64,000 nucleotides of DNA, taken from NCBI GenBank assembly GCA_030704615.1, contig CM060732.1:12958001-13022000 (forward strand), given 5' to 3'. Positions 1 to 64,000 of the stretch are shown one piece after another. Position 1 is the first letter of the stretch. Each line of letters starts with the position of its first letter. A program made the position numbers and the translations under genes. The notes under the pieces are model-generated. The model did no database searches. It worked only from the letters and a program-made list of their open reading frames with translations, and was not told the origin of the DNA. This DNA comes from Takakia lepidozioides. Its lineage: Eukaryota; Plantae; Bryophyta.

Positions 1-400
1 CTTGATTAAAATTCCAAACCCGCAATTTGACAACAACGGTGGACTTGTTAATAAGTTATAACTTACTTATCGACAGTATGAAGTTCTACATTAAATCCCT
101 ATCAGGTCAATCAAAATTATTGTGGTTAACAATTATTCAGCTCAACAAATATGACGTACAACCGTGGTCCATGCAAAGTTCAAATTGAAAATTCTAGAAT
201 AATGAGAAAGAGTGCTTCAAATATAAAGGTCGTCCACAAGCATTGGGCGCCATAGTCAAATCACGAAAGACATGCCTCATGGGCAATGCTTCGAAATTCG
301 GGCATGAAATCTATGTTGAAATTTTACAAACCTATTAGATGTTATAGGAATATTATCATCGACAAAAAGATCTATTCATAGTTGTAATATGTAAGCGAGG

Positions 401-1093
401 CTATTCCGATAAATCTATAGTTTCTTGTGTTTCACTCCCTGAAGTTGCAGATGACACCGCCGGACGTGGGGTTGATGACAACGCTGAGTGTGTAGAAGCG
501 GCGTCCGGATGAATGGGCAAGCGAGCTCGGGTTTGGTATCGAGTGCGAGGTGGTGGCCCGAGCCTAACACGTTCCTCGTCCACCCTTGCCATCACGCGGA
601 GTGACTCCGGGGAGTATTGATTGCCACTCTGCTGACTATCATTTTGGAGGCGACGAGGCGGCGAGTTAACATTGTTGGTGATAGTTTCAGCGGCCTCCAA
701 GGTAGCTACAAGGTCCTGGACATTTGGGAGATCAATGGATTTCACACCCACTAACGCGCTTGCTAGACTCATTTGCCATGTTCTAACGACTTGCCTAATG
801 GCCTTGGCATATCTGTTGATTTTCTTTTCATCCGCATCCTCATATGCGGGATTGCGACGCAGCCGCCGCTCTTTGCGTTCCGTCATGTCGTTCATTCGGA
901 TCCATGATTTGGCAACACGCTCAAGGCTATGCAGCAGCGGATGCCGGCCAATCGGATTACCATTGTATGAGGAAAGGTTCACTCCGTTTGGTGGGTTCTC
1001 AGGCAACCGAAAAAACTTCTCGCTTCTTATTCCCCAATGTCCTCCAAGGTTTCGACAAACAACTTCCGTTGATCTGGATCTTCTATGCAACAA
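401..1093 (-). other. Uncharacterised 230-codon open frame, probably a degenerate transposon accessory-gene fragment
   Basis: Long stop-free frame with a charged helical middle and an S/T/P/R-rich tail. It starts at TTG with an in-frame TGA about 10 codons upstream and lies next to a CACTA end. No family recognised. Confidence 0.3.
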
Positions 1094-1296
1094 GCACGTT
1101 TGTGATTTCCCAATTAGATGTCATCCAAAACTCATTGATATCGAACGTTCAATCGGATATCATGCCATACATCCTCGTCTCGGCATTCCATGCCAACGTC
1201 TTCCCCCAGTGTTTGCCGTTCAGAAAATTGTGAGGTTCCTGGTCCAAAGAGAAATTATGTCAATTGAGCTCATACCCTATGGGCATCACATCCTCC

Positions 1297-1760
1297 CACT
1301 ACAGCAAATGGGGGGGGGGGGGGTTTGCGACGCCAGCTACGCCCCCACGCCCCGCGCGGCGCTGAGCCCGCAACGCCGAGCCCGCAACGTTTTTTTGCGA
1401 CGTCCCGGCGTCGCAATTCCCCGCTGCGACACCATTACGACGCCCAGCCGTCGTAAGGTGGCATGAAGTGGGGAAGCGGGCCCTCGCTGCGACCGATTTT
1501 TTTTCTTGCGACGCCTTGGCGTCGGAAATCCAAGATTTTTTTATTTTTTATTTTTTATTTTATTTAAATTTATTTAGACGTTGCGACGCCTCGGCGTCGC
1601 AACAGCATCACCACAGTGGGAATTTGTTTTTTTTTTTTTTTTTTGGGCTTTGCAGCCCTCAACTTCACAAAAGCGTCGCTGGGGGCGCCCCGCGCTGGGA
1701 CGCCCAACGTTGCAACGTCAGGGGGTCGCAACGGCGTTGCCACAGGGGGTCGCAATGGTG
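1297..1760 (+). mobile_element. CACTA (En/Spm) element left end with subterminal repeats
   Basis: Begins CACTACAGCAAATG at 1297, followed by many GCGACG/CGTCGC/GCAACG motifs in both orientations. No matching right TIR seen in the window. Confidence 0.6.
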
Positions 1761-1842
1761 TTGTGGTTAGCTTAGGTCCACACAAGGACGTTGCTTGGGG
1801 CGCCTGGCGGTGGGAGGCTACAACAACGACGACGTTGCTAGA

Positions 1843-1873
1843 GCTGGGGCTGGGGCTGGGGCTGGGGCTGGGC
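1843..1873 (+). repeat. (GCTGGG)5 microsatellite
   Basis: Direct reading of the hexamer repeat. Confidence 0.9.
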
Positions 1874-2836
1874 ACTAAGGCTATGGAGGTTGCAACTCCC
1901 CCGCGTCACAAGAGAGACCCCCTTAGAAGAAACTTGAAGGAACTTGAATGAACTCTTTATATGTATGTATATATATATATATATTTAGATAGCTTTTGTG
2001 ATACATAGATGTAGAGTAGGTGTGTTGGTTAGTTTGTCCTTTTTATAGGTCATAAACTTTCCTACATTATTTTGTGTGATTCATACTTTTATTTTTCCTA
2101 AAACTTTATGCCCCTACAACCTTATATCCATGTTTGAAGCTCGTTAAGAAAGCAAATTCTTACGTTGGGGTACAATGCATTCAAGGTTGAGATATTTGAT
2201 TGAAAATTCTTATAGGTTCGATGCATTGTTGTTTTTCTTTTTCCCACATTGATACTTTTTTCTTATCCTAAACCCTACAATACGTCAAAACTGCATATCC
2301 CGAAGCGAGTCATTGAAAAAAATACATGTACCTTGATAGCTTTGGAGTACATTGATACATTGGTTTGGAGAAGTTATTTTGATTGAAAATTTCTAGAGGT
2401 TCCATAGGTTCCATAGATTCTTCCACATTTTATTAAATTTGATTCGGATTTCTCATGTGAATGAGACTTTTTGATTTCGGTGTATGGTTTCAATTTTGAA
2501 TACATTTCAGTTCGCCTTCCCTCGTATTCATGTGTTAGTATTCATGAATTTATATCCGTGGCTGTTTTTTTGCAGGAGTTAGTTTGGATTCGAGACTGAC
2601 ATTGTTTTTTGCGAAACAAACAATTTCATCAAAGTTCGAGTCTCCATTCTTACAGGCTATCTAGAGGCATTTGCAAAAACAGATATTCGTGCGACTGACA
2701 TCCAATCTTATCAATGTCGGCCATATGTGTAGATGTTCTAGTTTCAGGACTAAGGTGTTTGTGGACGATAGTTCCTTTGTATCGGGATAGCAGACTAATT
2801 GACAACATGTACTTAGTAACGATGTTTCATGGATAC

Positions 2837-3016
2837 TTGTGCTAATTAGTATGTATCATTTGCATTGTCGAATGTATGTCATTCGACTTTGATGTCGACA
2901 TTTAATGAATTTGGAGTCATGTAAATTGTGCTAATTAATATATATCCTTTGCATTGTCTAATGTATGTTATTCGACTTTGATGTCGACGTTTAATGAATT
3001 TGGAGTCATGCAAATT
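2837..3016 (+). repeat. 89-bp tandem duplication (2 copies)
   Basis: TTGTGCTAATTA...GGAGTCATG(T/C)AAAT starts at 2837 and again at 2926, with a few mismatches. Confidence 0.9.
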
Positions 3017-3639
3017 CACTTGAAAGCTAAATTTTGATTCATTGCTTTATAATAATAATAATAATAGTAATAGATTTAATTTAAATGCAAAATTGTATTA
3101 AGTTTTGTCCGGATTTAAGCCAAAAGTCCAGAATTAGTTAAAATTGAGTTCTTTGGCACCTCTCTTCCCTGCGGGGCCTGGTTCGACCGCCTCCTCTTGG
3201 TGCCTATGCCGTTGCCCCCCCTCCTCCGTCATTTTTATAACGTTCGTAATATTATATAGCTTTTATATATTTCTTATTTATTTTTATATGATGTAAAGGC
3301 CTAGTGTACCTGCTCCAGTCACCTCGTTTGACCGAAACTCACCAATTTCAACAAAATCATAGTAAAATGTAACACACTAAAGGGGGGGCCAACTCCGAAA
3401 TACACAAAGATCTATTTAGTCCCCACCTAATGAATTGAGAAAATGGGTTTGGAAGCCAAAGATGGGATGCGGGGATAGGAAAAAACCCACAATTTCATAA
3501 AAATCGGAGACAAAACCTCCCCCTCCGTGTCAATGACTTCCCTCTTCCTCTAGCTCCGCTCGGCAAAATGCAAAGCATCCCACACCCACAGAGCTAAAGG
3601 GGAAGAGTGAAAGTGAGAGCCAAGAATGGCCTCCTTCCC

Positions 3640-4032
3640 CTTATATGGGCGACCGCTCAAAAGCGGTCACCCAAGCGCCTTCCGAAAGATGTCCGCCACG
3701 TGGCGGCCACCAGCGCAATGTGGCGACCGCTGACGTGGCGGTCGCCCGTGTCGGCGGCCCATCCGCCCGGGGATTGCCGACGTGGCGACCGCTGACGTGG
3801 CGGTCACCCGGGCGGGCGCCCCATCCCGCCTGGCGACCAGTGCCTGGATGGTCGCCTCGGCAAGCCGTCACTTGGCCGGTCGCCTTGGTCCTCGCTGTCG
3901 CCAACGTGGCAGAAGAAGGTAAAAAATAAAATAAAAAAATAAAAAATTACCACGATGAATGATGGACACGACGTGACGATCGTCACGTCTTGACGTGACG
4001 CCGACGCTGACGTGTTACTGCGGCGTCACGTC
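3640..4032. mobile_element. GC-rich DNA-transposon terminal region with GGCGACC/GGTCGCC repeats and ACGT palindromes
   Basis: Repeated TGGCGACC/GGTC(G/A)CC in both orientations. Perfect 20-bp palindrome at 3970-3989 and 12-bp inverted repeat at 3992-4003/4021-4032. Superfamily not assignable. Confidence 0.5.
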
Positions 4033-4664
4033 CATACCTGCAACTGGGGAAAACAGGGCATCTGCAGTTCTCTGCAGCTGCCCATCCCACACACGCAATT
4101 TGTGTATTTTTTTTTTTTGGTGCCTGGCAAGTACATCGGCTCAGAACACTCTCAGGTGAAGGGAGAGGCAAAGGAAAAGGGAAGGGGAAGGGAACCCAGA
4201 CGGGTCTCTTTTCATTGTCGGTTTATTTGCAATATGCAGCTTAAGTTGGCAAACTGCACAACATTGCAGTCACGGAGTCTTTTTTCATTGTCGGTTTGTT
4301 TGGAATATGTAGCATAAGTCGGCATACTGTAAATGGCTATTTCCACGGTTATAGGTCCCTCGGGTATATGCACCTTTTATTTCGCCAAAGGTGTTCTGAC
4401 ATTTGCTGACATGGCGGACGCTCACGCTTACGTGGCGTGAACGTACGCTCATGCCACGTCATGCAGATGGAGCTTGGGCTCACGCCACGTCAGCCAAGCG
4501 TGAGCTCAGTTCCCAGGCTCACGGGGTTGGGCTCACGCCGTAGTTACGCTACATGATTTGGTATTCTTTATGATGTTTACAAGGTTCTTGGGAGAGTCAG
4601 CTTGGTCTCAGCAGGCCGTGTTTCAATCTCTGTCTGCTCAGCTGCACTGTGGTGGTTCTCACAG

Positions 4665-7600
4665 ACCAATCCGATGTCCAGTACCTGACTATAGACACAA
4701 GCAGCACACACAAGAAGTTCTTTGGGTTGATGGTCGGTCAAATCCTCCATGGGTCATGATACAAGGTCAAGGTCGACAATGTGGTGAGGGCACCTTCTTC
4801 TTCAACCTATTTCTGCCTGTTTTACCCTGGCCCTGAGATGCATATTGAATTCTGTAAGTTAGCTCATTGGGTGGATCTGTGGTGGTTAGGAGTGACTTTG
4901 ACAAATTACTGCCGATGTGGCAGCAGGGAAGTATCCAAAAACAGATAACATAGATGAGGAGAAGTTGGTGGATCTATGGTGGTTTTGGAGTGATTTTGAT
5001 ATGTTATTGTAGATAGGGTTAGGGCGTCAATGTCAGTTGCTTTAGCTGCTAGCTGCAGCAAGGCTGAGGACGTGTTCACGATTTGTACACATGCATGGAT
5101 AACTGAGGAGTGCAGGGATAGATTGTGGGTCCAGATTCATCCAAGAGGCCCGGATTTCAAGCTCCAGAGTACCTATGATTCCATGTGGAAGGATAGCTAC
5201 AAGAAACAGATGGCACCAACTGGAACCCGCAGCAGCAGCGCACAATGGATAAAATCAGGCACTGCCAATGAAGGCACCTTCTTCAACACATTTCATCCTG
5301 TTTTTCCTTCTTATCAGAATCGGCCCTAATTTCTATGCTGAATTCTGCAAGTTAGCTGGTTGAGTGAATCTTGTTTGGAGTGACTTTGACATGATACTGC
5401 CAAAGTGACAACAGGAAAGTATCCAAAAACAGGTAACAGATATGAGGAGAAGCTGTGGGATGAATACTTTTCTGACCCCAGTAAATGGTGGGACAACCGA
5501 GGCAAAAAGGTGAATGCCTGTCAGATTACAGAGAGTAGCAGATGCAATTGACCATAGGAACTAGTGTGATAAGTTGAGTTGGGTGCAATTGCACTCTTCT
5601 TTTCCTGTCTGCTTCTGTTTGCTATTCAAAGGTAGGATCGGACTGCCCTGAGTTTAAATTTTAGTCTGGTGCCGAGAGTGGGTAGACCCTTGAGGTCATC
5701 CATGATGTCCTCCCCCATGTCACAGACTGGAAACAAGTGCAGGGAAGTTTTCTGCCTAATTTCATTTTTATCATACAATTTTTCTGGAAACAGACATTGC
5801 TTTGGACACTACAGCCTCTAAGTCAGTAGGGTTGGGGTGTTTGCTGGAACAATTTTAGGCTGTCATTGTCAGCTGCTAGCAGCAAGGCAATGATACGTGC
5901 ATGATTTATGCAGAGGCCTGGATAGCTGAAGGAGCAGGGATAGAGTGTGGGTCCAGATTCATCCAAGAGGGCCGGATTTCAAGTCCAGATTACCTATGAT
6001 TCCCTGTGGAATGATAGCTATAAGAAACCTGCATGGGTAGATGATCAACTGGAAGCCACAACAGCAGCACAATTGATAAAATCAGGCACTGCTAATGAAG
6101 GCACCTTCTTTAACACATTTCACCCTGTTTTTCCCTCTTGTCAGAATCGGCCCTAATTTTTCATGTAGAATTCTGCAAGTTAGCTAGTTGAGTGAACCTT
6201 TGATAGTTTGGAGTGACTTTGACAAGGTATTGCCAATGTGACAACAAGGAAGTATCCAGAAATAGATAACAGCTGAGACGAGGAGAAGCTGTGGATTGAA
6301 TACTTTTCTGACCCCAGTCTATGGTGGGACAATCGAGGCAAAAAGGTGAATGCCCGTTGGATTACAGAGAGTAGCAAATGCAATTGACCATAGGAACTAG
6401 TGTGATAAGTTGAGTTGGCTGTTTCCTAGAACAAATCTAGGCTGTCATTGTCAGGTGCTAGCAGCAAGACAAAGATGTATGCATGATTTATGCAGAGGCA
6501 TGGATAGCTGAAGGAGCAGGGATAGAGTGTGGGTCCAGATTCATCCAAGAGGGTTCAAGCTCCAGATTACTTATGATTCCATGTGGATCAATAGCTACAA
6601 GAAACCTGCTGCATGGGTAGATGGTCAACTAAAGGTAGCAGCTGCAGCGGCACAGTTGACAAAATCAGGCACCTCAACCATGACCACGCTTCTGCAAGAG
6701 GATCAAGAGAGAGAGTCCACAATGCCTTTTATGCTAGGCATGTGAAGATGCTTTGTGAGGCAGGCAGACTGACAGAGGCTCTTCAACTTTAAACCAACGA
6801 GGCATTTCCGCAGATTCAGATACGTATGTCTGTCTCTTGCTTAAGTGCATCAAGGTGAAAGGTTTGGAAGCTGGAAATAGGTGCACACCAGTGTTGGACC
6901 AGTATCATAAACATTTCATACCAGCCAGGGTCTGGTATTGTCGGTGAAGAGGCCTCCTTCATACGTGGCAGATAATGATATCAAAGTAGATATTAAACTT
7001 CTAATGTACACCAGTCTGGTATGTACATTATTTTTGTTTGTTTGGTATGGTATGGTATCAGTATTGCAAATATCAAATCTTATATTGGGGGTATATCAAT
7101 ACTGGTATCAATACAGCTCTATGGTAGAAATTCTCCATGGCAGCTATAATTTGGACCAAAAAAAAAAATTTAATTTAATTTAAAAAAAAAAAGCTGAATG
7201 CCTCACTTCAGCTGCTGAAGTTCACCACTTCAGCCACTGAGTGCCTTTATTTATAATAATAAGGAGGTACAAAGATGGTAAGGAAAAAAAATAACCTTAC
7301 AAGAGCCATACAGGCTGAGCCTAAGCAGATTTTTGAATAACATATTGATATAATCTAGGGTGCAAGCGACGGCGGAAGACAAAGTACTGGTATCGACAAA
7401 GCTGCATTCCTTGCGATACCATGCTGGTCTGGTAGGAGCCTAGATATTAGCATTTTACTATATCGCCCCAATATGTTCTGCCCGGGGTACTGCCAGTTGC
7501 TTATACCCGCCTGGTCTGGTACCCTGCTGCGATACCCTTACCCGTGCTGATACCCCGCCTCGCCCCCATATACCGGTCCAACACTGGTGCACACTCACAT

Positions 7601-8790
7601 TATCCAAAGTGGATTCATGCCAAATATTTCTCTACTCAACATCCTTGTCAACATGTATGTTTAATAAGTGTGAGAGCACCATGGATGCTCACCAAGTTTT
7701 CGACCGTGAGTGCCTCAACGATATTTGATCACATGGAATATAATGCAGTTGGCAGAATTTACCAAGGATGGTGTGGTAGGAATGCTTTGGAGACCTATGA
7801 GCAACTGATGTGCGAAGGGTGAAGCCCAACCACACCACGTTTGTTTGTGTTTGCAATGCGTACACGTGCAAGGCTGGGAGCTCTGGAAAAAAGGAAAGAG
7901 GTCCATGGTGACATCGTCAAAGCTAGATTTGTACCAGATGTCATTCTAAACACTGCCCTGGTGGACATATATGCCAAATGTGGTGCATTAAGGATGCGAA
8001 GGGAGTTTTCAACACTATGGCTAAACGAGATGTGATGTCATGAAACGTGGGGGGAACGTGATGCTGCAGGGTATGCACAACAAGGATATGGTATGGAGGC
8101 TTTGGAGACCTATGATCAAATATTGATGGGGGAAGGGGTGAAGCCCGACCACATCACGTTGCAACATACTGGTACTTCACAGCCATGGCGGTTCTCTCAG
8201 CCCTTCCATTTTTCTTTTGTTTTTTTTGGGCGCTAGGAGATAGCAGCAGCTTTGCTGTCTCCTCCCCTTCCTTATGCCGATCGTTAAAGTGGAAATTGTA
8301 CCAGTTGTCATTCTGAACTCTGTCCTGGTGGACATGTATGCCAAATGTGGGTGCAACAAGCCTGATGCGAAGGGAGAGTTTGACAATATGGCTGAACGAG
8401 ATGTGGTATTTTGGAGTGCCATGATTGCAAGGTATGTGCAGCATGGGTATGGGATTAAGGCTTTGGAGACCTAAGAGCAAATGATGTGGGAAGGGATAAA
8501 GCCAGACCATGTCATGTTCATTTGTGTTTGTAATATGCATATGCGAGCCTAGCAGAAGGGGCAAAGAGGTTCATGGTGACATTATCAAAGCTGGAATTGT
8601 ACCAGATGTCATTTTGAACATTCCCCTGGTGTACATCTACGTCAAATGTGAGCCTGGCAGCCCTAAAAAAGACACAAAGGTCCATGGTGACATCGTCAAA
8701 GCTGGAGTTGTATCACTAGATGTCACTCTAAAACACTGCCTTGGTGGATATGTATGCCAAGGCAGCCCTGGAAGTGGATGTCACTTTGGG
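4665..8790 (+). pseudogene. OSB-type PDF-motif repeat + PLS-class PPR fusion pseudogene
   Basis: Repeated exon pairs encode EEKLWDEYFSDPSKWWDNRGKK (5415-5509, 6249-6345, partial at 4927) and IHPRGPDFKLQSTYDSMW / PDYRHKQHTQEVLWVDGRSNPPWV (4665, 5135, 5957, 6539). These run into PLS-PPR sequence (LCEAGRLTEAL, VHGDIVKARFVPDVILNTALVDIYAKCG, MAERDVVFWSAMIARYVQHG). There are multiple stops, frameshifts and a MITE insertion. Confidence 0.8.
6889..7586. mobile_element. hAT-family MITE inserted into the PPR coding exon
   Basis: TIRs CAGTGTTGGACC...GGTCCAACACTG. Perfect 8-bp TSD GTGCACAC (6881-6888 and 7587-7594). Internal GGTAT/ATACC repeats. Confidence 0.93.
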
Positions 8791-9639
8791 TGACATGGTA
8801 GCTGGCACCACCATTATCTGGGACTACAAGTTCCTGAATTCATTCTCGAAATGATTTCTGATGTTCTCTTGACATGTCCACGATAGTGGACCTAGCTGCA
8901 CAACAGATTTTCCTGACTTAATGACTTTACTTGGGCAGTGATCTATGGATATGGAAACATAGCCCTCATGTTGGTCATCTGTAGAATGTGGCAAAAACTT
9001 GCTTTACAAAACACTCTTGATATAAACTAGTTTTGAGCCATCCAAATGTTTGTGGTTCCTGCCATGTATTTGTATTCTATGTTTTGTTGTATTTGTAATA
9101 TATTTTCAATGCAGTGCATCGAATAAAAAAATTTAAATACAAAACCCACTAATTCACATATATATAGATATAAAATCAAAAGTAAATGAGAAGTAAATGA
9201 AAAAACAAAATAATAGTAACAAATAAAAACTAAAAAACCAAATATCAAACAAAAAGCCTCCCAATTCATACAGCGTACATGCCTATGCTGTCCGATGATA
9301 ATTAAATCCCAAAAGAGGTTGCCGGAAAATTTAAAATTGAAGCCCACCCAGTGTCGAATGTCAGAAATTCGACCCTAAGACCCGTCCTCGCACATAACCA
9401 CTACACTAGCCATGTACATATGCTATATTGGCGTTTTTTTTATTACTTATCATGATTGCTATCGGAACTGCAGAAATTCCCAAAAAGCTTGCCGGACCCC
9501 TTCTTCAAGAAATATTAATTAGTCCGGCAGGGTCATGACGAATAGCGTAGGCAAGTACGGTATATATATACACCCCCCAGAGTGAAACATATTTATTAAA
9601 ATGTGTCATCTTTAACTGATTAACAGTAGAATACTACAC

Positions 9640-10008
9640 TATACAAAGTCAAGCAAACTCACTATCAGTAATTCACAGTCAAACTGTAAACTAAACATCA
9701 TGGAACATAGTCAATATGTTCCACTTCAGTTAAACCACTTTACTACACGTCATAGCCACGTGATGTCCACGTCGCATCCAAGTCGCATCCACGTCATACT
9801 GTAGTTAAATCATTTTACTACACGTCACCCCCTATGTTTTACTGTCGCATTTCACTGTCAGAACCTAGCACCTAGATTCGACTGCTTGACTGAAACGACT
9901 TGATCTTTGTTACTCAAGATCGACTCTGGAGGGTGGGAGTAAAAATGTCAGAAATGACTAAGAAATGAGTCAAATATAGAGTCGAAAAACCCATTTTCTA
10001 TTGTAGTG
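9640..10008. mobile_element. CACTA element right end
   Basis: Ends CCATTTTCTATTGTAGTG (reverse complement CACTACAATAGAAAATGG), preceded by GACT/AGTC subterminal repeats. Left boundary approximate. Confidence 0.55.
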
Positions 10009-10088
10009 GCTGCAACTGACGCACAAATAAGAACAATCAAATTCAGATATGCTCAATATATAGGCCACCAACGCAAACACATTTTCTG

Positions 10089-10196
10089 GTCACACCTCTA
10101 TCCATTTCCACACTGCTCACTTTGCTCACACACCCACCTGGTGTCACACCTCTATCCATTTCCACATTGCTCACTTTGCTCACACACCCACCTGGT
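10089..10196 (+). repeat. 54-bp tandem duplication (2 copies)
   Basis: GTCACACCTCTATCCATTTCCACA(C/T)TGCTCACTTTGCTCACACACCCACCTGGT occurs twice with 1 mismatch. Confidence 0.93.
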
Positions 10197-11489
10197 GCGA
10201 GACACTTGGCTACACCTCCTCAGCTTCGGTATCCACCTTGTCATCCATGGACTTCGTATAACTCGACACAACCATGCAGTTTGAATGATCCATACGTCTT
10301 CTCAAGGTGATTCGTAGCATGCTTCCACGTATCTGCTGCTATCAAATATCTATGTTGCGGCTAGAAGGTGAGACGATAAAGAAAAGTTGAGAAACTTTGA
10401 TAGAGCACAGAGGTGTTAGCAAGGAGCCATGTTGCAGCTGCATTGAGGTGGACTGTTGTGGTATAGGATGCCAACCGCTTTCACTACTTTCAAGATGCGG
10501 TTTGTTCGCGTGGGATTGACACCTGAAATTTACCAAATGCACATGAAGGGCATCAAACCGTAGGTGGAATTGTTGCGTCACTGTCTAAAGCTTCAATGTC
10601 TGTGATGTCAAATGGAGAATCAGGGCTTCAGGAAGCTGAAAGGAAGAAGGGGAGGATAAGTTCTTCTTTAGGGTAGGCGGTTTTCTCACTTGTGAAGAAG
10701 AAGCTGTCATCTATGCACTTGTCCGCAATTTGCACAAGCTGTGAGGAGAGGAATCTGCAACATTCTGCAGACCTCAGTCCAATTTTCCAATCAGCACAAC
10801 AAGAGACTTCCAAAAACAAAGCTGCACTTGTTGCATCTACCTTGCCAGCGATGGAACCTTCTAAGGAGAAAGCTTGCATAGATGAACTGAAAAAACCTCT
10901 CAAACTGCATCTCATGTGGAGCACCACCTTAGAAAAGAACACTGTTCAGGTAGTACCATCAACATTTGGTACAAAAACCTAGTTTACCATGCCCAAGAAC
11001 ATCATGTACAACAACAAGTTCAAATAAATTAGGAGGTCTTTGTATTGAAGGTTGTTTTGACCCAAGGTAGGTGACAATTTGACAAGCTCCTCTGCTTTAG
11101 GGATATTAATCATAGCTATGACGTGAATTTGACGGTCAACAAGGACCTGCTCTTTCTACTCAAGGATGGGGAGGAGCTATTGGCCAGGTACCCTCATCTC
11201 GAGGAACATGCTGAACGTCAAGCATGTGTCATAAAATCCCATCGCAAGATAACCAAAGTTTTTTTAATTTTTCTAGGTAAGGGCTTTCTTCTTCATAGCT
11301 TGGTTTGATAAGCAGTGTTCCAAGTTTATTGCAAGGAAATGTGATGTTACATTCCACTTTCACCTTTGTCTTGGATCCTGAGATGATGTTAAACTTGTTT
11401 GGTGCATCTCATCAGCATTGATTTAGCATATCAGCGTGTACATTTTGATAATTGTAAAGGACTTGCAATGTGAGATTGCTCCGGGCTTT

Positions 11490-11652
11490 ATGTGGTTGAG
11501 CATAGCCATGTACACATTTTACTATCTACAATCCCCTTCTGGTGGTTGAGCATATGCAGTTAAGTCAATTTGTAGAGGAGCTCCTTTTCTGGTGGTTGAG
11601 CAAAGGCAGTTAAGTCTTTGTAGAGCTCCCCTTCTGGTGGTTCAGCATAGGC
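11490..11652 (+). repeat. Degenerate ~50-bp tandem repeat (4 copies of a GTGGTT(G/C)AGCA core)
   Basis: CTGGTGGTTGAGCA...GCAGTTAAGTC...TGTAGAG units, probably a TE 3' region. Confidence 0.75.
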
Positions 11653-12959
11653 ATGCACTTCGTGCTTTGAAAAGCGTTTTGTACCATTAAGCAAAATAAA
11701 ATGAGCAGATTGAGCAAATTGAGCAGTAGCTCAAATTTTTGACTAGGATTTTGAAGTTTCTTTTGAATGTTGGTTCATGTTTCTTTCTGCTTTGAATGAC
11801 TTCCATCTATGGAGGTCTCTTGTTTTCTATCTTGCAGTTCTCTTGTGTATGAAGTTAATTTTTTGCTTCATGTCTGGAAGGTTTATTTCGTATGAAGGTT
11901 TTTTGTTTCTGTTTCTAAAGCTTTTTCGTTTATAAGCATTTGTTGATACTCCCTGGTGCTGCCAGATAACCAGCTTCCTGGCAGTATTAAGGTGGTACTG
12001 CATGAATGCCTTTGTAGCAGACAGATTTAATTCTCATACTGATTTAGATAGTTGTTGGTGTTTGGAGAGCAAGAAATACCTTCTGCCAAGCGTGCGGAAT
12101 GAACAGACCTAATGTAAGTATAGTTAGACTCTTCTCACCTTCTCACTGGTCACTGTGGCTTTAAACACATGCCCTAGTCCCTACTTCAAACTTCCCTTCT
12201 CGGATTGGGTTGAGAAGTTTGCAGGCATATGTGCGGGAGGCTTGCTCTCTGCAAGTGTGTAGTAGAGTGTGATACCAGATTTTGTACAGTTTCTCCTTCC
12301 GATTTCCTTCAAAGCTTGCATTATAACTGGAGGGTTTCAAATTTTCCTGGGAAGTGACAATTGGTATGGAGCTTTCTGAGCAAGATGACATGTCAGCAGC
12401 ACAAATTCTTTCTATCCTTGCATGCAATGTGTTAACATCATCTTCTTTTTTAAGGGCGACATTTCAGATTACCCTTATGTGAAGGGCAAAAAGCGTTGTG
12501 TGAAGGGTGAAGGGTAATCTGCCCTTTCTTATATCCCATGGTGCTTTGTGACAGTACAAAGCACTCAGACTTTGATTCTGCATAGACTTGCTTGCACAAT
12601 TCAAACTATTGATGAGGTGTTTGGTTGGAAACTGAAGCATTTGCACGTTCTCAATGAATAAGAAATGTTTGGATATGCCATGCTTCATCCCTGAGATACT
12701 ATGTCAACACTCATCAATCTTCCAATGTCTTTTGAACTGGACTAATATCATTGAATGTTACAAACGATTGCCAAAGGGTCATCTAAATCTGAAACCCCTG
12801 CCAGGCTCAATTGCAGGATGAGGACACTACAAAGCTAAAAGTATCCTTGTGCACATCTCTCCAATTTTGATATGAACATTCTACAACCATCCAACACCCC
12901 CTCTCCCCTGATAACATCCTGGGATTATGAATGTCTGGAAATGAATATCAGTGTACTGC

Positions 12960-13886
<927 letters not shown>

Positions 13887-13931
13887 CTAGAATGTCTGCG
13901 AAGAGATCTTGGCACCGTCCACTCTGGTACA

Positions 13932-14022
13932 CACTTATCACTTATCGTCCATTCGGGCGCTTATCATGACTGTAGCCCTTTTTATCATTCAGCCACGCAG
14001 CTGATGCACTACCACTTATCAT
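13932..14022 (-). promoter_or_regulatory. Cluster of GATAAG (I-box/GATA) motifs upstream of the SDR gene
   Basis: CTTATC four times plus TTTATC once within about 90 bp, 200-290 bp upstream of the ATG, all in the same orientation. Confidence 0.5.
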
Positions 14023-16167
14023 TCGTAAAGCGCCTGAACGGACGATTGTTCTCATCCGTTTCACAAGTGCCGGTGTAACTTACCTGGACTTGGATGGATG
14101 ACCGGAACAACAAGCACCGACCGGTCTAGAGGGCGGCGAGTACCGTGGGATGCACGTGTCGGTGACCGACGTGGGCGGTCAGTCTCGTCGTCTTGTGAGC
14201 GGAGGTGCGTGCAGACGAAGCCAGCAGAGAGCCGACATATGCATCGTGTCGCTCTCCCGTCTGCTCTCTAGATTTTTGGTGTGCGAGTGTTAGGTTAAAC
14301 TACAGCTATGAACTCTCTGAAGCTGATCGAAGTCTTTAGCATGGATTATAGAGATTCTTGCTGCAGCAAAGGATTGTATTGCGCAATCCCCTCGAGGAAG
14401 AAACCTGTGTGCACGTAGGTCTGGATCCTGTCTGGACGGCTCAAATTCGAGCTTTCCATTCTCGATTTCGTCCCAACATAGCTATTTGAAAGTACTGTGT
14501 CAATAATCCTCCGGTGCAGGCTTCACTTCAGCCATTCCAGTTGTGGACCTGCCACGGCTGCGGGTCGAGGCAATTTGAATATAGTAGTCAGGTCATGACT
14601 TTGAAATACAACAAGGTTGTTGTGGACCTGTCTCTTCAGACGTCACGGTTGTTACTGTAGCCTTGACATCCATTTGAGGAGGCATATATATTGCTTTCAT
14701 CGCAGAGATAGCCTGAGCCAAATTTTACACCGGAACAGAAGAAACCCTCCTGAAGGGTAAGCTGTTAGGTTATTTGAATTATTCCCTGCAATTTCATCGA
14801 GCTTCGAGCTTAATCGAGCTATATGAAAGGCTGTTTCCCATAGCAGGTTGCTAGTTGCTACCAGTTTAAAGTCTGTGACTAAATTAATCTTGGCTGATAA
14901 AAACGATTGCTCGAAGTGATCCAGAAAGTTTGAGAGGCCCAAACTCCGGCCTTGGCCAGGGCACACTACGAGGAATATGATATCTCGTCACCCAGCAGTG
15001 CTTCGAGTACCAGCTTCAGAAGCACCTTCAGATCCCTGCGTATTATTTTATCTTCGTTGAAGAAACATCTGAAAGTGAGGCCGGTTTTAAGGATATGGAC
15101 TGTCCAGTTATGTCCAGATATCCAGTAATTGTTTGAAGTCGCATAGCTACCTTCATCCAATGGCTCCCTTATTCTTCCCTTCCTGTAAAAATCCTGAATT
15201 TTGAGAATCCTAATCCTGAATTCACTTATTGTCATGCCTTTCCCCCAGTTCATAAAAAACAGTCCAGGGACGTATTAAGTATTTAACTTGTTTGATTGAG
15301 GGGAGGCTGTGATTGATGTGGTTGACAACCGGTAGGGTACATCAGCATCCAAATCGAGTTGGGGCACTGTGATATTACCCCCCTGATATCATGTGGGAAA
15401 TATCGAAATATCCTATGCATGACCCTCTATAGAAAGAAGAACATTCAAATTGTTATTCCCGCCACTACCACTCTTACGCATACACAGATTCCAATTGGAA
15501 TGGCTGCCAGGCTCCACTGGAATGGTGGTGCAATGATAATTCGTTTTCCAGGCTGTGAAGCGGCTTTGCAGGACGATGGAGCTCCAAGCACTGGATAATT
15601 TGTAACTAGTGAGCACTAATTTGTCGGCATATGCGTGGCTCTGGGTAGCCTAGTTACGCAACCGTACAGTCTCAAGGCATCATTACTTAATATATTTCGA
15701 TTTGGGCTGAGACCTCTAGAGCAAACTTCGACGGAGAGAGAGAGAGCACGCGGTGTGCATAAGTCTTACAAAGGGGCCCAATGCTTAACAGTTGCATCGG
15801 AAAGCTAGTGCTGGGGCCTGACTTGTGCAGACGATGGCATCGAGTAAGGGCCCACTTGACTGTGGTCCAACACCCACGACCAACTCAAAATGCAAGGATT
15901 ATTGGTCGATGGCATTTTCTTGGTCATATTGGCTTTACACTAGGGACCACTACCAACAAAGTTAGGAATGACATGGCTTCGCGTTGATTATGGCTTGTTG
16001 GTCTACGGACCAAGAAAGGACAACTCTTGGACACTGGACTAACTATGGAAACATTAAACTATAAATTTTTCAGATGATCCTGGCCGTTTGTGAGAATCAA
16101 TCTTCAATGTCCAGTGGGGAAGATGAACGCCATGTGGAAGTGTTGTGCGGGGAGAGCCTTTGTTTAA

Positions 16168-16640
16168 CCCCTAAACGATGAACCGACCCGCATCGGGTCG
16201 GCCCGATTTTACATCCATCTGTAGCATGCACGGATGAAGTCCTATGAACGAACGGCTTGAACAAAAAATGTAGCGCGGAACGAGTTGCACGCAGGTCTTT
16301 ATGGCACCCCCAACGGAGAAAAACTCAGCCGTCGAATGTTTTGAATTTTGGAAATTGCAGGATTTTGGGTGGGGGGCCACGGCAGTTGACCGTCGACGTG
16401 GCAGGTGGTAGCGGGTAGGGGGGTGGGATTTTACGGCAGAGCATGCTGGGGTTGGAGTCGGGTGCTTGTGAGGCCCTCCCCAAAATGCCGAGGAACATAG
16501 GGACAGCTCGAATGAGCTGGCCCTGGCAAACAATGGGGAACCTCGACGTGGCCCGGAAAACGTAGCCGGATTCAGGTGAAATCCCGGCCACCGATTGCCT
16601 AACTTGGAGGAGGCCGGAAATTTCACAAAATCCCACATCC
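16168..16640 (+). mobile_element. Left end of a TTAA-CCC (piggyBac-like) DNA element, truncated
   Basis: TTAA (16164-16167) followed by CCCCTAAACGA, resembling the TIR of the element at 43113-44467. Subterminal hairpin CCGACCCGCATCGGGTCGG. No right end found. Confidence 0.4.
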
Positions 16641-16971
16641 CAAATGCAATTTAGGGAATTTTTGGGAAATTCTTAGGCAGGCTTGTGTAATTCTTGGCCT
16701 ATGAGGGATTGACTGTTGGAATTCCCAATTGAAGGAGAATTTGGGGTCCCAATGGGGCCTATACCATTTCCGTTGCAAATTCTCTTTTTGGACCCCCATT
16801 CCACTCATATACAAAGCACCCCCCCTTCATTTTGGCAGATTGGGGTGAAATTTGGTGTGAGGGTTTGGGATTGTGCACTTCACAGGATTATAGCACTTTT
16901 TGTCCCAGGAAAATTTGGGATCATGGATAATGTGCTTGGTCAAACATGAACTGGGTAATTGCTGGAAAATA

Positions 16972-17567
16972 TTAGCGGGTTCACGGGTTCACGGGTTCGG
17001 ATCCGGGTCTTAATCCAATGGTGGATTTTATAATAAGACATATTCCTTCTAAATGTACCATGAATATGTATGGCTCATTTATAAACCACATGCATGATGA
17101 GACAAGAATTAAAATAGAATTTGAGTTCCATTTTTCAATATCACTTCTTCTGCATTTTTAGGTGGACCCTATATGCCCCACCCTAAACAAACAAAGGGAG
17201 AGAGCCAACAAAAAACCAAATTGCAAGGAGAGGATGAGTAGTAGCTGCGATGAGCTGATCCAAGGAGGGAGCCTCACGGAGGAGAGGCTACTCCCAAGGT
17301 CTCCGCGCAAGTACTAGGTAAGTATCGCATTCTACTTATACATATATTAAAATTAAAACCTGGATCCTCCACCTGCTACATTGGCCCGCGGGTAGCGGGT
17401 TTCTGGACCTAGTAGGCGGGGACTCGGGACCTAGGGTCTGAGTCAGGTCGGGGGGTCCATTTTAGAAATGAACCTAGGTCAGGGTCCGGGTGGTTATGAC
17501 ATGGGTCTGGGTACGGGTCCTGACCCACCCGGCACCTGGGGTCAAAACCCGGACCCGTGTAACGCTG
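16972..17567. mobile_element. hAT-like non-autonomous element with ACCCG/CGGGT subterminal repeats
   Basis: CGGGTT/CGGGTC arrays on the left, GACCC/ACCCG arrays on the right, ending CCCGTGTAACGCTG. TSD not identified. Confidence 0.5.
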
Positions 17568-17852
17568 GCTGCTACACCTCATTTTAAGTTTCTTGGTCTT
17601 GGTCCCAAGGCTTTTACACACACCCACTTTGGTCCCTAGGATATTTATGTTCTAATATGCATCTAGGGACCAATATCTGAAGGAATTTGAAGCAAATTGG
17701 TCCAGAGGTTTCTTGGTCTTGGTCCCTAGTCTAAAGTGGCCCTAAATATATCCCGGATAAGGAATGGCAGCTGTACCAGGCGGCTAAAACCATCACGTTT
17801 CTTATGTAGTCTCTTTCAGGACTTTGTAAATGGGACGTCTTTTGAAATATCC

Positions 17853-17903
17853 ACCACCAGTCGGTAGCTCAGTTGGATAGAGCACTGAGTGCCACCCAGG
17901 TGA
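17853..17903 (+). mobile_element. 5' fragment of a tRNA-derived SINE (same family as 21312)
   Basis: ACCACCAGTCGGTAGCTCAGTTGG...GCACTGAGTGCCA matches the head of the 21312 SINE. Box A is present; box B and tail are missing. Confidence 0.75.
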
Positions 17904-18335
17904 AGTAGATCAGACACTAGAAAAGAAGGTGGGTCAGAAAGGCGAGCTGAAGGAGTCTTGTGTCGTTACATTCTAAGCCGCTCACTTGTATATGTACAAA
18001 GTAAGTAGCATGTTTCTTGTTTCTTCCTCCCTTGTACATCTCTAAACCAAGGCAAGGTCTCCACAGCCGTCACCACAATATCATGAACATGCTACCAACA
18101 CGTACCCGTCCATGGTCTTCAGGGACGTGCACGCAAGCCCGCTCCTGGGGGCTTCCCCCAATGGATTCATCCTATAAATCTATTACCACCCTCCATTATT
18201 TGGATTCACACCGCACTATCACGCAGACCCTACTTTTGACTTGCTCTCCTCCTCTAACGGATGGCTCACGCAAGCAATCAGCAACACGCCACGGCTCACC
18301 TACCCTCTCCTTTACCCACGACCCTACGTCCACAC

Positions 18336-18726
18336 CAGTGTTGGGCAGTTATTTGATTTTTCATAAACTGCGGTTCCGGTGCTTGAAATTTTAGGAAACT
18401 CTTAACCTGCGGTTGTGGTTATTAAATATTTTATGGCTAGATATAACCTGCGGTTGCAAAAACCTCAAATAATCGACGGTTGCCATCAAATAACCACAAA
18501 TATTGAGCGGTTCTTTAGAAGGTTCTTTGCTCGGTAATTAACCACAGATATTGGGCGGTTCTTTAAAAGGTTCTTTGCTCGGTTATTTGAATGCTTGATC
18601 TCTGCCAGTTCCTAACTGAACCAGTTACTTCATTTTTTCACCTTTGCCGGTCATATATATATATATATAACCGGATAGTTAACCGCCCGGGTATCAAAGA
18701 GATATTTAAATAACCACCCACCACTG
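18336..18726. mobile_element. hAT-family MITE
   Basis: TIRs CAGTGTTGGGCAGTTATTT / AAATAACCACCCACCACTG. 8-bp TSD GTCCACAC/GTCCGCAC (1 mismatch). AACC/GGTT subterminal repeats. Confidence 0.85.
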
Positions 18727-18905
18727 GTCCGCACGCTGCCCTCCACAAAATCTGCGACCACACTCCACGCGACACGCTCTGCCGCTGCCGCGCCCCGTCA
18801 CTAAAACTGCCGTCCCCGAGATGCCGTGTCATCCATCCAGGGCCACAGAGAGGAGTCCCTCGTTTTTTAAAGAAAGCACCAAAAAATGTGGGCCAAATCG
18901 GAACA

Positions 18906-19848
18906 CACTAGACATAGGATGGGAGTTGAATGCGCATGTGCCAGCATGCCGGTCGCCGAGGCTTGCCGGAGCGCCCTTGGCGGGCCCGCAGTCAAATCCC
19001 CACCCCGCTCCCCCGAGTCGTGCCGTTATTGCCTGTCTAATAGTACAAAACATTAAAAAAACGAGTTGTGGCAAGGAAGCGGTGGGTAGCTTGGTGGCAG
19101 GGTGTATAGATCATTATTGTGGGGGTGCTGGGTTTGAACTACACCCATGGCGTGATGGAAATTGTATGTTTAAGAATTTGACGAACGCATCAGTAGTCTT
19201 TTGCATCTCCAAAATTTTTCTAAGCCCCTCAAGTTGATCTCCGCTCCCCTATTCCCAATTGCTGCTCCCCTGTTCCCCGCTCCCCTGTGTTTGTCTGCCG
19301 CTCCCCTGTTTCCCCCTGTGTGTCCGCCGCTCCCCTATTCTCCTGGCTCCTCTGTGTGTCCGCCGCTCCCCCGTGTTACTACTCCCCCGTGTTACTACTC
19401 CTGGCTCCCTTGTGCTATTTCTCCCCTGTTTTACTGCTTCGCCGCTCCAATAACAGGGGAGCGGAGGAGAGGGGAGCAATAACAGGGGAGCAGGGAGCAA
19501 TAGCAGGGGAGCGGAGAACAGAGGAGCAGAGGAGCGGGGAGCAATAACAGATGAGCAGAGGAGTGGGGAACAGGGGATTGGCGGAGCGGGAACAATAGAG
19601 CGCCGCAGTGGGAACATGGAGCGCGGGACCCTCGGTGGGGCGTGAACCATACTCAAGGGAAGTGGGGGTGGGGATTTGACCGCAGTGGGAATATGGAGCG
19701 CGGGACCCTCGGTGGGGCATGAACCATACTCAAGGGAAGTCGGGGTGGGGATTTGACTGCAGGCCCACGTGGGCCCTCCGGTTAGCTCCGGGGGATCGTA
19801 CCGGCAAGCCTCCTATACGCGCATTCAATTCCCATCCTATGTCTAGTG
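18906..19848. mobile_element. Non-autonomous CACTA-ended foldback element
   Basis: 29-bp TIRs CACTAGACATAGGATGGGAGTTGAATGCG / CGCATTCAATTCCCATCCTATGTCTAGTG (1 mismatch), with nested internal inverted repeats. No clean 3-bp TSD. Confidence 0.8.
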
Positions 19849-20747
19849 TAAACCACAAAAAACAGGGGCAAAAAAAAAAAGAGCTGGTGGTGCCAGAAAG
19901 CACCTGGGGAACCCACCCTTTTCGCTAGGGAATGGGGGAGCATGGCGCCCTAAATCCAGGGGCTGGCGCCCCATCACACCAGGGATCAGCACCTATATCG
20001 CCACGTGCACATATCTCCACCGTCCGATCTCCAGCCAGCAGCCATTGTGCAAATATATATGTAAGCATATTGAGCCAAATATTGCCATATTGCACCCTCC
20101 GATCGTCATATTGCACAATACATTGCATACCTGTAGCCAGGCGAATTCTAGGTGGACATTGTACATGTCGCCACCTCTGCACTAAGTCACAAAAACATTT
20201 TGCCACGTCCACGCCAAGGCAGAATGAAAAAAAAAGGGCTGCCACAGAGATGTGAACCGAGCAGTGGATGAGAAATATATGTCCACATCGCCAGTGGCCA
20301 CCCAACTCGACCAGGAAAACGACGGTTCCCGCCGCACTCGCGCTGGCGGCCGGCAACCGCGGTCCTGCCTTGTGGCACACCCGTGCCACGGAGTGAGAGC
20401 GTATCGAATCCGTTATGCGGCGCATTCACCACTTCCCATTTTAGATGGTAGATGAATGATAAAGTATGACATTTTTCTTGCTGTGAGGGATCCACGTAGG
20501 CTTCACATTGTCCTCCGAAACTTATACTGTAAATCACTTGGGATAAACACAGCGTTTCTTTTATTGGCGATTTATCACCAGATTCCGACCTTAAAAAATA
20601 AAATCGAATATTCTGCTGCAAATTCCTGGATGAAATCGCCAGACTTCTCCAAATAAAAATAAATTATGGATGAATTCACCAAATATGGATGATAAAGTAC
20701 AGATTTGGATGAGTTTCAATGGATGAACATAATTTATGGCTATTTCT

Positions 20748-21171
20748 TGTAAGACTCTGTAGCCACTCGTGCTGTTTCCAAATTCCTTAAGAGAAACCCT
20801 GGATAAACATTGGATAGATCATATATTAGTGGGCTCTGCCTTTGCAGAGCTCACTATTTACTAATTTAATTGGTAGTAAGTTAGTAGGTAGTAAGAAGGG
20901 GGCCTCCCTTATATACCCTGTCAAGGCGGTGGGACCCTTCTAGAAGCCTACCGACCCTGGACCCTTCTAAGAAGGCCCTGGACACACGTCAACCCTACAA
21001 GACTCCTTATTCTAAATTTGTCCAATTCCTCCCTTCTTGGACCCCTCATCTCATTCCTTAGTACACGTGGCTTTCCTACGGAAGCGCCCGCTCTAATTCC
21101 TGGACCACTCTAGAATCAGGGCCAGAATGAAACTGCTTTACATATAGACGAGACTGAATTTGTTTCTTACA
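20748..21171. mobile_element. Solo-LTR-like sequence
   Basis: TGTAAGA...TCTTACA ends and an internal TATA-like CCTTATATA. No TSD confirmed. Confidence 0.35.
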
Positions 21172-21311
21172 TTGAATAAAAGTGTAATCATGTGAAGGTG
21201 TTTCTATCACGGCCATCAACACCAATGGCCTGAAAAGTGTATGGTACATTCCACTTATTGTTAATTAGGTCCTTGCTTTAGAAACTAGTAATGACTCCTT
21301 TATTAAGAATA

Positions 21312-21546
21312 ACCAACAGTCAGTAGCTCAGTTGGTAAAGTGCACTGAGTGCCATCCGGATGACCCTGGGTCAAATCCTGCTACGTGACGGGTGTGGTAC
21401 GCTCTTCTCCCCCTTCCCTGCGCAGTGTCGCATCATAAAGCCTTAAGGCGAGGCTACTGAGAGGTTATTTTCTCCTCTCTCTATCAAGGGGCCGATTCGT
21501 GAGCTGTCGCTCCCAGGTGTTTCCCTTTAAAAAAAAGAAAAGAAAA
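21312..21546 (+). mobile_element. Full-length tRNA-derived SINE with A-rich tail
   Basis: Box A TAGCTCAGTTGG, box B GGGTCAAATCC (21368-21378), unique body and A-rich tail. Body motif GAGGTTATTTT recurs near 46050. Confidence 0.8.
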
Positions 21547-23950
21547 CTAGCGTGTAGTAAACTCACAAAGGGCAGCCGACCTCTTTAATGCAACCATGTG
21601 GCTACTAAACAAGAGGGAAAGAAAGATTTTTGCTATTTTTGCTTAGTGAAGTGCGGGGAGAGTTGACGTGGCCACTCCTCCACTGACAAGTGGCTACTAG
21701 CTACCTACACCCCTTGCCCTGTCCCAAAAACAAAATCGATTATGCCTGTTTTTGGTGGAGGGATGATTGATGGTAATATATTTCAGGGCGTGGAGTCCGT
21801 CCACGGATCAAACGATGGGAACGAGCGGGAGAGAAGCGTGGAGGGTGGAGAGAGTCACAGGTGCGAGGGGGACAAGGGGCGCAGGCAAAGGACCGACAAA
21901 GGATCCGGCAGAATCCCGAGCTGCGCGCGCGCCTGCAACACCGGGACAAGTACGTGACGTGGTCCGCCGCATGTGGGACATGGAGAGGGAACACGCGATG
22001 AATGAATGTGGACTGAGTTCATCCACCCTAGACGTAGGCCGGACGAATCCGTGACGGCGTCCTTTGCAGAGGACGAATCCGTCCGACGGACGGGATTCGC
22101 GCAGGTGTTCGCGCATGGGGGGCGGCCGGCATTGGCCCGGGCGGGCGCGGTGCCCGAGACCGGGCAACTCTGTGCCGCGGCAGGGCGTAGTGAAGAAGGG
22201 CGTGGGCCGCGGCAGGCCTTTAATACCGCGCATTGACCGCGCTGGCCCCGCCGAGCCCGCTCGGTATCCGCGCCGCCTGTCTTCCGTCCGCAGACAATCA
22301 TCCGTCGGAGCGGGGAAGGCTGAAGCTCATCTAACCTGTCGCTAGGAGTATGGTCCTTGGATGAATGATCTTCTGACCGCGGTCAGGCATATCAAGCGCT
22401 GCCCGGCCCCACGTGGGCGGAGGGTGAGGGAGGGAGGTGGGTGCGCGTAGGGTTCAGACCGCAGAGCTGCGTGATTGCCTCTTTGGCGCTGCCAGGTTTT
22501 GTTTGGGAGGGTGGAGGTGGGGGACCACTTTCTGGGGCAGAGCAGAGCGAGCTCTGCTCTTGCTCTGCTCCCGGCCGCTCTCTATCTCTAATTTAATTTG
22601 CGGATCGAGAGATGTGAAGGGAATCTAAGTGGGACAGTGGGGCCAGATTAGCTCTTGTGTCAGTTGATTGTTTCCTTCTGGTCCTGACCAGTTTGTACCT
22701 CCAAAGCTCTAACTATTCCTCGTTGTTTGAACCACCCTGCCTTAAATGCAGGCCTGTGCTAACTTATGATGAAATCATCATCTACAGGATACAATTCGGA
22801 AGGCGCCGACTCAGCTTAAGAGCCACTTTAAAAAAGAAAAAAAACGATCGTGTAGACTGGAGACTCAGTGCCAGTCTGCTATTGTGTTGGCTACTGTGAG
22901 GTATGGCTAAATAAATTCTGTACTCATACAGGGAGCAGAACATGGAGGACTATCGCTCACCGACAAGGTAGAGGGATCATCGGGGAGTTTGTTATCTGGA
23001 ATGATGCTTAAAAGTTCTCTGGAACAAGAGAAGTTTAATTACCTACACAGAGACCTGCGCCCAGCTACCGTTGTGCCAGAGAAAGGCCGGTGCCAGTCAC
23101 TAGTGTACTGTTGCTAACCACCGGTTCGATAGAGATGATTGTTGGGGGGGTGGGCAAGTGCCACCCTCAAGTGCAACGAAGATTATTGAGGGGACCACCC
23201 ATTCAAGCTTCTGACTTGAGCATCTGGAGGTGGGTTCTATTGCATCCCATCTATCTTGCACACAAGTAATTGCACTTGAAATGACTATGCACAGAAATGG
23301 GCAAAAGTGGCTGGCTTCTGCTAATGAGTTCAATCTTTAAAAGTTTTATCGACCGTGAACTCCATGGAATCAACGGCCGAATTTGTCAAGACAAGACCCC
23401 TTTGTGAAAAACCCAGCGAGACTGGGCATGCAGTAACGTTATCTCTGCGTCATGGAGTGACCATATCACGCGGCAGCTTTTTCCTTGGATCTCATTCCTC
23501 ACGTCACCCAGTGATGAGCCAGTCGAGATAAGTAGCAAGCATTCCATAGGCCTACCTATTGTCGACATTGTCTGGTTGGTGTTGAAGTTTGCACCACGGG
23601 CAACTTGTCTCCAAGCATGCAGCCATCATCATTTGATAATCCACATTATAGGATTCTTTCAGGCAAGCAACCGCTGCACTAGAGCTGCCTATGCACTACT
23701 GTGTCAGATCACATTGTATGTGGGGAGCTAATAGAAATAATAATGCTCCTCTGACTACGTGTGATACCAGACGCCACTCACAATCCACTGCTCAATTGCA
23801 TTCATCTCTTTACTGACTAACTCCAATGGACTTTGACTGCATGTACAGCAGTGATGAAGCCTTAAGGTCACAAGTCGCTCCTCTCACATACAAACCTTAG
23901 CTTCATTCAGCCAGCCATAAAAGATGCCTTCCGATAATGACTTTTTTGGG

Positions 23951-23977
23951 TCTTGACTCTTGACTCTTGACTCTTGA
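23951..23977 (+). repeat. (TCTTGAC)4 short tandem repeat
   Basis: Direct reading. Confidence 0.85.
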
Positions 23978-26353
23978 GTGACTGAAGAAATTGAAAGACT
24001 TTTGCAAGGTCCCACAGAGGGAGCGTACCCGACAATATTGGCACGTGTAAAATGATTTGCTTCATTGCAGGGGCAGTCAGGATGGGTAGGTATACTTCTT
24101 TCTCTTCTTCTTCTGCTTCTACACTGAACCCTGGATATTTAATAAGTGTTAACCCTCTCTATTGGTTAGTTTTTTTTTTCTACACCCTCAAATCCTATAA
24201 AAGCCAATGTGTTAAAAAGTTGAGGTAGTAAAAAGAAACTAACTAATTTGTTAAGATCAAAATTCAAATCTTAATGTGATAAATGTTGACTAACCCGACT
24301 AGTATTATAAACATGCGGCCATGAAGTGACACCGACCACCTGCTGTCACAGTGGATGGACATCTACCAACCATTTGCATCAATGGGCCTTTCAATTACAG
24401 GCCTTTAGCTAAGAATGCAGTACCTGTGGTATCAATATAGTAAGCTTGCAAGATAGTTTGTTTTGTTTGTCACGTTGAGATCTCTCAAACCGCAAGGTCT
24501 CCGCCCCGATTCTTAATACCGCTGAAAAGCCCTCTATGAGTAGGGGTTACAAAAAAAGAAGCTTTGCATAATATTCAATCTTTCTTACAACAACAACCCT
24601 CAGTTTCAGCTTAATGCCTAAAGTATATTTCTATATTTTCCCTTGCAAACCTTGATATGTGCATAGTGTGCGTTTCTTTCTGTAGATGTCCCTGTGAATC
24701 TGCTTATTTTCATTTAGGTCACCCTCCTATCTGTTAAAATGCTACTTCATAATAGTTAGTTTTTCTTTACGAGTCCCGACTCCCTAGGGCAGGGTTCACT
24801 GTAGTTACGCCAAAGCACCATTTATGTTTTGCACCATCCCTTGCACGAGCGCGACCTCACCTTTCTGTCTTTGTGACGGACATCATCACTCTCCTCGGCC
24901 CTCGGGATGGCAAGCGTCCAACCATTCTTTTATGATCTCTTATGAAGGGCCGTAAGAGTATATCCTTCAAGAGATTCTAAACATAAACTTAAGTTAGAGC
25001 AATCCTTCTCATTCTCATATTGAATTTGTTTCTACCCTTCAGGTTGGATCAACGAATTCTCCATCTCCATCATGTAAACTGAACATGGCGTATACAGCCG
25101 ACAACTGCTTTTGCACATTGCAAACTTGGCTGCAACTTTCTGCCTGCCATCACCCACATTTTTATTATTTTACTTAAGAATCAACACACGTGGTTTACTA
25201 GCCTGTGATCTTGCCGAAGTCATGCAGATTCAGCTAAGGTAATCTCGCCACCACAGCAAGAAAAACTTCCAGACAGTAAGTAACACCCCCTGTCTGGATC
25301 ACAATGATTGGCGGAGGCAGCGCTCTGAAACTTACTATGCGCACTAGACTATTCTATTATAAAGTTGGATCAGAGCAGATGCAGTAGGTAATAATACAAC
25401 AACAGAGTCGGCGGCCAGACTCCCAACTTATGTGCACTGCAAGGGCAACATTGCGCAAAGTTATGCGCGAGATACTGGGAGATTTGTGATGCATTGGGAG
25501 TAGAGCCGGAGTTAAAACGCACAGCAGTCCTGTGTACTTTGTTGTCACGCACTGCGACGTGGGCTGCTGTGTATTTCTTTATTGTTTTCTGTGTGTGTGT
25601 GTCTGTCTCTCCTCCCTCCGTACTGAAACCAAAGTCAACATTTGGGCTCCCTGCTGGTGCCCAATTGCTAATCGTGTGCTAATCGACTCGCTAATAATCA
25701 TGCATCAATGCTTGGCTGGTGGGTGGATGGTCTCATTTGTCGTGTATCATGTGAGTATCTGTGAAGAAAGATGGAAAGGGCTGGAAACAGTGTTTTGGGT
25801 GCACTGTGCAGCAGGGCATAATGGAAGCACGGAGTTGGCGGAGGGGGCGACTCGGGCACGGGTGACCGTGCAGAGGCAGAGCACGAGGGAGTTGCCAGGT
25901 GAGCTTGAGGCATGGTGGGTCCTGCTCCCCCCATCTTTTGGGCGATTGCAATCTTGCCTGTCTGAGGGCGATGCCGTCGGAGTGGGAGGATGTTGCTGTT
26001 TATGAGGTTGGTGTTTGTTGTATTGGAGGGAGAGGGAGGGGCTATATCAAGGGAGGGGAAGCAGACCCGGATTATACACTTGGGCTAGTCCTGTGATATT
26101 CTGCACATCGCTGAGCAAGTTCAGTAGACGTTGATTCGAGCGGACCCATCTGCAGAGTTCAGAGCTCGGCAGTCGAAGTCTGTGATGATCTGGTTTCCTA
26201 TTTGAAGAAAAGGGCCCGCATCCTGTTCACCTGAAGGAGAGGACTGAAGTTTGGAAACTCGAGTAGGAAGGGAGAGGGAGAGCGGGGAGGGAGAGAGGGG
26301 AGGGAGATAATGCATGTAGCGCACACGGCTACCTGCAAACCGTCGAGATTACC

Positions 26354-29300
26354 ATGGTTTCTGGTGCACAAGGGGAGGTGGAGTTCCAGAAGGTAAATTC
26401 GGTCGCGAGGACCACGTTCAGTGACCAGTTACACGGTGATGCAGAGGCCGGCGATGGCCATCACGAGGAGAGTTTCAAGTCCGGAGCAATCACAGCATCA
26501 AAAGAGACTGTCCATCTCGTTGGGAAAGGTGAAGCTGCTGTCCCCCCCATGGCTTGCAGTTACTGCTGTACCAGCGCTAAAGCGCGTTCATTACTTTCAC
26601 AGAGAGGAGCTCGAGACCTCCGAAACGCTCAAGCGCGATTTTTTCTATCGAAGGACTTCTGCACGCAAGCAGAGAGAGAGAGAGAGAGAGGGGGGGGGGG
26701 GGGGAGAATTTTGTTATCTATGCATACGTACTCCATGAGACGAATTCTTGAGCATGAATTTCCTGAGTGGGTACTGAACATTGGGGGAAATCACCAAAAC
26801 AGTATTGAAGTGTGGAAGACTTTGATGTGATGCTAGAAATATGTGAAATGGTCCTCATTGTCCCAGATATTGTTGACGTGACCAGTGCTAAAAGTGACGC
26901 TTTGACATCAATGCAGTTTTCTCCAGTGCCACAGTTTGCACTTTGTAGACAACCTTAAGGGATAGCCCGTCCAGTAGGATTCAAAAGTGGGAAAGATACT
27001 GAGGACGGTCAACGGGATATTTATGCGTGCTAAGTTAGTTGGATAACATGTGGAAGGCACACTGAGTATATGCCAAGGCTGTCCCGAGGACGTTGTGCAA
27101 TCCCAAGCAGCTATGATAAACGCGTGAGGGCATCATGTGGCAGTCAGCTTATTGAAATCTACTTTGTGACTGCAGATACGTGGTGGGAGGTGGGATTTCA
27201 CTTGGTGACAGCCATCAACAATGCATTTATACTGGGCTACCCTGCCCTTATAATGGCGTATCTGGGATGGATAGCTGGGCCTATTTGTCTGATTGGGGGC
27301 GGGATTATTTCCCTCTACAATAACTTCTTGCTGGGTAGTCTCCATGAGACTGGAGGCAAGCGCCACATTCGTCTCCGTGACCTTACAGGCCATATTTATG
27401 GTAGGTTCATTCTAATCCTCATGACACATCTCAGACCTTACCATTGACAGATTTCATGCTTGCAAATAAAGCAGCAGGAACCCTTCTATCTGAAAGCCTC
27501 CTTTTAAGAAGTGTCAGCTTTCAGCACTGTTTCTAGATATCAGTAGGACAGGAGGACTTCGCAGAATTTGCAGTTCCGAGGGATGTAAAGAACCACGAAG
27601 ACAGCCAATGGGTGGAATTATCTTTGGTGTTGCTCAACTCTAGATTCAATTGACCTGAATAAATAGAACTACATTGCATCTCGACAACATGATTACTTTG
27701 CAAACTTAGTTACACCAAACTGAATACAAAACCACCAGCGCAGGTCCTGCAGTGTACAAATTGACGTGGGTTCTACAGTACGGGTATTTGAGTATCGGCA
27801 ACATTGGGGTCATCATCCTGTCTGGTCAAGCCCTTAAGGTACTAAACCCTCTCTCTTTCTCTGTCTCTGTCTCTGTCTCTTTTCTGTTTGTCCGTGTCAC
27901 GGAAATTGCAAAATTTATTTCTCGGAGTTTGTTCTTTCTCTCTCAGCATCCCAATTTCCTGTAACAGGATTGATCTTGACTATGGATAAGGTGAGAGAAG
28001 CTCCCTCCCTGTCGGATAAAGAGAATGAAGAGAGAACAGAACCCTCATGGACGACCACACCAGACCTTTGAATTGGCGTGTGAAAGATATACGTAATTGT
28101 TTTGGATGTTGACATGTATCTCCGCCTACAAGAAAGTCGATTTGGTTCTGGTTCATCACATGAACAAGAATCCCTATTTGACAACTGGTACGGACCCGCC
28201 TTGGGAATACACATCCTCAGTAACATTACAATAGGATTTCCACTGGTATGTTGCTTTTTCATATAGATGTATGATGCCTACAGGACAGACTGCAAACACT
28301 TTAAAGTACACCAGGCACTGCTGTACTTTGACATACCAGGTGTCAGACAACGTCACCACACAAACAGTCTCTCAGCACTGTGATCTGCAGCGAATCTTTG
28401 GGGAATAGTGGGGTGAATGGGTGCTGGGAATTGCTGTCAGGGAGGTTAGCCCAATGACGTTACTCAAACCTGGTCCTTTGATTTAATCTCTAACTTGTAC
28501 AGATGAAGTACGGAAGATAATGCGGGGCTCATATGTTGGAATGTTGGTATTTGGGATGCTTGAATGTGCAGGCAATCTGGATGACATTTAGAGATGATAT
28601 GCCAATCAAGTTGTCTACATGGATTGTCATAGCCGGTGCCAGCTTCGGCATTTTTGCTTTTGTGGTGCCTCATTTGCACGCATTGCGATTCTTCTCCGGC
28701 TTTTCACTCATCCTCTCTCTCATCTACACTTCCATCGTTATTGCTATTTCAATCTCTGATGGTATGAACCTCTATCTCTCTCTTTCTGAATCATGTTTTT
28801 GGGGTTGTTTTTGGGGTGCTTGTTGAGGGCCCAACTTCTCTATTGAATCCTGTTATTTTTTTGTCCCATAAGCTATGGAAGCTATTTGAGCTTCCCATGG
28901 GCAGTAGAAAGTTTCTTTCGTTCCTTTCACTTTACTGCCAATCTGTAACATAGTTGGATATAAGTATTTGGTATATCTGGTAACTGGGTGGATATATCTG
29001 TCATGTAATCTCGTAGCGAAACCTCGCTATCTAAAGCGGATCACACATGAAAAGCTCCACAGTTCTCTGAGAACAAAAACAGAAGTAGAAAGTCATCTGA
29101 GGTGGCAGTGACACAGTAATGTTGGGGGCATGCACAACCGTGCAGCATATGGTAATAGAGGCCTAGGGCTTGAATTTTAATCCAGGAAATCAAAAGGGGG
29201 AAGTTTGGAGCTGATCTTAGAGATTAAGTGGAGATGCACTCAATTCTTGTGAATGCGGGCTATGATGTACGCTCTTCTGTGGAAGTCCATGGGTTTAGTA

Positions 29301-30967
29301 GGTGAGAAGTATACCGAGTATACGACATACCGAGCAGTTGACTCTGGGGTTTTGATCTAGTAGCAAATAAAAGTTTTAACCATTCCTGTATCCCTCTCGC
29401 ATCGCATCCAGAAATAAAGGTTGCAGGGGTGATGGATGTCGAATGCAGATCATACTAGAGCACTGTTAATATCTCCCTGTCCGCTTTGATGTACATTGGA
29501 GACACTGTCAAAAATGCTGAGGGGTGTGGATCGGAGGAGAGACCGAGAGAGCAAGAGCTAGGAGCAGTAACCAACTTGATTGTGCCCAGGAAGATGCTGA
29601 AGGTGTGTTTGTTCCTCTAAAGCACAGGTCTGAAAGCCAAGACACCTCGGGACTATTCATTACGGGGTACCAAAACCGATCAGACTTTCAATGCAATTGG
29701 AGCTTTGGCAACCATTGCATTTGCATTCAATACTGGCATTCTCCCTGAGATGCAGGTGCCCGCCTAATTTGGTCTTAAGTAGTTTTCCTGTCTGCAATTT
29801 GAATGTCAGTATTACAATAGAGGAAATGTTAAGAGTAGGGTGGGTGACTGAGGGCTAGAAGGCAGCCATACAGCAGCACAAGCATTACAAATAGTTATAA
29901 GAGCTCTGAGATGAAGGCTAGATTTAAACTTTCTGTTACTGTTTTGAATGGCAGGCAACAGTGAAGCAGCCTTCAATCAAAAACATGTACAAATCACTGG
30001 TTATGCAGTTCACACTCGGGGCCTTACCATTTATTGTGCTCACATTTGTGGGTTACTGGGCCTATGGAAACACTGCAGCTCCGTACCTAATCACCTCTCT
30101 TTCTGGCCCCAAGTCATGGGTCACAATTGCAAATGCTGCTGCCATCTTGCAAGCCATCGTCTCCCTTCATGTGAGTGCAAATCTACTTTTGATCCAAAGA
30201 TACTGCTGTCATATATTCAGAGTCTAGTACAGTTTCTCCAAGACTTGAATCATGTCTTTGCAATGATAGCATGTGTCAACAATCAGTAGGTCTTCATCTG
30301 ACCCCCTTTTCTTGCTTGCATGCAGATCTATGCGACACCCATGTATGAAATGATGGATACACATTTTGCAAGAGAAAACAAGGGTGACTGGTCAGCGCAC
30401 AACATGATGGTTCGCTTCATCACTCGCGGAACCTACATCAGTCTAAGCACTTTCTTTGGGGCGCTCCTTCCCTTCTTTGGGGACTTTGTTTCCCTCACTG
30501 GAGCTCTGGCGGCCTTCCCATTGGAATCTGGACTGGTCCACCATATGTACCTTAAGGTATTTGACAAACAACATTTTTAGTGTGTGTCTTGTCTTCCACT
30601 CCATTTTCTTCGGTATGTCTCATGATATTTCTGTATGGAAGAAAGGAGAAAGATATGAGTTTATCCAGGCACTTCAAAGAGCATGGAGATGCAGGCATGG
30701 CCCACAAGCCTCCTTCTCCACCTCCCCTTCTTCTCTTCTGCATCGGGGAGGGCAACACTGAGGAAAAACTTCTTTCTATCCTATGCACGGCAAGAACTAA
30801 CACACTGGTAATGGCAGGTGAAAGGCAAGGACTTCAGATGGCAACGAAAAACATGGCATTGGTTCATCATTGTATTATCAGCGATCTTGACTGTGATCAC
30901 TGCAATTGCAGCTGTCAGATACATTGTCACTGATTCCATCAACTACCATGCCTTTGCCAATATTTAG
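26354..30967 (+). CDS. ProT: Proline/compatible-solute transporter (AAAP family, ProT), about 469 aa. Exons 26354-26528, 27176-27400, 27744-27838, 28572-28761, 29628-29755, 29955-30170, 30326-30556, 30818-30967
   Basis: All introns are GT-AG with consistent phases (1410 nt in total). Motifs DTWWEVGFHLVTAINNAFILGY, GGKRHIRLRDL, AFAFNTGILPEMQATVKQP, LLPFFGDFVSL and the C-terminal YHAFANI are characteristic of ProT. Confidence 0.9.
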
Positions 30968-32455
30968 GCAGTCCAAGATTCCTATTCGAAATCTCGCCAT
31001 TGCATCAACAAACATGTAGAATACAAAAACAGCCCTTCTCAGGGTTTTAAAGTTCAAAGTTTCGAAAAAGATGAGAAGACTTTGTCCGCACACGCTTCTT
31101 TAGGAGGGTAGACTCTGGAGAAAATACATTATTTTAACTACTTTGAATCAAAGAGCTTTAAAGTTTGTTTAGGATGCTTCAAGTTGCATGTACATTGCTA
31201 TGTAGACCTGAAGGGGATCTGAAGTAGGCCAGGTGAGAATCTACTGATGTACATGAAATTCAATTTCAAGATTCAATGAAGTCAGGTGAACAAGTATCAG
31301 CTGAATACTGGATAAATACTCTTCAAACATACGAATTTTTGTCTGACACAGCCAGCTGAGCCCATCTCAGCTCTTATCATACCTGCCACACCAATGAAAG
31401 GGTGCCTCCAAAAGTTTTGCATCACATAGAACGAAAAAATTGTGTTCTGTGTGTTGCATTACCCCTAACAGATATATGAAACAATGTTTCATCACACTCC
31501 TCAACACCAAACTCCCAAAAACTGTGCAGAGAAAAGTTTTAGGAGAGCCTGAGCAAATTACACACTCATGAACTTCCTATAATATGTAGGAGAAAAACTT
31601 GCATCCACACTAGCCATATATGGCCCCTCCAAAATCCAACTCAAGACTAAGGAGTGGACAACCTCACACCAAAACATGCAGTAGAGACCAACTCTTGAAA
31701 TGGCATCAACACCCTCCCACTCCCACACGATTAGCCAGCTGTAGGGAAACATACCAAAAGACAGGTGAAGGGAGGGAGTGGAACAGTGAGGCAGCAGACT
31801 TTCTCCTAGGAGCTGCTGATATATTAGTGTGTGTGATAAAAGCGTGTCAATGAGGAGGCAAACAAATTGACAGGATGCAGGTGTCTACAGTGAAGCTGCC
31901 AGAATGCCTGCAATCATTGCTTCCTTAAGCCATCCCATCATATTTCCTCCTCTGGCAGTCTCTGCCCTGCAACTACACACTCTCTGTAATGTTTCCTGTG
32001 TCTCTTTCTGTGCCCTCTCCTCCAAATTCCAAGTGACTGAACCAATTGCTTTTTTTGTTTCGTTGTGTTGTGGGGTGGAAGAGGGGGGAGGGGGAGAAAC
32101 AGCCACCACCAAGGTTTACAAACCAAAAAGCTTAACAAAAACCAAGGCAAGCAACATATGTCTGCGTCTCTCGACCCCAAAAAATCACACTACTTCGCCT
32201 TCCCTCCACCATGTGTCTCTTTTATGAGAGGATAAGCTCTGCCCGATCCTGAATGTATTCTAGGCACAATTCGAGACGTTCTAATTGCGGAACCGCATGG
32301 CCCCTTTCACTTTCCTCCTTGAGTTCTCACCCCGTGCCATAAGCTTGGCAACACAGAAACCCTTTCAGAAGACCAAGAGTTAACAGTTCTACTCCTTGGC
32401 GACCAAGGCAACATCATCAGAATGCTAAACGTTGACCAGACCCTCAACCAAAGCC

Positions 32456-32899
32456 CTAACCCACTTTTCTCATCAGCAGATAAACGCGCTGATCAAGCTG
32501 CAAGCTACTTAAATTGTTGGGATCCCCTTTGAGTAACATCAGAAGCCCACCAAAAGACACATACACTTCCACCTTCACAGTCCCGCTCGCCTCCGTGTCC
32601 GCATACTTGTAGAGTTTTCCATACATCACGTACTCGTACTTGTCGGCCAGCGACTTGCCTCCGCTCTGGTCGAAGACGGCATCATCAGGTGTTCCATCCA
32701 GGCTGAGGGTGGATGCTAATGCCATCGTGAACTTATCATGTATGGAGAGGGGGTAGATGTCGGTGTTCACGTCCAGCAACATGTCCATGTCGAACTGCTC
32801 ACTGTGGGCAACGATCCTCGATACCTTGTCAAACTTTCTGCCATCCGGATCCATCCCTGTGATTGAGAAGATGTCCTCAAACAGCAGTGCGTCCGCCAT
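32456..32899 (-). CDS. NRPB8: DNA-directed RNA polymerase shared subunit RPB8 (RPABC3), 147 aa, single coding exon
   Basis: LFEDIF...DPDGRKFDKVSR, LDVNTDIYP, SLADKYEYVMYGK and YVSFGGLLMLLKG are hallmark motifs. Confidence 0.97.
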   Translation of the reverse strand: MADALLFEDIFSITGMDPDGRKFDKVSRIVAHSEQFDMDMLLDVNTDIYPLSIHDKFTMALASTLSLDGTPDDAVFDQSGGKSLADKYEYVMYGKLYKYADTEASGTVKVEVYVSFGGLLMLLKGDPNNLSSLQLDQRVYLLMRKVG

Positions 32900-34443
32900 T
32901 GCTTTCTGCGAAAATTCTGTTCTCTCTCAGTATGCAACCCCACTTTCCCAAGGTTGAGGAAGGGCCTCTGGATGCCTCCTTTAATTTTTTCCTCTTTTTC
33001 TTTTTGTTCCCTCTTTTCTTTTTGAGTTATTTACACTTGAGTTGGGCAGCTGGATGGGTGATTCCTCTATCATGCATTTTGTTTGCTATGGTTGTACACC
33101 CTCACTTTGCTGCATCCCTTCCTGTGCTGATAAACAACACGAAACACTTTGCAGAGAGCAACCTGCACATGAACCTGCCACACCCGCCCTAACTCCACTG
33201 TTGCTACCCCACATTCTGTCCTAACATCAGTTCCATTGAGGAAAATTAGGCAGGGTTATCAGATTCTGCGACGTCCTCATATAATATATTGTTCTCTCAA
33301 TCATGGCCTGCTCATGTGAGCCCCACTGATTGCATGCTATGAACAAACTTTTCTGGGGAAACACTCCTTGAGCAGGACAAAACTCGACAATCCAAGCAAA
33401 GATCACAACCATGACAAGCGAAGGGCCCACCAGTCCACGAAGTACATTAGCCAGAGACTAACTAGGGAAGAGTGGGCAACTCAACCTTTTTCCGAGAAAA
33501 CCCATCATTTGTAAGTGGAATCTTTGCAGCTAAGCTTTAATAAAACTCATCTGCAGTGTTTGCCTGGGCTCTTGTTCTTGCCCAGCGCACTTAGCATTTG
33601 ATGCAAGTGATGGATGCCTGGTTTTTCTTGGGTTGGGTGAAATAGGTGTTTTAGGTACATACGTGCATTTGTTTTTCCTACTTTGTTTTCGAGATGTCAC
33701 TTTTGATACCTCTTTTGTCTGGGCGAGCTGGCAAATGGAGGAGAGCAGGCATCACCAAATGCATGACCGATCCCAGCCTTGGTTTTCTCAAATTTCCACC
33801 GAAGAAGTTGGGATGGTGTAAGCCTACACATAGTTTTACCCCCCTTGCAATGACAAATGAGCTTCCTCATTTTTCCGGATGTTGGGTACAGTGGGAATCC
33901 CGGAGAAGGACACACTGTCCGACACATACATGTGAGTGCGAAGATTCAAGTAACAAGTTCGGGACAAAAGAATAGAGCGACAGAGATGGTGGGCGTTATG
34001 GCCGAGTGCAACCATCTTTTGTCGCCCTTTGCGACCTCCATCCACCACTCGTTCCCTCCCTCACATTTGGCATGGCCACGGGAGAGGTTCCGGCCTGCTC
34101 TACATTTGCAAGAGATCTAGCGTAGTACAAGTTTGAGGCATGCGAGGAAGTTGAGTTGCAGCTGTAAGAATTCGTGCTCCAATTGTCACTGTCTTTCTAT
34201 GTTTCCTGTGGGACCGCTGTCTTCCAAGGTTAGCTGCTCAATCCCAACTTTCTGAAGAGAGGGGCGGTATGGGCGCTACGCAGAGGTCTCGCTCTCAGTT
34301 TTCCCCCGGATTTTTCGACTTTTCCAGCATTTTAAGAATTGGAAACTGCAGGGATTCAGTTGGTGGGATGTGATTCTGTGCAGGTAAGCTTGTACAGGGA
34401 ACACCGATCGTATGAGGTACGATCAAGCTGTGGACGTGGCAAA

Positions 34444-37019
34444 ATGACAATTCATTGCTGTGCCTCCGGATCGAAAGCTGTGGAGACAGATCGAGATACC
34501 GATGCAGTTTTACCGGAATCTCCAAAATCAGTGGAACAAGCAGCCGTGGGACCCCGGCGGTTTGCAGTCCTGCTAACAGGACATGCAGCAGAGTACACTG
34601 AGAAAACTTACGGAGGCTACGGTCGCATGTTCGTGAAATTACTGAGTGATCCTGGCGAAGTGTGGGACGAGTTTCCTGTGGTGGAGGGAAAGTTTCCAGC
34701 ACCGGAGGACTTGGACAGGTATGAAGGATATGTGGTCACCGGTAGTCGCCATGATGCGCACGGGAGCTTAGAATGGATAGAGCAGCTGTGCCATCTGCTA
34801 CAAACCCTTCATGAAAACAGGAAACCGGTTCTTGGTGTGTGCTTTGGCCATCAGGTATGCGTGCTATCTATTTCCGAGTCAATTCTATGATGCAACTGGG
34901 ATGATGTGTTGCCTGATCAGCGATAAATAGGCAGTGAAGTTGGCAAGTAAGGTGATGAGGTATGTGTGTATGTTTGGTGGTATGGATGGTGGCTACACAT
35001 TCGCTTAGCAAAAATGTGCAGAAGAGTACCCATTTATTTGATGTCTTTCAGAAGATAAGTGGAGGGCAGGGGTGTTTAGTGCTTGCAGATGACATATCAC
35101 TAAATACCGTGTCATCTGTTCTCTTCATCAAGACATTCCCTATGCAGTCAAGTTCACTTATTCTGCCTGGCAGGTGTAATTTTAAATTTTAAATTGAGGG
35201 GGGAGGTGGCAAGGGATATCCCAAGAGTCTTTGAAACTGGGGCTGACCATATTATGGGATCCTCAATCTATAAAATCTAATGTTCACTAGCGGGTATGGA
35301 TCTTACAGCAGTTTCTGAGGTGAATTGGTTGTGTCCTAAAGATTCCGTTGCAAGAATCTGCAGCAAGACTATTACCATCTGTGTGAAGTGTTTCAGAAGT
35401 GGAGGTCAGGGGTTTTCAGTGCTTGCAGTTGATAATTACATGTGACATTGTCTTTAATCTTCATCAAAGATACCCTATACAATGAAGTTCACTTATTGTG
35501 CCTGCTTAGTGATTTCTCTAAGCATCAATTAAATAGTATTTTAAAGAGTCTTGCTAAGGATACACCTGACTATGATATGGGAACCTTGCTCTACCTCTCA
35601 TCAGGATTGTTGCTAGTGTGTGAAAGTGGAAGTGCCCTCTTTTGCTTGTATCCTAGCAAATTTTGGAGGGAAAGGTTTGTGACTACTCCACTCTCTCTGG
35701 TTCTGGATCTGGATTATTGTGCAGTACTGGAAATCCCAGGCTTGGGGAGTTTTAGTATTCATAGGGAAGGGCACATTGCAGCCTCCGTCCACATAGGATA
35801 GGGATGTCTCCCTTTCTGTTCCACTCTCATGTTCCAAGCACTTGCTCAAACTCTCTTGTTACTGAACTAGGGGTAGGTGGTGTCACTTTGATCTACAGGT
35901 GTTGAGTCGTGCCCTGGGAGGGAAGACAGGGAGGGCATCAGTTGGATGGGAGGTGGGACTGAAGAACGTCACTCTCACTGAGGCAATGCTTTCCAAACCC
36001 TATGGAGCTGGACTGCCTTCCCAAATCAAAATCTTCGAAGTACATCAAGACCAGGTACTGTACTGAGAGGTTCTTTAGTTGAACTTACAGTCCACTTCTA
36101 ATGTGGATACATGAATACATTGTGAGTTGACAAGAATGTCTTTCAGAAATGTGGACCTCTCTGGTGTGGAGGTTTCTAGTTTGCAACCTCTAATAGGTTG
36201 AGAGAAACAAGTAATTGAATGTTCCGGGAAGAGCCAAGATTGACTTCAGTAGTCTTGATTCACAGCAGGTTTTGCTTAGTTTGGGTAGCCAGAAATAACT
36301 TTATGTAGGTGTACCCCACTAGTGGAATTCTTCACCAATAATTATGGCTGCTGTTCTGTTTCCCTTAAACCCCCCACCATGGTTTCCCCATTTCTCTAGA
36401 CCATTTAAATCTGGTCCGTCTTTGAGTATGGAGAGCACTAGACCATGTCCTTCAAGTGGTGGACCATTGGGATCATTTTATTGTTGGTGAACAGGTATCA
36501 GAGATGCCACCAGGAGGGGAGATATTGGCATCATCAGAGCGAACAGGCATCGAAATGTTTGCAGTGGGAGATCATGCCTTAGGTATTCAAGGCCACCCCG
36601 AGTTTTTTGATGATGTTGTGGTGGATCTTCTCGATGGCCGTCTTGCCTCAGGAATTATGAAGGTAGGATTCTTACTCTCAATCTTTTAGCACTTTCAACA
36701 CACTTAACCTGTTGACCATCGATCTTTGACAGGTAGTCCCAAGCCAGTTAACATACTGGTTATCAGTATTCCAAGATTTTGACTTCTGTTTCCTCTCCCC
36801 AGCACTGGCAGATGTTTCCTCCTGTATTTTGATGTGCCCCTTTTCCCATGTCTTTGTAGCACTATCTTTTCCCTCGTCTTGTTTGGCGGAACATTGATGA
36901 GTGCCTGTCTCTGAGATTAGGAGGACGAGATCAAGGAGGCCAAGGCATCAATGAATCAAGCACACGCAGATCAAGAGTTGCTGCAGCGGCTTTGTAAAAC
37001 ATTTCTGAAACAACGCTAG
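34444..37019 (+). CDS. Class I glutamine amidotransferase-like / gamma-glutamyl peptidase (GGP/GAT1-like), about 277 aa. Exons 34444-34854, 35899-36054, 36495-36662, 36921-37019
   Basis: TGSRHDAH, catalytic Cys in LGVCFGHQ, EVHQDQV and His-Glu in GIQGHPEF. Phase-0 GT-AG introns. Start codon uncertain because the frame is open further upstream. Confidence 0.88.
35046..35600 (+). repeat. Diverged ~350-bp tandem duplication inside intron 1 of the GAT gene
   Basis: TTTCAGAAG...GTGGAGG.CAGGGG...AGTGCTTGCAG...CTTCATCAA...AAGTTCACTTATT near 35046 and again near 35390. Confidence 0.7.
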
Positions 37020-37288
37020 AATGTAGCCCTTAAGGACTTTGCATCTCTTTCATCTGATTTCATGTTTTGGGAGAGGGAACTGGAGTGCCTGTGTGAGAGA
37101 GAGAAAGAAAGCAAGAAGGAAGTTTTATAACGTCTACAGAGAGAGAGAGAGACGCACAGAAAGTAACTTTATAACAGCCACAGGGGGAGAGAATTGTCAT
37201 CCTCAACATAATGACAATATTATGCCTCATCAGTGCCAAGTTTAGTTAGCCATTTTACCAAGTGGATGAGAGAGAAAAAGACAGGAAG

Positions 37289-37500
37289 TGTGACTAGGTT
37301 AGTATGCCTAGGTTAGTGGCTAAGCAAGGCTGAAGACAGAAAGCCATAACAGAAGCTGAAGAGACTTATGGCTAAGCAAGAGAAAGTAACAGTCAGAATG
37401 GCAAAGGCCAAGTATTAGGCCTTTGGATAGCAAGGGAATATCAAAAGGTATCTTAGAGCAAGTGGAGACCCGTTTACTATAATAAGACAGGACTGTAACA
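37289..37500 (+). repeat. 5' LTR (212 bp, internally deleted)
   Basis: Matches the 3' LTR except for a 4-bp gap and a gap of about 172 bp. Confidence 0.9.
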
Positions 37501-40500
37501 TTTGGTATCAGAGCATAGGTTAGTGGTGGTTGGAGCCTTGGAGGATGGAAGATCCAGAAGATGAGGCACCAGAGAATTCAGGGGGTGAGGCACCAGGAAT
37601 CAGACCTGAATTCAGTCTGCCCCCACCATTGTTGTTTCAACAAGTTCACCAGGAATTTGTGAGGGTTTATGCTGAAATGCAGCGAATCTGCCAAGCTATA
37701 GGGCTCGAAAGACAAGCTGGTCAGGCAGAACCAGTGGGTCGTCGACCTGTGATGAAGGATTTCAATCCACCTCAGTATACAGGCACAGAGTCAGTCCACA
37801 CGGTGGATGCAGTAGAGCAATGGCTCTCTAAAATAGAGCAGTGCCTCCAAATGTGTGGTCATGAGTCAGATGAAGCCAAGATTTCAAATGCCGTCATCTA
37901 TCTATTTGATGGGGCACATAGATGGTGGAGGAAGTTAGGGGCTGATGCTAGACTTCCTGTCACTTGGGCTGATTTCCGTAGGACGTTTGAGTTTTAATTT
38001 CGTACCACCAGATGAGGAGGGTCGGAACATTCAGGCTTGGAGGGCCTTAAAACAAGGTGCGTTTAGTGTTCAAACGCATGCTGACAAGTATCGAGAGCAT
38101 ACTTTGAAGTTGCCTCGAGAAGCTGTGAATGAGCAGGTTCAGGTGACCTTCTTTGTGCAAGGTTTGAGAGATGATATCAGGCCTGATGTATAGAAAGCTA
38201 GGTGTGGGACCTTACAAGAAGCTATAGAGTTAGCACTGATGTATGAAGATGGGCGAAAGGGAAATCGACAAGGTCTGTCAGTGTCCAATGAGGACGGTAG
38301 TAAACCCTCTAGACAAGAGGGTACCAATCAGGCCAAGGTTGGGTTTAAGAGAAAAGAATCCCCTATGGCTGAGAGGGCGTTTCAAAGATCAACCCTAACA
38401 CCGGAGCAAAAAGAGAAGGCCAAGCTCGAAGGTCTTTGTTTTGGGTGTTTAGGGAAGCACCAATGGAAGGATTGCCCACAAAATCACAAGAGGATAGCTA
38501 CCATGCAAGTTGATGAGGTAGCAGAAACGCAAACAGTAAGCCCTCAAGCTATGAGTGGTATCCGTAAGCCTTGTTTGGTAAGCATGAAGAAGACAGTGGT
38601 AGGAGCTGCCGATTGTTTTCTATCGCAGGAAGCAAGTCTGGGATATCAATTCGATTCTGCTCATCTTGTGAAGATGATCGGAGAAGTGGTTGGAGAAAAG
38701 GTCATTGTCTTATTTAACACAGGTTCAACACATAATGTGATCAGTTCTCGGATGGTTAAGAAACTCCATCTTCCCATGGAACCTTCTCAATACCAATATA
38801 CCGTAGAGATGGCTGATGGGAAAGGAACTGAGATATGGGATAACGGATCCCTAGTCTCCAGTTGACCATTCAAGAGTATTGTGAGAACCTGAGCTTTGAA
38901 ATTACCAAGCTGGCTAGATATGACTTGGTGATAGGCAAAGCATGGCATGCCCAAAAGAAGCCTATCATTGATTTCAACACCCATGTGTATCAGTTCCAGC
39001 ATAATGGTAGGACCATTCTGATTCGGGGGGAAAGATATTTGCCGGATACACCATTAATCACAGCCATGAAACTGCACCAAAAAGGTTGTAAGTATCTAAA
39101 CCTATGTTTTTTGCAAGAGGTGTTAGAAGAGCATACTGATACAACTTCAGAGAGTGCATCATCTAGTCGGGCTCATAGAATTCAGGCTGAATTCTCAGAT
39201 GTGTTCTGTTCTGAGCTACCAAGTATATTACCTCCAAAAAGAAATGTGGAGCATAGGATTGAGTTTATTCCAGGGTCTAGTCCTATGTGTAGACCTCCTT
39301 GTAGGACCAGTTTTAAACAAGAAAAGGTGGTTGAAGGTATCTTAGAGGAGTATTTGAGTTAGGTCATGTTCGACCAAGTTATCCTCCATTTGCTGCTCCA
39401 GTTCTTTTGGTTCCTAAGAAGGATGGATCGTACAGGATGTGTATTGACTACCGAGGATTGAATAAGATTATTGTTAAACACCGTTACCCAATGCCGCGTA
39501 TCGGTGATTTGATGGATGCCTTGCATAGAGCCTCTCTCTTCAGTAAGATTGACTTAAAGAGTGGGTACCATCAAATCAGGATACGAGAAGAGGATGTGTT
39601 TAAAACAGCCTTTCGAACAAGATTTGGTCACTATGAGCTTTTGGTTATGCCATTTGGGTTAACCAATGCTCCAGCAACATTCATGATGCTCATGAATGAT
39701 ATTTTGAGACCTTTCATGGGTAAGTTTGCGGTGGATTTTATTGATGACATTCTTGTCTACAGTAGAACCATTGAGGATCAGGTTGGTCACCTTCATCAAG
39801 TTTTGATTACATTATGAGCAGCTAAATTTTACGCGAATGTAAGCAAGTGTGCTTTATTCAAACTAGAGGTGGAGTATCTTGGGCATATAGTGTCAGTAAA
39901 GGGAGTAAGAATGGATCCCAAGAAGATAGAAGTTATACTCCAATGGCCTAGGCCCCTTGGGGTAACACCTTTGAAATCTTTTTTGGGGTTGGCTGGGTTC
40001 TATCAGACATATGTTGAGAATCACTCAAAGATAGCAACCCCAATGACTAATTTGTTACAAGGTAACAAGGGATTTGATTGGATTGAAGTACAACAAAAAA
40101 GTTTTGATCTAATGAAGCATGCAGTTGCTACTGCACCTGTACTAGCAATTGTAGATCCTCATAAATCTTTTGTAGTGGAAACAGATGCAAGTGGCATAGC
40201 AATTGGTGTTGTTCTCAGTCAAGAGGGTAGCCCAATCGCTTTTGAAAGTAGGAAACTGAATCCAGCTCAACGACGGTATCCACTCATGAGCAAGAGTTAC
40301 ATGCGATAATCTATGCTTTAAAGGTGTGGAGGCATTATCTGTATGGGGCACTATTCACAATTTATACGGATCACAAGACCCTTACTTATTTGTGTAACCA
40401 GCCTGATCTCTCGGGACGTCAAGCTAGATGGTCAAAATTGATGCAGGAATTTCACATGGAAATTCTATATAGGAAAGATAAGGAGAATGTGGTCGTTGAT

Positions 40501-42057
40501 GCACTATCTCGGATTATGTATCAGATGAGTGTTACCGTAATACAAAGCACTCTTATTGCTGAAATAAGAGTAGCCCAAGACAAGGATGAGTATATCTAGG
40601 CAGTGTGGCAGAAGGTTAACCAAAGTACTAATGCACAAAAAGAGAATTTGGTTCAGCCAAAGTCCACGGCAGAAATTCAGACGTATGCATCATATAGCAT
40701 TGAAGGCGGGGTGCTGAAACGAAATGGGAAGATCTATGTGCCTAATCTCCAAGAGCTTCGTAAGAAGGTTCTTAGAGAATGTCATGATAGCCCTAGTGCG
40801 GGGCACCCTGGGGTTGAGAAAACCTATGAGCTAGTAAGACGGCAATTTTGGTGGCCTAAGCTCAAGACAAGTGCATACGAGTATGTGATACATTGTTCCA
40901 CATGTCAAGTTACTAAAGCAGATTGCCGAAAATCTCCAAGATTTTTGCATCCTTTGGAAATTCCACAAGATAGGTGGGAGAGCATTTCTATGGATTTTAT
41001 CACTGACTTGCCTAAAACACAGAGGGGGAAAGATGCAGTTCTGGTGGTGGTGGACAGATTCTCTAAAATGGCACATTTTATTCCTACCAAGAAGATGGTC
41101 GAAGCACCTGAGGTAGCAGAATTGTTCATTAAGAATATCTATCGGTTACATGGATTGGCCAAGTCCATAGTGTCGGACAGAGATCCTAGATTTACAAGTC
41201 ATTTTTGGACAGCGGTTTTCCAAATTCTGGAAACCCAGTTGAGCATGAGTAGTGGAGATCATCCACAAAGTGATGGACAGACTTAGCAGGTCAACCAAGT
41301 GTTAGAGGATATGTTGAGATCCTATGTGGGTGAGAGACAAAAGTATTTGCCATTGTTGGAGTTTGCCTACAATGACAAGAAACATTCTTCTACAGGAGTA
41401 AGTCCATTCGAGCTACTATATGGATATAGACCAGCCAGCCCAATTACTATTGGTATTTCAAAAAGTGATGTACCAAGTGCAAAGGAGTTTGTAACTTAGA
41501 TGCAAGAATGGCTAGCAAGTGCAAGACTAAATATTCGCAAAGCCTTAGACAAGGCAAAGACATATGCGGATAAGAAACGCACATTCAGAGAGTTTGAGGA
41601 AGGGGATAAAGTGTTTCTTTTGATCCCACCTTCAGCCGCAACCCTTAAGGAAGGGAAGAGCAAAAGGAAGAGCTGCAAAAAGTTATCCCCTAGATATTAT
41701 GGACCTTGGCTAATTGTGAAACGAATCAATGATGTGGCATACAAACTAGAGCTTCCAGTTTTATGCAAGATATATCCAGTTTTTTACGTTAGTAAGCTCA
41801 AGAAGTACTTGCACAATGGAGATAATTTAGTGGAAGGCACCAAACTTCTAAAAGAGGTTAACAATGATGAGCATGGACCATGGCGAATCTTGGAGAGAAG
41901 AGAGCGCAGATTACATCTTTGGCTCATCAAGGAAGTTTTGATTGTTTGGCATTGGCTTCCTCTTACGGATGCTACTTGGGAGTCAGAGGAAACAATCAAG
42001 AAACAGTACCCAGACTTTGTCATTGAGGACAATGACCAATCTTGAAGGGGTAGAGAA

Positions 42058-42445
42058 TGTAACAGACTAGGTTAGTATGCCTAGGTTAGTGGCTAAGCAA
42101 GGCTAAAGACAAAAAGCCATAACAAAAGCTGAAGTGACTTATGGCTAAGTAAGAGAAAGTAACAGCCAGAATGGCAAAGGCCAAGTATTAAGCCTTTGGA
42201 TAGCAAGGGAATATCAAAAGGTATCTTAGAGCAAGGGGGGGAGTTCTTGGGGAGTATTTAGGAGGACCTGGTGTGACACTCTGGAGGAGGACACGGGCCT
42301 GCAGGGCTGAGAACAAAGTAGTCAGTTGGTCTTGGTAAACATTCCTTAGCAAGTGGCAAGTAGAGAACTCTAGGTTGGGTGGTGAACTTGCTTATCCAGT
42401 GTTTATGTGGAGACCCGTTTACTATAATAAGACAGGACTGTAACA
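42058..42445 (+). repeat. 3' LTR (388 bp)
   Basis: TGTAACA...TGTAACA, preceded by the PPT and followed by TSD GGAAG. Confidence 0.92.
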
Positions 42446-42938
42446 GGAAGCCTGTCAAATGTTGCTTTCCGCAGTGGGTATTTGGTGGTTGTAGACTCTT
42501 GGATGGAAAGTTAGCGAAGAAAGCTTTTCTTACAATGTCTGGTGTGTTTGCTGATAGAGAGAATGAACTGAAATGGTACTTCATATATCCGTTGGAAGCT
42601 CAAAGAGGTTATGGGACAAAATGAATTTTATTAATATCCACAGAGCCAAGGCAGTGGATGACGACTTGTATGATATACGTAGGGGCAACAACATTTTCTA
42701 CAAAGAAGGCACAACGGAAGGAGCTATTTGCTGTAGAATATGGCTGATTGGAATCCAATTGCTCCAAATTAAAATGTTGAGAAATTTTGACTACATAGTC
42801 TCATTGGTTGCTTCATGTGATATTGTCTGGGCAACAAGATGGCCAATAAAGAAGTCTGAATTCGAGTGCGCTTACGTCAGTCTTCCCACTTGAAAACTGA
42901 AGGATCGTGTCAAACATTTGTCAATCGTTGGTGTTAAA

Positions 42939-43102
42939 AGTATGACGCCTCCCGAAGGGAGCGTAACTTATGGTGTCACTTGACCCCGAAGGGCTACTGC
43001 CTTCCAGCAGGAAGGTGGACACCTTCATGACACACTAGACGGTGGTTTGAACCCACAACCACATCCAATGTGGTATGTGCCCGGGGCTACATGCTGGTTG
43101 TC
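42939..43102 (-). mobile_element. tRNA-headed SINE with a structured 3' module and T-tract end
   Basis: TSD TTGGTGTTAA(A) at 42928 and 43103. Minus-strand box B GGGTTCAAACC (43044-43054) and a degenerate box A. 3' hairpins with TTCG loops; ends in a T-tract. Confidence 0.75.
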
Positions 43103-43112
43103 TTGGTGTTAA

Positions 43113-44467
43113 CCCTTAAAGGACGAGCTATTTTTTGGGTGGGCCCACTAAAAAAAGGTGCATACCCTTATGGACGAGGGTGTAACTTTTTACCCCCAAT
43201 CATCCATGGGGATGAACCTTATACTTATGTGCATATCTACTAGATCCATGTCCTGTCAAAAACATAGGCAAACGTTGCATTCGGGAGATTATAACAAACT
43301 AATATGCCCCAATTTGTAAATACATTCAAAAATTGCATGGAAAAAATTATTTGACCACAAAATTGAAGTATCGAGTTGAATCGAACTTAATGGATGAGTG
43401 TGATCTGACAGTACTTTTGCTGGCTCCGGCGACATGGGCTCCTCCGACCGGGGCCCCTGTCAAATCCTCCCCACCCCCTTTTACCTCGGTTTCACTATTT
43501 AAATACTTATGAATCCGAATGGGTTACAAGTTGTGGTGGGTAGCGTGATGGTAAGGTGATAGCAATGGAGGCGGCGAGGTTCTGCATTCAATTCTTAATG
43601 GTAGGCTTTGGCAGTGTAACCTTGGTTGATGTAACCCTCCACTTGGTGTAACCCTCTAAAACCCCGATTTCTGGTTGGGCCATTTTATACTTAACCACAT
43701 TTGGACTTAGTCAAATTTCGAGACCAAGTGTGGGTTACACCAACTGGAGTACACTCCATTCTGTGTAACCCCGAGTGGAGTTACACACCTCGTCGTGTAA
43801 CCCGATGTAACCCTGACTGGAGTTGTCACTCTTTCAGTTCCATGTAACTCTCGAGAGAGGGTGGGGAAGATTTGACATGCCGGAAACCGGCGTACCATCC
43901 TGTCAGATGGTGCCATCCATGCACATGTGTATTAAGTTCTTACGTTATGCCTATTATCTTCCCCAAGAAAATCAGACCAAAATTCCAAAAATTCAGTTTG
44001 AGCTTCCTTTCTTGAATTTTGTGATGGATATCAAGTTACATCTGGACATGACATAGGTATGGTATGCTGCTTTGTATGTGAAATCTGGGGGGTAAATTAT
44101 CTTGTTTTGGCTACTTTCCCAATTACACCCATGAGGTGACATTTGTTTTCCAATTCCTCTGGTAAGTAAGTGCACAGTAACATTTCATGGTGCCTTGTCC
44201 AAATTTTTTGGCATTATGACAAAAAATTTCAGCCCTAGATGTTATCTTGAAGATTGCCCATTTGGCTGCCACGTAGGCAGGTCAATGGTGCTCTAACAGT
44301 GGATTTCCTGGAACCACTTTGCAAAATTCTAGGGAGCAGAGCTTTTATGATTTTGGGCACTGTAAATTCTCACATGTGCTCCTCTCTGACATCTACAATT
44401 CATCTTCAAGGTTCACTTCCATCCACTATCATCCATGGGAACTGGAGCGTGGCAAATCCTTTAGGGG
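43113..44467. mobile_element. TTAA-flanked non-autonomous DNA transposon, piggyBac-like
   Basis: TTAA|CCCTTAAAGGA ... TCCTTTAGGGG|TTAA (TIR match 10/11). Terminal motif is repeated at 43165-43178. Removing the element restores an 11-bp TSD of the adjacent SINE. Confidence 0.7.
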
Positions 44468-44837
44468 TTAAACCACTTTTATTAAAAAAGATAGAAATAA
44501 AATAAAAATAAAATCCTGTATGCCTTTTAAAAAACTATCCCAGTCACTTTGCCTGGTAATTCCTTAAATAAACTTTTTTACTTTTACTTTTCCAAGGAAA
44601 CACCAGCCCCAGCAACTTGGCCTAATAAACCAGCTAATAAACCACCTTTTGGGGCAATGAAGGCAAACAGGGGCAGCGCTCCACAGTGATTTTTTTTCTG
44701 GGGAAAAAAATCGCCAGATTTTGACCTCAGAAATAGTTTTTCTACCTTTACAAAGAAAGTAAGGGGAAAAAAGGCATTTTCCCCCAAAATTCGGACATAG
44801 CAAGGGGGGTTTTAGGTAGGCAGTAGCCATCTTACTA

Positions 44838-45302
44838 CAGTCTACCCTCCATAAATGTTCCCTCCATATCTGTTATCTTTTCGTTACTCCCATACATCTT
44901 ACAAAGCATGCTTCAAGCATCCTCAATAAAGCTCTCCAGGGCTTCCTCCCCTTTCTCCTTAATTTGGAAGTCACAAAAAAAACAAGTGTTATGTGTTATG
45001 ATGTCTTTTGCTCCATCCTTTACTAAATGACTTTTATTGTTCATTTTTCAAATGCATATACGTATGGATGTATAACAAAACTTGGTCTAAAGCCATGAGA
45101 TATATCAATTAAATTTGTCAGTTCTTTAATTTTACTTAACAGGGGATCATTCAAACCCTTTAAGTGTTAGATTCTGGTTCTGTGTAAGTGTTCCTTGATT
45201 TGTGGAAGTTTCTTATTCTATATATAATATGATGCTAAATATCTATATGTGTTACATTTTGTCTTGTACTCCCCGGGTGTAACATATATAGAGGGTAGAC
45301 TG
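44838..45302. mobile_element. Tc1/mariner-type MITE
   Basis: TIRs CAGTCTACCCTCCATAAATGTT / AACATATATAGAGGGTAGACTG (20/22). Flanked by TA on the left and CA on the right (one TA mutated). Confidence 0.75.
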
Positions 45303-45989
45303 CAGAGCTTATAATGGACTCTCCGCTCACTTCATTAATATCCTGAATCTTACTTCCTCTATTCTTTAGTAGACCCATCCCTTGCATTAAAGAGGTTAGT
45401 TCGTTAGTTCCCCTTGGATGCCTAACTATTACTTACATGCTTAATATTGAAGGAGTTGTTACTAAAGTAAAAGTCATATAAGATAATTACCTTGAGAATG
45501 GGATTTACTGGATATTTTTCAGGCCATTGATCTTGATAGTCGTGATAAAAATTGGTTAGATTTTTACTCAAAACTACAAAATTATCTACTATTATTTACC
45601 AAATGTTTAACCTCAGTGATCTATAGGCCTCAAGGACAATGTGGAGCCTACTTGGCTCCCACATCCTGTCATAACATACGTTAGCGTCTCCTGAATTTCC
45701 CTTTCATCTACATAAAAGAAGTGTCTTGTCTCTAATTACTAAGTAGGAGAATGCATTGTCACGATCATTGGTTGCATTGTAAACAAGACCATAAGCTCAA
45801 CAATTTTGACATGTCACCAGATTTGGCTATTTTCAAGGTGATGTAGCCAGTCAATGCTGCAACCACATGATTTTGTCTTGCCATACGAGCATCTTGTTGC
45901 AAATTGAAGTCACCGCTTGGGCTACCCAGCTAATTTGGAAATTGAAAGAACTTTGCTCCCACTAGGTGTTTCCTTTTCAAGAGAAAATC

Positions 45990-46395
45990 AACACCCAAAA
46001 AAAAAATGCTTGCAGAGATAGTAGGATTGCACGCCTTCACGGCCCACTAAGAGGTTATTTTTTCCTCTTGTATCTCATTATTCTCCTTTAATAAATTCCA
46101 GGGCATCAGCCTCTGTTCTGTTTAAAAAAAAGAAAAAAAAAAGGATTGCAAAGCTGACAAAATTGAGTATAAATGTCTGTATTTCACATGATTATAAAGC
46201 AATCACAGGTCCCCTATTCGCCGTCGGATGGAAGCTTTGATGCAATAGGGATGGGATTGGTAAGATGACTTGTGATATCATAGGTACCTATGATTGCTTC
46301 AGACACAATATTATGATGAAATACAGACATTCCGTTTCTACTCAATTTTGTCAGCTTTGCTACACTTTTTCTGCAAGAACTTTTTTGTTTTTTTT
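45990..46395. mobile_element. Foldback/MITE-like element with long imperfect inverted arms, interrupted by a SINE fragment
   Basis: GCAAAGCTGACAAAATTGAGTA...AATGTCTGTATTTCA pairs with TGAAATACAGACATT...TACTCAATTTTGTCAGCTTTGC. Boundaries approximate. Confidence 0.6.
46032..46141 (+). mobile_element. 5'-truncated poly(A)-tailed retroposon (SINE fragment)
   Basis: 9-bp TSD AGGATTGCA (46023-46031, 46142-46150) and A-rich tail. Shares GAGGTTATTTT with the SINE at 21312. Confidence 0.75.
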
Positions 46396-48206
46396 TAAAG
46401 AGAAACAGGGAGGCACTGTAGAATGTAAACTCCCATTCACTTGCATAAAAGACAGGAATGGATTCGGATATATGTGTAGAATTTGGAGCGAATAATAATC
46501 CAATCCTATCTCTTATGAGTCATTAAGTACAACTACATTCTGAAGAAGGCCTGAAGGATAAACATCAACTATGGATGACCAAAACAGTCGGATTGACCCC
46601 TAATATTTTTTTGTGGTGGGGGGACAGCTCCACCTGGGCAGACAGCTAGAGAGTAATATATATCAAGTTTTATGGATTTTTCTAGATCCCTAACATTTAT
46701 CACAGTGGCACAGCCTGCCCAGTGTGTCAGAGCATGCATTTTCCCCACCACATCTCTCTTCTCCCACCACCACATCTCTCTTCATATCTCATGATTCATC
46801 AGTGATCCCTTTGGTGGAATTGGGCGCTTGGAAATTAATTGTGGGTGATGTGGAGTGCATGCTGTGGTGTGTGTTTATTGTCTGTGGACAAAAAGCTTAG
46901 AAAAGTCTGAAAGAAAGTTCAGTGGCAGCCTCTTTGAGCTATCATGCCATGGTGGCAGTGAATTAATACAAACTGCATGTCCAGTGTGTGTTTATACGTC
47001 TATTCTATAACACTCGCCTTTACGCCTCAATGTACACGTTGCTGCCAGGCTTCATTATTGTGGACCATGCAGCGTACCTACTTGGATGGGGAGGAATCAG
47101 TCAGTGCGTCCCGTCTGACAAAACCCATGACAGAAGCTTCAAACTTTTTGCAACGAGATTAGGTAGCAGAGCAAGTGCTCGTGCGCGAGCTGACTGCCTT
47201 GCCTAGACTAGTTATTAGAAGTCCCATGCTATATTATTCATACTTTTGAGACTGGCAGAGTCATCTCTTCAGGAGTTCTGATTTCTGGGATATACCGTAT
47301 GGGGAGTTTGTCCGTTTTAGCTGACAGCCAGTTGGCATTTCAGAACCACGCATGTCGATGCGGTTGCCATTGCAGGCCATGGACTCATCATCGTGCGTAT
47401 TATAATCGTGTATACCGATCATGGTCAAACAAACAATGCTTGACACAGCAAATGCAGACTTCTCTTCTTTTTTTTTCTTTTTATATAGACTTCTGAGTAT
47501 GATTCTGCTTAATCGTGATCTCGTGGCTGTGTCTTGCATCACTTTGGCGCGCAATATCAGCAATATAAAACAGGTCTTCCATCTCGGAGAAGTGCACCTC
47601 CGACTGACGTTGAGATGAAACTTTGGAAACAACAGGACTGAACGACTGAAAGAGTCACTGTGGGCACTGGGCACTAGGTGCAGCACCTGGAACAGACGTT
47701 GCAACTTACCACTCTATTCATCTCAGGACATCCAATGATGTCCATGTACAAACTTTCTCTACATATGGCCTTGGAATTAAGTCAGCTCTTGAAGGCGCAG
47801 TGACTGTAATTGGCAACGACACCAACCGTTAGGCGGCTTAAAATGAATGAATTTGGGTGTTACAGTTAAGAATAAGACTAGAATCAACTCACACATGTGG
47901 CTAGCCGACACGTACAGTGGGTGTCTTAAAGTAGTTGCAAGCTCATGTGCCTTCTATCACGTGAAGGCATTTGCCTCAAATCCACGCAGTCTGTAACAGC
48001 TATTTCAGTGTAGTGTGAGAAGCAGTACCTACGAACTACTGCTTCGGTCTCCGGTTTTTATGCCGTGAGTCGGCTGCCGAGTAAAGCGATTCAGACACCA
48101 TCAAGGCCAGGCTGCATTCGATCACCAGCTACCCAGGGAATAACTCGCTTTGATCCAATCTATTGAGATCGGGGAACGTCCACCTCTTGGATCCTTTTGC
48201 TGGGTT

Positions 48207-51200
48207 TCAGGAAATGGGCAACAGTAAGTAGGGTGCATCATTTTGAATCAACTGGTTGGCGATCTGCTTGTAGACAACACTGGTGGGGTGGAAACTGTCC
48301 CAAAACACATGTGTGGATGCATCTGGGCAAGTTCCAGGAGCTGCCTCGTTGCAAAGAATTGCAACCTCAAGGTACCCAGTTCCACAGCAGGCTCTCCTGC
48401 CCTCCACGTATCCTACAGAAGATAACAACCAAAGACAGAACTTAGAAGAGATTGGGGACGAATATGGGAACAGCGAGAGTCTAACAAGTGCTGTTGTAAG
48501 ATTCATCTTTTGGCCGTTATAGCTGTCTACGGATATCCCCAAATTTAATCACACTTATTCGCAGAAACATGGACGCATTTGAGTGTAGCGGCACATTCTA
48601 ACTGATGAAGAGAACGGAGGAATTATACGAGAAAACAAAAATACTTCCCTCTCGAGAATCTTCTGTAAGATTTCTGCGATTGAACTCCTGTGTGAACAAA
48701 TTTCAAGAACTTGAATCTTAGGAACTATGACGAAGAGAGTGATCAGATCACTTCAAGGGTTCCAATTGGTTTAATATGACCATTTCCATGATGTATACCG
48801 TAGCTCTTCTCAATTGTAATATTGTCCGTCAGAGTGGTCAAATTTGAATGGGATCAGCACGGAAGAAAATGGACACAGTTGGAAGGTGAAGGAGACTTAC
48901 CATAAGCCGTGGGGTTTGTGGAGGCCTCATACAGGTAGGTGTAGATATCCACGTACAACAGTCTGGATCCAGGCATTGAGGGCTTCATCTCTTGAATCAG
49001 TTGGTCTAAACCTTGGTTGAAGTTTTGGGCCGCTTGGTTGAATGCTGGAACGCATTCACCGGTGCCACCACTGTGCAAGGTAATCTGAGAGGGCAGGCAT
49101 CCATTGGGTGGGACACCTAAAACCGCTATTCTGCGCGCCCCAAGATCGTAAAGCTCCTGTTTTTCACATCGCAGATTCCAGATGTGTGAAAATCAGTACG
49201 CAAACCTGGAAACGTCCCTAGCTCTAGTCTCTCTACCTGTGCTGATCCTCGCTGAGCTATATCCATACTAATCCAGGCTAGCCAAACCGAAAATTTCGCA
49301 TGGCAGATGCGAAATAGTGGAGCACAATTCGGATCACCTTTCAATATGGTTCTTGTGGCTGCAAAGTAATTGTCTCCCGTTCTTAACATACATTGCATGG
49401 GCGCTCGTTCTGTTGGCAGTAGAATCCCGCCTGGGTGTGCAGAATCTCGTTTTTTGCTTCAAGATACTATCACCTACTGCTGATAATTCACTGGACGTAT
49501 GGATGCATGTATGCTTTACCTATACGTATCAGCACCAACATGTAACTGCCTGAGTCTAATACGTTCCTCATATGGGAGGAAAACAGGAAAGAGAGTCGAC
49601 GCATCGAACCACACTCACCTGAATGTATTTCCGGGCAAATCCAAGAAGAAGAGCCTGATATTGATCTACAGTGTACTGCTTCATCAGCACAGCGTTGAGA
49701 TAGTAGTTGTTGACATAGTCGTTGGCACCCGTGCTAATAGCGTAGAGAGCGTTACTCAATATATACTTTCCTGTCTCTTGCCCTGCCACTGCTAGGACCT
49801 CCTGCTGGTAATTTCTGTACCACTCGAACTGAGTGGTCAGTCCCTTCACGTTCTGTACCACAAGATCAGCACAATCACGACAAGTGCCCCCACATTACTA
49901 GGTGATGGGAAATATACCGCAAGAGCATAATACGAATGAAGTTGTTCAGCTGCACTTCCACAGTAATCCGCCACATTCTCTCCTTGACGTAGTCTATGAA
50001 TGGGCTAACTCCGGGATGACTCTGCCTTACACCGTGCACCTTGCCTCCTCAACTACTTGTTTAGTTGGTTCAGTTGCATTAACAAGACTACGTTCTAGAC
50101 ATTCATGATTTCCGTGTGGGTGTTTGTCAGCTAACCTGCATCATTTCTTGTGTAAATTGGGACGGTGCATTCCAGTACTGGTGCAGTCCTAACAATCTAT
50201 AACTTTATTACCCAGGACTTAAACTGGCCGGGGAAAAACTGGCATTTGGTAGGCCTTCAAAGCACCAGCGAACTGAATCCTAAAGTGCGGACATCACTAT
50301 GAATGAGTGCACTCGACCCTCCAGGATTAAAACCCACCAGGCATTACTTTTTCCCTATTGCGCATACACTCAGCCTGTACATGTCTGATGTCCAGAAGAT
50401 GGGCGTTTCCTGTGCCATGTCAACAAGGTCGACCTTCAGCTGGACACATCACGGCTAGAACCTCGGATCTCCAAAGTTGAAAGTTTCGATTTGGAAAGAA
50501 TGGTCTTCGACTTTCTAGGGATCAACCATACTTTAGTAGATGGATCAAATCCTAAAAGAGGCGAATGCGCAGTCACTCACAAAATGCACAGCCGTGTCGT
50601 CGTTCCATCCCGAAGCTGATGTTGCAAAATTAATGCCGGTGAGAATTGCCTCGCCTTTGGCATTGGGATCCAGATAAGGAAGTACTGGTGGAACCCCTAT
50701 GTATTCAGCTGCAAGCAAGCCAGCAGATATATATCTCCTTTAACAAAGCCGTGCGGACTGCAAAGATTGCCCTCAGACACACATTGAGAAGGTCACGTGC
50801 AATGCTCGCTGAATTGCACACCGAGAATTTAGGATGATGAGATCCAGCTTCACACATTTAAACCCAAATTTCGATTGTAGTGTATCGGGAACGACGTGGG
50901 GACCTACATTTTGCATACAGCAAAACCTTCAAAACCTCCCGAATATAGGTTGGCAAATTTGTCCAGACATAGAGTGTTCCTAGGTTACGTTTTGTGATTG
51001 GTGGCTCAGTTGGAGGTCGACTGAATAAACCAACGTGGAACGAAAAAGGAGGAACGAGTAGAAACTATGGGAAAGAAAGTTCAGGAATGAAGGATGCTTA
51101 CCAATGTAGTCAGGCACCACTTTCCCATCGCAGAACCTTCCAGTGGGACCGGTTGGGTAGTCCCTACCATAGGGCTTGAAATCGCTCTTCACCACTGTCG

Positions 51201-51351
51201 CAAGGTAATTGTTGTTGCCAACGTCTACTGTTGAGTCTCCAAAAATGACGAGAGCAGGTACAAGTGGTGCCGCACCGAGTGTCTTGCAGAGCATTGCCCC
51301 CACACATATCATTAGCAGGTGACAAAGTCGACAGTCCAATTGAATATACAT
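48207..51351 (-). CDS. GDSL esterase/lipase (SGNH hydrolase), about 357 aa. Exons 51351-51102, 50708-50581, 49852-49619, 49156-48901, 48412-48207
   Basis: Signal-peptide-like N-terminus, [47 protein letters not shown] and FWDSFHPT. Canonical 5-exon GT-AG structure of 1074 nt. Confidence 0.93.
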
Positions 51352-54300
51352 TCTCGCAACTGTGTGGAAAGGAGAAGCGACTCGCAGCTCTCCACTGATG
51401 CTCACACAGAAAGTCCGCCGCTCATTGAACGCAGAGAGGTGTTGCGAGCTCACAGAAGCGAGAACTGTTGAGCTGGCTGGCTCCCTCTAGCTCAATCCGA
51501 CAGATTTCCAGAGATCGACCCCAATAAAAAGGCCAGAACCCAACTCAGTTCTGAAAAAGGTCGCGATACCCAATTTGAGGTGGTAAGAGCTGCAGAGGTG
51601 GAAGGACTCTACGAGCAGACTCCCCTCCCTGGTGAAGCAGACTCAGAAACATTGGCAGAGATGGATTGCCACTGCAGCTATTGAGCAGCGGAATAGTATT
51701 TAAAACCGTCACATCCTTGATGAGGAAGGATAAGACAAAGCGGGAGACCCGTCATAACTGTCTTGGCCACAGTACAAAGCAGCAGCTCTGCACTTTGCAG
51801 TGCAATACAGAGGCCTCATTGTTGCATCCCGAGTGTTTGGCGTGTCTATTTACTGTGTCTGCGGCTTCTACCGTAGCACTGGTTGCTCTTGTTTGAAATC
51901 TGGTTAACCATTAGGGCCTCTTTAGGGATCCTACAACCACATTCGACGTACGCCAATATGGGGGGTACCCACCCCCTTTAGGCTACAGGAAATTTGGAGT
52001 ACCCGCTCAAAGATTTTCTCTGACAATTTAAAGGAGCCAGTACCTCAAATTCCACATATCAAGCTTGCCCAACTGTGTAACCGTCCTCAAATTCTTAAAA
52101 ATACTAAATGCTGTCAAAATTGTGGCCTGTATCATTTGAGGGTCTTCAGACTATGAAAAAAAGGGGTTACCCGCCCCTACCCGGCTGTCAGTGTTTGGGT
52201 TTTCGGGTGGCTTGTAGTGTCTAAAGCCAGTCCAAGGCACTAAGAAGCTCATACCTATCCATGCACAGTAAGGGGAGTTTGTTTGTGGACAGAATAATGC
52301 CCCAGTGATGTGTTGACGTGTTGACCTGGCCAACTACCCACCATGATCGGGCATGGAATTGCAGAGTTGTTGGGTGCTGCAGTAACGCCATGCCAATAAT
52401 TTGTGTGAAAGCCAGGAATCTGGTCCATGTTCTCAAGAAAAACTACCCACCTAGAGTAAAGGTCTGAATTCTGGAATGGATTCCATCTCCTTTCTTCATT
52501 TTTCTTTTTAGCTCAGAAGAGTCCATCACTCTGATGCTGCACTGGCAGTGGGCGGGTGACAATGACAAGTAAATCGAATATTTTGATTTGAAGCGCGCGT
52601 GCTTAATTACTTGGATGGTGTGGTTTGATGGCGGTGGCATCTGAAGGGATCTCATACAAAATCCCAAATGCTTTCTAATGACCCCAAGTTCGGGTAGTTA
52701 CGAGTGAGTCATGAGTGCATGAACTCCACTAAAAGTCTGTTGGATCTGTTAGGACCTTGTGCTTCACAACAAAGGTTAACCGGAGCTATATTTCTGATAT
52801 CCTGCCCCAAGCTGAGTTTCCATTCCAGGCTGTAAAACTGACCCAGAGCTAATCACACAGCAAATTTCACTCTTTTTCCTTGTTTTCTAGGCTAGTCAGA
52901 GTGTAAGGGCTTCCTCCCTTTTCATCAAAAACAGGGGAAAAAAATCAAACCTTTTGAATCCCACTGGGTGGCTTTTACGAGGTATTTAGTATTTAGGGTG
53001 ATGGGCGCGAGGCTTGTGACCACGACCCAACAACCAGTAGGTGACGTGGAAACATCAATTATTGTGTTCTATGTACTATCGTTCTATCCTCCCTTGGTAG
53101 GCTCGCACTTTGACACGGATTTCTTATTGGTTTCTCAACGGAGTCCAAGGCCGCGAAATATGGAGGAACCTTATCTGATCAGCTACCTGTTGCTCTGTTC
53201 TGATGCAACGGACAGGCGAGAGAAATGAGCGTGATAAGGGCCTGCATCACCAGGGTTTCTACAGTCCTCGTGTAGTTTCCAAGTCTTTCTCTTTGTATTT
53301 AATTGGAGACTGGCTGAGACTGGGAGGAGAGTTGGCTGTTTCAAGTTCAGCATCCCAAAACAGCCTCTCTCCCCACCTCCCATGAGCTATACTTAGGGTG
53401 CATGATGGCATAAGCATAGACTACTGTGCAAGGCCTGGCGATAGTACATAATAACCAGGAAGGACACATTAATGCAATTGGCTGTTTCTTAGCAAGAGGC
53501 CTATGAGTTTAGCTATTCTAAGATCATTCCCGACGGCTAGCCATGGAGACTAAACATCTAAAATAAGAAATGGAGCCAGATACTTTAATGCTTATGAACT
53601 TTATTGCATAAGAGGACAAAAGTGAAAGCCCTGAGGCCATTAGGCATCCACATCAAAGATGATGAGGAATGGCAACCACCAGGCAAGGACCATCCCTGTC
53701 AGCAAGACATACAAAGGGCCAAGCAGAGCAGCATTCAATGTCTTTCTGGCGTGGGAAGCAGCAGCGTTGAATTGCAAAGGCCCAGTGCAGTCCAGGAAGA
53801 AATTTCTACTTTGAGAAATTTGAATTCTGTACCAGTTGGTTACGTACAAACTACAAACGGGATGGTTGAGTCCTCAATTACCCAACAGTTTTTCAGTAAA
53901 CTTATACAAGCTATGTGGACCGCTCCACAACCATGTTTTTATCAGACATCATTTATTTCAGTCAATTTCTAAAAAGTAAAAGGGGAACATGCTTTTTCAA
54001 TCATGTTTTTACTCTGATGAAAATCCTAAACTCTGCTATTTTTAATGCCCTCGAGAATTTTGGGGTTCTTTTACAGCCCCAAGGGGCATTGAAGGGTTGG
54101 TGGAAGGAAGACAAACAGAAAGAGTTTATTTTTAGGATCTCGAACAACAATCATTTGTTTATAAAAGCGGTCAATGCTGCCAGTCATGATGTCAACTAAC
54201 TGGCCAGCAGAGTCTGTTTAAGTAAACGTTTGGTGGAACTGAATAGCCTAAAAGTCAGCAACGAAGTCCTACGGTAAGTTCAAGTTCGCATGATTGTTGC

Positions 54301-56035
54301 ACTATGAAACTTGAAACCTCCCCGGGCTGACTCACTCTCAACACTTTGCATATAATTTAATACAATAGACATTGACATCGGGAAAACACAAGGGCGGCAG
54401 GAACTTCACTTGTCTGAAAAATATGGCTGAGTAACGCAAATTTTCAATGTCAGAGCAAAAGCTGGACTGTGATATTCTAGGGCGAAAACGTGGAATATGT
54501 GGAATGGGTTCTTCCAGATAGGAAGCTACTCAAATTTACAAAGGAAATGTTCAGCCAGGTTTCCCTGAAGGGTAAAGAGGGGGCTGGAGAGTACCGCATG
54601 GCCGAGTAGAAGCTGTACAAGCGGTGAGCTAGAGATAAATACCGCTGCCAAACGTAGGATTGGATACCCACCGACAGGGGGTAGTCAATGCAGAAACAAT
54701 CATGCAAATTTATCCACCATTGCATTGCTGAGATTGTAACAACGTTCGATCAAAGACAATCTCAGCTTCAAACACAGAGAGGAGGGGAGTCCTGGGGGAA
54801 GGCTTGCACAGGCAATGCACACATGGAGAAACCATTCTAGTCAAAAGCAGTCATGGGCTACAGCCTACAGAGGCATGGAATCATAGGCTAGAGTAGCAGG
54901 CCTTGCGAGGTGGTAGATAATAATAGGTGATGAAGGAGGGGGACAGGGAACACATTAATGCAATTGCTATTTCTGAGCAAGAGGTCTTAATTACAGTACT
55001 TTGGCAAGAATGTTTGAGTTCATTTTCAGCCTGTTACCGCACATCCCATTTACTGTAAATAGTTCAGTTCTCTCTCTACATTACTATCGGAATGCTCATG
55101 GCCTCCCTAATCCAGATAGCCAAATCTTTCCCCAAGACAGATCATCCAGGGTGAACTGAATACTCTCGCTATCGTCCACCAAGTCCCTAAAGTACCTCCT
55201 GGTTAGTTACATTGCAGTGTCAGCCGATAAAGCCCTACAGAGCCATTGATCTGGGAGATCTAGGCAAGCATGTACACTTGTGGAAACGGATACATAGGTG
55301 TCCTGGGTGCTTCTGCTTTCCTGCGGTTCGGAGTTAACTACTTAATTAGAAACCTTCAGACTTACATTTAATTGGTATCAGTACTTGCATTTGGAAATGG
55401 GTGAATGAGAAAAGTGGCAGACGGTCTTTTTATCTTCTTCCGAGCCTCTGAAGACTTGTACGGTCAGCTACCTGGTTAACTATTAGAGCTCGGAGCAATG
55501 AAAGAGCAACCATTAGTAGAGCTTCACACATAACCAGGGTGCAGGTAGATCTAAGATTAACAGAGACAAGTGTAATAACTAAGCGTTAACTAATATGAAA
55601 ATATAATATACTTAGTTTTATTGTTCAAGAAGGCTGGAAATGCCGGAAATTACCATGCGCATTGCGACTAATGTCTGCTTGAGTGTTTTTTGCTCGCATG
55701 CATTTTGGATATGGGGGTGCCATTAACAATCACATGCAACTATAAATTGGGAAGTTTATGGAGTAGCGAGTATGCCAGCTTAACATTGTTTATGGAGCAT
55801 GTGGGGTAATTTATGTAGTCGCGGTCGACATGTGTGGTAGTATCTGAGTGTTGGTATACGTAGTGAATATGAGCAGCGGTTCACATATGCTGAAAACTAG
55901 GGAATGAAAATTGAATGCAAATACACATGTAAGTATAGATGAATGAGTCAACATTTCTCGAACAAAGAAGGGAGCGCCATCCAATTTGTAACATTTATCC
56001 TTTGTAAATTGGAAGGGACTTTTGACAATTAGGGC

Positions 56036-56531
56036 TGTGATGGCCAGATTCTGTCTTCCTACATATTCTCCTTAGGATGAATGTAGTTGGATGATATCAA
56101 TGGATGGATGGCCGTTAGGAAAGCAAGGATGAAGACAGCTGGCAGATCTATTATTAGACTAAGCTGTCTTATACTAAACAGCTAGCTTATCCTAAAGCAG
56201 TGACGACGTGGCGTCCTATCTGGTTGAGTATCTGGACATAATCCGCTTGGCCAATCACAAGTGGTCACTCTGTCTGATAAGATTAGCCTATTGGCTTTAT
56301 TTAAGGGATCACCTGGAAGCCTAAGGGACCGGTGTACTTTCAGTGTGCTTAAGATTGTGTACGAGTGAGTGACGGCGCTGGATGAATGTGTGATGCAGTG
56401 AAATACCTAGGCTCCTCATCGTGAAGATCCCTCCTTCCTAGCAGGCACGCTATACCAAGCTAACATCCCCGTTACTAGCACATACTGCAGAGGAGTGGAA
56501 TAAACCCGGTGGTGCAGAATCTGGCTTTACA
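56036..56531. mobile_element. Solo-LTR-like element
   Basis: TGTGATGGCCAGATTCTG...CAGAATCTGGCTTTACA, flanked by GGGC on both sides (4 bp). Internal CCAAT and TATTTAA motifs. Confidence 0.5.
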
Positions 56532-59500
56532 GGGCAGAGGTGACAATTAGCCAGATTTTAGTCTGAGCAATGGGAGACGATTCTGAGTTCTAAAGTTTCA
56601 GTAAAGGCGTACCTCTCCACTGACCGCCTGGGCTGTACTCTTGGCAAATGAGACTTCCTCTACAATCTTTCATTTCCTTGTGATAATTTTCACTTTGTTC
56701 ATGTGGGGCCCCAATAACTCGAATAGACATAGTCACATATCGGAGGACGGTGGTTCAGATTACACCATCGAATGGATTGACTACAGTTCTGTAATGGAGA
56801 AACTGGCTGGAAACCGCGGCAAGTATTCGCAACTATGTGCATGCACTGGCCTGTAGTGGTCTAGTTTACCCATAGTAGCTTTGATGTCCTATATACAGGC
56901 ATATCCATTTCTTACAGCGGCAAAGAGAAACCCAAAACAGAAGAAACAACGTCTCATTTAGTGCCCAGAAGACTGTGTTGGCAATGTAAGACAATCTTTC
57001 ACATGGCTGTACACTCAGTTTGCTTACCGAGATTATAGAAATGCATCTTGAATGGCATGTCCTACTTCACTACCAACCCATTAACATGAAAGACCTCTCT
57101 CATCTTTTTAGCAGCTTTATACACAAATTGACGTTGTCAGAAGCCCCACCGGTTGCTGAACCAACCAATGAAACCAAATCTTGTCATGCCCTTTGAACCG
57201 CCACTTGAATCCTCTTATATATCGGGAGTGTGTGCAAGTCGCCTGCCCATGTATGGGACAACAATTGTCTAATTCAGAGTATTGACATAAGTAGGTCTAG
57301 GCGTGCAAATTTTACAAATAGCCGGCGATACCTACCACATAAGCTTTGGTAATATTCCAATTACGTTGGACTGGAGTTATCTGTTTTACAAAGCTGCCAC
57401 CTTTCTGAAATTTGGTATGCGATGCTGCTTCATAGCTGCAATGTTTCTTCCTCGCTTTTTCTCACACTTGGGTTGACAAAGCAGTGCATTTCTTTTTTGT
57501 CACCCCTGGAAAGCTACTCCAATAGTGACAATAAATCTCCATAGGTTTCGACTCCCCGGCACTTCCGTAAGATATTTGTGCTAACCTGCAAACACAACAA
57601 AGTTGGAGCCTCATCATACATCCCTCCAGCAATGAAGTCCATGAAACCATTGCACCTCAAAACAGAGAGCTTTGACAGTAGCATTCCACTGTGACAGTTA
57701 ACCCTGCCATCCCATGAAAATAGAGGCCGCATGCTGTTGTCCGTTCAGGGACTGCCTGATGGCATAGGAATTATGTTCGTGTACACGTCTACCAGCAACC
57801 TATTTTCGCCAAGCTGCTTTGACAGTCAGTTGTAAACGAGCCCATCACATGCTCTTAAGCGGTGCACGCCTCTCGGCAACACACCTCTAGAGCAGCGAGA
57901 ACAAATTTGCCTCTGAAGCTGGCCGTATCCTAAAGTTGCTGAGTTTTACAGAAGGGGAGAGGCTAAGCACGGTGACAGCCGTGTTCCTGTCACTGTCACA
58001 AATCTTTTTCTTTTGTTTCTCTTTCTTTGTTTCACAATCACTCTAGCAAGTTTTTATTTTTGGCTTTGGTTTTGTTTCCTCTCTCATGTTTTCTTCCATT
58101 TTGTCCAATAAGCTCTATGAGCTTTCCGCGGACGTTATAAAGCACCATTTCATTTCATTGCATTTCTCTTCTATTTTTGTTTGGCTATTTCAGGACTCAG
58201 AAATTAGTCTCATTTTTCCTGTCTCATTCTCTTTAAAGTGGACTAGGTAGGGAAAACTTGACTATCAAGTTTGTTTGCCAAATTCCTAAAGGCTCACTAC
58301 ATACTAAGGTTCTCAGCTGCTATGACATGAAGTCCAACTCCCTTGGATAATTAATAAGCCTACAGAGAGTGGGGTGAATGGGGTGCTCCTCAGTGTAGTG
58401 ATCATCTGGGATTGCTAAGACTAATTGCTCGCCACTAAGCACGATGATTTTCTTTTTCTATGTAACTGCTAATGTACTTCTACTCTTAACAAATATTAAA
58501 CCTAGAGAGTGACTTTTGAGAATTAATCCTAATCGCGGTGAGGATCTCCAATGTTTCACCTCCCATCAAACTCGGGACTCAGCTTCAAAGCGAGTAATGC
58601 CAACGATGCCAAATGGTGATCCCGAAATAGAGATGCTCGAGGTTCAAAGAGTAGGGCATATTTGGGGGAAATGTTCAACTTCGTTTCTTGGACAATTTGC
58701 CTCATTTCAGGTCAGATAGATCAATTGTTCTTACTAAGTTTAGTTCAACTCGCAGTTTTTCAAACAAGGTTCTGACCCAATGGTTTAATGAGAATGTCCA
58801 CCAGTTGATCTGCCGAATGATTTCCAATTCTCCTCCTATGACTTTTTCCCTAATGAAGTGGTGACAGATTTATATGTGCTTCGTTCTATCGTGAAAGACT
58901 GGATTTTTGGATAGCTTGATTGCACTTTAGTTGTTGCACATCATATGTGCGGGTTATTTCTCATCCAGGAATTGTAGCTCTAAAAGAAGTCTCCTTGGCA
59001 CAGCTAGTCATAGCCATGTGTACTTAGGCTTTTGTGGAAGACAGAGCCGTGCATGGCTGTTTTCTACTCCCCCAGGAAATGGGACATGAACCCAGTCGGA
59101 ACAGATATCCTGTGGTGGACTTCCGATCATTGACGTCGCCGGCCCAATTTGCATCTAAATATCCACTGAGAATGCTTGTCTCCCCTCACTGGTAACAAAT
59201 CCCCAAGTCCACAGTTCCTTTGATGTATCTGAACATATGTTTGATGGCGTCCATGTGTGGGGTTTGAGGCTGGTTTGAGAATCTACTGACCATATTTACG
59301 GCGAAGGAAATATCCGGCCATAAATATGAAGTTAACTTTCCAACCATCTGTTGATAGAGTTGGGTGTTGACAGCCAGTGCTCCAATGTCGATCTTGAGTT
59401 TGAGACCAGGGGGCATTGGTGTGACTGCTGCATTGCACTACCCATATCTTGCGTAGCCCCCGTGAGTCACAATGTTCCCTTTAGGTCGAAAGAAATACTC

Positions 59501-61437
59501 AAGCCCAAGAGAGTGCTTTATTAGACCCATGTCTGTCATCTCGAAATGTTTCTTGATCTCCGACCGTGTCCATTACAGTTTGTTGTCGTGGTTGCCATAA
59601 AGATAGACATCATCTACATACATCATGAGTTTAATCCATAGGTTCCAAATGACAAATCAATTTGTCAATGTAAGTAGACCATTATAATGTCCATAAAAGT
59701 AAGTACCAATACTCAAAATTTAGATCAATTGCACAAGTGCACATGTTTAATACGGTTGAAAAGGCAGTCCACAAAATCCGGTTTCAAATAGCTCGAACAT
59801 GATGTATCTATTTTGTAATCCAACAATTGGTACATGTATATATTACATTTGACAATTCTGAACCATGTACAATTGCATGAAATAGTGAGTATTTAGAAAA
59901 ATATGGGTGGTACCGGGGACCATGGTACTATAAAATTAGTACGATGAAGTCCATTTTCATCCACCCTACCCTACATTCACCCTTCTTACAAGATGGTAAG
60001 TTTGTGAGCGTTTAGGTATTATTGTCATGTATTGATGCCATCTGCTCCTCCATGGCTTGGACCCATCTCTGATTTGAAGCTGTTTCAGAGAAGGTTGCAT
60101 GCTTGTAAAAGGTTATGAGGTCCAATTCGGTATTGAAGATAAAACGGCATTTCAATTTGGTCAACGATGTCCTGGATCGAGGGGAAAGGGCGTAGGTATG
60201 GCTAGGAGGACGTAAGTTTTCCTGCAAATGACTTGACCTACTAGAGTTGTTTAAAGATGGATGTGAAAGTGGTATGCTAGGAGTGTCGTGAGGACCTGCA
60301 GTAGATTGAGAGTTGGCAAGTATTTGGGAGTCACGGGGTCTTAACTCAAAACCAAGACTGGCATGAGACATAATCCTCGACGGTCCATCCAGTAATGGAG
60401 TGATTGGGTTGTCGGAGTATGTAGAATGAGTGTGGTTGTTTGTGCCAGGATGGTCTTGCGATTTGTTTCCCCGTATATCATTGTATGTTTCATCAGTTCA
60501 CTCAAGAGTCGGGATACCTTTGCCCTAGAATACTGATATTAGGTCCCTTCTTTGAGGTGGGCATCTTCTCGGATTATTATCATTCTCATCTTGGGGTGGT
60601 AGCATTGATAGTCTTTAGCATCATAGCCCAAAAAGACTCAAAGAAGGGATTTAGGATCTAGCTTTTTTCGCCTCTCATCAGGAATGTGAACATGTGCAAT
60701 GCTCCCAAAGATTCTTAGTTTGATCAATTCACCATAAAATCGTTCGTCTAGGGTCATACCTTGATTGGCACCTTGATTAGCCTTGGTGGGAGACATATTT
60801 GTAAGCTGGTTTGCAATGTTCAGGGCCTCAATCTACAAATATTTTTGCACACCCATTAATTCATACACCATATATGGCCCTCGCTTTCTCTATTATGATT
60901 CAATTCTTCCATTCTGCAACATTGTTTTGATATGAGGTGTAGGATTGAGTTATTTGTCTGTTGGTTCTCTGTTCATCACAAATTGACATGAAATTCTCAG
61001 AAAGATACTTCCTCGATCACTTCTGAGGCATTTGATTCTCTTGCGAGTGAGATTCTCCACAATTGCTTCAAATTTCTTAAAGTAAGAAAATGCTTGAAGC
61101 TCCTGCTTCAAGAAGTAGACCTATCCCTTCCAGCTGTGATCATCGATGAATGTCAAGAAGTATTGTGCCCCACTATGTGATTTGCAGAATGCGGACCACA
61201 TATGGCAGAGTGTATGAGTTCAATATCTGAGCAACTCTATGTGTTGCTTGTTTTAGAGTCATTTCTTAATGTTATTTCTCCTCCATGCATCCCTAATAGA
61301 TGTGTGAAGATAGATCGATTGGAGATTCGGAGGTATGCTAGTGGCCAGGCCCTTTGCGGAAAAGAAGTGTACACTTGGAGAGTTAAGTGTCCAAGTCTAT
61401 GGTATCATAGCCAAGAAGGATCTTCGCAAACTAAGCA

Positions 61438-61603
61438 GAGAGATAAGACTCCGGCCGAAGCCGGCGTAACTAAGAGCCACTTCGCCTCACGGCTACTGCA
61501 CCCTTTTGGGGGTGGGCCCTATAAAAGAAACGGGTGTCCAGGGGACACCGGGTAACCAGGGGGAAGTAGTAGATATGATAGCAGTACCTAGGGTACCTAG
61601 GAT
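61438..61603 (-). mobile_element. Short retroposed insert with a structured 3' module
   Basis: 12-bp TSD GCAAACTAAGCA (61426-61437, 61604-61615) inside copia pol. Several hairpins; module is homologous in structure to 42941-43024. Confidence 0.8.
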
Positions 61604-62337
61604 GCAAACTAAGCAAATTGAGTTGATATTCTTTGCTACAAAGTGTATTTGGTAATTATGTATAGCCCAGTTGTTTGGTCCCACGTCGTTAGTCTCTCAT
61701 AAGCAAACATTGGTTGTCATTAAAGATCAAGATTAGGCAGATATCCCACTCAGAGCAAATTCTGGGTGAGATCCAGCACGTAGAGAATATTATCAATATT
61801 TATTTCCCCATTTCTAAAAGAAGATTTGTAGTGCCTTCGCCCTCAATGGCATGAGGTTCTCCTCCCGCATTCTTAACATGTGAGTGCGTGATCTCTGGGG
61901 GAGCTATTAAATGAAACGTTGTTTTCTCCTCTGCTACATGCCTAGATGCACCTGGGTCGACGTACCAATCTATCTCATTCACCTCTTTCATTGGTGGATT
62001 TGCTCTGGTTGATCGATCTAACTTCTACTGTGACGTTGGCCTACGGACGATGCACAATATTGCAGTGCTCTTGAGCTCTCTTTGCCATCTCATTTGCCAG
62101 CTCGGAATAGCTCTGCATGAGGTGTCCCATGCCACCGCTGATTCTAAAAGTTGCATGGTCCAATTTTTTTTTTGTCATTCGATGTCTAGAAGTATTTATT
62201 TGATTTGCTCCTAAATTGACGTTGACATTGGTAATCAGAATGTTGAAAAGAGTGATTCATCATTCTTCCCATGAGAGCTTCGGAGTTGTCACTTCCTCCC
62301 ATCGTCTTGGCTCTAAATATGCGAGTCTGCTTTCTTC

Positions 62338-62667
62338 CCAGGGGAAATCACTTCCATTTTTTTACAAAGGGCGTGCAAAAAAATATAGGGTAACATATAT
62401 TCTTTGAAGATAAAATTTACAATATTTTTAGAAATAAAATTAGGTGTCCTTATTTGTGGATACCGGATTTAAATAAAAATAGGGTTATGAATATATGCTT
62501 ACAGTCCAATATTTAAAAAAAATAGCATGCTAGATAATTGTGCATATTACAAAATTAAATAATTATAGGGTGGATGAAAAAAGGGGAAAAAAAAATTAAT
62601 ACCCCCATAGAAAACACCTGTTTATCGCACATGATTCCCTAAACTATATAAGGAGTGATCTCCCCGA
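62338..62667. mobile_element. Mutator-like (MULE) MITE in copia gag
   Basis: 9-bp TSD GCTTTCTTC (62329-62337, 62668-62676) and TIR core GGGGA(A/G)ATCACT. Removal restores the gag reading QQEESRL. Confidence 0.75.
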
Positions 62668-63399
62668 GCTTTCTTCTTGCTGCAATGCACCGGAAACGAC
62701 AAAAAATTGATGGTTGCATGTTGCCGTTGAAGGACTGTAGGACCCTACCATAGATGTCGGGGAGTGTATTGAGCATTCTCTCGACCAAGTCTCTGTCGGC
62801 AACTACTTCCCCAATGTCCGTGAGCTCAAATTGCATTTCTTGGATCTTTGCAAGATAGTCTGCAACTAACGTACAATCGCCAAGTCATGGAAGAGCAGTC
62901 TAAATCCTTTGTCAATCAAGGTACAAACAGATAGCAAAATTTGCATACACCCGGGACATACAAAATTTCTTCGACTTTTTATTACATGATTCTTGACATG
63001 AATAACAATGTTGCCTTTCCCGACTACGTGGTGGTACAGGCGTCCACCTGTTTTGACCTTGGAGTTACCTTCTCCCTTTCTGATATTGGATAAAAGACGG
63101 TCATTGCCTGAGACATGCTTAGTGGCCCCGCTATCCGCATACCAATCCGCGGCGTCATGGATATTGAGCTAAGTTAAGCTCGAGAATATCCGCAGCCAGT
63201 TCAGTAGGGGTGTCACTAACTCCGAAAAATTCTATATCTCCTCATTGCTGCCATCTTCGATGATGTTGACTGCAGATGTTCGGTAGCGTGTTCGGTAGCG
63301 TGACGCTTGATCTCATTTGATAATTCTTTCGATATTTGTTGTCATTGGGCTGACTCTTGTTTTTTGAGAATTTAGACTTGATCAGCAAAGCCTCGGGGT

Positions 63400-63990
63400 C
63401 GAATTTTTTTCCGTGCGAGTCTTTTAAATTTCTCGCTTGGCTTCGTCTAGCAAAAGAATACTGATTAGTTCATTGAGCGTTGGAAATTTAGGTCGGTTTT
63501 TTAAAGTGCATGCCATATCATATTCCAAACTCTGGAGATAGAGAGTTCAGAATTTGTTCCACCAAGTCCTCTTCACAGACCGGTTCTCGGATGTTGGCTA
63601 ACTGGTTGATAATCTCCTCGAGCTGCTTGATATCTGTGACTGATCCGCCATTTTCCGAGTCGAATGTTGGTGAGGTGGCTCTTGAGCAACAGACCATTTT
63701 TCTGCTCATACAGGTCCTTTAAGGTCTGCCACCTGACAGTTGGACTTGTGATCCCGGCTATGTGTGGAATAATTTCATCTCGCACAAAGAGACTGATTAT
63801 CGCCAATGTTTTCTTCTGCCTACGTTCGTAATCAGCGGCGGACTCTCATTCCTTCTCTTCGAATTGTCCCTCGACATTGGATTCTACAATGTCTATCAGT
63901 TGATCTCTTTATAACAAGCTGGAAACATGGAATTACTTCCATATATTATAATTGGAAAGTCCACCTAGCTTGGAGGCATTTGACACACTA
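63400..63990 (-). mobile_element. Second Ty1/copia gag remnant
   Basis: AIISLFVRDEIIPHI...WQTLKDLYEQ and IINQLANIREPVCEEDLVEQILNSL (UBN2-type gag), frameshifted. It repeats the gag region seen near 62800 but with a different sequence. Confidence 0.8.
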
Positions 63991-64000
63991 CTCTCCTTGT

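Follow-up and report, generated by a model that had tools for sequence, protein, structure and literature searches.

Stringent-type 3' tails are known from the eel pair UnaL2/UnaSINE1 and as CR1, L2 and RTE-type tails. Retroelements also carry ribozymes, which are HDV-like in R2/L1Tc-type LINEs and hammerheads in Penelope-like elements and retrozymes. In Chlamydomonas reinhardtii, SINEX-1/2/4/5/6_CR share their 3' tails with RandI/Dualen LINEs (Ohshima 2013, PMC3747384), and (T)n ends occur in several plant SINEs (PMC3747384). Recognition of a 3' stem-loop by the reverse transcriptases (RTs) of stringent LINEs is described in PMC5135761. The LINEs listed for land plants in a recent review are confined to L1 and RTE, and the SINEs are mostly of the poly(A) type (PMC9033089). 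SINEs that take a specific 3' tail from a non-L1 LINE and themselves end in short repeats are already well established.

The DNA analysed here, referred to as the window, is a stretch of 64 kb from Takakia lepidozioides (assembly GCA_030704615.1, contig CM060732.1, positions 12,958,001 to 13,022,000), in which positions are counted from the first letter. A preliminary description of this sequence had reported a multi-helix RNA module, conserved between two short retroposons and possibly recognised by an RT or catalytic. Literature on moss SINEs, on Dualen/RandI in mosses and on Takakia repeats was searched, and no description of this tail was found.

Two copies of the module

Both copies, A and B, are located on the minus strand with the positions and sequences originally assigned to them, and consist of the following parts.

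42944-43023, minus strand: module A, about 80 nt, at the 3' end of element A
43019-43023 with 42972-42976, minus strand: P1 of A
43010-43015 with 43000-43005, minus strand: P2 of A
42995-42999, minus strand: J2/3 of A, CAGUA
42991-42994 with 42983-42986, minus strand: P3 of A
42977-42982, minus strand: CAAGUG of A
42962-42968, minus strand: AGUUACG of A
42948-42961, minus strand: P4 hairpin of A
42944-42946, minus strand: GUC of A
61447-61520, minus strand: module B, at the 3' end of element B
61516-61520 with 61473-61477, minus strand: P1 of B
61508-61512 with 61499-61503, minus strand: P2 of B, with one C.U
61494-61498, minus strand: CAGUA of B
61491-61493 with 61484-61486, minus strand: P3 of B, with a GUGA loop
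61478-61483, minus strand: GAAGUG of B
61465-61471, minus strand: AGUUACG of B
61460-61464 with 61451-61455, minus strand: P4 of B, with a UUCG loop
61447-61449, minus strand: GUC of B

The linker pattern GCAGTAG..AAGTG..AGTTACG had two matches in the 64-kb window, A and B only, compared with a chance expectation of 0.00 from 100 shuffles. Two covariance models, one built from A alone and one from A and B together, were run on the window with filters off, and each matched only A and B; the score of B against the A-only model was 29 bits (E 4e-6). The linkers CCAC, GCAGUA, AAGUG, AGUUACG and GUC are common to both copies, as had been claimed, with 25 of 26 positions identical and a sole difference, C in A and G in B, preceding AAGUG. 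The loops (UGCU/AAAA, UUCG/GUGA and UUC(G)/UUCG in A/B) have no sequence relation to each other, and the exchange of a UUCG loop in A for a GNRA loop in B (GUGA), also part of the original claim, is seen in P3.

Elements that end in the module

The carriers had been characterized as two dissimilar short retroposons. This is correct, as the elements are 165 and 166 nt long, are flanked by perfect duplications of 10 and 12 bp, and have 5' halves that cannot be aligned.

42938-43102, minus strand: element A, 165 nt, with a tRNA-like head, the module and a short U-rich tail
43103-43112, minus strand: upstream target-site duplication of A, TTAACACCAA, an exact repeat of 42928-42937
43031-43102, minus strand: degenerate tRNA-like head of A, with the B box GGGTTCAAACC kept and the A box mostly deleted
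42936-42943, minus strand: tail of A, AUAC and UUUU, the T run overlapping the start of the duplication
42928-42937, minus strand: downstream target-site duplication of A, perfect 10 bp
61438-61603, minus strand: element B, 166 nt, with an unrelated head and the 3' module
61604-61615, minus strand: upstream target-site duplication of B, TGCTTAGTTTGC, an exact repeat of 61426-61437
61426-61437, minus strand: downstream target-site duplication of B, perfect 12 bp

Nothing structured follows the module in either element, only a short pyrimidine-rich tail and then the duplication. The stretch between GUC and the duplication comprises 6 nt in A (AUACUU) and 9 nt in B (UUAUCUCUC, pyrimidine-rich), the arrangement of a stringent tail. 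The T run after module A could be an RNA polymerase III (Pol III) terminator. Element B has only the duplications and the tail and lacks a Pol III promoter head: no A or B box was found in its head by eye, and there was no ARAGORN or Rfam match. B may be either the end of a 5'-truncated LINE or a SINE whose head is of no recognised type. Remnants of a Copia-type element, with the RT motif MMYVDDV and an integrase-like stretch, were observed at about 59600-61150 on the minus strand; their immediate upstream neighbour on this strand is element B, which may have inserted into them.

Repeat family of element A

Public contigs of the same organism were aligned to positions 42500-43500 at a likeness of at least 80 %. 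In one DNA run, approximately 3,100 contig pieces aligned; the repeated span was 42937-43082, where depth, summed across contigs, reached 4,000-9,000 times that of single-copy sequence (58.8), a ratio that is not a copy number. Beyond 43082, the consensus of the other copies, read on the element strand, includes TAGCCCAGTGGTAAT, an A box, and the A box of the family consensus derived from contig loose ends is TAGCCCAGTGG. About 8-9 nt of the A box are missing from the window copy, indicating that it is a dead copy. No tRNA was detected by ARAGORN at default settings or by Rfam; for ARAGORN to draw a cloverleaf, and then a degenerate one, the threshold had to be relaxed and the head rebuilt from the family consensus. 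Judged by its A and B boxes, a length below 500 nt, target-site duplications and dispersed copies, family A is classed as a tRNA-derived SINE of high copy number.

On the 3' side of the module, other copies continue into T-rich sequence (loose ends at 42936, 42941 and 42952), indicating that the tail of the family is U-rich, and the 3' end of one subfamily is GCGUC-CAC-U10. The best-supported family variants listed were located in the P2 loop (43006, 43008 and 43009) and, as an indel at 42988, in the P3 loop; also among the variants listed were a stem variant, 43011 C>U, that retains pairing as G.U, and C or G at 42982, before AAGUG, and rarer variants may fall in the linkers.

Element A is flanked by two further repeated stretches, at 43105-43330 and 42568-42635, which belong to other repeat families and in which contig depth exceeds the single-copy level by a factor of tens to hundreds. 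Element A is also situated about 700 bp past the 3' LTR of a Gypsy/Ty3 LTR retrotransposon (37292-42238, plus strand). The LTRs of this retrotransposon (174 bp, at 37292-37465 and 42065-42238) are 95 % identical, and its broken ORFs contain protease, RT, H2C2 integrase, an SH3_Tf2-1 domain and a chromodomain; no relative of the integrase with more than 67 % identity was found in the protein collection. A 42-aa translation across the SINE had no protein match. Elsewhere in the window, an intronless gene (12963-13733, minus strand) encodes a 257-aa NAD(P)-binding protein of the At5g02240-like type, with 75-79 % identity to its nearest relatives in mosses, liverworts and angiosperms (among them Sphagnum, Ceratodon, Physcomitrium and Marchantia); the nearest Sphagnum gene likewise has a single exon.

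A module that behaves as a unit

Contigs of the DNA run were also found to leave the alignment within element A. In 42 contigs the match ended at 43025, two bases 5' of P1, where they passed into other upstream sequence, and a further 33 diverged at 43005, having another P1 5' strand with the same CCAC and P2. Together with the unrelated head of B, these junctions indicate that several families carry the module and that it acts as a unit. The module lies at the 3' end of both SINE-like retroposons, different as they are, and this position fits the RT-recognition role suggested in the preliminary description. Beyond the window, covariance models detected no module in 74 kb of sequence (two contigs from ENA, one from Logan and two loci of Sphagnum), a sample too small to be informative.

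A second tRNA-like head, GTCAGTAGCTCAGTTGG, with a B-box-like sequence, GGGTCAAATCC, was observed on the plus strand at 21318-21545 and at 17859-17900. The head at 21318 is followed about 200 nt further on by an A-rich tail, and the two loci probably represent a further SINE family, one that ends in the manner of poly(A) elements. Neither covariance model detected a module at these two loci.

Helices and covariation

Four helices are common to A and B. P1 closes a three-way junction bearing the hairpins P2 and P3, and the junction is followed on its 3' side by AGUUACG, the hairpin P4, NGUC and the short pyrimidine tail. MAFFT alignments of A and B put the stems out of register, and a model-based alignment and coordinates were used instead. 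From the model-based alignment alone, RNAalifold recovered the same four helices and added an extension of P1, C.AC/GUG with one bulged C, and an extension of P4, AC/GU, which explains the fixed 'GU' of GUC.

The preliminary description had stated that the stems differ in sequence and mostly keep their pairing, and both parts of this statement were borne out. Pairs were counted by coordinates with the last hairpin of A taken as a UUC triloop. Among the 18 pairs in this register, eight were unchanged, one had a one-sided change, eight had changed on both sides and were still paired, and one, the C.U at the base of P2 in B, was broken. With the last hairpin of A taken as a UUCG tetraloop, like that of B, A has one C.A mismatch, 92 % of cells were paired and six double changes were counted, compared with 0-2 double changes and 40-62 % pairing in controls in which the 3' partner was slid by 1-3 columns. 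Across both registers, 6-8 double changes were kept paired among 18-20 pairs, with 1-2 pairs broken. A contig variant (loose end at 42998) has U-A at the site of the C.A mismatch, which favours the tetraloop register for P4 of A. The probability of so many retained double changes by chance was roughly 0.002 for the triloop register and, as a rough estimate, about 0.04 for the tetraloop register. Covariation between these two sequences supports the helices to a degree that depends on the register of the last hairpin of A, and is suggestive but not conclusive.

Folding energy by itself was unremarkable, with z of -2.3 (A) and -0.9 (B), and A folds equally well when its plus strand is taken (z of -3.4). 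The strand of the RNA is set by other features, and these agree with the minus-strand reading proposed at the outset: three cUUCGg loops and one GNRA loop are absent from the opposite strand; the tRNA-like head and the U-rich tail have minus-strand polarity, as do the target-site duplications; and G.U pairs, one per copy, were counted among these features. Possible pseudoknots pair GUUAC with GUAGC and GUG(A/G)C with GUUAC. The first of these had been noted before and involves invariant bases only, beyond the reach of covariation.

An AGUA/GAA internal loop of the loop-E (sarcin-ricin) type had been recognised in the module. Copy B fits this motif, with C-AGUA-G opposite C-GAA-G beside a short GNRA-capped helix, whereas copy A has CAA instead of GAA, and the reading is weaker than claimed. 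When contig depth in the DNA run was summed at the corresponding position of family A (42982, before AAGUG), about 62 % was C and about 38 % was G, showing that much of the family shares CAA with A; the G variant reached 60-73 % in two runs that are guessed to be RNA. A further difference from loop E is that the closing C-G pair competes here with the C.AC/GUG extension of P1.

Discussion

The module is probably a 3' recognition domain that is shared by several SINE families and was, most likely, borrowed from a stringent-type LINE. Both boxes of the tRNA-like head and a T run past the module are observed, and we infer that Pol III starts transcription of a family-A SINE from these A and B boxes and stops at this run. 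The last approximately 80 nt of this RNA would fold into the three-way junction, with P1 extended by C.AC/GUG and with P2 and P3 branching off; P3 would lead into an internal loop of the AGUA/GAA type, followed by P4, capped by cUUCGg and closed by AC/GU. Compensatory changes back the helices of this fold, and its tertiary structure is a prediction. Contact with the protein would be made through the linkers, which are invariant and single-stranded. A LINE RT would bind this handle in trans and prime cDNA on the U-rich tail at a nicked target, and copying in trans by such a putative enzyme would leave target-site duplications of 10-12 bp like those seen at both elements. Between families, the stems would drift with compensation and the contacts would stay fixed. 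A six-frame scan for RT motifs and a Pfam search of ten long ORFs detected no LINE RT in the 64-kb window, only RTs of Gypsy and Copia elements.

If the LINE partnership is true, an early-diverging land plant would possess a structurally rich RT-recognition RNA that combines a three-way junction, a loop-E-like internal loop and UNCG and GNRA caps. The thousands of copies and the subfamilies would then provide covariation data for a three-dimensional model of template choice by a non-L1 RT, and the module would offer a compact handle for engineering retrotransposition.

The presence of one module on different heads, together with the lack of a LINE in the 64-kb window, would also be expected of a LINE-independent SINE domain that recombination or template switching has carried from one SINE family to another, as exemplified by CORE, Deu and the Angio-domain. 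Its role would then be in the stability or transport of SINE RNA or in Pol III termination and not in RT recognition, and plants offer precedents in Au, p-SINE and the Angio-domain, conserved 3' domains that have a (T)n tail and for which no LINE partner is known. However, the module is located at the extreme 3' end, the site of RT priming, and we consider this explanation unlikely.

The multi-helix architecture, the invariant junction nucleotides and the possible pseudoknots would suit an RNA that cleaves itself or is processed by the host, whether as a new ribozyme class or as a substrate of the RNase P/Z type; cleavage at the base of the junction would free a minimal retrotransposition-competent RNA. 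The suggestion of catalysis made in the preliminary description gained nothing in its favour, since no Rfam ribozyme family matched either copy at E<=10. The accompanying statement that the module differs from the hammerhead, HDV, twister, pistol and hairpin cores agrees with the lack of a match to the models of these classes, of twister-sister and hatchet and of the other ribozyme families in Rfam 15, and neither hammerhead core string, CUGANGA or GAAA, occurs on either strand. The catalytic unit of known LINE ribozymes lies, to our knowledge, at the 5' end and not in the tail. The linker pattern matched at 52 loci in metagenome contigs and at 20 loci in viral contigs, and these matches also count against a processed RNA of this kind, as they lack the flanking stems of the module as well as CCAC and GUC and were rejected as chance matches. 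A processed RNA is therefore a very unlikely explanation, and a module that is at once an RT handle and a self- or RNase-processed RNA, possibly of a new ribozyme class, is a highly improbable one.

The AGUA/GAA motif and some short strings are reminiscent of the loop E region of 5S rRNA, but descent from a captured piece of cellular structured RNA (5S rRNA, SRP RNA, snRNA or a novel ncRNA), with conservation reflecting ancestry only, is barely plausible, as no 5S, SRP, snRNA or other Rfam family was found at E<=10 and the compensatory changes between A and B argue for ongoing selection on pairing within mobile elements. Rfam 15 gave no match at gathering scores over the window, and around A and B at E<=10 there were only sub-threshold chance matches to miRNA and sRNA families. 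Resemblances to hammerhead, hairpin and HDV-like ribozymes, 5S rRNA, SRP RNA and U-snRNAs were considered, and none was backed by Rfam.

Comparison with known systems

Like the retroelement ribozymes, the module is a compact multi-helix RNA on a retroelement, but it is positioned at the 3' and not the 5' end and has no Rfam match. Family A resembles the Au, p-SINE and Angio-domain SINEs of seed plants in being a tRNA-derived plant SINE with a conserved domain at the 3' side and an end of the (T)n kind. Neither Au nor p-SINE has a LINE tail on record. In angiosperms the Angio-domain is a 37-bp block, and its sequence is probably unrelated to the module.

The module resembles stringent-type LINE/SINE tails, which the LINE RT recognises and SINEs borrow, in combining a conserved RNA structure at the 3' terminus with a short repeat behind it. 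These signals are usually a single stem-loop, whereas here a three-way junction and a separate hairpin extend over about 80 nt and include roughly 25 invariant unpaired bases. The resemblance to the Chlamydomonas SINEX/RandI system lies in the green-lineage host, the tRNA derivation of some of the elements, a specific 3' tail and a short end that is not poly(A). Unlike the SINEX families, however, the elements described here belong to a land plant and have a U- or CU-rich tail in place of (ATT)n or (CTTT)n, and while SINEX share their tail with a non-L1 LINE, the partner LINE proposed here is a postulated one. The principle of a shared tail is known, and what sets this example apart is the complexity of the tail and its land-plant host.
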